A stretch of 43,738 nt of DNA, taken from contig MRSU01010728.1 of the NCBI GenBank assembly GCA_008369845.1, forward strand, positions 1 to 43,738. Direction: 5' to 3'. The translations under genes were made by a program, and so were the position numbers. The notes under the pieces were generated by a model. It had not been told where the DNA came from. It searched no databases and saw nothing but the letters and a program-made list of their open reading frames with translations. Source of the DNA: Trichomonas gallinae (Eukaryota). Below, piece by piece: positions 1-43,738 of the stretch. Positions within the stretch are counted from its first letter, which is position 1. Every line of letters begins with the position of its first letter.

Positions 1-138
1 CCAACTATCTGTGTTGTGTAAAACTTTTGCACCATCAACATTCGTCCGTTAAAATAAGGTTATTAGTTTCCATACCTTTTAACAATATTTTTCACTACAT
101 TATAATTTCTAAAAACTGCATAACAATACAATAAAAAT

Positions 139-552
139 ATGCTGTTCAATGATAATAAAGTCATTTTTATTATTGTTATCATGTCTTCGTTCACGATGTT
201 GATTTTCATTGCCGGAATTGTGATTCCAAGTCTTAAATTCTCTTTGGAAATCAACAAAGCAAGGAAGACTAAAAGGAATATCAAGCATATTATCACGATT
301 TTATTTTTCATATTTTTAGATTCGATTCTAAACAACTTCATTATTGGATTTTGTCTATTTATTATGACAATAGCCTCAACTTTTACAACTTATTCACGCT
401 CAAGTTCAGTTTATAAATTTTTAAATAACATTTCATCATCAAATGCAGCATCGAACTTTCTTCAATATTACGAAATGTTTGAATCATTCCTTATATCCAT
501 TCTTGAAGTCATTGAATCAATATTTTACGCAATATTCGAATATTTTGATTAG
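139..552 (+). CDS. Hypothetical multi-pass membrane protein, possibly the 3' remnant of a decayed larger gene
   Basis: 137-aa ORF with 3-4 hydrophobic segments. The same frame upstream stays hydrophobic (FPYLLTIFFTTL) but is broken by several stops. Confidence 0.35.
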   Translation: MLFNDNKVIFIIVIMSSFTMLIFIAGIVIPSLKFSLEINKARKTKRNIKHIITILFFIFLDSILNNFIIGFCLFIMTIASTFTTYSRSSSVYKFLNNISSSNAASNFLQYYEMFESFLISILEVIESIFYAIFEYFD

Positions 553-1113
553 CAACTTATATGAACAGAAACATACCACACTCTCTATACACTTTCAATA
601 ATTACAATGAATTTTCCAAATAATATTATTTTAAAAAAAAAAATATTATGTTCTAATCGAGCATTTTGTATCAGACTCATTGTTAGTCAGTATACGACTG
701 ATAAATACACCGCCAAAAACAGTATTAAGTTAAAAATATAAGAAAAGAAAAATTACTACTCAATCTTTATATTTGACTTATTAAATTATATACTCTATTA
801 GCAGTTAATATTTCTGCAAAATAAAACATCAATTTATCAATAATATTTTTTCAAAAAATATATTGCATGGCTCTTATAGATGCTTTAAGGAATGATATTT
901 ATTTAAGAATATATTGTAATTAATATATTTATAGTGAATATAAATGTAAAATAAAATTTCAATTTAAAAATTAAATCTATTTATGTGATCAATTCTTTTT
1001 CTATTTAATAGCTTATGACTTGTTTGTTTGTATTTTTAAGCAAAAATGGTCCAGTGTAAAACATCTAAAAATGGCAGTTTTTGTAAACACTTTACATTAA
1101 CGGTTCCCCGCAG

Positions 1114-1707
1114 ATGTCTGAAGTCACGCACGTTCACGTTTGCTCGCTGAGCACGTCAACACTTCCGCGCATCCAGCAGAGTATCGATGACCTCAAAAAT
1201 GACGGTGATCGCGATACTCAATATCGCTTAAAATGGTTAAAAGTTGCAATGAAATTTAATATTCAACAGCAAATGCAATACATATACGAGCACTGTGGAT
1301 CTAGAGGAAAGGATCCTAAATTCAGACAAATTATATTGCGTAGATTTTATAATCAATGGATTAGACAATGCACACGTGATGACTGGAACGATTTAATGAT
1401 TAAAGTTGTTCACCAAAACGCATTACAAAGCATCAGAGAAACAAAGGCAGAATTACTTCGTGGTAGATCTGAAATTGCAGCTCGTAATTTTGCAAAGAGC
1501 GCAGTTGCAAACTTCTGCCCACTCATCAAGCTTATATCTACAAAGAATGAAGATAATTGCGATATTGCAATTAAAAAACTCGACTCTTTATTATCATACG
1601 AAAATCCAATTACTTGTCGCCCAGGATATAACAACCGTGGTATTGAGTTCTTAGCTACAAATGAAGTTCGTACTTTGTCCGAAGTCCCACCTACAACTGA
1701 AGAATAA
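1114..1707 (+). CDS. Hypothetical protein
   Basis: 197-aa ORF, more GC-rich than its flanks. The stop TAA runs into TAAA plus a T-rich tract. No domain recognised. Confidence 0.7.
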   Translation: MSEVTHVHVCSLSTSTLPRIQQSIDDLKNDGDRDTQYRLKWLKVAMKFNIQQQMQYIYEHCGSRGKDPKFRQIILRRFYNQWIRQCTRDDWNDLMIKVVHQNALQSIRETKAELLRGRSEIAARNFAKSAVANFCPLIKLISTKNEDNCDIAIKKLDSLLSYENPITCRPGYNNRGIEFLATNEVRTLSEVPPTTEE

Positions 1708-1958
1708 ATTTTATATTTTATTTTCTGTTAAAATCACCCTCAAACTCCATAAAACAACAATCCATCAACAAAACAATCAAAATTTAAATACAAATATTAA
1801 AAATCCAAACAAATTTTTTTATTGCAAAAATATCTAAGTGTAAACATATGTTTTGAGTTTGAAAAATGAGAGAGTTTGCCTTAGGCTATATAATTATAAT
1901 AAAAATCAAAAAATAATTTTTAGTGATGTCACTTTTTTATAATTTTGACAGAATAAAA

Positions 1959-2507
1959 ATGGAAGGGAAAAATCAGAACGAAAAGAATCCAAACAAAATG
2001 CATCAAGAAAAATCAGACCAAGACCTGATGCTTAAAATGAATATGAAACTTGAAAAAGAGCTTAGAGAAGATCTTGAAAATGGAGAAGAAAGAGTTATCC
2101 TTGAAGATGGAGAAGATTACAAAGAGATAGATGGTGTTAGGTTTACTCCGTTCTCTTTAACTAAAGAATTAAAGGAAGGATCATTCAAAGATGGAAAATA
2201 CATGGATAATTCCGAAGAAGAAGATATGCATACATATTCTTCATCATCAGAGGATGAAACATCAAAATTCAACGTTAAAGAAGTTGTTACAAAAATGATA
2301 GAAAAAATCAAACCTCAAAATACAGTAACAGATGCATTAATTGCCGCTGACAAAGATAAAAATCGCATGGTAGAACTTACTGATCTTGCAACTCAATTAA
2401 TGTTTGTTAAAGGCTTCGTCAACATTTACAGCATGACATTAGAGGATCTACAAGAGAAATTTGATAAACTCGATGAATCAAAACAGACAAAACCAGACAA
2501 AATATAA
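1959..2507 (+). CDS. CD2BP2/Lin1/Snu40 (U5 snRNP 52K)-like protein without a GYF domain
   Basis: DGVRFTPFSLTKELKEGSFKDGKY and LTDLATQLMFVKGFVNIYSMTLEDL resemble the two conserved CD2BP2/Lin1 blocks. Start moved to aaaaATG at 1959, downstream of GTCACTTT at 1928-1935. Confidence 0.7.
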   Translation: MEGKNQNEKNPNKMHQEKSDQDLMLKMNMKLEKELREDLENGEERVILEDGEDYKEIDGVRFTPFSLTKELKEGSFKDGKYMDNSEEEDMHTYSSSSEDETSKFNVKEVVTKMIEKIKPQNTVTDALIAADKDKNRMVELTDLATQLMFVKGFVNIYSMTLEDLQEKFDKLDESKQTKPDKI

Positions 2508-2713
2508 CAAAATTTATTTAATCTTTTAATATACATATGCAGTCATGTAATTTACTACTTATATATTATTCCTATACTGTTTGTAGTTGTTAAATTAAAT
2601 CTATAGAACAAATTCAATATTTATAAACAAAATAAAAACAAATTGGGAATATAAATATCCCATAGTAAAGAGTGTAGATGTATGGAGTATGCTGTTAAAG
2701 TTTTGATCGCTAA

Positions 2714-3187
2714 TTAAAACGAAATATCATCCGAATCACTTTCGACAACTTTAGACTTTGATTTCTTGGGTTCTGGTGCTGACTTCCTTGTACTTATAAT
2801 TTTCTTGGTATATTTACTGTGTGATGTCGTTGGTTTCTTTGGTTCATCATCAGAATCATCAAGAATATCTGATCCATTATCAATTTGGCTTTCTGGTATT
2901 AAAACTAATTTATTGCAGCCTTTCTTATGCTTTGTTGGTTTAGGAGGATTTGGAGCTGATTTTTCTTCAGCTTTTTCAGGCTGTTCTGTAGTTGCTTTCT
3001 TCTTATATTTATCATTTTTGTCTTGTTCTCTTTTCTTTTCGACTTCAGTTTGTCCAGTTTGATTAAATAAAGGAGATGCGCGTAATCTTTTCATGATATC
3101 AGTGAACTGTTTGGTAACTTCATTCTGTTTTTTAATCAATTCCATAGTTGACAACTCTAAAAATGTAACCCTCGCTTCATCATTCAT
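2714..3187 (-). CDS. Lys-rich low-complexity hypothetical protein with an N-terminal helix or coiled coil
   Basis: 157-aa ORF, charged and probably disordered, with an acidic SDSDDISF end. Confidence 0.7.
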   Translation of the reverse strand: MNDEARVTFLELSTMELIKKQNEVTKQFTDIMKRLRASPLFNQTGQTEVEKKREQDKNDKYKKKATTEQPEKAEEKSAPNPPKPTKHKKGCNKLVLIPESQIDNGSDILDDSDDEPKKPTTSHSKYTKKIISTRKSAPEPKKSKSKVVESDSDDISF

Positions 3188-4073
3188 AATAATTAAAAAT
3201 TTGATAAATATGATAATTTACATGTCAAATAATAGTTTATTTGGCAAAATTATGAAATCATTCATTTTTCATGATAATAATCATAAACTGATTGTTTGTG
3301 AAGTACCATGTAAATTGTGTCACTGATAGCAATAATTATGTAAATTGTTATTATCTAATTAGTATTAATTCCAAATGAAAATTTTCCGAAATGATCCATA
3401 AAATTGATTACGCACATATTCAAATGCAACTTCACGATATAGAGATAAATTTGGAAATATAGGTGATCATTGAACTTTAAATAAAATTATCAAAAAATTA
3501 ATCGTATAGTAATCAAGATTTCTTCGCGAATTAATGTTTTTTAGCCTAAAATAAAATTATTTACTCGATTTAGATTTTTTATATTAGCATATAAATAATG
3601 AGATTAATCAATTTTTTGAAAATTATAATGATTTTTTTAAACTTTTACAATATTTTAAGAATCAATAATATGCTCGAATTAAGCAGAAATTAAGAAATAG
3701 CAAATATTAACGAAACTAATAAAACAAAATTAAAGTATTTCACATTTAAATTCCTCGATTTTGAATAAAAAGTCCAATTATTTTTTTGTTTTCTATATAA
3801 GCGACATCATACGGTATTGTTTTTTATATGTAGATACATAGTTCAATTTTCAATTTTCAATTTTGATAGTTAGTTCATCATTTCTAGACAACATATTACC
3901 AACAATAACATTTTTAAGGCAATTAAAAAATATTTAGAAAAATTGAGAGATTCTCACTTTTATTGTAAAAAACAAATCAATATATCATGAAAATAACATA
4001 TTTTAATTTTTATTTTTTTCGAAAAATTTTTTATTTTATTTTATTTTACAAAAAATATAAAACAAGGCTTTTG

Positions 4074-7000
4074 ATGGAATCGGGTCAATCTAAGCCGGGA
4101 ACAATCCAGTATTACATTGGCTTGGTTTCATCCAACATGAGCGACATGGATTCCACGCTATTCATGATGGCTTGTAAGAGTTTTCAGAATTTCTATGAAA
4201 AGGGATTCAGACAAATTGGAGATTTAACGAATCCACAATACAGAATTGATGAAGCTCTTTCAGCTATTTCGTTCTCTACCTTAAATAATACTCAGTTGAC
4301 AATGATTTTGCTGTATTTAATTGCAGTTTCTCAAGACACCGACAAATCTTATAAAGCGAACAGAATATGCCGTGATTTACAACCTTTAGGCCCAGAAAAG
4401 AACCCATTAATTTGGGATTATTTCGAGAAGATTATTGTTTGGGCTGCAGCAACTTTAAAGGCGTCATTTTCGTTAGTTCTTGAAACAATTATCACCAAAG
4501 CAGTAAGCTGGTGCAATGGTGAAAATAACGAAACAAAATACCCGGGTTATAGATTATTAACAATTTTAATTACGCATTTCCCGGCTTCACTCGAAAGCAG
4601 CATCACACATTATCGCGCAATCGTTACAAAAGCATTTAAGAACCAAAATAAAGAGTTCTATCCAATTGCTCTCGAAGCATTAAAAGCATTATTATCTACA
4701 GACAAAACTTCTCACCACGAAATTATCGGATTACTCATGAAACCGTTTAAATCGGGCAAAGTACATAAATTCCCGGGAATATCTTTCGCTTTATGGACAA
4801 TTTTGCAATTATATCCAGATGATAAAATATACGTAAAATTTACTTCACTTCCAATTGATCATTTGTTCGGTAAGGATCAAGCACAAAAATTATACGTCGT
4901 TCAAGCGCTTCCAATCATGATGAAAGCTGCAGCAGATTTATTTACTAGAGAACAGCTGCAAAATATCTTCAAAGCATTCGAGCCACTACTCAAGAAGAAG
5001 TCACCTGGAAGAAACGAGGCACTTCTCGCGTTCGCCCAGTTCATTTTCGAGAAGGGAATTGAAAATATCTCCGAAGACATTGATTTCGTAAAGAAATGCC
5101 GTAAAGAAGTCATAGAACTTGTTGATACACCAGAAGCCGCCGCTGCTTTGCTTGCTTCTGATATGTTTAGACAAGATCATCTCGCTGGCGATTCTTCAAA
5201 GATTTATAATCACCTTTCTTCTTTATTATTGTCCGAGGCTATCAAGGGATTCCTCAAAAACATCCCTGCATTCGCTGATATCATTTATAAGAACGTTGTT
5301 ATTTATTCAAATGATATTTTACTCAGCCTTGACTCTCCATATGACAAGGTTATTAATCTATTCGCAGTTTTAAACGATTTGGACGTCCCAGCAAGCAAAT
5401 TCTCGCCAGCTCTTGCATTAGAATATTCAGCGCACCTCGGATCAGCTTCTAGAGACGTCAGAATTGCTTGCGTCAGATTCTTACTCAAATATATTCGCGA
5501 TTGTCAAGCTATCGAAGTCATGCAAAGAGTTATTTCATTCGTTGCTACAGAATCAAATCCGGAAATTCGCTTGGAGATTCTCAACAACCTTACGATTGAA
5601 GAAAGCTCAAGCAACTACTCAATCATCATTGCAATCGAATCATTGTTGCATGATTTGAATCAGCCAGTTGCAAGCAAAGCATTCGAAATTATTGTCAAGA
5701 TGTGCGACCACAATGCTGTTCCTCACATTATTTCTCAAGTTTTGTCCGAGAAACTCAAATATCTCCAAAATACTTCAGAAATCTTTAAGGAAGACATCGA
5801 ACCATTCAGAGTTGTCGCTATTGCTGCTTACTCTGACTCATCACGTCCATATGCAGCGAACGCGCAACAAGTTTTGTCTCCATTTGTTCAATTCTTAATC
5901 AAACACCTTCTTGCATCAAAGAAGAGACTTGCTGCTGGATCACTTCAGCTTCTCGCTTTAATCCTTCCAAGCTCATGTTCTTCATTCTCTGTTCCATTAC
6001 TTGTCCAACATATTGAAGCTTCTCTTTTGCCGCATTCATCATATTATAGACTCAGTGCCACTCTTGATCTCATGTATGCTGCTCTCAAATACACAGATCT
6101 AAGAAATCACTTAGTCGAAGAATATTCACCACTTTTGGCCAAATTCATGACAATTACAAACATGTCTAAGAACTCTGTCGACAGAAAACGTTTGCTCAAT
6201 GTTTTGGGTCTCATTGGTGCTCCAAAGCCATCATTAGTATTAAACTGGCTGATGAATGATAAAACAGAATCACAAGCAAACGTAAACTCACCGAATATCT
6301 TCATCACACGCAGCGACTCTAACGATCCATACCAGTCATTAATGTCAGCATCAATCGGTGTCGGCTTGATCAACATTCTCGATATATTGGGCGATGAAAA
6401 CTTGGCAACATTACACGCGATCGCCATTGAAGCTTTGATCAAGTTCTTGAAGGCCTACAGAGCCCTTTCAGACGACTTCGAAGCCCTCCTCATGGCAAGA
6501 GTTGAGCAGCTCCTTCAGTCAAGGGGTACATCAACATTATCAGTTTTGCTTACGAACATGGCTACATTGGTTACATCTCTCGGCCCTAGATTCAAACCAT
6601 TAGTCGGCAATGTCATTGATTTGATCTGCGAGCAGTGGGGCAAAATCGATCCAGTTACATTCACGAGAACAACAGAATGGCTTGCGATTTCTCTACCTAA
6701 AGTATTCGTCAACTACTTGCCGAGAATTGCTATGTTATTCACTAAGGATCTACAGATTTTGCCAGCTAAGTCAGTACAAACAATTCTTTCGTGTTTGGTT
6801 TCATTCGGATCATTACTCGCACAAGTTGATCACATGATCATTCCTCCAATTCTCGAGTGGATCACAGACAACGCAAACAACACAGCTGACTGCCAGCAAG
6901 TTCTGGTGAGATTCAAGCAGATCTGCATCATGTGCGGAACACAGAAGTTCGCCGGCCCAATTTATTCGACATTGATTTCTGTCACAAAGCTTAACAAAGA

Positions 7001-10000
7001 CCTTCATAATGCTGCTCTTGAAGTCATCTTCGTCGTTTCTTGCCAGATCGGCGCACAATTTAGCTTCCACAAACAGATTTTGCAGGAAGTCTTCGATTTC
7101 ACGAAGATTCCAGATTTCCAGTTGGTTGCTGCTCTTCTTGAAATGGGAGGAAATCTTCCACAAGCAATTCTCGAGAAGGTTTATCCACCGAGCGACAGAA
7201 GAATCAGAGCACAAACAGCTCCAAAGCCAAATGCTCTTTCAACACCACCAATACATGATGTCCCAGAGTTCACAATTCCTAACACAACATATTCAGAGTC
7301 CAACTGGATCATCTGGTACAACGAAATCAGCGCCATTTGCTTCAACGAGAGCCCATCAAAGGCTGTTTGCGCTTGCAATCAAATCGTCGAAAGACACACA
7401 CCAGCACACGACTCATTGTTCCCAGTGGCCTTCGCTATTTATTACTTCGCGGCTGAGCACAAAGGTGATGACAGAATCCAGCAGATCATGAAGAACGTCT
7501 TCAAGTCAACATCAATCCCAAGAAACATCTTGAAGCACTTCTTGGCTGTTATAGAGTTAATCGAAGTATGCGGTGCAAATATTCCAATTAATATCCAGGC
7601 TGTTAAGACACGCGCACAAGGCGTCAACAACATCGCTCAAGCTTTGAGATTCGCAGAAAAGATGTTCGATGATGGGCAGGAAGAAGTCTCAGAAGACTTG
7701 ATTGTCATGAACCAGCAGCTCGGTTTGCCTTTGGCTGCCAATGGTATTCTCAGGGTTTCTTCACAGAGAGCTGGAGCGCAAGGAGAGCTTTCAGAAAGAC
7801 TCGGATTGTGGGATGATGCTCTTTCTATGTACAACGAGAAACTCAAGGAAGATCCAAACAACCAGAGATATATCATCGGAAGGTTAACATGTCTCAATGA
7901 GTTGGCAAGATTCAAAGAACTCAAGGAAGCAGTCAAAGACGACCCAAGAAACGCTTTCTTCCTTGGATCAGCTGCTTATCATCTTTTCGATGATGAAACA
8001 TTTATGAATGTCGCCAAAGATATTTCACCGAAATCAAGAGTTCCATATGATCTCTTTCTCGCATTGATATACGCCATCAAGGCCAAAGAGTTTAAGACTG
8101 CCGAAGATATCATCCACAGATTGCACGTCGCTAAAGTTGACAAGATCTTCCCGATGATCTACGAAGATTACGAACGTGCTTACGATGATACATCTTTGAT
8201 CTCTATCACACAAGAATTGTCTGAAGTCATCCAGTATATGCAGGCAAAAGATCACGCGAGCCAGCCAAATCCATCAGAAGCTCACATTTCTGAACACGTC
8301 ATGGACAGAATCAAGAAGCGCTGGAAATATCGCTTCCAGTTCCTCCCAGATAGGCCAACAGTTCTCTTCCAGCACATCAGAGTTCAGAGCCTTGTTTTGG
8401 GCTTCGAAGATTTAAGACAACAATACTTGCAATATCTCGATTGCGCAATCAGACATGGTGAGTCAAATCTTGTCTTGCTTGAATCCACACTCGATTATCT
8501 TCTCAAGGATCATCCAAGTGACAGCGACTTAAGATTCCACTCAGCGAGACTCCAGTGGATGAAGGGCGACCACGCTGAAGCTTACTTCAGGATGGAAGAC
8601 TTATCCAAGGAAGGCGGCGACAATGTTGGCTTAATCGAACTCACATTATCCAACTGGCACATGAGCGAAGGCAAACCAGACCAGGCCATCGCACACATCT
8701 CTGAAGCAGTCAAGAACCTTCCACAGAGCGCTGAAGCATGGAACCTTTCTTCATTCATCAACCTCGAAATGTACGAATTGACGAAGCAAGACTCGTTCAT
8801 CATCAGAGCTATCGAACACGCATTCAATGGTTTGAGCAACTCTGTTAATGATCCATTATCATTCACACTTCGTATTCTCTCCATTTTGTTCAACAACAGA
8901 AACACAAAGGTTTACGATGTCTTTGCAGCAAGAATCGGATCCATTCCAGTCCACGTTTGGGTTGATGTACTCCCACAGATGATCGCAAGAGCTTCTACGG
9001 ATGATGATAAGTTGAGATACATCATCACAAAGCTTCTCGCTAATGTCGCCAAGGAACATCCACAGGTAATCCTTTATTCCCTCATGGTGCCATTCAGAGA
9101 TGATAAAACATCCAGACAGAAAGTCGCAGCACAAATCATGGACCTCCTCCAGGACGATTATCCGGAGATTTACAAGTCAATGATGCAAGTTACAGACGAA
9201 ATGATCAGAGTCGCTGTCACATGGTGGGAGTTGTGGTTCGGCACATTGGATGAAGCTTCTCGCGCTTATTTGTTGAGAAACGACATCGAAGAAATGATTT
9301 CGCTTTTGGAGCCATTGAACGAAGCAATTTCCAAACCAGCGACAACATTCTTCGAGACATCATTCTTAGCTTCATTCGGCAGCCAGCTTGCAACAGCTAC
9401 TGCTTACATCAGAGAATACCAACAGACAAACGACGAGCAATGCGTCTTGCAGGCTTGGCAGATCTACTATTCTGTTTATCAGGATCTCAAGCCAATCGTC
9501 AACGCGATGTCAAATATCCCATTAACAGATGCTTCTCCGATTATGAACGCAATAATGTCATCACCAATTATCGTTCCAGGTACATACCACTATGGACAGA
9601 ATCTCATCAAGATTCAGTCATTCGACAAAGCTCTCACTGTCATGAAATCCAAGCAGCGCCCAAGAAGAATGGTTATGTTCGGCGACGACGGCAAGAAGTA
9701 CACATTCTTGCTCAAGGCCCACGAAGACACAAGACTCGATGAACGCGTCATGCAGTTATTTGGATTCATCAACACGCTCGTCGACCACAGCGACATCCCA
9801 ATGAAGAATCATTTGGACATCACAACATACAAAGTTATCCCACTCACGACTAGCGTCGGCTTGATTGGTTGGGTCCCAGGATGCACAACAGTCTATGATC
9901 AGATCAAGATGCGCCGTGAAAAGGCTGGCATTCCACTTGAAATCGAATGCCAGACAACATACAAAGCTGCACCAAACTTCGAAACACTCGACCTCGAAGA

Positions 10001-10649
10001 CAAGTTATTCGCATTCAGACGCGGTTTACAGGCGACAAAGGGTGATGACTTGAAGATTTTGATGCTCGCCAACGCAACAGATTCATCACACTGGATCGAG
10101 CGTAGAACAGCTTACTCTACATCACTCGCCATGACTTCAATGTCAGGATATATCCTTGGTCTTGGTGACAGACACTTGTGCAACATCATGATCAAGCAGA
10201 AGTCCGCCAAGCTTGTCCACATCGATTTCGGCGATTGCTTCGAAGTTGCTCAGCACAGAGAGAAGGCACCAGAAAAAGTTCCATTCAGATTGACAAGAAT
10301 TCTCACAAATGCACTTGAGGTTTCAAGAATCGAAGGCACATTCAGGAGTTGCTGCGAGAACGTAATCACTCTCATGCGCAGGAACAGCGAAACAATCAAC
10401 GGCATACTTGAGGTCTTCGTTTACGACCCACTCCAGCAATGGATTGAAGCCGCAAAGGCAGACGCGAAGTCAGACTCCAATGATGGCGGCGCTAAGGTCA
10501 TCATCAGCCGCATCAAGCACAAACTCTCTGGCAAAGACTTCACGACAGAGAAGCTCAACGTCGAAGAACAAGTCAACAGGCTGATCGGCCAAGCTACAGA
10601 TCAGTACAACCTTTGCCAGATGTTCAAGGGCTGGCATGCATGGTGGTAA
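4074..10649 (+). CDS. TOR: Target-of-rapamycin (TOR) PIKK-family kinase: HEAT repeats, FAT, FRB, kinase, FATC
   Basis: FRB (RVAVTWWELWFGTLDEASRAY...QAWQIYYSVY), SKQRPRR, LLKAHEDTRLDERVMQLF, GLGDRHLCN, HIDFGDCFEV, PEKVPFRLTR, FATC (NLCQMFKGWHAWW). ATG 4074 is preferred because the first 29 codons of the ORF call are AT-rich and look non-coding. Confidence 0.95.
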   Translation: MESGQSKPGTIQYYIGLVSSNMSDMDSTLFMMACKSFQNFYEKGFRQIGDLTNPQYRIDEALSAISFSTLNNTQLTMILLYLIAVSQDTDKSYKANRICRDLQPLGPEKNPLIWDYFEKIIVWAAATLKASFSLVLETIITKAVSWCNGENNETKYPGYRLLTILITHFPASLESSITHYRAIVTKAFKNQNKEFYPIALEALKALLSTDKTSHHEIIGLLMKPFKSGKVHKFPGISFALWTILQLYPDDKIYVKFTSLPIDHLFGKDQAQKLYVVQALPIMMKAAADLFTREQLQNIFKAFEPLLKKKSPGRNEALLAFAQFIFEKGIENISEDIDFVKKCRKEVIELVDTPEAAAALLASDMFRQDHLAGDSSKIYNHLSSLLLSEAIKGFLKNIPAFADIIYKNVVIYSNDILLSLDSPYDKVINLFAVLNDLDVPASKFSPALALEYSAHLGSASRDVRIACVRFLLKYIRDCQAIEVMQRVISFVATESNPEIRLEILNNLTIEESSSNYSIIIAIESLLHDLNQPVASKAFEIIVKMCDHNAVPHIISQVLSEKLKYLQNTSEIFKEDIEPFRVVAIAAYSDSSRPYAANAQQVLSPFVQFLIKHLLASKKRLAAGSLQLLALILPSSCSSFSVPLLVQHIEASLLPHSSYYRLSATLDLMYAALKYTDLRNHLVEEYSPLLAKFMTITNMSKNSVDRKRLLNVLGLIGAPKPSLVLNWLMNDKTESQANVNSPNIFITRSDSNDPYQSLMSASIGVGLINILDILGDENLATLHAIAIEALIKFLKAYRALSDDFEALLMARVEQLLQSRGTSTLSVLLTNMATLVTSLGPRFKPLVGNVIDLICEQWGKIDPVTFTRTTEWLAISLPKVFVNYLPRIAMLFTKDLQILPAKSVQTILSCLVSFGSLLAQVDHMIIPPILEWITDNANNTADCQQVLVRFKQICIMCGTQKFAGPIYSTLISVTKLNKDLHNAALEVIFVVSCQIGAQFSFHKQILQEVFDFTKIPDFQLVAALLEMGGNLPQAILEKVYPPSDRRIRAQTAPKPNALSTPPIHDVPEFTIPNTTYSESNWIIWYNEISAICFNESPSKAVCACNQIVERHTPAHDSLFPVAFAIYYFAAEHKGDDRIQQIMKNVFKSTSIPRNILKHFLAVIELIEVCGANIPINIQAVKTRAQGVNNIAQALRFAEKMFDDGQEEVSEDLIVMNQQLGLPLAANGILRVSSQRAGAQGELSERLGLWDDALSMYNEKLKEDPNNQRYIIGRLTCLNELARFKELKEAVKDDPRNAFFLGSAAYHLFDDETFMNVAKDISPKSRVPYDLFLALIYAIKAKEFKTAEDIIHRLHVAKVDKIFPMIYEDYERAYDDTSLISITQELSEVIQYMQAKDHASQPNPSEAHISEHVMDRIKKRWKYRFQFLPDRPTVLFQHIRVQSLVLGFEDLRQQYLQYLDCAIRHGESNLVLLESTLDYLLKDHPSDSDLRFHSARLQWMKGDHAEAYFRMEDLSKEGGDNVGLIELTLSNWHMSEGKPDQAIAHISEAVKNLPQSAEAWNLSSFINLEMYELTKQDSFIIRAIEHAFNGLSNSVNDPLSFTLRILSILFNNRNTKVYDVFAARIGSIPVHVWVDVLPQMIARASTDDDKLRYIITKLLANVAKEHPQVILYSLMVPFRDDKTSRQKVAAQIMDLLQDDYPEIYKSMMQVTDEMIRVAVTWWELWFGTLDEASRAYLLRNDIEEMISLLEPLNEAISKPATTFFETSFLASFGSQLATATAYIREYQQTNDEQCVLQAWQIYYSVYQDLKPIVNAMSNIPLTDASPIMNAIMSSPIIVPGTYHYGQNLIKIQSFDKALTVMKSKQRPRRMVMFGDDGKKYTFLLKAHEDTRLDERVMQLFGFINTLVDHSDIPMKNHLDITTYKVIPLTTSVGLIGWVPGCTTVYDQIKMRREKAGIPLEIECQTTYKAAPNFETLDLEDKLFAFRRGLQATKGDDLKILMLANATDSSHWIERRTAYSTSLAMTSMSGYILGLGDRHLCNIMIKQKSAKLVHIDFGDCFEVAQHREKAPEKVPFRLTRILTNALEVSRIEGTFRSCCENVITLMRRNSETINGILEVFVYDPLQQWIEAAKADAKSDSNDGGAKVIISRIKHKLSGKDFTTEKLNVEEQVNRLIGQATDQYNLCQMFKGWHAWW

Positions 10650-11355
10650 ATTTCTTACCATTGTAACATCAAACAAACCGGTATTTATTAAATAATTATA
10701 ATTTTTCATTATTTTTTGGCTATTTAACACTAACATGAAAAAAAAATAATAATTTATGAATTCAATTTTTTTTCCAAAAAAACTAAAATGGATGACATTT
10801 TATTATTGCAATGATAATTGTTTAAATCTCTAGATTAAACATTGTGTAATTATAATAGGAAAAGTTTTTTCACAATGTATTTTATTACTAGAACTTTGAG
10901 TTAAACAAATTGTTTATTCCTTTTCACCAAATTGTGATTCCGAGATTTTAAAATTTAAAGTTTCTTCTCGGTTTCCATGCATTTATCCTATTCTTCCAGT
11001 TGTTTCTGAATATTCATATTCATAGTCGACAAAATATATACTGTCATCTAAATGTGGGTTTATATAAATGCTTAATGTTTCTCCATAATAATATGTGTTT
11101 TTGTAATTGTCTTATTTCAACAAAACATCGATTTTTATTCATATTCTACTCATAATTTTTAGATTTAAGATTGCTTCTTCTTTTTTTTTATTGAAAATTG
11201 AAATTTGATTTTTTTTTAAATTTGTGCTTAATTTAAGAAATATTACTCTTATCATGCTCATTATTATCTTGTAATACTTTCAATAGCTTTTCAGCTATAT
11301 TTTTCGATAGATTTTATCATCAAAATAAAAAAACAAAAATACAAAATATCAATAT

Positions 11356-12477
11356 TCAATCTTTATAATAGAAAACTTCCATATCAAAGCCTTTAATTAC
11401 AAGCCTATGATTTCCATATTTATTCACATCAGATTGCATGAGTTTTATTGTTTTAAATTTTTCATTTGTAGAAATATTAAACTTTTTGTCATCGAATAAT
11501 GATCCTTTGCCTCTTTGAGAATCAAGTATTAACCATCTTTTATCCTTTGTTTTGCCAAGCAGCTGCCATGTTTTAATGTCGCCATATTTGTATTCATAGT
11601 TAATTGGCGTGATTAAACCTGATTTTACTTTTATCTTAATATATGAGTTTGGTTTATCATCTGTTCTTGCACCTGAAATTGAAGAATAAAATCCAAATCT
11701 ATCAGAAGTTTTAATTTCGACATAAACGGAAGATGTGCAGAATTTTTTGATTTTCTCTCCTTTATTATACGAAGAACTTGAGAACAAGCTTTTACTACTG
11801 AAAAAAGGAACACTAGGAATCCTGGTTTCCAATACTTCTTTATACTTATTTATCAATTCTTGAGATTGCTCATATAAAAATTTGTATGCGAAGTTTTCTT
11901 TGTTTATTTCTTGAAGTATCGCAATATCACCAATATATTCTGCTTCTGTTTTATATTTGAATGTTGGCGGCGAATTTTGTTGTTGAATTTTGTCTGTTTG
12001 CACAGATTTAGTTTCAAAACTTTGTTTTGTCGGGGATTCTGTCTTTTTGGACGAATTTGTTGATGTTTGTTCATTATTATCATGCTTTTGGTGCAAACTT
12101 TCTGATGAATTTTGGTTTTCATTAAAAATTATTATAAGTTTGGATTTTAGAAAATTCCATAGCGTCATTAGGACTGGTTGTTGAGTATATGAAAGAATTG
12201 CTTCAAAATAAGTAATAAATAAGTTCGTAATATCGTTGCTTACATTAACTAAATCAAAATATTGGAATAAATCGATATATTTATAGTCTAAAGCAGCCAG
12301 TTTGATTATTAATCTGATTACTTGGTCTTTATTTTGCGTTATTGCATTTTGATTTGAAAGAATATTTTTAATTTGTTCAAAATCAATCTGTTGCATTTGT
12401 TCGAGAAGGTATTCGTCTGAATATTCATTGAAATGGTTGCAAATTGTATCAATGTTGATGCTTGTTTGGGTTGACAT
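11356..12477 (-). CDS. Hypothetical protein with a C-terminal galactose-binding-like (F5/8 type C-like) beta-sandwich
   Basis: C-terminal KTWQLLG..DKRWLILDSQR...FKTIKLMQ..NKYGNHRLVIKGFDM pattern typical of an expanded trichomonad family. AAAGTGAC at 12526-12533 upstream. Confidence 0.6.
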   Translation of the reverse strand: MSTQTSINIDTICNHFNEYSDEYLLEQMQQIDFEQIKNILSNQNAITQNKDQVIRLIIKLAALDYKYIDLFQYFDLVNVSNDITNLFITYFEAILSYTQQPVLMTLWNFLKSKLIIIFNENQNSSESLHQKHDNNEQTSTNSSKKTESPTKQSFETKSVQTDKIQQQNSPPTFKYKTEAEYIGDIAILQEINKENFAYKFLYEQSQELINKYKEVLETRIPSVPFFSSKSLFSSSSYNKGEKIKKFCTSSVYVEIKTSDRFGFYSSISGARTDDKPNSYIKIKVKSGLITPINYEYKYGDIKTWQLLGKTKDKRWLILDSQRGKGSLFDDKKFNISTNEKFKTIKLMQSDVNKYGNHRLVIKGFDMEVFYYKD

Positions 12478-13032
12478 TGTTCCAAAAGAATGAATTCTAA
12501 ATTGAATGAAGAATTTGACTTCACGAAAGTGACAATCATTTCAAGTCAGGTTTTTGTTTTCATCCATTTTTCTTCTATATTATATATTTCATTGGAAGGA
12601 CTATTTGCTATAAAAATATTAAATCGATTCCATCTTAATTGAGTTGATATAGATATATGTGCAATGATACAATACTGGTGTTCTAACTTTCGTGAGCATC
12701 TCAAGTTGAGAGTATGCTAGATTCAATCTGAACACTGATATAGATAGCCCACAACAATACTCTATATACCATATATTATTGAGTCTTGAATCACACCCTT
12801 TAAAGACTAAAAGATGTTGATTTTCATTTTTTTAATGAATTTCAAGTCTATTGTTTATTATCTCGACGCTATTCAGCCGGACACCAGGTTAATATTCGGC
12901 GCCTATTACAATAGTTAATTAGAACTGAACTAACCTAGCAGGTATATAATAACAAACAAAAATATGAGATGTTAACTAAATGATAATAAAATCAAAATTA
13001 GAATTAAAACATATTTTATAGAAATAATAACA

Positions 13033-16000
13033 TTAATCCCATCCACCTGTGCTACTCAATCCATCTTTGGATCGATGTGTGTTATTCAATGAAAAATCCA
13101 TAGTTTTGTGGTCGGTGAGATTGAATGTAACTTCGCCATCTTCAAAACTTGGTTCTTCATAGAAAGTAGGAGTGAGTTTCTTTGTTGGTCTGCTTTGTTG
13201 TTGTTTAGGTGGAGGTGCAGCTTGAGGAACGTCTTCCTCTTCTTCGTAAACATATTCATATTCAAGTTCTTGCTGTGGCTGTGGTTCGACAGGTTTAGGT
13301 GGCGATGAAGTATTAACTCTTGGTGGAGATAGGTTTATCTGCTTTGGTGGTGAGTTTTGCAGTTGCGGTGAATATTCTGTGATCTTGACTTTCTCAACAT
13401 GTGTTTCAGGCTCATCTTCCTCGTAGATATAATAATACTCTTCTTCTTCGTTGTTTATGTGAATTGATCTTTCATGAGATTTATTGAGATTCATTGTGGA
13501 GTTTGGCGTCTTCTTGTTTGTGTTTACTGGGTGTGTCATTTGATCTCTTGTGATTGCAATGCTGTCACTTTGTGCATCATCCATGTCAGTGTCAAATTCG
13601 AAAACATTGCTTTCGACTTTTTCTTCGTTGAAATCATTCATTGTCATTCTTGGTTTATTGATCTCCATGCTTAATATACCAGGCTTAGTATCAACAGGTT
13701 TCTTTTCAGGCACTGAGCTGTCAACGCTGTCTCTTAATGTTGAAGGAACGCGATTTAGTGGCGGTTTTTCAGTGACTTCTTGCTTAGGTTTATCATTTTG
13801 AACATCTTGTGGTTTAGGCTGTTCGATTTGTTTGACTGGTTGAGATTGTGGTTGCTGTTGTGGTCTGTTGAAGTTATTGAAATTGTTTGGTGGAACAGAT
13901 GGTTTAGGAATCTCTTTGAGAACAATAGGTTTCCGGAATTCTTCGTTATTGTCGACTTTTGATTTCTTCGGTTCATCACTTTTTTCTTCCTCTTCTTCAT
14001 GCGTTTCTTCATAATTATTTTTGCCATTACATGTTTCATGCTTTGATGATGATTCTTCAATATCTTCGAATGGAAATTCATTCTCAATTTCTTTTCGCAA
14101 AGCGTTGATAATCTGGTCATATTCATCAACATTCTCGTTTATTTCAGCTCTTAACAAATCCTTGACAACCTTTTGCTGTTGAGGGTTATCAATGAATGCT
14201 GCAGACTTTGATTCAACAATTCTTGAAATGTTGTGAATTGCTGAATCAATTTTCTCTTCTGGAATTTCCTGCTCACGTTTAATGAATTTTCTTGCATGTT
14301 CAACTGCCTCTGCATATGGAAATTCTTCTTCTTCCTCTTCATTATCATCTTCATTTTCGAAGGTGTCGCCAAGCAATGTGTCATTCTTTTTATCTTCTTT
14401 CTTTTCTTCAACTTCGTCGGGTTTTTCTTCATCAATATTTTCTTCATTTATGACAATTTCTTCATCAAATTTCTGGATTGGTATATCTTGAGGACCAGTT
14501 GAATTATTTTCGAATTCAAATGGCCAATCTTCTTCCTCTTCGACTTTTTCTTCAACAATTTCTTGCTTCTTAGCTTTATTATCCAAATAAATAAACTTTG
14601 GTTGTGCTTCTTCGTCAACAATTTGATCTTTTTCTTCGTATAAAGGCTCTGGTATTTTTTGTGGTTTTGATGGTGACTGCGAAATTTCATGTCTTCTGCT
14701 GATTTCTGCTTCATCTTGAGAAAGGATTCCTTCGGATGAATATGACTTGTCTGTTTCAAATGAAACTTCAACAGGCTGTTCAATAATCGATTGACTTTGT
14801 TTCTTATCAAATTCATTCTTCGGTTTTTCTGGTGATTTCTTTGGTGAAGGTGGTTCTTGTCTCTTTGGTGATGGTGGATCTAGTTTCTTGACAGCTGGAG
14901 AAGGTTTCTTGCTTTCTTCATTGATAGGTTTATTACGTTTAGTGATAAATTCGTTGTTAGGAATTTCTTGTAATTTTTCTGGAATTTGTTTAGGCTTCTC
15001 TGAAATAGATTTTGGTTTTTTAGGTGATTTTTCTTGTATTGGTTTTGGCTTTTCTGGAGATTTTTCTTGTTGTATTTGTTCTGCTTGTTTGTGGACACTT
15101 TCAGGAGGAAGATTGATTTGTTTTGGCTTATGTGATGATTCACTAGAGCTTTCTTCATCTCTCGTTTCTCGTGAAAATGGACGAGAAAGTCTCGAATTTC
15201 TTCCAATCTTTGGTTTATTTGAAACATAAAGATTCTGATTGTGATTGATTGCTTGCTGTAACTCACCTGGAATTGGAGTAAGCGTGTAATTAATTTCTGG
15301 CTCTTTCTTCTCTTCTGAAGTATTGTCGACAATGATTGCTGGTGGCTTTGGCTCTGTTTCTTTCTTCTTTTGTTCTTCAGCTTTCTGCTTGATTATAGTT
15401 CTCATCTCTCTGACGATTGAAGACTCTTGTTCATATTGAACCATCTTTGGCTGCAGAGGATTTGAAGGATTCTGTGGTTTTTGTTGTTGAGGCTGTTGTT
15501 GTTGTGATGTTTTGTTCCTCGAGAAAATTCCTTTGACAGAAACTGATGTTGAAACGGATTCACTTTCATCTTCATCATCGCTGTGATGCTTGTTTCGTCT
15601 TAAATCAGTTTCTTCTTTGGCAACCTTTGGCTTGTTGTTTATTGTGACTTTTGCAGATGATTTTCTTACAGTGACATCATCTTTCTTCGGAATTAATGGA
15701 TCATGCATATGTGTGTTCCTGCTCTTATTCGCAATCCTTGATGGTGACTTAGGAGATGATACGTGTGGAATGTTATCTGGAATAGGTGTAGGAGGTCTTC
15801 GAGACATGAATTCTAAGTTCGGTCGTTCTTTTGTATATTTCGGCTGTTGCGGTGAAGGCGCAATTATCGAATTTTCTTCCCAAGCAATCCATGACTGGCT
15901 GAGGTCATCTACAGCTGATGACAAAGTGTCAAACAACTGTTTGTGTTTCTTTTTCTGTTGCTGATTTTTATTGAAAATTTCATCTTGTTTTGGAGCTGTG

Positions 16001-16791
16001 TTATGAGGTTTTTCTTGATCAAATTTGTCATCCTTTTGTCTCTCTTGTAATAATCTTTCATTAAAAATCTGTTCTTGTTTCAATAATAAATTTTGTTGTT
16101 CTTTCTGTAATTTTTCTTTTTCAATCGCATTATTTTCTCTTTCAACACGAATTTCTTCCTTTAAATCTTGATATAAACGCATTAATTGTTTAAATTCATT
16201 TGTTTGTTCGACTGGTTGAGGTGGAACTGAAACGTGTGGTTTCAATGATCGTATTTCAAGCCAAGATTCGTTGTAAACTGGATGATGTTTAGCAAAATGC
16301 TGATCTAGATATTGAATATTTTTATATTTCTTTCTGCAAATCGGACAACGTTCAAAATCTTGCGATTTTTTCTTTAATAATTCGTCTGCTTTCTTGTATG
16401 ATAAATAAATTTTCTTCATTTTATCGTTTTGAGATTTATAATCTTTTTCGAGTCCTTCAATCTTACGAATATATTGCTTTTGTACATCAGACATGTAAAG
16501 TAAACCGTATTGAAGGATCTGGCACATTCTAACGAGTAATGGATGAACTAATAAACGGGAAGGACATGTTTCAAAGTCAGCCACGATGAAATCTGATATG
16601 AATTTTTGCAATGGACCTAAATCATTGCTCGTTTTAAGAAGAGCTGGATCGATTGATTTAATTAATTCCCAATCTAGTGGCTCTTCGTTAGTTACAGGAG
16701 GTCCTTGTGATTGAGATTGAAATGATCCTTGTTGCTGGTAACTGTAGTCTCCCATAAGATAAGGTTGTCCACCAAATCCTGGATTCCACAT
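13033..16791 (-). CDS. DZIP1/DZIP1L (Iguana)-like basal-body/ciliogenesis protein
   Basis: Dzip-like N-terminal domain (LDWELIKSIDP...LQKFI...HPLLVRMCQILQYGLLYMSDVQ), coiled coil, C2H2 finger CPIC...HFAKHH, then a ~1000-aa P/Q/E/K-rich tail. Confidence 0.75.
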   Translation of the reverse strand: MWNPGFGGQPYLMGDYSYQQQGSFQSQSQGPPVTNEEPLDWELIKSIDPALLKTSNDLGPLQKFISDFIVADFETCPSRLLVHPLLVRMCQILQYGLLYMSDVQKQYIRKIEGLEKDYKSQNDKMKKIYLSYKKADELLKKKSQDFERCPICRKKYKNIQYLDQHFAKHHPVYNESWLEIRSLKPHVSVPPQPVEQTNEFKQLMRLYQDLKEEIRVERENNAIEKEKLQKEQQNLLLKQEQIFNERLLQERQKDDKFDQEKPHNTAPKQDEIFNKNQQQKKKHKQLFDTLSSAVDDLSQSWIAWEENSIIAPSPQQPKYTKERPNLEFMSRRPPTPIPDNIPHVSSPKSPSRIANKSRNTHMHDPLIPKKDDVTVRKSSAKVTINNKPKVAKEETDLRRNKHHSDDEDESESVSTSVSVKGIFSRNKTSQQQQPQQQKPQNPSNPLQPKMVQYEQESSIVREMRTIIKQKAEEQKKKETEPKPPAIIVDNTSEEKKEPEINYTLTPIPGELQQAINHNQNLYVSNKPKIGRNSRLSRPFSRETRDEESSSESSHKPKQINLPPESVHKQAEQIQQEKSPEKPKPIQEKSPKKPKSISEKPKQIPEKLQEIPNNEFITKRNKPINEESKKPSPAVKKLDPPSPKRQEPPSPKKSPEKPKNEFDKKQSQSIIEQPVEVSFETDKSYSSEGILSQDEAEISRRHEISQSPSKPQKIPEPLYEEKDQIVDEEAQPKFIYLDNKAKKQEIVEEKVEEEEDWPFEFENNSTGPQDIPIQKFDEEIVINEENIDEEKPDEVEEKKEDKKNDTLLGDTFENEDDNEEEEEEFPYAEAVEHARKFIKREQEIPEEKIDSAIHNISRIVESKSAAFIDNPQQQKVVKDLLRAEINENVDEYDQIINALRKEIENEFPFEDIEESSSKHETCNGKNNYEETHEEEEEKSDEPKKSKVDNNEEFRKPIVLKEIPKPSVPPNNFNNFNRPQQQPQSQPVKQIEQPKPQDVQNDKPKQEVTEKPPLNRVPSTLRDSVDSSVPEKKPVDTKPGILSMEINKPRMTMNDFNEEKVESNVFEFDTDMDDAQSDSIAITRDQMTHPVNTNKKTPNSTMNLNKSHERSIHINNEEEEYYYIYEEDEPETHVEKVKITEYSPQLQNSPPKQINLSPPRVNTSSPPKPVEPQPQQELEYEYVYEEEEDVPQAAPPPKQQQSRPTKKLTPTFYEEPSFEDGEVTFNLTDHKTMDFSLNNTHRSKDGLSSTGGWD

Positions 16792-17112
16792 ATTTCAAAA
16801 TAGCAAATTTTTACTCTAAAACTTTTAAACCTGAAATATAAACTTCGTAAAATAATAAATCCACTCAACAAATTTTCTCTAATTCTTATATTTATCATCT
16901 GTCTAAAAAAATCACATTATATTGTTAAATCAAAAGTTGCCAATGCAATTTTCTGTCCAAAAATAATATATTTTACTTCTCATTGGAAAATATTGTTAAT
17001 ATTTCGATTTCGAAAATATTCTGCTTTTGATTAAAAATGAAGATGTATTTATGGAGGTATGATATATAACATTATGAATATTTTATATTTATGCTTAATA
17101 TTAGAAAAAAAT

Positions 17113-17706
17113 CTAATCAACAAAATATGCGATGAGGCAAATAAGAGCAATAAGAATACAGATTACACCACCAATTAACAGATATTTCCTGTATTTAAGA
17201 CATAAAGACTTTATCGCCTGTTCTCCAGTTTCATTTGTTTCAACATCTGCTTCTAAATCATTTAACGGCTTTTCAATGTCAGGTATATGTTGTCCACGTG
17301 GCATTTCTTCAACTTCGAGCACATTTGAAGTAGAATTATCATAAGCTGATGATTTAGGTGCAGGAATTGATGATGGCTGTTCCTTATCAATAAAATGTTC
17401 AGCAACTGTACTACGTTTAACAAATCCTTCCTTCTTTATCGCACTAAAACGTGCTTCTAATGTTTGAAAATCTGTATTCATTTTAGCATAGAACTTTCGT
17501 GCTTCGTCCTGATCATGTTCATCGTATGATGATATTGAATCACTGAATTCGCCAAATTGTCTTTGAAGATCTGAAAATTTCTTTTGTAAAATTGAAACGT
17601 TTTCGTCCCATTCTTTCTCACCAAGGTCCCTGAACCTGTCAATTCCGGTTGCAATTTCAGTCCTTAGCGTGTCTAATTCCTCTCTCTGTGCTTCGAAACC
17701 AAGCAT
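17113..17706 (-). CDS. Tail-anchored protein with a Habc-like helical N-terminus (SNARE-related)
   Basis: About 90 aa of amphipathic helices, a linker, a basic stretch KYRKY, then a C-terminal transmembrane helix LLIGGVICILIALICLIAYFVD. Confidence 0.6.
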   Translation of the reverse strand: MLGFEAQREELDTLRTEIATGIDRFRDLGEKEWDENVSILQKKFSDLQRQFGEFSDSISSYDEHDQDEARKFYAKMNTDFQTLEARFSAIKKEGFVKRSTVAEHFIDKEQPSSIPAPKSSAYDNSTSNVLEVEEMPRGQHIPDIEKPLNDLEADVETNETGEQAIKSLCLKYRKYLLIGGVICILIALICLIAYFVD

Positions 17707-18103
17707 AAGAAATGGATTTCATTTCACTTGTCACACCTATCAAATTTTTTGTTAAGGTTATAACCTTATCTTCAGCATCATGATGAAAGATCTCAACGCC
17801 TAATCTTCCCGGCAGAATCCATCCAATTTACAGTTGTAGATACTGTAGAACCATAAAAGCCACATATTAGAAAATCTTGTAACATTCACCAACTAAGATA
17901 ATTTTTGACAAATGTCAGAAATTGCGAAATATAACCTATGATAAGGATTCAATATTGGCTTCCATACAATTTATTTTCTTAAATCATTCGTTGTACAGTA
18001 CCTATTAAACAAAACAAACTTATATTTTAATACGAATTAAAAAAAAAAATATTCAAACACAAAGCTATTATTATGAGACTTTACAATATCACACCTTATG
18101 ATT

Positions 18104-18490
18104 TACAGTTATTACTATTATTACAGGCTAATGACTTATATATGTACAGGATATCTATTCTTCATATTGGGCAATATTTTATGTCATGTAAATTTTGTAA
18201 ATGTCAAATCATTTGTTTCTTTTATAGTTATTATTATTATTATTACAGGTTACTGGCTTATCGTTCCTGCATTAGCTCTGGTGAATCATATAGCGCCTAA
18301 ATTCCTGAACTTTTTCGTTTATATGATATTTGCTACTCACTTGAAGAACAATTTTGTCATGTAAGTTTTGTAAATGTCAAAATTGAAATGTAATTATCAG
18401 AAAGTCAATTCAATTTTGAGAACGATATGTAAATGTCAGAAGTAAAATTCAAAAGTCAGAAATTAAATGTAAAATTCAGAATTGTAAAAA
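18104..18490. repeat. Locally duplicated, degenerate intergenic repeat
   Basis: agttatta(c/t)tattattacagg-like block at ~18107 and ~18225. tgtcatgtaa(a/g)ttttgtaaatgtcaaa at ~18182 and ~18355. A related motif occurs at ~32037. Confidence 0.6.
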
Positions 18491-18605
18491 ATTGACAAAG
18501 AATTGTGAAATTATCGAAAACGTTTTTAAATTATCATTCTAGAAATTTGTACGCATCAAAATTTTTTTGTTTAAAAAATTGACATTAAAAAAAAAATCAT
18601 AAAAT

Positions 18606-21600
18606 ATGGAGGATCCATTTGAGAGGATTTCATTATTCTCTCATGACTCCAATCTTATATATAGCTTCAAGTGGAAGATTCTTCTGCTTGGATCTGTTTT
18701 GAAGTCAACAACAACAAATTACAAACAGCGAGTTTTTGGAACCATCACTTTTATACTTAATATCCTCGCTTATTCAATCCCTCCGATGTATTTCATCTCT
18801 TCAAGTAAGATAGATAACTCATCTATGAATCAAAATCCACTTGATATATTCGAAAATAATACAATTCTTTCTTTTCTCACCAGCACATTATTTACAAACA
18901 CTTCCCTATTAGTTTTTTGCTGCATATTCTATTTAACAATCGACATGTTGACAATAAGAGCATTCAATAGGCCAGAAATAGTGATTAAACTAAATTATTT
19001 CACAACACCTAATTTCCATTCGATCTCCTTACCAATATCAGCTGCAATTATCATTCATTGTGTTATGATTATTGTAAATCCTCCAGAAAACGCTTTACCT
19101 CACATTACATTATGCATTGTTACGTTTCTATCATTTGTCCCGTATTTTATTTTCAATATTCTATTGGTCGCGATTTTTGGATCATCAATTATCTTACCGA
19201 ATCCACAATATACACAATGGTTTGATACAGGCTCTATAAATATTGTTTTTTACTACTTCATTACTGCCATTGGATTCTTCTCATTGCCAAAACTTCAATA
19301 TACAGCAAAACTCGTAGTAATCTTCACGATTATTCTCTTTTCATTGTATTGCTTATATTACCAACTCAAATCTCTACCAGCCATTTCACGTCTTGGCAAT
19401 GAATTCGGTTTAATGAAAACGTTATTAAATTTATTATTCGCTCTTGCAGGATTAGCTAGAATTACTGGCTACCTTTCGCGTGTTACAATGTTAATTGGTC
19501 TATTACCAGTTGTATTTGTCTTCTGCTTCCTTTGTTCATATTTTATGGTATATGGAAGAACAAAATTTTATACAGGCATCATCGAATCATTAGAATCCGT
19601 TTATTCACCAACATTCGAATACTTTGAATCCATTTTGAAGCATATCAGAACAGAATTCGATTTTAGAATTTTAATTAAGCTTGGAATCAGTTTTAACTCT
19701 TCACTTTTCGTCAAACAAGAATTTTTAGGCTATGTCATGTCCCGATTTCCAAATTCCGAATGGATGTTAAGATATACAATTTACTTGTACTCAAACGTAT
19801 GGGGAGTAGATAATACAACATACAAATACTTTTTGCACCTTTTATCCGTCGAAAAACTTGAATTTACAACACAATTAATGTTATTCGAAGCTGTTTACTG
19901 TTACATGCAGACATCAGAAGACAGTTCGCCTTTAATCAAGAACGACATGAAGGGATGCATCGAGATTATCTCTCAATTCGGTTTAGCAACAAAAATTTTG
20001 TGGTCACACGCACCAAAATCTGCTGATACACTTTACAACGACCTTAAAAGCGTCAATGAAGTTTTGCAGTTGGCTGCAACACATATTAAGAAGATGGCTG
20101 CATTATACCAATTCAACCATAACGTTTATTTCGCGAAAAGTATCTATTATGCTGACTTGAAGAAGAATTTCAGGAAAGCTAATGATGCTTATTTCGAAGG
20201 TTTACAATTATTCAACGAAAAACAGAAATATGTCACATCAACACTGAACAGCAACCAGAGGCCTTATTTTTCAGCTCCCGTCAATCAAGACTTGATGATG
20301 AAACCTCAGCAATCATCAAATGTTTTAACATTTTTGTCTGTAAGAGATCATAGCGGCGATTTAGTCAAGAGAAGGCCAAACATTGACTTCAAATCCCAAT
20401 ACATGAATTTATACGCCAATGTCTGCACAGCTGAAAGAAACCAACTATTGCCTAATACACCTTTGATTACGAATTGGTTCCAAATATTCAGGTTCTTCCA
20501 AGTTGTCATCGCAATTCTTTTCTTCGGTTTTGTTATTTTCAATCATGCAATGCTAAGAAGAGAATGGGGACTCGCCGAAGAATACAGACTCGCATACGAC
20601 TCATGCTACAAGTTCAGAGTTTTCATTGATACAACGGAAAAACTTACTTACAACTATTTCGTTCTACAACAAGCGAAGAAAGAAGGAAATTACAGAATCT
20701 GTCCATTCATCATTGAACACTTTAAACTTCTGCAAAAGAATTTCACGAGAATTATCGGAACTGTTGACCAGTTGAACGATTTTGTGAATATTTCTGATAT
20801 TGTCATCAATGGATACACATTCATGAACTGCTATCAAGAATTCAGACAATTGATTCATTCTTCTTATTCTAACTACAATAATTCATATTTATATACAACC
20901 GATGAGCTGATTAATTTAAGAACGAATTTGATTAATTTGTCCATTGTCATATTCAACAGAATACATAACAGAATCACGCATGGAACAGAAGAAGTCTTCT
21001 TCAATCACATTAACAATCAGAAGATGAATTTATGCGGCATGATTTTGACAAGCGTTATTTTCTTCTTGATTATGAGATGGATTTTTTACAAACTCAAAAA
21101 TGATATGTTCCTTGTTTTCTCAACATTACAATATCCAGTTCGCAAAATGCTCGAGAAACAATACGATACTATTTTATCATCGAAAGATCCTGCTTTGGCT
21201 CCTCCAAAACCACAAAGTATCTTCAAGCTGTTTTTGTCATTGATTTTCGCTTTATCGATGATTGTCTTTCAAGTTATTTTGAGTATCAGAAGGTTAAACA
21301 GTGCCAAAACAACAATCACACCCCAAGTTTTGCCTAACAATCCACTAAATATTACTATCCCATTCATGGCATATTACGAACACACTTTATTAGAGTCAAG
21401 ATTATGCAACAATTTAATGGACAACTGTCCGCATGTTTCTGATGTCAGATGTGTCCATCACTTTTTCGAACGAGCTCATCCACATCCAATTTCTCCAATT
21501 GTCCATGAATGCTGTGATGAATCATGGAGCAGAATAATGATGTTAGTTATGTCATATCTAGCATGCGTAGCTTTCTACTCATTCATGCTGAGACTGAAAA

Positions 21601-22553
21601 AGTTGATGCGAACATTCTGGGAATCTTCACATCTTCTGTTTGCAATTCCTGTTCACATTGGCCGCTCCAATTATATTTTCACGAAGCTCATCACAGGCGA
21701 CAAAATTGATTCGAGTGATGTTAAGGAGTACGTCAAAGAATTATGGAATGATACAGCATCATATGATTTATTCGGAGTTTTGAGATTTTCTTCCACTGGT
21801 GAAGTTATCGAAAATATTGGCAGTGCATCAAAGATATTAGGCACAAAACCGAAGTCAATTGATGAACTCAAAGATGTTCTGTTGAAATGTGGTGTTTCTT
21901 CGTCAACATTAGAAAGATTTTTGCAAGAAAAAACTTCTTCAAATTTGATATATGGATGTGGAACATCGCCTTTCATGGCTTACTTCAGCTCTCCGACAGA
22001 ATTATTCATCAAAGATGAAAGTAGCGACAAAATCTCAAGCCGCACCGATATTATCAACAGCTTGCATGAAAATGCTAAGATAGAAAGACCTCCATTAGTT
22101 GAAAATGCATGTGTAATATTCTTCAAAGGCGTTTCGAAGTGTGATTATGAGACAATCATGAACGAAAGCAAGTTAATTGGCAATGAATTGATATTAGCAG
22201 ATGGAAGGTTCTCGAGTTTAGTTTATACTATTGACTTGCAAGCAAATGACAAAGGAAAGGTTATTTATGATTTCGTTAAAAAGTGCAGAGAAAGATGCGA
22301 TACAGGAAGATTTGCTGTGTGTTATGGAGGAAATGTCAATATTTTGCAACCGAACAGGCAGATGATTGAGAAATCCCGAATATTAGGCAAACCTTTCCAT
22401 GATGCTGAATATCTTTGCAATTGCGCGGAATTAGATGATAAACGTGCATATTTCCAGAAAGAGTTCCTTGAAAAGGCAAAGATTGATATCTCTTTGAATA
22501 GATTGAGAGATGTCAAAATAAGAGACAGCATAATTTCAGTTGCTATTATTTGA
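18606..22553 (+). CDS. Large multi-pass membrane protein of the trichomonad transmembrane-cyclase-like family with a degenerate C-terminal cyclase-like domain
   Basis: About 7 N-terminal TM helices, a helical region, further TM segments, and a C-terminal ACVIFF...FAVCYGGNV...RILGKPFHDAEYLC region that echoes the class III cyclase fold. Confidence 0.55.
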   Translation: MEDPFERISLFSHDSNLIYSFKWKILLLGSVLKSTTTNYKQRVFGTITFILNILAYSIPPMYFISSSKIDNSSMNQNPLDIFENNTILSFLTSTLFTNTSLLVFCCIFYLTIDMLTIRAFNRPEIVIKLNYFTTPNFHSISLPISAAIIIHCVMIIVNPPENALPHITLCIVTFLSFVPYFIFNILLVAIFGSSIILPNPQYTQWFDTGSINIVFYYFITAIGFFSLPKLQYTAKLVVIFTIILFSLYCLYYQLKSLPAISRLGNEFGLMKTLLNLLFALAGLARITGYLSRVTMLIGLLPVVFVFCFLCSYFMVYGRTKFYTGIIESLESVYSPTFEYFESILKHIRTEFDFRILIKLGISFNSSLFVKQEFLGYVMSRFPNSEWMLRYTIYLYSNVWGVDNTTYKYFLHLLSVEKLEFTTQLMLFEAVYCYMQTSEDSSPLIKNDMKGCIEIISQFGLATKILWSHAPKSADTLYNDLKSVNEVLQLAATHIKKMAALYQFNHNVYFAKSIYYADLKKNFRKANDAYFEGLQLFNEKQKYVTSTLNSNQRPYFSAPVNQDLMMKPQQSSNVLTFLSVRDHSGDLVKRRPNIDFKSQYMNLYANVCTAERNQLLPNTPLITNWFQIFRFFQVVIAILFFGFVIFNHAMLRREWGLAEEYRLAYDSCYKFRVFIDTTEKLTYNYFVLQQAKKEGNYRICPFIIEHFKLLQKNFTRIIGTVDQLNDFVNISDIVINGYTFMNCYQEFRQLIHSSYSNYNNSYLYTTDELINLRTNLINLSIVIFNRIHNRITHGTEEVFFNHINNQKMNLCGMILTSVIFFLIMRWIFYKLKNDMFLVFSTLQYPVRKMLEKQYDTILSSKDPALAPPKPQSIFKLFLSLIFALSMIVFQVILSIRRLNSAKTTITPQVLPNNPLNITIPFMAYYEHTLLESRLCNNLMDNCPHVSDVRCVHHFFERAHPHPISPIVHECCDESWSRIMMLVMSYLACVAFYSFMLRLKKLMRTFWESSHLLFAIPVHIGRSNYIFTKLITGDKIDSSDVKEYVKELWNDTASYDLFGVLRFSSTGEVIENIGSASKILGTKPKSIDELKDVLLKCGVSSSTLERFLQEKTSSNLIYGCGTSPFMAYFSSPTELFIKDESSDKISSRTDIINSLHENAKIERPPLVENACVIFFKGVSKCDYETIMNESKLIGNELILADGRFSSLVYTIDLQANDKGKVIYDFVKKCRERCDTGRFAVCYGGNVNILQPNRQMIEKSRILGKPFHDAEYLCNCAELDDKRAYFQKEFLEKAKIDISLNRLRDVKIRDSIISVAII

Positions 22554-22637
22554 TTATATTCCTTATTATTTTGTTATTTTATCATTTAAAATTTCATTTT
22601 TTATGAATTATTAGAAACAAATCAATAGTAATATTCC

Positions 22638-22960
22638 TTAATAGCAAAATAATGCAATGAATCTTTTCGTTATTCTCAGATTGTGATGAATAATATCCAT
22701 GTTTATATCAACCCAATGTTCAATGAGATATTGAGCAATTTCAAATGATTTAATATCAATGACAGTTAGAATGGTTTTATGAAATAAAGATGAGTTCTTT
22801 GTGATGTATATGAAAGTCATTTAGTATTTATGAATGAAGTTTCATGAAAAATGACAACATATGCATTGATATCAGATCCATACTCAACAAGATATTTGAC
22901 CATTTCAAATGATTTCTCCTTAACTGCAACCATTACAAAACAAAGATATGCTGATAAATT
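22638..22960 (-). pseudogene. Ankyrin-repeat gene remnant
   Basis: The minus strand reads AVKEKSFEMVKYLVEYGSDINAY (~22861-22930) and KSFEIAQYLIEHWVDINM, with no continuous ORF joining them. Confidence 0.7.
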
Positions 22961-23026
22961 ATTACATTATAATATGTTTACTGACAAATTATAATGTTAT
23001 GGAATGTAATTTCAAAATTTGACAAA

Positions 23027-23034
23027 AAAGTGAC
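23027..23034 (+). promoter_or_regulatory. AAAGTGAC (trichomonad M2-like) core promoter motif
   Basis: Exact match 11 nt before ATG 23046. The same 8-mer occurs in either orientation near many gene starts in the window. Confidence 0.6.
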
Positions 23035-23045
23035 TAATATAGAGA

Positions 23046-24281
23046 ATGGATAGTTTGAGGAGGGGAAAAAGGAAACCTAATGGATGGTTTAACGAAGAAT
23101 ATTTGGGGCCTAGTGGCTCAGATTCTGATGATAAAGATGATTCAGACGAATACGTGCCAAAACAGAATCCACCAAATCCTAATTCACGCAAAAGACACTA
23201 TTCTGATGATGACGATGATGATGACTACTATTATGAAGATTATACTAAAGAAAAGAAGTCATATCGTGAAAGAGTTGCTGGTCCGATTCGAAAAACTTTA
23301 AGAACTGAAATTATCAGCTCAAGACAATGCTTAGCAAATAGAATATCATCTGATAGCCCAGAGGTAAACATTGGACCTGATGGTAATCCTTGCAGATTTA
23401 TTCCATTTTCTGAATTACAACCAAATCTCTTAAATATCGATAAAATTCTAAAAGAAGGCGAAACAGGTATTAATACTATGCTACCAGCTTATGATCCTGT
23501 CGCTCGTAACAAACTTCAATTTTTTCAACTCGACGATTCACCGACTATTTTCAAATTTTCTGAACTAGAAAGGATGTCCCTAGATGATTTAAAGTACGCA
23601 TTAGAGATAGTTGAAGAAGATATTGCATCAATTCCACATTTTCCTGAATACGCAAAAGATTTTGTCATTGTTCCACCATACAGCGAGCATATTAAGATGG
23701 CGGCTCCTATTCAAGCAGATATTCGCAATTTTGATTGGGAAGCTTTTGGAAAAATATGTCAATTCGATGTAATTGTTATGGATCCACCGTGGAACATTCA
23801 ACCTGCTCAGACTACTCGTGGTGTTGATCTTGGATATGAGCTTTTATCTGAGAGTGAAATCGCAGCCATGAAAATTCCGCTTATTCAGTCAAATGGTTAT
23901 TGTTTTATGTGGGTTGTTGCTTCTTTTCTGCCTGTTGGTGTTTCTATGCTTCAAGGTTGGGGATATCAAGTAATTGATTTTGTAAATTGGATCAAAACAT
24001 CTAAATATGGAAGATACAGGCCATCAAACGGTTACTTCCTTCAGCATGATAAAGAAACTTGTTTAGTTGGAGTCAAAGGTCATCCAATCGATGGAGAAGA
24101 TATTGATGTTTTTACAGACTTGATTATCGACGAAAGAGGTGCTAGACAGAGTCATAAGCCACCAACTTTATATGATATTATAGAAAGAATGTTCCCAGGA
24201 AGAACTTATTTAGAAATCTTTGCAAGAGCTCATAATGAAAGAGAAGGATGGGTTTCTCTTGGCTTAGAAGTTGCTCAATAA
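23046..24281 (+). CDS. AMT1: MT-A70 family N6-adenine methyltransferase, AMT1/MTA1-like (likely DNA 6mA writer)
   Basis: FDVIVMDPPW, TRGVDLGY, GYFLQHDKETCLVGVKG, RQSHKP, YLEIFAR. The RGV and GYFLQH segments fit ciliate MTA1/AMT1 better than METTL3. Confidence 0.8.
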   Translation: MDSLRRGKRKPNGWFNEEYLGPSGSDSDDKDDSDEYVPKQNPPNPNSRKRHYSDDDDDDDYYYEDYTKEKKSYRERVAGPIRKTLRTEIISSRQCLANRISSDSPEVNIGPDGNPCRFIPFSELQPNLLNIDKILKEGETGINTMLPAYDPVARNKLQFFQLDDSPTIFKFSELERMSLDDLKYALEIVEEDIASIPHFPEYAKDFVIVPPYSEHIKMAAPIQADIRNFDWEAFGKICQFDVIVMDPPWNIQPAQTTRGVDLGYELLSESEIAAMKIPLIQSNGYCFMWVVASFLPVGVSMLQGWGYQVIDFVNWIKTSKYGRYRPSNGYFLQHDKETCLVGVKGHPIDGEDIDVFTDLIIDERGARQSHKPPTLYDIIERMFPGRTYLEIFARAHNEREGWVSLGLEVAQ

Positions 24282-24570
24282 TTGATATATGTGTTTATAT
24301 ATTATATATGTGTAAATAGATTTTTCAAAATGAATTTATTTATAATTTACCTTTAGTTTATTAAATAATATGATTGTACATATCAGAGAATAGACATCAA
24401 AAATATCATTACACTTTATCATTAAATAATAAAATAATCAATGTTATTTTGATAGAATTATAATAAAATAAAGAATGTCTAATAAATATTTTAATAAAAA
24501 TAGAAATCGCAATATTAATTCTAAGTGATGCAATCATATTGCAATGAAATTTGATGAAAAATTATATCAT

Positions 24571-24892
24571 TGATTAAATAACTATATAATACATAAAGAA
24601 AATTAACTGGCCATTAACTTGATGATATATTATCTAATGATATATTTAATCATCTTTGCTGAATTAGGAATTCATAAGAGAAAAATTCGATCAAGGGAGT
24701 TTGTATATGTATCCTCCATTTAGCATAAGTACTTATATCTATAGTTTGGATCGATTTGATCAACAATTTGTGTATTGATAAATTACGGAATTAATATGAT
24801 TAATTGACGATTATATAATAGAGAAATCATATTAAATGGCCGTTAATTTGATGATATTTTGTGTAATGATAGTCTTAATCATGTTTGCTGAA
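24571..24892. repeat. Imperfect ~95-nt direct repeat, two copies
   Basis: 24571-24663 and 24797-24892 share tggcc.ttaa.ttgatgatat...taatgat...taatcat.tttgctgaa. Confidence 0.7.
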
Positions 24893-24991
24893 GCAGTTAA
24901 ATAATTTTGACATTTGTCAAAATAATGTCACTTTTGGATTGATAAGGTTAAAAATCCCTTTTATATTTTTTCACACCCCTGTTAATTAGAA

Positions 24992-27892
24992 ATGCAGGAA
25001 ACTGATAAACTCCGCAGTTTCCAAGACTTTTTCATTAGTAACACATCCGTTACTGTTGGTGACCTTGCGAAAAACATCATAATCGAAAGGAAAAAACTCA
25101 ACCAATTCCTTTTAAATAATATTATTTTCAAGAATATCACAGCAGAAGTGCTCACTTTATACTCATTAGTGCAAAGACTGATGGAGCAATACGCAGATAA
25201 GCAGTGTGATTCCGAAATTTCGAAAGTTATGAGATCTTTGCCAAAAGATCTTCAAGAAATGGCCGAGGCAATCAGTATTGGACAAGAAACATTGGTTTCT
25301 GAAGACATAAGGAATACAACAGTTCTTGCAGTTTACACAAAACTCTACAAAGCATACTACGATTTAGTTCATCTTTATTATCTTCTCGATAACACATTTG
25401 TTCCAGATATTCCTAAGTTCTTCCTCGAAACGATAAACGACTACGCAGCTGTTAGGAAGCAAATTAACAAAGAAGAAAATCCTGCCACATACGCCGAAAT
25501 CGAAGAATTCGTAAAGAAATTCAAGAAATCATTTGATATCAAGAAGTGCATTCCTACTAAGATCGAAAAAATCACACGCGACAAGCTGATTTTGAATGTT
25601 AGAGCATTAAACTCAGATGTTGTTTATTCGCTCGAAATATTTCCACCAGGATTCTCTGAGGCACACTTTACACATAAAAACGGTATAATATCGCATTTAG
25701 AGCATCCTTCTATTGTTAAACACAAAAGCGCAATTTTTTACCCACCTTATGCGATTTTGACTGAATCAACTGACTATCCAACACTGTCACAAGTAATACA
25801 CGCGGAAAATCAAACACTTACTCCTGATGAATTAACAATTATTATTTTTGAAATTGCAAGAGCTTTACAATATTTGCATTCACACAGATTCGTACACTGC
25901 CACTTTACTTCTGATTGCGTGTTAATTAAGCCAAATCGCTTACCTTTAATTACAGGACTTGATTATGCGCAAAGATTGTCAACTAAGATGTCCATTGTGC
26001 TTCCATTCTGTGTTTATTCAGCTCCAGAGACAATCTATGAGCCAATCTCGTTCAACGAAAAAATTGATATTTATTCTTTTACAATTATATTCTATGAGAT
26101 TCTAACACAAAAAGTCCCATTCGATGATATCCAGCAGCTTGATTTAAGGCAGCTTGTCATGTTCCAAGATCGTCGTCCACTTATTCCATCAAAATGTCCA
26201 TTGGCTTCTTTCCTTTACAGAGGCTGGTCAAGATATCCCGGCTACAGACCATCATTCAACGAGATCGTCAGCTCAATGGAAGGTGATGAGCTTTTGCTTC
26301 CAAATTGCAATGTTGATGCATTCAATACTCACGTAAATACAACAGCTGACATCAACGAGTCTGCTCTCAAAGGTCTTTTATCAATTACTCCACATTCTAT
26401 ACAGCAAATGGCTCGTCAAGAAATCGATGAATACAGTTTGGAAATCATTGTTAATGTTTTATTGGAATCAGAAGACAAAGAACTCATTGATGCAGCCATG
26501 GATGTCTATAACAACAAGATTCTTCAATGTGAGTCATTCACGGTTTCAGAATTAGTTACTTTAGTTCGTTTAGCCCCAAAAATCGACAGCATTGAGAATC
26601 TGATTTTCACTCACGTCAACACAATGGAAGACAAGGAAGCATTCATCAAGATGCTTTGTGAAATGATGCCCACAGAGCTCTCAATTCCTTTCTACATGAA
26701 GCACTTGTTGACGACAGAGAAAGCCGCCGAATATTTGCTCTCTTTCTGCGCCAATAAGACAGATGATATCACCATGCAAGTCGCTGATGCCGTCGCCAGC
26801 AAATTCCCTGAGAGCGATTTATTGTATAAGACAGCAATGACAAACAATAACTACTACAAGAGAGTCTTCAAGATGATCATTGATTCGCCCGCAAAACTCC
26901 TCAAAAACTACTACAAGTATTTCACAGATTTCTTCAACGCGACACCGAACTCATTCGCTGCAGTCATGTCGAGAGTTTTCATCAACCTTGGCGCAAACGA
27001 TGTAGGAAATCTCGATGAAAACGGTGTAGTTTCGAACAAACTCGTCAAAATCGGTTATACGTCAACTATTTTAGATTTGATGAGTGATTCAGAAGAATAC
27101 ACAAAGGTTGTTCTTAATTATGTTCTCCCTGAAACAGCTGGCAAGAAATCATTGGAGTGCTTAAGAATGATCGTTGAAGTGGATAGATACGAAAACCTTC
27201 GCTCAGTTCTTTACAATCAAATCGACGTAATGAGCTGTGTTAAGCATTGTTTGCAGGAGAACCAATACGAATACACAGGTGCTGTTTTCGTTGGCTTGCA
27301 TGTACCTGTCGGAAAACTTGTCGAAAGGATGGATATAGCTTCATACGTATTAGAATTGTTTGCTGTTGTTGAAGATATGTTCGCCGTTTCAAGCTTGTTG
27401 AGTCTTTTGGTTCCTTACGCTAAAATTGGTTTCGAGAACTACCAAATTATTCCTGAGATCGTCATGAAACTCCTCAAATCTAAAGAAACAGTCATTGCTT
27501 CAAGAGCTTTAATTTTGGCGACTGTTTTAGGCCAATCATCAAGATTCGCAAAAATTATAACAACACCCGAAACAGTTGAAGCAGTAATGAGATTCATTTC
27601 ATGCGGAGAACAATCATTCGAATATGTAGCAATAAGAATGCTCGGCCAACTTGCTCCGTATATCAATGATCACACTGATATACATGATTTGATCAACAGG
27701 TTATCATTGAAATGCAGGAACGAAAGAATGACTGAAGCTGTTATGTTCATTTTCGCACAAATACAGCCGAAGTTAAGAGCAAACGCTGAGACTGTGTTTG
27801 CACAGATCGCTCAGTCATACAAAGATTCAGCAAATATCATGCAACTTTTGAAGATTATTCATGATGGAACAACTATTGATGAGGTTTCTTAA
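24992..27892 (+). CDS. TKL-like pseudokinase with an N-terminal helical domain and C-terminal ARM/HEAT-like repeats
   Basis: IARALQYLHS, YSAPE, KIDIYSF, W...P..RPSF are present. HRD is replaced by HCH and DFG by GLD, and no Gly-rich loop is visible. Confidence 0.8.
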   Translation: MQETDKLRSFQDFFISNTSVTVGDLAKNIIIERKKLNQFLLNNIIFKNITAEVLTLYSLVQRLMEQYADKQCDSEISKVMRSLPKDLQEMAEAISIGQETLVSEDIRNTTVLAVYTKLYKAYYDLVHLYYLLDNTFVPDIPKFFLETINDYAAVRKQINKEENPATYAEIEEFVKKFKKSFDIKKCIPTKIEKITRDKLILNVRALNSDVVYSLEIFPPGFSEAHFTHKNGIISHLEHPSIVKHKSAIFYPPYAILTESTDYPTLSQVIHAENQTLTPDELTIIIFEIARALQYLHSHRFVHCHFTSDCVLIKPNRLPLITGLDYAQRLSTKMSIVLPFCVYSAPETIYEPISFNEKIDIYSFTIIFYEILTQKVPFDDIQQLDLRQLVMFQDRRPLIPSKCPLASFLYRGWSRYPGYRPSFNEIVSSMEGDELLLPNCNVDAFNTHVNTTADINESALKGLLSITPHSIQQMARQEIDEYSLEIIVNVLLESEDKELIDAAMDVYNNKILQCESFTVSELVTLVRLAPKIDSIENLIFTHVNTMEDKEAFIKMLCEMMPTELSIPFYMKHLLTTEKAAEYLLSFCANKTDDITMQVADAVASKFPESDLLYKTAMTNNNYYKRVFKMIIDSPAKLLKNYYKYFTDFFNATPNSFAAVMSRVFINLGANDVGNLDENGVVSNKLVKIGYTSTILDLMSDSEEYTKVVLNYVLPETAGKKSLECLRMIVEVDRYENLRSVLYNQIDVMSCVKHCLQENQYEYTGAVFVGLHVPVGKLVERMDIASYVLELFAVVEDMFAVSSLLSLLVPYAKIGFENYQIIPEIVMKLLKSKETVIASRALILATVLGQSSRFAKIITTPETVEAVMRFISCGEQSFEYVAIRMLGQLAPYINDHTDIHDLINRLSLKCRNERMTEAVMFIFAQIQPKLRANAETVFAQIAQSYKDSANIMQLLKIIHDGTTIDEVS

Positions 27893-29532
27893 TTTTTTTA
27901 TAACTAAACATTTTTCATACTTGCGAGTTATTATAGATTATTTGTTTTTTACTTCATCATTTATTTGGAATAAGTATAAAGCTGAATTTTTCAATTTTTT
28001 CGAGGTGATTAATAATTTTTTATAAAACTCGAGAATTTTCTATATTTGATCGAAAAAATAGAATGCATAGATAAAATTAAATAAATACTATTATTTGAAA
28101 AATCAAAAAATCAATAATTGAACAATTTATAACAAAAGTTAATAAATTTTTATAGATTTCAAAATTGTGATTTTCATAAATTGTTTTGATACTGCTGTGG
28201 AATAACTATACTAGTGATAAGCTTCATTTTCTTCGAGTTTTTGCGTAAAGTTACGATTTATTCAACAATTTGAACAAATGAAGTATTAATTATTTTGGAC
28301 TAAGATGTACATGAATCCACATATGCTTCAAAATAAGAACGAATGTACAGTTATTTTTAGGAAAACAAGATAAATACTTAATTTTGAAGTTTATTGAAAG
28401 AAATATCTTAACCTATTGATATATTTGCAGTTATTATGACAATTTAATATGAAATATTTAAGCCAAACCAGAATTTTATGAAAAAATGCGCAAATTTTAA
28501 CTGATATCTAACAAAAACATGGATAATTTTACACTTTAGTATCTTGTATCAGGTTTGTATCTCAATATGATTATAGAGTTATGCCAATTTTTTTCTAAAA
28601 TCATTTTTTTTATGAATTGAAAAATACGATATTTTAAAAAACAACCGATTCATGATAATATGATTCCAAAGTATAAATTAAATCTGACATATAGTTTCGT
28701 TGTTCGATTTGTAAACTATTTCTTTTACGCAGTTCTCAATTCTTCAGTTAAATTCAATTCATGTCATTTCTGAAAAGAAAAACATGATTAGATATGTATA
28801 ACAATGCGGAATTTCGAATAAAATTAAATGATGAAATTGAATGTTTATTTTCTACATCGCTGAATCCATCAGATAATCCAATATTAAAAACTATTGCTGT
28901 AAAGACACAGAAAAAATCACATTCACAAAAATATAAATCTCTCACAAAATTTAAATGGATCGTAAAAAAGCTGATAACAAGATTTTAACATCCTGCTAAC
29001 GCCTCTTAAATTGGTGTGTTTTAAATGTAAAACTATCTTGACAACTTAACAATTTTTGAAGCCTTTTTCAATCGAAAAATTTTATCACGAAATTTTCCGA
29101 TTAAACACCCAATTTAGTCTATTGGTAGTATACAATAGGATTATTGCGAAGAAATTCAAATTCTCAAATTCTCAAAGAATTTTTTCCTTCATCCGTTTTG
29201 AAATCATGATTTAGATAAATGTATTGAGCACATTAACAAAGATTATTGAATTAAGTAGCAACATTCAATTTAATAATCAGTTTTATTTAGTTTAAACGAT
29301 ACTACTCTCGTATCTGATTAAAAAGGAAATTGTTTGACCACAGTTCTAATTCACATTTTTTCTGTATTTGTCAAAATATTTTCAATGCATTTAATTCTAT
29401 AATTTCTGAACGTGCAACTTCTTCACAATGATATTACGTTTACTAACTTTGTAATATAATTATCTATGCAACAGAATTCAATGAATCTCAGTTGAGTGTT
29501 GTAAAATTCGATAAATAAACTCATTTTTTAAA

Positions 29533-29916
29533 ATGTTTTCACTGGAAAACTTGCTCGCAAGACCTGTATCGTTCAAGAAGCCTGAATTATGCTATAAGCA
29601 ACCAGCTTTGCCTGAACCACATAAGCAAGCAAAGCATATAATCAGAAAACCAAATTGCATTACCAATGAGCTTTTGCGTGTGAATCAATTGGTACAAGGA
29701 TTTAATGCAAACAAGAGTAATGCATGGATATATTTGAAGTCAAACTATGGAGATAAGATCACACACAATGAACTGATTCACATTGCAAAAATAGTTAGCG
29801 TGTACACTGGAATCAGGATTAGCCGCGATGCAAAAAGAAGAAAAGTAGTTCTCCTGAAATGGTTTGATGAGAACTGGCATGCAATTAAACCAGTTTTAGC
29901 TATGGTAAGCCTTTGA
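29533..29916 (+). CDS. Small basic protein of an uncharacterised trichomonad-type family (putative DNA binder)
   Basis: Inr TCATTT 12 nt before the ATG. Motif ELIHIAKIVS...SRDAKRRKVVLLKWFDENW..IKP.L. Confidence 0.7.
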   Translation: MFSLENLLARPVSFKKPELCYKQPALPEPHKQAKHIIRKPNCITNELLRVNQLVQGFNANKSNAWIYLKSNYGDKITHNELIHIAKIVSVYTGIRISRDAKRRKVVLLKWFDENWHAIKPVLAMVSL

Positions 29917-30291
29917 GCGCAATCAACTTGGCTTTCTATAGTTAACATTTGTCAGATTATACTTCACACGCTAATAATTGTTTTTATTTCGTTAATATTG
30001 TTATTTTGTTGTAAACTTCATATATTGCTAATTATTCGTCTTTTTAATATGTCATTTTAAATATAATAAATTTGAAATGCATATATTTTAAATGAGAAAC
30101 ATCAATAAAGCAAATTTCAAAATATGAAAATATATCTTTTATGACAAAATGCAATTTGATATCGGCAAAATTCTTATAAGGAAAGAAATGTATTTTATAA
30201 GATAATACTTCAAACAATTTTTTATTTACAAACAAAATTTGGATACAATAAAGATATGCATCCCAAATAGCTATAATAGTGTTACAATAGC

Positions 30292-31179
30292 TTAAACACA
30301 TTCTTCCGTTCGAATGATCTCGCTTTTTCCTTGCTTGATTTTATGAAGATTAGCATTGACTGGAAGTGAGTTCGATAGAGTGAAGTTATACCAAGATCCA
30401 GCTGGTTTGGAGAGTTTGGGTTTGGAAATAAGTAAATATTTGACTTTTTCTAAAGTGTATCTTTGTTGCGGATCTTCTTCGAGTGTTCCAGAAATAATAT
30501 CAGCTAATGTCCTATCTACGAACATAGGAATGATGTACTTGTAAGAATTCTTCTGTTTCAAGAAGGGATTAACTCCACAACACATAAAATATATTGTGAC
30601 GCCCAATGACCATATATCAGCGGAAAATGGGTCATAATTATGGCAAAGCCTCTGTTCAGGCGATAAATAACCATAACTGCCAACATGATAATTTGATGAA
30701 TTATTATCATATGAACATGATAAGCCGAAGTCAGCAATTTTAATTCTTCCATATCTATCTATTAATATATTTGATGGCTTTAGGTCATGATGCGCAATGT
30801 AATTAGAATGGATATAAATTAATCCATTGACAATCTGCTTAATGTAACCAATTAATTTGTCTTGAGGAGGTCTAGCTTTGTTTTTGATCATTGATTCTAT
30901 TGTTCCACCCTCACAATATTCCAAAATTAGAAAGTATTTTCCTGAATCTTCGAAATGATTGTATAAACGAACTATATTTGGATGATCTAATAAGGATAGA
31001 GCATAAACTTCCCTCTCGTAGTTAGATTGCTTTGAGACAATCTTACATACGAAATTTTGTTGGTAAACTCCATTGTAAACTAGGTAACAGGATGGGAAAC
31101 ATTTGTTGCCAAGACCATTAACAATATCAAAACCATGCTTAGAAAGTATAGATTCAAGGGAGGAGTCTTCTTTGATCAT
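30292..31179 (-). CDS. Ser/Thr protein kinase, CAMK-like group
   Basis: FVCK, HPNIVRLY, LEYCEGG, HHDLKPSN, DFG, SPE, ADIWSLGV. Confidence 0.9.
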   Translation of the reverse strand: MIKEDSSLESILSKHGFDIVNGLGNKCFPSCYLVYNGVYQQNFVCKIVSKQSNYEREVYALSLLDHPNIVRLYNHFEDSGKYFLILEYCEGGTIESMIKNKARPPQDKLIGYIKQIVNGLIYIHSNYIAHHDLKPSNILIDRYGRIKIADFGLSCSYDNNSSNYHVGSYGYLSPEQRLCHNYDPFSADIWSLGVTIYFMCCGVNPFLKQKNSYKYIIPMFVDRTLADIISGTLEEDPQQRYTLEKVKYLLISKPKLSKPAGSWYNFTLSNSLPVNANLHKIKQGKSEIIRTEECV

Positions 31180-32462
31180 TTGTTTGATAAATTTGTGTGA
31201 AATTTTTTTATTGCGAAAAATAGCTTTATAAATAGTTATAAATTACTTCGATTAAAGTAGTTTCTGATCTCACAATTTGTTTCAAATTAATTTGTGAAGT
31301 TTCGTAGAAATTGAAAAACCTATTTAATTTATTTGATAGAATTTATCAATAAAATATGTTTGATTCACAGCATATATCATCAGTGTTAAATTGTGTAAAC
31401 AAAGCGTAAAATTTGTTAGCAGATGAAAATTTTAAATATTACTATATAATAGAATATACATCAATATGATAAAATGTAAAAATTGAGGCATTTTTCAAAA
31501 CTGTACTTTTTTACGCCAATGGAAATAGAATTAATTTCTTGTATGGATTATAATGCTGCATAAAAATTTTGAGAAGAAAAATTGTTATTGATTGAAACAT
31601 GTGTGTTAAATGCTTTTAAACAAATAATATTTAATTACTTTGCTTTTTTCAAGTCATCACAATTGTTATTTCATATTTCCTTTTAACTCCCCAATTTTCT
31701 ATATATACTCTATAAACATTATAAAAACAAAGTCCTGTAACAATATCTGCGTAGAATAGCTATCGTTTTACTTTTGTTTATATCGGCAAAAGTGCCAAAC
31801 TTTGAATACTTCGCAAAAGTTTCAACAAACAAAAAACGAAAAAACGTGCTCTTGACTAGAATGATCTTCAATTTAGATAACATTAAGTGATTTTAAAATA
31901 TTGCTTGCATTTAATATTTGAGTCAATGCGAATTTTGTTTCTCAAAAAAATTACGATGAATCGAGAGTCAATTAATGCATATGATGTACTAAGCACAATT
32001 TATCAATTTGATCTATATGAAAAAGGAAATGTTCGGTTTTGTCATGTAAAATGTCAAAAATGTATCTATGTATATTACTAATTAATGGAGAATGTAATTC
32101 AATTAAAAGCAAACACAGTATCATTTATGAATCAATTACATTACTCGTATGCTATGGTTTTCTAACTTCAATTTTGGAAATTGTATTGTTTTTTATATCG
32201 ATGTGTTTTTATCCTCAAACTGATCAATAAAATGGCTCTAGATTTTATATATTAGAATACCTAAGTGGCTATATCTTTCTCTCTATTATTATATGTCCTG
32301 TACGGAATGCTGAACGAAAAGTGACATGTTTACATGTCAATTTTGACATGTAAAATATCCAAAAAGTGGCAGAATTAATACAGGGGTGGAGTCTCAATTT
32401 TTTAAAAGTGACATTCAATGAAGATTTCATCTTTTTTTAGAAACTGCTAAGAAGGAGTGCCA

Positions 32463-32514
32463 CTTGTCTTCAGCAGAGTATCATGATACATCAAGACACT
32501 CTGCTGAAGACAAG
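32463..32514. repeat. Near-perfect inverted repeat (hairpin)
   Basis: Arm cttgtcttcagcagagt (32463-32479) is the exact reverse complement of 32498-32514, and pairing continues inward with two mismatches. Confidence 0.9.
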
Positions 32515-32814
32515 CTGTGTCAATTTCTGTTGATCTCGCTTGAAATCTAAATTCATATAAGTATAGATCTATCATAGTGGCATCAATATTTAAATGAAAT
32601 ACGAATCTATTCAATAGCAACGATCAAATTCCGAAAAAATATATGACCGCTCATCCTTTCAAATATCAAAAATTCATAAATTTAACTCATTATAGGCAAT
32701 ATAATTTAATGTGGAAATTCATTTAAAATTTGCAAAATGTGACAAAAATTATGATCGAGAACGATTATTTTTCTCAGAAAATCATTCGGATTTTTTTCCA
32801 TTTTTAGAAAAATT

Positions 32815-33885
32815 ATGGAGAAAGATGTTAGCATCTTTGGGATAGATATGACTGGAAGACCAAAGTGGCTTATTCTTAGCATAGGTGTTATAGGCATTTT
32901 CATGTCTTTCTTGTTGCAAGGAACAGCACATGAACAGATTTTCGGAAAATATAAATGCAAAGAATCATTATTCGTCACTTTTCTTCAGTTTTTAGGATAT
33001 TCCTCGCTATCAATAAAGTTCTTCATTAATTTAATACGTGGAAAAACAAGACTTCACGCTCCATTTTGGTTCTATATAGTTACAGCAGTGACGCTGGTAG
33101 GATCAATGGCTCTCTCAAACTTCTCGCTTGAGAGAATAAGCTACCCTACAGTTGTTTTGTTCAGATCTTCCAAATTGTTACCGGTTATGTTTGGAAGTTT
33201 CTTCTTCCTTAAAAAGAGATATTCAGCCATGGAAGTTGCATCAGTGTTGTTGATTGTAGCTGGTTTAATAGGTATGTCAGTGAGTGATAAAAAAGTTCAT
33301 AATAAATTTGATACTATTGGACTCATTGCACTTATTACATCATTATGTTGTGATGCTATTGCATCAAATCTGGAAGAAGAAGCGTTTTCTAAATATCAAG
33401 CTCCGCAAGATGAAGTTATTGCAATTATATACCTTATTGGTGCTATAATGGTTGGTGTTATGTCGATATTTACAGGAGAATTCGTTGATGGATCAAGAAA
33501 ATGCTTTGAAAATCCAGGTTTAGTCATCCAAATTATTCTATTTTCTTATTTAGGCGCTGTTGGAATTCAATTCATATATTTACTGATCAAAGCATTCGGA
33601 TCAGTTGTAACTGTCATGGTTACATCCCTTAGAAAAGCTTTCACTGTGTTATTATCGTTCTTATTATTCCCAGATAAGAAATTCACAGCATATCACATGG
33701 TTTCAATAGTATCAATATCAACAGGAATTGGATTGAATATATACGGCAAGAAAATTTCGAAAGAATCAGAACAAATGGATAAAAAGACAGAAAATTATGA
33801 AATTGCAACAGGAGCTGATGATCAGAATGATATTGGTGCTCAAAGTGATATTGAATACCAAACAGAAACATCCACAGATAAATAA
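32815..33885 (+). CDS. SLC35B/UAA-family nucleotide-sugar or PAPS transporter, most like SLC35B3/PAPST2
   Basis: About 10 TM helices. LSNFSLERISYPTVVLFRSSKLLPVM...KKRY, VTSLRKAFTVLLSFLLF, and an N-terminal IFGIDM..RPKW...EQIF segment. Confidence 0.85.
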   Translation: MEKDVSIFGIDMTGRPKWLILSIGVIGIFMSFLLQGTAHEQIFGKYKCKESLFVTFLQFLGYSSLSIKFFINLIRGKTRLHAPFWFYIVTAVTLVGSMALSNFSLERISYPTVVLFRSSKLLPVMFGSFFFLKKRYSAMEVASVLLIVAGLIGMSVSDKKVHNKFDTIGLIALITSLCCDAIASNLEEEAFSKYQAPQDEVIAIIYLIGAIMVGVMSIFTGEFVDGSRKCFENPGLVIQIILFSYLGAVGIQFIYLLIKAFGSVVTVMVTSLRKAFTVLLSFLLFPDKKFTAYHMVSIVSISTGIGLNIYGKKISKESEQMDKKTENYEIATGADDQNDIGAQSDIEYQTETSTDK

Positions 33886-34714
33886 GCTTATAAAACCATG
33901 TTATTACCATATTATAATTTTTAAATTGTTTAACATTATTATTTCTTTCCTTTAAATACTATTATTTTTTATTTTTACTTGCATATAAATTATATTTTAT
34001 ATATATACATTTGATTTCATATAAAAATTAAAATTGATAAAATTGATAAATTTAAATTTTCATGAAATTACATATCTATATTAATATTTCATAAGATGAG
34101 TTGCAATATGTATTAATATTAAAAGAATTATTGATATTTTATCTAGAAATAAAACAAGCAGATACTGAGAATAAGAAAATCATGAGTTTCGATTTACATG
34201 AAATGTTTATTTGTTAGTTCACATTAAATATCAGAGGGAAATCAACGCAAGAATTCTTGTGTCGAAAGATGAAGATTGAGAACGAGATGGATTTTAACAT
34301 TAAGTCTATTATAGTACCCCATTACATTTCTATCAACATTAGGATTATCAAGATAATATTGGTCAACATAAAAATTTCCACCAGGATTATGATATGAATC
34401 GCAATTGGATGGGAAAAGTTAATGAATCCGGAGCAGGATCACATTTCTATATGACTTCAATTGATTAGTTTATATAATGAATATTTGAAAAATTATATTT
34501 TTGGATAGAATAAAAAAAATACAAAAAATTATAAGACAGTTAGATTTTACTATAATAGTTTTACATATTAAACTAAGATATGAGCTCAAATTCGGATTAT
34601 TTTAATTTTATAAGATCTTAAAGTTTTTGTAAGTTAAATTCCGAAGTATTATATTGAGAAGGCCTATGTATCATCATAATTAGCCAAATTGAAAATAATA
34701 TTTTTTTTGAATAA

Positions 34715-35362
34715 TTAAAAGAAGAGAGCTGATAATAGTGATAACCTACTCACATAAATACAGCTTTCATGAAATGTTGGACATTTGTAAACTTGTAGAG
34801 ATTGAATTTTTTGAACTGATTTTGAACAAAATGTTGAATTGTTGTAGTTAGGAAGTACATAAACAGTTCCATTAACGAGCTTTGTTAAGCAGTTTGGCGA
34901 CATTCCTGCAAAATAAATTGATTCAATTGTATTACAGGAAGTGAATAGATCTTGTCCTATCGATGTAACTGATGCTGGAATTCTGATCGATTTAATTGAG
35001 CTACCAACACCAAATGAAACTCCAAGAGATGATAAAGAAGAATCTGCATCAAAATAAATATTAGTAAGATTATAGCACCAATCAAAGGCATAGTTTAAGA
35101 ATGTTGTAACAAAGCGCGGTATTCTTGCTGTTTTAATTTGTGAAAATCGAAAAGCTTCATAACCAACAACAGTAACTGTATAAATTGTTCCACCATATGT
35201 AATTGTATTAGGAATTTCGAGATGAATATTTGTTTCGCTTTTGTTGATAAATGCATTTGAATTTAGAGAATTGTTAATGGCAATTGACTGATTGACTGTT
35301 CCAATAGTCGCTATGGTTCCTAATATAACATAATTAAACAGCCCAACTTGGACAATAGTCAT
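34715..35362 (-). CDS. Short BspA-like (TpLRR) surface protein with a canonical ATG and a hydrophobic C-tail
   Basis: LEIPNTITY..TIYTVTVVGYEAF and IPASVTSIGQDLFTSCNTIESI repeats. C-terminus KCPT...LSLLSALFF. ATG at 35360-35362. Confidence 0.8.
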   Translation of the reverse strand: MTIVQVGLFNYVILGTIATIGTVNQSIAINNSLNSNAFINKSETNIHLEIPNTITYGGTIYTVTVVGYEAFRFSQIKTARIPRFVTTFLNYAFDWCYNLTNIYFDADSSLSSLGVSFGVGSSIKSIRIPASVTSIGQDLFTSCNTIESIYFAGMSPNCLTKLVNGTVYVLPNYNNSTFCSKSVQKIQSLQVYKCPTFHESCIYVSRLSLLSALFF

Positions 35363-36014
35363 CAAAAACTATAAATGTTAGCAAAATCAAATTTCTATGA
35401 AAATTTTGAGATTAAAAGATTTTTAAAATATCATCTATTGCATGAAATCAGACAGATATAACCAAAATTAAAGCCAGCGGATTCAACCTTGTCAAAAATT
35501 AAAGAAGATTGATTTTCATAAGGTGTTAATCAATTAATTGAAAATTTTCTTTTTTGAAAATATAATAGCATCCTTTTTAGACATTGATATGTATTTTTTC
35601 TTCATATATATTAGATATTATATGCATAATAATTAGTTTCTAAAATAAATCATTAAAATTTGATTTTTCACTTTTAAACTATCTATCATGATCCCTTCCT
35701 ACAATATGATAGGGGTATATTTCTAATGTTATTGTTTTAAGTATGTATTTGTTTGCTCATCCAATATGATTTGAAATTGAAATAAAAATGGATAAATTTT
35801 TCACCCACTGAAGAAGAAAATCGAGCCAAAAATCATTTTATTTTTATAGAAAATATAATGTCATTGTTTACATTCGAAAGAAAAAAATCGAAAAATAAAA
35901 TTTGAATTATTTTTCTAGAAATGTGATTATATATAATAGTATTTGGAAGCAAAATAGGAAAAATTGTTTTGAAGAGTTTAACGCAATTTTTTTTAAAGAT
36001 TTAAAAATTTTATT

Positions 36015-36911
36015 ATGGTGAAACCAATCTCCACATCTTTCGAGATTATACCCAAAAACATATCACTGTACACATCAGACCCTGAATTTGCTAAATGCAG
36101 AACCAAAGATGAACTATGCAAAATTTTGGATTTTGCTCAGATCAAGCTGAATGACTTCACTCATCTTGTAAATAATCTCACTGCAGTTCATGACAAGAGT
36201 TCAATACTAAAGATATTGCGCAATGGTACTATTGATTACTCCGATCTTGATGATGAATATCATAAAATATCAAAATCATTAGAAATAATCTCGTCATCGC
36301 TTGACATCAAGTTAATATTAGACATATCGCATATAATCCAGCATAAAAGCAAAGAACAATCAATACATTCTCAGGATGATAACGAAAATTAAATTCGAAA
36401 ATTCAGATAAACATACTAACTAACATTGGTCTTAAATCAGAAAAGTTCAATGAAATTTACGATATATTGAATTGCGTGCTCTTAATAATGACACACAAAC
36501 AATAAAGTATGCTGTTCAAAATGATTTCATGTCAATACAAAACGATAATCTTGATAATATTTTAACTTTTGCTGCTTCAGAAAACAATTTAAATCTAGCG
36601 AAGATGCTTGTTGAAGCTAGTGCTGACTACACTTATAATCGAGCATGTGGACAAAACTGTTTGTTTTGGTTCACAAAAATTGGCAATTTTGATGATATAG
36701 TTTTATTTGCATCTTTGGGGACATAAATCCTCCAAATGAATTCGGGTTGACAACAATAATGCTTTGTTGCAAATATGATTACTATGATGTTTGCCAGTAT
36801 CTATTAACATTTCCTACAATAATTGATGCTGTTACACAATCCGGTCAAACAGCATTAAAACTTTGCAAATCAAATGGGATGAAAAGATTGATGGCAGACA
36901 ATATAAAATAA
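36015..36911 (+). pseudogene. Disrupted ankyrin-repeat protein gene
   Basis: A 125-aa ORF ends in TAA at 36390. Ankyrin segments follow in other frames (NILTFAASENNLNLAKMLVEASAD; then, after a shift at ~36720, DINPPNEFGLTTIMLCCKYDYYDVCQYLL...SGQTALKLC) ending at TAA 36909-36911. Confidence 0.75.
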
Positions 36912-36985
36912 ATAAAAAAATCAAAGTGATATGTATATTTGTGTCATACTTTAAATATTAATGGTATACAAAGTTTGTAATTTTT

Positions 36986-37918
36986 CTACATGGGAATAAA
37001 AGGATGCAATAATAACATGTATGACATGAATGGAAAAGTCATTAAGTAGTTCTCTCGAATTGTCTGACATTTAGGATAAAAGCATTGCAATTGACGATCA
37101 ATACTAACTGCCCTATTCAAAAATTTGGAAGATATGTAATTTTGGCAAACAAATATTTGACAAGAGATATCTAAAGGTAAACTAATTTGATTTTGTATCA
37201 TAATTCCTGCATAGTAAAGTTCAATTAAATTTTTTGCATCAATGAATGCATATTGATTAATTTTTGAATTCCCAGTAATTTCTATCTTTTTAATTATAGA
37301 ACCTTGGCATAGTTTATACGGAATCTCCTCGACATAAGGAGGAATTAATAAATATTCACAGTGTGAATTGCTAAAGCAGAATTCTGCGATTTTAATGCAA
37401 CGAAAATCAATATCAATATGTTCAATAATCGGTAAAACTTCAACTAAAATTGTTCTGTCAATTGAATAAATGATTGAGTTATTTATTGCGAAATAATTTT
37501 TATTATTCTGTGAAATAATAATAGAAGTAAGCAATGTGTTATAACCAAATGGACTGTCGCCTAAATAAATAACGGAATCTGGAATCGTTATTGATGTAAA
37601 TCGACAAGAAGCAAAGCAAAGAGTTCCTAAATATTTCAATCCATGAGGTAATTCGATATTGGTGGATAGTTTTGATAAATCAAATGCTTGTGATGAAATA
37701 TTAACTAGGGAATTAGGTAATTTTACAGACTTGATAGTATCTTTCTGATAAAATGCACGAGTAAGTATTTCTGTAACAGGATATGTAATGGATTTGTATA
37801 CAACTTCCGAAGGAATTTCGAGATTTTCTGGGCATTCGCCATTACATTGTTCAACACCTGCTTTGCGTGCTGCTGTATCAACAATATATTTTAAATTTCC
37901 ATCAATAAAGCTTGTTAT
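36986..37918 (-). CDS. BspA-like (TpLRR) surface protein, 310-codon frame that begins at ATA (no AUG start)
   Basis: Manual translation extends the ORF call by 93 codons to ITSFIDGNLKYIVDTAARKAGV...LEIPSEVVYKSITYPVTEILTRAF, bounded by TAA at 37919-37921. The first in-frame Met is near codon 240. Confidence 0.75.
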   Translation of the reverse strand: MTSFIDGNLKYIVDTAARKAGVEQCNGECPENLEIPSEVVYKSITYPVTEILTRAFYQKDTIKSVKLPNSLVNISSQAFDLSKLSTNIELPHGLKYLGTLCFASCRFTSITIPDSVIYLGDSPFGYNTLLTSIIISQNNKNYFAINNSIIYSIDRTILVEVLPIIEHIDIDFRCIKIAEFCFSNSHCEYLLIPPYVEEIPYKLCQGSIIKKIEITGNSKINQYAFIDAKNLIELYYAGIMIQNQISLPLDISCQIFVCQNYISSKFLNRAVSIDRQLQCFYPKCQTIRENYLMTFPFMSYMLLLHPFIPM

Positions 37919-38094
37919 TTATATTACATTTTATCATTGATGAAAATTCCAATGAGGCATAAAACTGTCACATTTTAATTTAAACGTGCCAAATAATGCG
38001 CCTGTAAGGGTCCACAGACAGAGTTAATGAGGGGGTGACACCAAAACAATCCTGGGTAGCTACCCATGATGAAAATATTGATAAAATGCAACAC

Positions 38095-38438
38095 ATTTCC
38101 AAAGCAGCAAAATGCGATTTTGGTAAAACATCATATATCAATTGAGTTATTTATTGCAAAATAGTTTTTATTATTTGGCGAAATAGTAATATATGTAAGC
38201 ATTTCATTATAGCAAAATGGACGATCGCCTAAATAAACAACGGCTTCTGGAATCGTGACCGATGTAAATTTAAATATCGACAAGATGCAAAACAAAGGAA
38301 ACTTAAATATTTCAATACATTAGGCAATTCGACATTTGTGGGCAATTTTGATAACTCAAATGCTTGTGACTGAACACCTGCTTTTCATGCTGCTGTATCA
38401 ACAATATATTTGAAATGTCCATTAATAAAACTTGTAAT
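38095..38438 (-). pseudogene. Decayed third copy of the BspA-like tandem array
   Basis: Collinear with 36986-37918 but has a premature TGA in the AARK motif, a ~160-nt internal deletion, a 7-nt insertion near 38270 and a 3' truncation. It begins at ATT in the position equivalent to the ATA of its neighbours. Confidence 0.85.
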
Positions 38439-38541
38439 TTAAATTTTGTTTTATCATAAATGAAAATTCCATAAAATTTTTGTAAATATTTACAAATTAA
38501 AAGTGACAATAAAGTCAATATTGTTGATCATAAAAATTTAT

Positions 38542-39483
38542 TTAATCATCACAAATAGTTGCCATCCATATTGCACAGTATAAATTGGAATGTTGCATTA
38601 TAGGATTGAATTCTTCATCAATATATGTTTGACATTTTGGGCAGAAACATGGAATTTTATTATCTATTCTAACGTCACGATTTAATAAAGTCAGAGAGTC
38701 GTAATTTCGGCATACAAATATTTGAAAAGAATTCTCTTGATACATTTCGTATTCATTTTGGACTTCAACTCCTGCATAGCTAAGTCTACTTAAATTATAA
38801 GCATGATAAAATGCGTTTTGATCAATTATCGAATTACCTTCTATGTCTATCGATTTAATATATGATTCTTCACATAATTTGACCGGAATACTTTTAACAT
38901 ATTTAGGAATTGACAAATACTCGCACTTGCTAAAACTAAAACAAAATGCTGCAACTCTTATACATTTATGATAAATCTCGATTTTTTCAACATGAGGCAA
39001 AACTTCGATCAAAACAGTTCGATTCATCGAATAAATTATCGAATTTTCTATTGCGAAATAGTTTTTGTTATTCGGAGAAATATTGATAGTAGCAAGATTT
39101 CTGTTGTATCCAAATGGACAATCGCCTAAATATGTGACCGAATCTGGAATTGTCACAGATGTGAAACGACAAGAAGCAAAACTAAGAGTACCAATCCTTT
39201 TTAGACCACTAGGAAATATTGGAGTTGTTGGTATAAATGAAAGATCGAAAGCTCCATCAGAAATATTTACTAATGAATCTGGAAAAGTAACTGATTTAAT
39301 TCCAAAGCATTTATAAAATGCATGCTGATCTATTTCAGTAACTGGATATCGAACTGAATTATAAATAACATCAGATGGAATAATAAGATTTTCCGGACAA
39401 GCAGTGTTGCACGATTTGACGCTTGCTTTTCGTGCAGCTGTGTCAACTGTATAATTTAAATTTCCATCCGAATAACTTATTAT
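38542..39483 (-). CDS. BspA-like (TpLRR) surface protein, 313-codon frame that begins at ATA (no AUG start)
   Basis: Manual translation extends the ORF call by 109 codons to IISYSDGNLNYTVDTAARKASV..., bounded by TAA at 39484-39486. Inr-like TCAT lies ~10 nt upstream. The first in-frame Met is codon 153. Confidence 0.75.
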   Translation of the reverse strand: MISYSDGNLNYTVDTAARKASVKSCNTACPENLIIPSDVIYNSVRYPVTEIDQHAFYKCFGIKSVTFPDSLVNISDGAFDLSFIPTTPIFPSGLKRIGTLSFASCRFTSVTIPDSVTYLGDCPFGYNRNLATINISPNNKNYFAIENSIIYSMNRTVLIEVLPHVEKIEIYHKCIRVAAFCFSFSKCEYLSIPKYVKSIPVKLCEESYIKSIDIEGNSIIDQNAFYHAYNLSRLSYAGVEVQNEYEMYQENSFQIFVCRNYDSLTLLNRDVRIDNKIPCFCPKCQTYIDEEFNPIMQHSNLYCAIWMATICDD

Positions 39484-40189
39484 TTATCTGGATGAAATTC
39501 CACAATAAAGCGTTGAAAAAGTGCCACTTTTATGTACTGTAAATCATTCAATTATATGAATAACTTTCCGAAGTGCGATTTTTTTTTACTGCCAGACCTT
39601 ACTGCCATTTAGGTTGTTTTACTGCAGGCTTGGCATGTTTACTTTCAAAATCTAACTTTTTGATAAATTTCATTAAATTAAAAATAATTTAATGAACAAG
39701 AAATATATACATTTCCATACATTTTAAGGTAGAAAATGCACAGAAATTGAAATTTGCTTATTTTCATTTCTGAAATTTTCAATTTTGAATTTCGTTGATT
39801 TCTTAGTGATTTCATTTTAAAACATATAATATAAATCATTTATTGGTTCTATATATATATACGCTTGTAGAATTTTCAAGATTTTTGCGCTTAATATTAC
39901 CTGTGATAGAAACTTTTATAATGAGGGAAAACATTAAATGCCTTGTTTTTTAAGCTATGAAATCAATAAAATATTATGTATGCAATGTAAACATGTGTTT
40001 AATATAGATTAGAACGAATTCTAAATGACCGCTGATGATACGAAAACGTCACTTTTCTTATTTTAACCTTAAATTTATAGTTCAACAGGCTTCAAAATTT
40101 TGATGATTTTGGAATATTTTAGCAGTAATAAGCTTATATTCGAAATTTCAGCAGAAGGCGGATAAAATCATTGTCACTTTTTCGATAGA

Positions 40190-41329
40190 ATGCAGGTTGC
40201 ACGTCCAACAATTAAACCAGTACCTCAACAAGTAAATCGTCCGCGTTTTCAGGCAACTACTCCTCGTCCACAAGTTAAGCATACGAACACATTTAGACCA
40301 ATGTCTCGCTCACCTCCTCCCTTCGAATCACCGTCATCGGTGCAACACAATAAAAAACTCGAAGAAATATTCGGCCCACAGGCACAGCTCCAACAATCAA
40401 CGAATGTCAATTTATTATCGCGCGGAATTTCATTATTATCAATCACACAACTCAGAGATTTGCTTCGAGACTACTCTCTTCCCACGGGAGGCAACAAAAA
40501 TGTTCTTGTCAATCGCTTAATTATATTTTTAGAAACTTTCGGACAAAATCAACAAAATATTTTGACTCAATTCTCATCGAAACTTAAAAGGCTTCTATCG
40601 ATCGAGGTTGATGAGGCAAACGCTTCATCACCACAAAGTGAAGAGACTTCACCACTACCAGCACCGCCAGTATCTCAAAATTTACCGGAAGAAGTTACAG
40701 AAAAGTTAATAGCTACATCACCATCGCCTCTCTATGAGCCAACAGAACTCCCTCCTTCACTTGGACCGATCCTTGTCCAACCAGATAATATGAAAATGTT
40801 ATATCCTTTCAGTTTATCATCTCAAGAGTTCATACCAATTCTCCAGTTTACACCAAGCTTTTCCCAAGTATTACTTTCTCGAGTTGTCGTTCAAATCAAT
40901 GGCACATTTATAAATCTTCGCGGTCCTTCCTTCTTTACCGATCTAAAGGACTACGCAGGCCGTCAATGCACACTCCAAGTTGTGTCTGTTGAGCCAGCAA
41001 GTCCGGTTGTTGCTGTTGTCAGATGGGTAAAACAAGTACCAATTCAACACATGATAAATCATATTGCGATGAAAGAACCAGTGAAGAAAGTTCCATTGTC
41101 ACCAAACCAGACAATAAACGGAGTCTGCCCGCTGACACACAAAATAATAGCAAGGCCTGCAAGAGGAGTAAACTGCATGCATCCTGAATGCTTCGACATG
41201 TCCGGCTTTATTTGCCACGCGATGAAGACTAACTCTTGGCAGTGCCCTGTTTGCAGGAAGCCAGTCCCAATCGATGAGCTGAGGATTGACCCATACTACT
41301 TTGCTATTGCTAGCGGATCTGTTGTTTGA
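40190..41329 (+). CDS. SIZ/PIAS-type SUMO E3 ligase (SAP plus MIZ/SP-RING)
   Basis: SAP domain LSITQLRDLLRDYSLPTGGNKNVLVNRL and SP-RING CPLT...PARGVNCMHPECFD...WQCPVC. GTCACTTT at 40173-40180. Confidence 0.9.
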   Translation: MQVARPTIKPVPQQVNRPRFQATTPRPQVKHTNTFRPMSRSPPPFESPSSVQHNKKLEEIFGPQAQLQQSTNVNLLSRGISLLSITQLRDLLRDYSLPTGGNKNVLVNRLIIFLETFGQNQQNILTQFSSKLKRLLSIEVDEANASSPQSEETSPLPAPPVSQNLPEEVTEKLIATSPSPLYEPTELPPSLGPILVQPDNMKMLYPFSLSSQEFIPILQFTPSFSQVLLSRVVVQINGTFINLRGPSFFTDLKDYAGRQCTLQVVSVEPASPVVAVVRWVKQVPIQHMINHIAMKEPVKKVPLSPNQTINGVCPLTHKIIARPARGVNCMHPECFDMSGFICHAMKTNSWQCPVCRKPVPIDELRIDPYYFAIASGSVV

Positions 41330-41396
41330 GATTGTTTGTTATTTTTTATTCATTTAATAAAGTTTATTTGTTTTGTTTTAAAACCGAAAATTAAGT

Positions 41397-42452
41397 CTAT
41401 TCTGAATCTAGTCCAGTGTATAGACTAAGTATATACGAATTTGATCCGTGAGAATTTACGACGTTGTTGCATGTAACTGCTGCATATTTAGTGTTCAACT
41501 TTATTTCAGCATAACAATCGAATGAAGATAAATGTGGAAGAAGGTTCATTTCACTTGTCGTCACAATGAAACATGTTGTGAAGGTTCCTCCTTCGTATAA
41601 ATAATATTGAGAATTATCAATATTACAGTGATTGATGTAGAAATTTCCATAGGTATTTAAAGCAAATGGTATTCCTTTTCCATATGGACCTTGTATCGAA
41701 CAATTTTTAAGAATAACATCTGAATAATAACCTCCAAATATTATTCCATAACTAGATGTTTCTTGACTATTTTTTATTATGTTACACGCAACATTCTCAA
41801 AATTACCATAATGACTATAATAATGATATAAACAAGCATAATTTTTTGCAATATTTCCTTCAAATGTACAATATTTATTCAAAGCTGTGCCTTTTGGTCT
41901 ATTATAATAGAATCCTGAATAATAATTAGCAGAATTCCTAGAAATATTCGATGAATGCATCTCAATATTGCCGCGATATGAATAAATCAAGCCATTGTAC
42001 TTTTCTTGATTACAATTTGTTATACATGAATCAATTATATGACTTTTATAATTAGTATTTTCTATATTTAACGAAACAAATGAATAAAAACCAAGATTAT
42101 TTGATGTAATAATATTATTAAACGAACAAAACCTATGTTGGATGATATTACTCTGGCAATTAAAATATATAGCTCCGCCATTGTTGCTTCTTGAACATTT
42201 AGTAAAAAAGCAGCTGGAATGGAGAAATTTAAAATTATCAGATGTTATTATAATAGAACCAGATGTTTGGTCATGAAATATGCCTAGATAAACATATATT
42301 TCATTCTGGTTTGTAGGAATATTACAATTGTCACAAACATCGACAAATTTACTACCTTTATATGAGTCACAGTAGAATTCTTTCCAAACATCTAAAGGAG
42401 CTTGATCTTTATGATAATATAAAATAAGTTGGGAAAGTAAATCATCATTGGA
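41397..42452 (-). CDS. Cys/Asn/Tyr-rich beta-helix-like (GGAIY, Pmp-like) putative surface protein, copy A, 351-codon frame with no AUG start
   Basis: The frame stays open 154 codons upstream of the ORF call (…ILYYHKDQAPLDVWKEFYCDSYKG…NGGAIYFNC…). It is preceded in frame by ATG TAA at 42458-42453. Confidence 0.7.
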   Translation of the reverse strand, partial: SNDDLLSQLILYYHKDQAPLDVWKEFYCDSYKGSKFVDVCDNCNIPTNQNEIYVYLGIFHDQTSGSIIITSDNFKFLHSSCFFTKCSRSNNGGAIYFNCQSNIIQHRFCSFNNIITSNNLGFYSFVSLNIENTNYKSHIIDSCITNCNQEKYNGLIYSYRGNIEMHSSNISRNSANYYSGFYYNRPKGTALNKYCTFEGNIAKNYACLYHYYSHYGNFENVACNIIKNSQETSSYGIIFGGYYSDVILKNCSIQGPYGKGIPFALNTYGNFYINHCNIDNSQYYLYEGGTFTTCFIVTTSEMNLLPHLSSFDCYAEIKLNTKYAAVTCNNVVNSHGSNSYILSLYTGLDSE

Positions 42453-42468
42453 TTACATTAAAAATAAT

Positions 42469-42476
42469 GTCACTTT
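42469..42476 (-). promoter_or_regulatory. AAAGTGAC motif upstream of copy A, with an identical block at 43569-43576 upstream of copy B
   Basis: aaaagtgacattattttta is conserved ahead of both paralogs. Confidence 0.6.
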
Positions 42477-42501
42477 TATTATATGATATTGAATTATTTT
42501 A

Positions 42502-43527
42502 TTATTCAACATATGCAATTGTATTCAGACTATTTATATATAAATTTGTTCCTTTAACAGGAACGTCATTGTTGCATGAATAAATGTTTTTGTTATAAAT
42601 GTTTATCAATCTTTTTTCTGCATAACATTCAAATGAAGATAAATGTGGAAGAAGATTCATTTCGTTTGTTGTCACAATGAAACATGTTGTGAATGTTCCT
42701 GCGTTTAAATAATGTTGCATGCTATCAACATTGCAATGAGAAATAAAGAAATTGCCATAATTTAAAGCAAACGGACTTCCAGATCCATATGGACCCAAAA
42801 TAGAGCAATTTTTAAGTATAATATCGGATGAATCAGCAAATATTATTCCATAACTAGATGTTTCTTGACTATTTTTTATGATATTGCATGCAGAATTTTC
42901 AAAATTTCCAAAACCACTATTATAATGATATAAACATGCATAATTTTTTGCAATATTTCTTTCATATGTACAATATTTATTTAATGCTGTGCCTTTTGGA
43001 TAATAATAATAGAATCCTGAATAACAACTAGCAGAATTCCTAGAAATATTCGATGAATGCATCTCAATATTTCCTCGAATTGAATAAATCAACCCATTGT
43101 AATTTTCTTGATTACAATTTGTTATACATGAATCAATTATATGACTTTTACAGTTAGCATTATCTATTTTTAGATGAATATATGAATGAAACCCTTGACC
43201 GTTCGAAATTATTATATTATTCGAACAAAATCGGTGTTGAATTATAGAACTCTGGCATTCAAAATATATGGCTCCTCCATTTCCAGATCTGGAGCATTTT
43301 GTGAAAAAACAACTGGAATGGAGAAATTTATAATTATTTGAACTAATAGAAATAGAACCAGAAGATTGGTCATGAAATATGCCTAGATAAACATATATTT
43401 CATTCTGGTTTGTAGGAATATTGCAATTGTCACAATCATCGACAAATTTACACCCTTTATATGAGTCACAGTAGAATTCTTTCCAAACATCTAAAGGAGC
43501 TCGATCTTTGTGACTATATAGAATAAA
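42502..43527 (-). CDS. Cys/Asn/Tyr-rich beta-helix-like (GGAIY, Pmp-like) putative surface protein, copy B, 341-codon frame with no AUG start
   Basis: The frame stays open 145 codons upstream of the ORF call (FILYSHKDRAPLDVWKEFYCDSYKG…NGGAIYFEC…). An in-frame ATG at 43555-43557 is cut off by TAA at 43528-43530. Confidence 0.7.
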   Translation of the reverse strand, partial: FILYSHKDRAPLDVWKEFYCDSYKGCKFVDDCDNCNIPTNQNEIYVYLGIFHDQSSGSISISSNNYKFLHSSCFFTKCSRSGNGGAIYFECQSSIIQHRFCSNNIIISNGQGFHSYIHLKIDNANCKSHIIDSCITNCNQENYNGLIYSIRGNIEMHSSNISRNSASCYSGFYYYYPKGTALNKYCTYERNIAKNYACLYHYNSGFGNFENSACNIIKNSQETSSYGIIFADSSDIILKNCSILGPYGSGSPFALNYGNFFISHCNVDSMQHYLNAGTFTTCFIVTTNEMNLLPHLSSFECYAEKRLINIYNKNIYSCNNDVPVKGTNLYINSLNTIAYVE

Positions 43528-43738
43528 TTAGATATAGGAAATACTATAAAATGACATTTAAAAATAATGTCACTTTTGTATTTTCAATTTCAGAAGTGAT
43601 TTTTTGCGAATTTCGAACTAATTTTAAGGGTGCACCTATTTTGGTTCAAAACAACTATAAAATCGCATTTTTAGAAATAATCTCTATTGTGTCTGATGTT
43701 ATTATTTAGCTTGAAACTTCACTCAAAATCCGTATTTT

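Follow-up and report, generated by a model that had tools for sequence, protein, structure and literature searches.

Initiation at near-cognate codons is known from eukaryotes and their viruses, for example at the AUU of rice tungro bacilliform virus ORF I and the ACG of Sendai virus C' (PMC3542737, in its available portion), the in-frame near-cognate codon marking a conserved N-terminal edge and an out-of-frame AUG following closely. Such starts usually lie in a strong context or are followed, some 14 nt on, by a hairpin, they often extend a protein that is also started from an AUG, and initiation at AUA in other systems is put at 2-30% in the available text of the same paper.

In Trichomonas vaginalis, the BspA family is composed of LRR_5 proteins encoded in tandem paralog clusters, which include many pseudogenes, and its members often lack a signal peptide or a TM helix and have cysteine-bearing hydrophobic C-termini (available portions of PMC2843621 and PMC6701047). 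Of 911 entries, 98 are annotated as pseudogenes and eight have no starting Met (PMC2843621, available portion), the latter being treated as mis-annotated or as fragments, with no non-AUG start proposed in the available text of these two papers. The available part of a 2026 preprint (10.64898/2026.08.31.748405) also describes split or readthrough genes, which belong to multicopy families such as BspA, look intact and yet depart from the AUG-to-stop rule, with an internal stop or shift behind their AUG. In Pneumocystis, the surface-antigen frames of the msg-I / UCS / CRJE system are intact, begin at the mature N-terminus and have no start of their own, the msg-I genes being promoterless and provided with a 33-bp identical junction (PMC5676039, available portion).

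The window, i.e., the whole stretch of 43,738 nt of Trichomonas gallinae DNA that was analysed, contains the following BspA-like copies:

38542..39483, minus strand: copy A, a BspA-like frame of 313 codons, opened by ATA right after an in-frame TAA
36986..37918, minus strand: copy B, a BspA-like frame of 310 codons, opened by ATA right after an in-frame TAA
34715..35362, minus strand: copy C, a BspA-like gene of 215 codons that starts with ATG and belongs to a distant subfamily
38140..38438, minus strand: copy D, a decayed paralog of B with ATT at the homologous place (tblastn, three-way alignment)

Copies A and B are 62% identical, and their frames are unbroken by any internal stop or frameshift, the first in-frame ATG being codon 153 in A and codon 240 in B. 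Pfam LRR_5 (PF13306) is found at 79.7 bits in A (residues 49-153, E 2.2e-22), 82.6 in B (residues 49-143, E 2.9e-23) and 79.9 in C (E 2e-22), against a curated cut-off of 27.7, and its best stretch in A and B sits wholly 5' of the first in-frame ATG. The copies resemble the T. vaginalis family in domain, clustering, decay and C-termini, in having members that lack a starting Met, and in the signal peptide, of which none was found in the frames of A, B and C; a surface location or a role in adhesion is predicted from family membership. Copy D, which a preliminary description of this DNA had called a pseudogene, is indeed one, with a stop at codon 18, large deletions and frameshifts, and it adjoins the other copies, as does a broken ankyrin gene.

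That description had proposed AUA initiation because the non-ATG codons take the place of the ATG of the gene at 35362. The N-termini do align without gaps, as MTIVQVGLFNY (35362, ATG), ITSFIDGNLKY (37918, ATA), IISYSDGNLNY (39483, ATA) and ITSFINGHFKY (38438, ATT), and G7 and Y11 are common to all four. The exactness claimed for the position comes down to these two residues and a weak domain register with a distant gene (25%): BLASTP aligns C with B only from residue 47 of C, at 25% identity, and a profile of N-cap domains aligns C only from residue 40, with its envelope from Met1. The argument from this alignment is weak, and the ATT of D is uninformative as evidence of a start, since D is dead. 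The shared taaAT context is present, with TAA before all three non-ATG codons and at a truly homologous place in A, B and D, but it is partly there by construction, given that this TAA is the in-frame stop which bounds the frame.

The same profile, made from 20 of 31 library domains with a maximum of two per protein, and not fully independent of A and B since its members were found through an A/B profile, gives alignments that begin at codon 3 in A and at codon 2 in B, and codon 1 of both copies matches the start of the N-cap domain. In the library domains, the place of codon 1 is internal in 26 of 31 and falls on residues 19-30 in the other five, directly behind signal-peptide-like leaders in the domains inspected, and on residues 1-3 in none.

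The leaders and starts are listed below, those of A being compared with a second strain, represented by X1, the one DNA-type run with the locus that a search of sequencing runs returned (no RNA run was found):

39481..39486, minus strand: TAA and candidate start ATA of A, both the same in X1, where codon 2 is GTA
37916..37921, minus strand: in-frame TAA and candidate start ATA of B
39492..39501, minus strand: leader motif GGAATTTCAT of A with the Inr-like TCAT (its A at -10), unchanged in X1
39523..39530, minus strand: AAAGTGGC upstream of A, one letter from the M2 promoter motif AAAGTGAC, unchanged in X1
37940..37950, minus strand: leader motif GGAATTTTCAT of B, Inr-like A at -23
38460..38470, minus strand: leader motif GGAATTTTCAT of D, Inr-like A at -23
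37935..37937, minus strand: out-of-frame ATG of B, 19 nt 5' of codon 1, opening an 11-codon overlapping frame
37929-37924, minus strand: second upstream ATG of B, directly followed by TAA, 11 nt before codon 1
38455..38457, minus strand: out-of-frame ATG of D, 19 nt 5' of codon 1, with an 11-codon overlapping frame
39465..39467, minus strand: out-of-frame ATG at nt 17 of the frame of A, with a stop after three codons (equivalent in B, 37902-37900)

The Inr-like TCAT reported for the 39483 copy lies where it was placed, its A 10 nt before the ATA and with no ATG between them, and the site, TCATC, is one letter from the HCAHW consensus (PMC7370421), while the M2 motif is that of PMC4223856 (available portion). 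The leader motif GGAATTT(T)CAT occurs five times in the window against 0.67 expected, a count reached in none of 100 shuffles, but three of the five sites are supplied by the paralogous leaders of A, B and D, so that the excess represents conservation rather than independent occurrence. The -19 ATGs of B and D, which had escaped the preliminary description, are one base out of frame, and the leaders of these two copies have the same length and align gap-free, with differences at 6 of 32 positions. A ribosome that scans past codon 1 would encounter its first AUG at nt 17.

A single X1 contig over 39091-39541 keeps the TAA-ATA, with no ATG and no indel in the frame (the ortholog being indel-free over 39091-39483), and the ATG-less start of A is therefore no assembly error. 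The ATG at 39547, upstream of A, is apparently ACG in X1, as aligned by eye at a loose contig end. Over codons 1-131, A and X1 show 13 differences, four synonymous and nine nonsynonymous, none of them radical (BLOSUM62 < 0 or stop) where 5.2-5.4 were expected from the same base-change spectrum (P 0.0007-0.0009), in a post hoc test picked after the changes had been seen, with four statistics tried; when four more changes of the loose end are added, radical changes are 1 of 17 against 6.6-7.1 expected (P 0.001-0.002). Nonsynonymous differences affect 9 of 301 sites in A, a smaller share than in the ankyrin remnant next to it, where they affect 67 of 896 (Fisher P 0.004), while synonymous differences (4/92) do not distinguish the two (P 0.39). 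The dN/dS between A and X1 does not reject neutrality (omega 0.40, P 0.15; pN/pS 0.69, or 0.98 with the loose end included), and an omega of 0.22 is rejected (P 0.043 and 0.004), so that selection would be weaker than in the past. Over the remaining 719 nt of the X1 contig piece (38372-39090) there are 58 differences, along with 21 gap letters at positions that are not visible, so that A may have a broken 3' half in this strain. A UAA-transporter gene, considered as a control for codon-position bias (19/27 third positions), was dropped, given that its contig piece is far more divergent and may be a paralog.

Between A and B, codon substitution shows protein-level constraint upstream of the first ATG, with a dN/dS of 0.22 over codons 1-286 and equally over codons 1-60, at a dS of about 1.4. 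Between B and D, omega is 0.17 (P 9e-7 against 1, dS about 0.67) over the 94 of 149 codons that remain when gapped codons and one pair with a stop codon in D are left out. Given this value and the equal, gap-free leaders, the arrangement of the B and D leaders was either carried under selection or arose twice. Parsimony evidence for selection on B after its split from D (7 of 12 synonymous, P 0.009) was set aside after a branch model, in which the B/D node was not placed and an omega of 1 was not rejected for B (P 1.0).

The protein call of a third intact relative, P0001/P0028 (58% identical to B), begins with a Met near family position 59, which would be the expected outcome if this gene were likewise without an N-terminal ATG. 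The homolog searches (27 matches, with P0001 as the one close match and no named trichomonad protein among them; the best 150 mostly long repeat proteins) returned no family member with a readable N-terminus, nor did a search with residues 1-70 (0 of 4 candidates) or an Atlas search, which gave generic LRR_5 clusters. No metagenome stretch was confirmed among 56 and among 319, and none of nine window proteins was found in the protein collection.

Among codons 1-30, A has in-frame near-cognate codons at positions 1 and 2, and B at positions 1, 5 and 12; as X1 has none at codon 2, codon 1 is the sole one before the out-of-frame AUG that is shared by all three intact alleles (A, B and the X1 allele of A), each of which has ATA at the N-terminal boundary and no in-frame AUG upstream. 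This arrangement is like that of the known near-cognate starts, with a conserved N-terminal edge and an out-of-frame AUG close behind it. Unlike them, A and B have a weak context, a strong one having a purine at -3 and G at +4: the base at -3 is T in A, B and D (a purine is found there in 11 of 16 ATG-started window genes, whose starts were chosen by eye), and the base at +4 is A in the window copies, with G in X1's allele of copy A. No downstream hairpin is common to the copies over 90 nt, and a shared RNA structure at the start was rejected (z -2.0 in A, 0.1 in B, -0.8 in D). A further difference is that the gene is a chromosomal one for a surface protein and would have no start besides the candidate AUA. 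The reassignment of AUA to Met was rejected, as ATA faces ATT or ATC 11 times and ATG 0 times out of 37 in paralog pairs; opposite library homologs, 52 ATA codons face Ile 21 times and Met twice. TAA as a sense codon is unlikely, since 10 of 16 ATG-started window genes end in TAA. Trichomonad introns have a CTAA branch site fused to the AG of the 3' end (PMC12316389, available portion), and an intron of this type was rejected, the site being present in 0 of 32 frame-restoring candidates in A and 0 of 60 in B.

Given the ATG-less leader in a second strain, the constraint upstream of the first ATG, the domain boundary at codons 1-3 and the absence of any other shared near-cognate codon before the AUG at nt 17, AUA initiation is the best single explanation, on grounds that the preliminary description did not have, and we would put its probability just short of one half. 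Transcription would begin at the TCAT site in the leader of each copy, and the initiator tRNA would recognise the AUA at codon 1. The yield would be low, because the AUG at nt 17 would take most of the ribosomes that scan past codon 1 and because, in B, ribosomes would also meet cap-proximal AUGs before it. The product would be a BspA protein that starts directly with the N-cap, without a signal peptide, like the ATG-started copy C, and D is a dead copy. The purpose suggested in the preliminary description, low or variable expression of antigen genes, would be speculative. That A and B are transcribed from their own Inr-like sites and inefficiently translated from AUA thus has nearly an even chance of being right, as judged from DNA sequence.

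A broader reading, which we regard as doubtful, is that start-site selection is loose across surface-protein families, with A and B starting at AUA, the family at 42452 and 43527 expressed via reinitiation or readthrough, and many apparent pseudogenes forming a translated, low-level antigen repertoire truncated by gene callers. In this second family, the opening ATG runs into an in-frame TAA before ten codons have passed, and 340-350 open codons come after it (pN/pS 0.27); no full frame opens with AUG, and a 97%-identical block lies at the 5' end. A also differs from the split or readthrough genes of Trichomonas, to which it is otherwise alike, in that no in-frame AUG from which readthrough could start precedes it and the gene next to it upstream lies on the opposite strand.

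The alternative with the most weight, although we consider it unlikely, is that A and B are pseudogenes, deprived of their start through small lesions at the 5' end but so far not decayed, the old start being the out-of-frame -19 ATG (ATG ATA AAA in B and D, with a similar remnant in A). The neutrality-compatible dN/dS between A and X1 fits this, as do the probability of 0.56 that 13 random changes introduce no stop, the adjoining decayed copy and ankyrin gene, the frequency of BspA pseudogenes in T. vaginalis (PMC2843621, available portion), the outcome of the branch model for B, and the more divergent 3' half of A in X1 with unplaced gaps nearby. On the other hand, radical changes are absent from the 13 in A, where nonsynonymous differences are also rarer than in the ankyrin remnant; the lesion is common to A and X1 and is flanked by differences at 39480 and 39512, with no close paralog, at a level of at least 84% in X1 (one contig), to homogenise A; the one-base offset must have come about independently in B and D; and, of two frames of 310 codons, the first 25 nt must happen to hold the one lesion that is visible.

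It is improbable that the copies are silent cassettes which start at the mature N-terminus and receive an ATG and a leader by recombination into an expression site, in the manner of the Pneumocystis msg-I frames. Codon 1 does correspond to the first residue after the signal peptide in the library relatives P0053, P0080 and P0086, the identity between A and B is 80% over their first 60 nt versus 47-80% in other 60-nt segments, and the second family, with its 97%-identical 5' block, also has no AUG-opened full frame. Unlike msg-I, each copy has an Inr-like motif of its own and A an M2-like one, unchanged in X1, with no identical junction here; trichomonad BspA proteins are often without a signal peptide (PMC6701047, available portion); and copy C has its Met at the domain edge.

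Still less probable is a start of B, and formerly of D, at the cap-proximal -19 ATG with a shift of one base in the first codons, A being dead or using another route. The ATG ATA AAA and the 19-nt spacing have been kept between B and D at a dS of about 0.67, and translational frameshifting is raised as a possibility for 923 frameshift-split T. vaginalis genes (10.64898/2026.08.31.748405, available part). Yet A, which has the best evidence of constraint, is without the -19 ATG in both strains, the stop closing the upstream frame in B and D is missing from the same frame of A, and this ATG is only 1-4 nt from the likely cap site.

It is very improbable that the mRNA acquires an AUG which the DNA lacks, whether through an atypical intron, through trans-splicing or because the AUA is edited: frame-restoring GT/GC..AG pairs exist at chance level (32 in A, 60 in B, with a GTWY donor in 3 and 10) and a donor-like GTACAT at 39537 is the same in X1, but none of these candidates has the CTAA branch site, the upstream ATG of A is apparently lost in X1, codons 1-15 are not an intron, since they are homologous to a protein domain start, and we know of no mRNA editing enzyme of the AUA-editing kind in trichomonads.

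A literature search, thin on subscription journals, found no report of a chromosomal trichomonad gene with a non-AUG start. Intact-looking "pseudogenes" and split genes number in the thousands in trichomonad genomes, and it is disputed whether the ribosomes of these organisms bend the AUG-to-stop rule: a test of alternative starts and readthrough in T. vaginalis was negative (PMC4223856, available portion), while the 2026 preprint argues for readthrough from RNA data (10.64898/2026.08.31.748405, available part). The present loci provide a short, defined test case: the leader has 10 nt, two strains and a deep paralog share a single candidate codon, and an AUG trap follows six codons later. Should AUA initiation be real, it would be an unreported route to trichomonad surface proteins, gene finders would under-call and truncate BspA repertoires, and the choice of start codon would be a possible control on the level of surface antigens.

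Two BspA-like frames of the Trichomonas gallinae contig, hereafter A and B, open with an ATA (codon 1) directly after an in-frame TAA, and the absence of an ATG is a real feature of the DNA rather than an assembly error:

39483-38542, reverse strand: copy A, open for 313 codons, first in-frame Met at codon 153
37918-36986, reverse strand: copy B, open for 310 codons, first in-frame Met at codon 240

The two copies are 62% identical, and their best LRR_5 stretch (Pfam; 49-153 in A, 49-143 in B) ends at or before the first in-frame Met. The preliminary description had proposed AUA initiation by aligning A and B with an ATG-started BspA-like gene at 35362 (C) and with D, a decayed paralog of B at 38438, in which codon 18 is a stop and large stretches are deleted. 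The four N-termini, their start codons and the TAA context were all borne out when the DNA was re-read; what had been overlooked in the start region is an ATG located 19 nt upstream in both B and D, one base out of frame. B presents an additional ATG-TAA at -11.

The comparison of A and B gives a dN/dS of 0.22 over codons 1-286, and likewise over codons 1-60, a ratio that shows long selection on the region upstream of any ATG and does not itself date this selection. The divergence of B and D presents an omega of 0.17 over 94 codons (P 9e-7, dS ~0.67). As their leaders are equal in length and differ at 6 of 32 nt, the ATG-less frame would have been passed on under selection, unless the identical offset arose twice. 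Parsimony on the B/D split favours selection on the B branch (7/12 synonymous), and in a branch model an omega of 1 for this branch was not rejected. In a third intact relative, P0001/P0028, the first residue is a Met near family position 59, as read from the protein sequence alone.

The surrounding DNA is AT-rich (GC 23-45% per kb), with M2 motifs (AAAGTGAC) or Inr-like sites, as described in PMC4223856 and PMC7370421, respectively, upstream of several window genes. Taken with the BspA cluster, the gene content and these motifs suggest a trichomonad. The TOR-like kinase, protein kinases, MT-A70, UAA transporter and SAP/MIZ protein are long unbroken eukaryotic genes, the ordinary single-copy stretch being 4074-33885:

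4074: TOR-like kinase, ordinary single-copy gene
16791: Dzip-like protein, ordinary single-copy gene
23046: MT-A70 methyltransferase, ordinary single-copy gene
24992 and 31179: two protein kinases, ordinary single-copy genes
32815: UAA transporter, ordinary single-copy gene
40190, outside that stretch: SAP/MIZ protein, ordinary single-copy gene
36015-36910, forward strand, outside that stretch: remnant of an ankyrin-repeat gene split over several frames, which served as the local reference for near-neutral divergence

The second strain comes from X1, a DNA-type run labelled bird metagenome, in which the longest pieces among the matches listed are ~83-93% alike to the window. A single X1 contig (3325 nt, depth 26) is likely orthologous to the A locus, because A is accompanied on it by its SAP/MIZ neighbour. 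Over 39091-39541 this allele shows 14 substitutions, plus an insertion of 4 bases at 39515 that lies outside the frame of A. It retains the TAA and the ATA as well as the motifs at 39492-39501 and 39523-39530, its codon 2 reads GTA, and no ATG was found at the start region within this interval. Since the X1 allele keeps TAA-ATA without an ATG, the absence of this start predates the split of the strains.

The 13 coding differences (4 synonymous, 9 nonsynonymous) give a pN/pS of 0.69 and a maximum-likelihood omega of 0.40, which is indistinguishable from 1 (P 0.15) and exceeds the long-term 0.22 (P 0.043). None of the nine amino-acid changes (I/V, N/K twice, D/E twice, Y/F twice, K/Q and S/N) is radical, whereas 100,000 placements of the same base changes give an expectation of 5.2-5.4 radical ones (P < 0.001), in a test chosen post hoc as one of four statistics; adding four differences from the loose end of the contig gives 1/17 radical (P 0.001-0.002). 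Differing nonsynonymous sites number 9/301 in A, whereas the ankyrin remnant next to it has 67/896 (P 0.004). Counting against this signal of constraint, the remainder of the contig piece (38372-39090) differs at 58 positions over 719 nt and includes 21 gap letters of unplaced position. Overall, the ATG-less frames are, or recently were, quite probably under protein-level selection.

Other features also appear in the X1 data. The X1 contig carries extra sequence at ~36390, inside the ankyrin-repeat gene. At the 3' end of D, 38000-38070 is a GC-richer segment that contains a palindrome of 14 nt (TGGGTAGCTACCCA); because X1 depth reaches 351 there (position 38046), it is probably a small mobile element or a repeat dispersed in the genome. 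Upstream of A, 11-13 X1 contigs align to 39758-39791 with loose ends on both sides, the pattern of a dispersed short repeat.

A profile of codons 1-75 of A and B found 31 domains among 177 proteins. In 26 of them position 1 lies in the interior of the protein, in five at residues 19-30, and in none at residues 1-3; signal-peptide-like leaders directly precede it in P0053, P0080 and P0086. From this placement, G7 and Y11 are read as N-cap residues and codon 1 as the domain edge. With a second profile, built on 20 of the 31, the alignment begins at codon 3 for A and at codon 2 for B. C belongs to a distant subfamily (25% identity to B from residue 47), which weakens its use as an aligned relative; it plausibly starts at the same edge, because the envelope of the 20-domain profile begins at its Met1, in a weak match aligned from residue 40. 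The sequence GCTAAC...TAG (35369-35383, reverse strand), a short way 5' of the start codon of C, resembles a branch site and acceptor, with a spacing exceeding that of trichomonad introns and a GTWY donor in 0/2 frame-restoring candidates. A translation start at the domain edge is possible, since trichomonad BspA proteins are described as often lacking a signal peptide (PMC6701047).

A second family that lacks an AUG-opened full frame, with no Pfam match, is found nearby:

41397-42458, reverse strand: surface-type paralog (42452), 351 open codons
42502-43557, reverse strand: surface-type paralog (43527), 341 open codons

In both, an ATG lies behind an M2 motif (AAAAGTGAC) and its frame is closed by a TAA at codon 2 or codon 10, with the first in-frame Met past the stop at 165 and 156, and their open frames give a pN/pS of 0.27. 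The relative P0178 has its Met start exactly at the conserved PxDVW motif, and X1 depth over the paralogs is ~10x single-copy depth. Identity reaches 97% in two consecutive 60-nt windows where the mature region begins (42280-42400 vs 43380-43500) and in one later window, the rest of the coding part being at 70-90%, a pattern that gene conversion in patches would explain, as would a block under constraint. Over 34700-43600, four of the five unbroken surface-type frames lack an AUG-opened full frame, the break always falling in the leader or first ten codons; random decay would rarely yield this clustering, although the window was picked for the pattern.

The simplest single model would be a start in place at the AUA of codon 1, because this is the only near-cognate codon common to A, its X1 allele and B within codons 1-30, and an out-of-frame ATG at nt 17 of both A and B, whose frame ends after three codons, would confine an in-place start to codons 1-5 or require reinitiation. 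This model is weakened by a T at -3 (a purine in 11/16 window genes), by the absence of a shared hairpin at the candidate starts, by the upstream AUGs of B and by the statement in section 7 of PMC4223856, whose figure labels show one construct, that alternative starts are apparently unused in T. vaginalis; initiation at the AUA thus remains a tentative reading, to which we give slightly less than an even chance. A literature search that took in few subscription journals found no report of non-AUG initiation of a trichomonad chromosomal gene. The Pneumocystis msg-I cassette system, as described in PMC5676039, is similar in that A and B also begin at the mature edge, but these have promoter-like motifs and no identical junction. 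A trichomonad-type intron, with the branch-site motif of PMC12316389, was rejected, given frame-restoring candidates with a branch site in 0/32 (A) and 0/60 (B). A has no in-frame ATG upstream from which readthrough could proceed, and AUA read as Met in elongation was rejected, AUA being Ile there.

A and B open a contested issue in trichomonad translation to direct test, although the case depends on comparing sequences with one second strain.

Follow-up and report, generated by a model that had tools for sequence, protein, structure and literature searches.

Four tandem BspA-like and beta-helix genes without an AUG start in Trichomonas gallinae, with candidate AUA and AUU initiation codons

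Introduction

Eukaryotic genes that depend on a start codon other than AUG include EIF4G2/DAP5 (GUG) and TEAD1 (AUU), and most known near-cognate cases concern single genes or N-terminal extensions that use CUG, GUG or ACG. It has been an open question since 2007 why the huge gene families of trichomonads include so many members that look broken. Readthrough has been proposed as an answer, and alternative starts have been dismissed on one test. Pseudogenes are abundant in T. vaginalis, an observation that counts against reading such members as translated genes. T. vaginalis appears not to use alternative start codons (Woehle et al., PMC4223856), which likewise counts against non-AUG initiation; according to the figure labels of that paper, the test case consisted of an ATG, two stops and then a putative ORF of 1029 bp, a layout that resembles three of the genes described here (B1, P1 and P2). 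Among the openly accessible papers on non-AUG or near-cognate starts in Trichomonas, we found no report of such initiation and only this negative test (PMC4223856). Here we analyse a stretch of 43,738 nucleotides of T. gallinae (contig MRSU01010728.1; hereafter the window) that carries four long frames, from two unrelated families, in which the start alone is irregular.

Results

Four open frames lack an AUG at their 5′ end

The open frames of two BspA-like genes (B1 and B2) and two beta-helix genes (P1 and P2) exceed chance: in neutral simulations run to half of each pair's synonymous divergence, the whole frame was still open in 0 of 400 replicates per gene, and the part before the first AUG in 0–1 of 400. 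All four are closed upstream by an in-frame TAA and reach their first in-frame methionine late (Table 1); the frame lengths, stops and methionine codons given in a preliminary description of this DNA were all reproduced. Of the 17 stop-free frames of at least 190 codons in the window, 13 have a methionine in their first 22 codons, the exceptions being B1, B2, P1 and P2; the preliminary description had noted normal ATG starts in the housekeeping genes. The cluster of four genes that it had described stands, but it had overlooked a decayed third BspA copy, B3.

Table 1. Features of the cluster, in window coordinates.
Feature	Positions	Strand	Codons	First in-frame Met	Remarks
BspA-like comparator (distant)	34715..35362	-			ordinary ATG; Met aligns to the first ATA of B1 and B2
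B1, BspA-like gene 1	36986..37918	-	310	codon 240	proposed start ATA 37916-37918, the first codon; LRR_5 match, pair dN/dS
B1, short out-of-frame AUG frames at 5′ end	37902..37937	-			11 codons from 37937, start-stop at 37929, 3 codons from 37902
B1, promoter-like region	37940..37974	-			M2-like 56 nt and TCAT 25 nt upstream of ATA; in-frame ATG 37960, stop after 8 codons
B3, decayed third BspA copy	38140..38438	-			ATT at 38436-38438; AUG-less 5′ layout as in B1
B2, BspA-like gene 2	38542..39483	-	313	codon 153	first codons ATA ATA at 39478-39483; LRR_5 match, pair dN/dS
B2, promoter-like region	39492..39530	-			M2-like 47 nt and TCAT 12 nt upstream of ATA
P1, beta-helix (Pmp-like) gene 1	41397..42452	-	351	codon 165	candidate ATT 42423-42425; fold model, pair dN/dS
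P1, promoter-like region	42445..42476	-			AAAGTGAC 51 nt upstream of ATT; in-frame ATG 42458, then TAA directly
P2, beta-helix (Pmp-like) gene 2	42502..43527	-	341	codon 156	candidate ATT 43522-43524, position as in P1
P2, promoter-like region	43528..43576	-			AAAGTGAC 52 nt and Inr TCATT 30 nt upstream of ATT

The AUG-less N-termini are under selection and belong to the folds

The AUG-less N-termini of both pairs evolved under purifying selection. In the pre-AUG parts, where the preliminary description had proposed this check, dN/dS was 0.185 for the BspA pair (bootstrap 0.06–0.32) and 0.193 for the beta-helix pair (bootstrap 0.10–0.34), well under 1 and, in both pairs, equal to or below the downstream value. 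A recount over the first 93 residues of the BspA pair gave the 57 identities reported earlier; the gap-free alignment before the AUG fails by one column in the beta-helix pair. Such selection implies translation of the AUG-less halves over most of their history.

Both BspA-like proteins match LRR_5 in Pfam far above the cut-off of 27.7 bits (B1, 82.6 bits, E 2.9e-23, residues 49-143; B2, 79.7 bits, E 2.2e-22). The BspA repeats span residues 49-153, at or ahead of the first methionine, and half of the repeat region falls in the pre-AUG part. The highest 19-residue hydropathy is 1.3 in B1 and 1.1 in B2, below transmembrane strength, and many TvBspA proteins likewise have no transmembrane segment (PMC2843621).

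The fold of P1 and P2 is predicted to be a continuous right-handed parallel beta-helix. The model of P1 has a mean pLDDT of 85, and residues ~30-300 match beta-helices; the best structural match is 7akv_G (Z 23.3, rmsd 2.5, 246 aligned), and many beta-helix lyases and tailspikes come next. Foldseek gave no match for this model at E 0.001, and Pfam returned nothing for P1 or P2. The nearest Atlas clusters are parabasalid beta-helix proteins, at a recognition value under the tool's threshold, and so serve as a lead only. Met165 sits mid-solenoid in the confident model. Since the AUG-less N-termini are selected and needed for the fold, AUG-based annotation would truncate the four genes, as the preliminary description had proposed.

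Its label 'Pmp-like' fits this pair more loosely than it implied. Pmp proteins are defined by multiple repeats of both GGA(I/L/V) and FxxN and by a C-terminal transmembrane segment, accompanied by ATPITK in the illustrated trichomonad members (PMC6701047). P1 and P2 have one GGAI each, with four and two FxxN, respectively; their top hydropathy is 0.9 and 1.0 (C-terminal 19 residues, −0.5 and 0.1), and no ATPITK motif was seen in their translations. With a single GGAI and no C-terminal transmembrane segment, Pmp membership by the criteria of PMC6701047 was rejected. The designation 'surface antigen' is inferred from family alone, and no segment of transmembrane strength is found in any of the four proteins.

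AUA or AUU occupies the expected start position

In B1, B2 and B3 the first codon past the TAA is ATA, ATA and ATT, respectively, aligned with the methionine of the ATG-bearing BspA gene that begins at 35362. P1 and P2 have ATT at the same position, with no other near-cognate codon from the closing TAA to a conserved histidine. A near-cognate codon thus stands at a conserved paralogue position in both families (ATA/ATA/ATT and ATT/ATT), and homologues, compared as protein, point to the same place: the called start of the relative P0037 aligns on the ATT of P1 and P2, and that of P0001 lies one codon further on. The non-AUG initiation suggested in the preliminary description is supported by position, with AUA or AUU at the methionine sites of homologues. 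Two observations count against such a start: the −3 position, where 11 of 16 ordinary starts have a purine, is a pyrimidine in P1 and P2, and upstream out-of-frame or start-stop AUGs precede the proposed codon in B1 and P1. AUA and AUU are also the commonest remnants of a decaying ATG, and isoleucine codons are frequent in AT-rich hydrophobic stretches, which counts against an AUA or AUU start as well. Reassignment of AUA to methionine was rejected: in the transporter gene, homologues have isoleucine (eight), phenylalanine (three), valine (three) or leucine (one) at the 15 ATA codons, and never methionine.

Public relatives of the beta-helix pair were compared as protein, and their starts are those assigned by an automatic caller; its 'M' can stand for GTG or TTG. 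In a clade of 39, the called start lies at most 12 residues before the histidine in 14 and inside the domain in 16; all 16 of the latter are complete at the C-terminal motif, which 3 of the 39 clade members lack. Among relatives with longer extensions, eight of nine have no methionine in the 12-residue window before the histidine. Automatic callers shift some normal starts too, given that methionine occupies the common position in 28 of 36 transporter relatives (counted by eye). The called start falls past the conserved tryptophan in 13 of 39 members of the near clade vs 1 of 34 of the far clade (p 0.0009), a contrast confounded by the near full length that distant proteins need to enter the top 150, a tree restricted to at least 250 residues, clades drawn by eye and differing sources (Logan vs partly ENA). 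The BspA relatives P0005 (56% identical) and P0033 likewise have their called start near residue 60. When metagenome contigs were scanned for homologue DNA, 95 pattern matches came up, none confirmed.

Promoter-like motifs and severed AUGs precede the frames

M2-like motifs lie 47–56 nt upstream of the proposed start codon in all four genes. The retention of promoter elements noted previously holds for these motifs, but exact AAAGTGAC is found upstream of P1 and P2 only, with variants in B1 and B2, and no clean Inr was seen upstream of P1. The preliminary description had overlooked in-frame ATGs 2–14 codons upstream of three frames (B1, P1 and P2), all cut off by stops. Between the upstream AUG and the frame there is one stop in P1, one in P2 and three in B1. 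The in-frame ATG of P2, at 43557, lies just upstream of the Inr and meets a stop after nine codons, and out-of-frame ATGs at 42448 and 42445 in P1 open a hydrophobic frame of 18 codons. No ATG in any frame was found in the 60 nt before the B2 frame, and Rfam had no matches in the window.

The decayed copy B3 shares the 5′ layout of B1

B3 carries a stop at codon 18, an internal deletion and an 8-nt insertion, and its 3′ half is gone; together with an ankyrin-like remnant, it makes two decayed genes near the four frames in the window. It is 87% identical to B1, without gaps, over 99 nt spanning the 5′ end. On the B1 branch after the split we counted seven silent and five replacement changes (dN/dS ~0.21, p 0.008; 11 of 46 changes unassigned), and the B1 and B3 branches showed no significant difference in their ratios (p 0.28). 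B1 thus remained under selection, at a dN/dS of about 0.21, after splitting from B3, with the AUG-less 5′ end common to both.

Discussion

Our best explanation, which we hold tentatively and with slightly more doubt than confidence, is that these four intact, selected frames may be transcribed from their own promoter-like motifs and translated from AUA or AUU at the methionine site of their homologues. A short capped mRNA would begin at or near the Inr-like site, and the initiator tRNA would pair with AUA (B1 and B2) or AUU (P1 and P2) close to the 5′ end. The product would be a full-length BspA repeat or beta-helix protein, made at a low level, and the weak start, with the short upstream AUG frames of three of the four genes, would be a built-in throttle on large, probably host-exposed families. 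It seems somewhat unlikely that a Trichomonas lineage drives a whole class of expanded host-exposed families on AUA or AUU starts, with weak initiation as a family-wide throttle and with many apparent pseudogenes and truncated models being full-length and translated.

The genes might instead be dead or dying, each by a recent start loss or early stop, or with bodies kept open by gene conversion from functional copies elsewhere, and perhaps still transcribed like many trichomonad pseudogenes; we consider this rather unlikely. Pairwise dN/dS averages over the whole history of a pair, and a very recent loss of function, gene by gene, may be compatible with open frames at 0.02 substitutions per site, where 107–168 of 400 neutral replicates are open (27–56% over 0.01–0.02 substitutions per site). 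The cluster includes the decayed BspA copy and the ankyrin-like remnant, the DNA run X1 has several related copies (up to six contigs at a site), and the clumping of silent differences between P1 and P2 (permutation p 0.007; longest-run p 0.15) is what conversion predicts. T. vaginalis has 98 BspA pseudogenes and eight BspA models without methionine (PMC2843621); pseudogenes that carry Inr and M2 motifs are transcribed in it, and the one test of alternative starts was negative (PMC4223856). Against this reading, start loss is the first lesion in only ~5% of dying genes under an assumed AT-biased model, so that four independent 5′-only cases are improbable (~6e-6), and selection on B1 continued past its split from B3 although the AUG-less end is common to both. 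Conversion would have to extend to the first codons yet always spare the start, and N-terminal outnumbers C-terminal loss 16 to 3 in the public relatives, to which caller bias contributes.

Recoding from an upstream AUG, by readthrough, frameshifting, reinitiation or RNA editing of the start or stop, is decidedly unlikely. The in-frame ATGs of three of the four frames lie 6–11 nt past the M2-like motif, much as in an ordinary gene at 23046 (ATG 11 nt past M2); in both P1 and P2 the upstream ATG stands 15 codons before the histidine, with one TAA each at different positions, and the hydrophobic frame opened by the out-of-frame AUG of P1 also fits. We know of no RNA editing of mRNA in trichomonads. 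Readthrough has been proposed for Trichomonas from long transcripts, for which the accessible part of the preprint shows RNA evidence only (bioRxiv 10.64898/2026.08.31.748405), and HA-tag tests at three loci gave no readthrough product (PMC4223856). B1 would need three stops to be passed, B2 has no upstream ATG, and that of P2 precedes its own Inr; leader peptides are unconserved within pairs, and the needed frameshifts are opposite in direction between the families. The readthrough or frameshifting considered in the preliminary description thus has no signature that the four genes share. Silent cassettes, expressed after recombination into a site that supplies promoter and start, as with Pneumocystis MSG and Borrelia vls, predict intact bodies with missing starts, and the tandem arrangement and the identical runs of 42–57 nt with clumped silent differences in the beta-helix pair agree with them. 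Such cassettes are nonetheless very improbable here: each of the two unrelated families would need its own expression site, members are only ~25–50% identical in protein, without an invariant junction or N-terminal block, promoter-like motifs are kept upstream, and the longest identical block in the BspA pair is 14 nt. A hidden upstream exon, cis- or trans-spliced, that brings an ATG, or misassembly of the 5′ ends, is hardly probable at all. All three BspA copies have AG at codons 2-3, and Trichomonas has short 5′ introns, which vary more in T. stableri (PMC12316389). In the 600 nt upstream of the four 5′ ends (for P2, to the window end), however, there is no branch-point plus AG motif, and the stretch of P1 from the closing TAA to the conserved histidine is free of AG. 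The fused type A or type B branch point and 3′ motif (ACTAACACAYAG or TCTAACH1-2AACAG) has no match in the window and, relaxed, none near the five 5′ ends, which leaves the leader addition by trans-splicing proposed earlier without motif support. As for misassembly, adjacent frames of up to 2226 codons are intact, the layout is common to paralogues, and an X1 contig covers 42364-42478 ungapped; the coverage by X1 is piecemeal and nearly absent over B2.

With one predicted start codon per gene, the four genes are a sharp test case for AUA and AUU initiation. If it is true, this lineage is less strict about its start codons than has been assumed, the gene counts and N-termini of the BspA and beta-helix families are mis-annotated, and antigen-like families have a simple mechanism for low-level expression. 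If it is false, there is an unexplained 5′-biased route to gene death.

Compared with known families, B1 and B2 resemble the trichomonad BspA (TpLRR) proteins in matching LRR_5 above the curated cut-off, and differ in being short and in having neither a transmembrane segment nor an AUG start. P1 and P2 share with trichomonad and chlamydial Pmp and parabasalid right-handed beta-helix proteins a predicted beta-helix, one GGAI and two to four FxxN; they differ in having no repeated GGA(I/L/V), transmembrane segment or Pfam match, a single helix of ~300 residues and an N-terminal HxDxxPxDxW. The split genes, transcribed pseudogenes and readthrough (RT) genes of T. vaginalis (PMC4223856; PMC2843621; bioRxiv 10.64898/2026.08.31.748405) are similar in belonging to large families with disrupted-looking models, in keeping Inr and M2 and, for some BspA genes, in lacking a methionine. 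Most of their lesions are stops or frameshifts inside the gene, between halves annotated separately, whereas here the bodies are unbroken. As in eukaryotic near-cognate initiation, coding sequence at the locus is conserved ahead of the first AUG, the inferred start is a near-cognate codon, and annotation by AUG alone would cut the genes short; unlike those cases, AUA or AUU would here be the sole way to make the folded protein, and the genes are tandem members of two expanded parasite families that are unrelated to each other.

Four conserved reading frames without an early AUG

Four minus-strand frames had been described as open far upstream of their first Met codon, and this holds: B1 and B2 (BspA-like) run for 310 and 313 codons and P1 and P2 (beta-helix genes) for 351 and 341 codons, each is closed upstream by a TAA, and the first Met comes at codon 240, 153, 165 and 156, respectively. 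The reported N-terminal identity of B1 and B2 (57 of 93 residues) was likewise recovered. Thirteen of the 17 window frames of at least 190 codons have a Met within 22 codons; these four are the others. The source is a trichomonad other than T. vaginalis G3: a transporter encoded in the window shares 71% identity with its best G3 relative and 96% with a Logan protein.

Coordinates of features in the window
Feature	Position	Strand	Description
B1	36986-37918	-	BspA-like gene
B2	38542-39483	-	BspA-like gene
B3	38140-38438	-	decayed third BspA copy
P1	41397-42452	-	beta-helix gene
P2	42502-43527	-	beta-helix gene
Comparator BspA	34715-35362	-	distant gene with normal ATG
P2 promoter block	43550-43576	-	7-bp inverted repeat, 7-nt spacer; overlapping M2, upstream ATG and Inr
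P1 counterpart	42450-42476	-	inverted repeat partly kept
G+C-richer stretch	37960-38140		between B3 and B1 promoter
X1 joint	37846/38367		
High-copy element	32300-32560		two AAAGTGAC motifs
Inverted repeat	32463-32514		25 bp, within high-copy element
Broken gene	35997-36910	+	131-codon frame, then pieces in other frames

B1 and B2 match LRR_5 far above the cut-off (residues 49-153). A Pfam search of P1 and P2 gave zero matches. Modelling with 38 sequences predicts a right-handed beta-helix for them (mean pLDDT of 85; the top structural match has Z 23.3 and rmsd 2.5, with 246 aligned), with Met165 in mid-helix. The label Pmp-like stands as a resemblance, but by the Pmp definition in the available text of PMC6701047 P1 and P2 fall outside the group, because they carry one GGAI and no segment of transmembrane strength was found in either. 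From family membership only, we infer a surface location for the encoded proteins. A profile search found 1114 beta-helix relatives at E 0.001, representatives of a large unnamed parabasalid family (public homologues P0034-P0179) with an N-terminal HxDxxPxDxW and a C-terminal LxHLS motif; some members have 1600-2200 residues with 5-7 tandem domains. The 25 clusters that were looked up, 24 of them beta-helix and one BspA, are without exception unnamed Logan or ENA proteins.

Selection on the pre-AUG segments

The preliminary description held that the N-terminal parts are probably used, and dN/dS before the first AUG (Nei-Gojobori) agrees, at 0.185 (0.06-0.32; dS 1.4) for the BspA pair and 0.193 (0.10-0.34; dS 0.56) for the beta-helix pair; downstream of it the values are 0.25 and 0.32. 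In neutral simulations at half of the pair divergence, 0 of 400 frames stayed open for each gene. With 0.02 substitutions per site the number was 107-168 of 400, so very recent death is possible for any single gene. The comparison with the sequencing run X1 covers 40 of 218 difference rows; of the 27 codons changed in B1, 12 changed silently, where silent sites make up 19% (p 0.003). P1 and P2, 82% identical overall, share identical runs of 57, 48, 48, 43 and 42 nt, and the silent differences between them cluster (p 0.007), a pattern that suggests tracts of gene conversion.

B3 aligns to B1 over 99 nt at 87% identity with no gap, 33 nt of this lying upstream of the frame, and beyond the stops neither copy has an AUG in frame. 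When B2 serves as the outgroup (94 codons; 11 changes not placed on a branch), silent and replacement changes number 7 and 5 on the B1 branch (dN/dS about 0.21; test against neutrality, p 0.008) and 8 and 15 on the B3 branch (0.55, p 0.13); the two ratios do not differ significantly. The simplest history has an AUG-less ancestor, with ongoing selection on B1 afterwards. Under an assumed mutation model, a gene's first lesion is a recent, independent start loss about 5% of the time, and four such losses have a probability of about 6e-6. A systematic cause, not four chance lesions, is most likely.

X1 depth reaches 325 at 38046, in the G+C-richer stretch, which hints at a repeated element, perhaps the cause of the truncation of B3. 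At the X1 joint a contig matches the 5' part of B3 and then runs into B1-like sequence beyond the B3 deletion, suggesting that an undeleted B3 relative exists in that run.

Candidate start codons and their alternatives

In B1 and B2 the closing TAA is followed directly by ATA, and in B3 by ATT; the Met of the comparator BspA gene aligns with this codon. In P1 and P2 a single near-cognate codon, ATT, precedes the conserved His, at a distance of four codons; the called start of the relative P0037 lies exactly there. Initiation at AUA or AUU would be one rule fitting all five 5' ends, and we tentatively prefer it. An M2-like motif lies 47-56 nt upstream of the proposed codon in all four genes, and B1, B2, B3 and P2 have TCAT or TCATT 12-37 nt ahead of it; no clean Inr-type TCAT or TCATT was found upstream of the P1 codon (consensus from the available text of PMC4450334 and PMC13515687). 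M2 is described as non-functional in section 9 of PMC4223856. Reassignment of AUA to Met was rejected: ATA within one housekeeping gene is read as Ile (0 of 15 aligned to Met).

That the genes are dead, or maintained by conversion, is rather unlikely; the P1/P2 tracts and the short-divergence simulations fit it, and the low odds of four independent start losses and the B1 branch speak against it. Recoding from upstream AUGs, an unlikely reading, would use the in-frame ATG that lies a few codons further upstream in three genes, cut off by one stop in P1 and P2 and by three in B1; short out-of-frame AUG frames also occur at the 5' ends of B1 and P1. Silent cassettes are improbable: conversion tracts would suit them, and the promoter-like motifs would suit expressed genes. 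Least probable are hidden exons or error, given that the trichomonad intron motif (as in the available parts of PMC12316389 and PMC13548475) is absent from the window and that one X1 contig runs across the 5' end of P1 without a gap and with 12 differences.

Called starts in public homologues

In the P1/P2 clade (39 proteins of at least 250 residues; FastTree, delimited by eye), 14 called starts fall within 12 residues before the His, at no single shared position. Since 46% of 12-codon stretches in intergenic DNA contain ATG, GTG or TTG, chance alone would account for 14 of 39 (p 0.2). Sixteen begin within the domain, and every one of these is intact at the C-terminal motif; nine begin far upstream, and in eight of the nine the 12 residues that precede the His include no Met. 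The conserved Trp has a Met no more than 21 residues away in 30 of 34 members of a distant clade, and a Met stands at a common position in 28 of 36 transporter relatives (counted by eye), contrasts confounded by score cut-offs and by a called 'M' known from the protein only, not its codon.

Other features of the window

X1 contigs have a mean depth of 2307 in the bin of the high-copy element, against 0-186 elsewhere. It is possibly a MITE-like repeat and may have spread M2 motifs. The later pieces of the broken gene resemble ankyrin repeats by eye; its first piece had no Pfam match.

Comparison with published trichomonad genes

Our literature search turned up no published case of a trichomonad gene with non-AUG initiation. 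Sections 7 and 9 and the supplement 2 text of PMC4223856 report no alternative-start use in T. vaginalis and no readthrough product there; its figure labels describe a single 1029-bp case, in which two stops follow the ATG and precede a putative ORF. The available text of PMC7370421 and PMC4082486 reports short 5' UTRs and nothing else bearing on start-codon choice. The available text of PMC2843621 lists 98 pseudogenes of the BspA family, along with 8 models that have no Met, and the accessible text of bioRxiv 10.64898/2026.08.31.748405 argues for readthrough on the basis of long transcripts.
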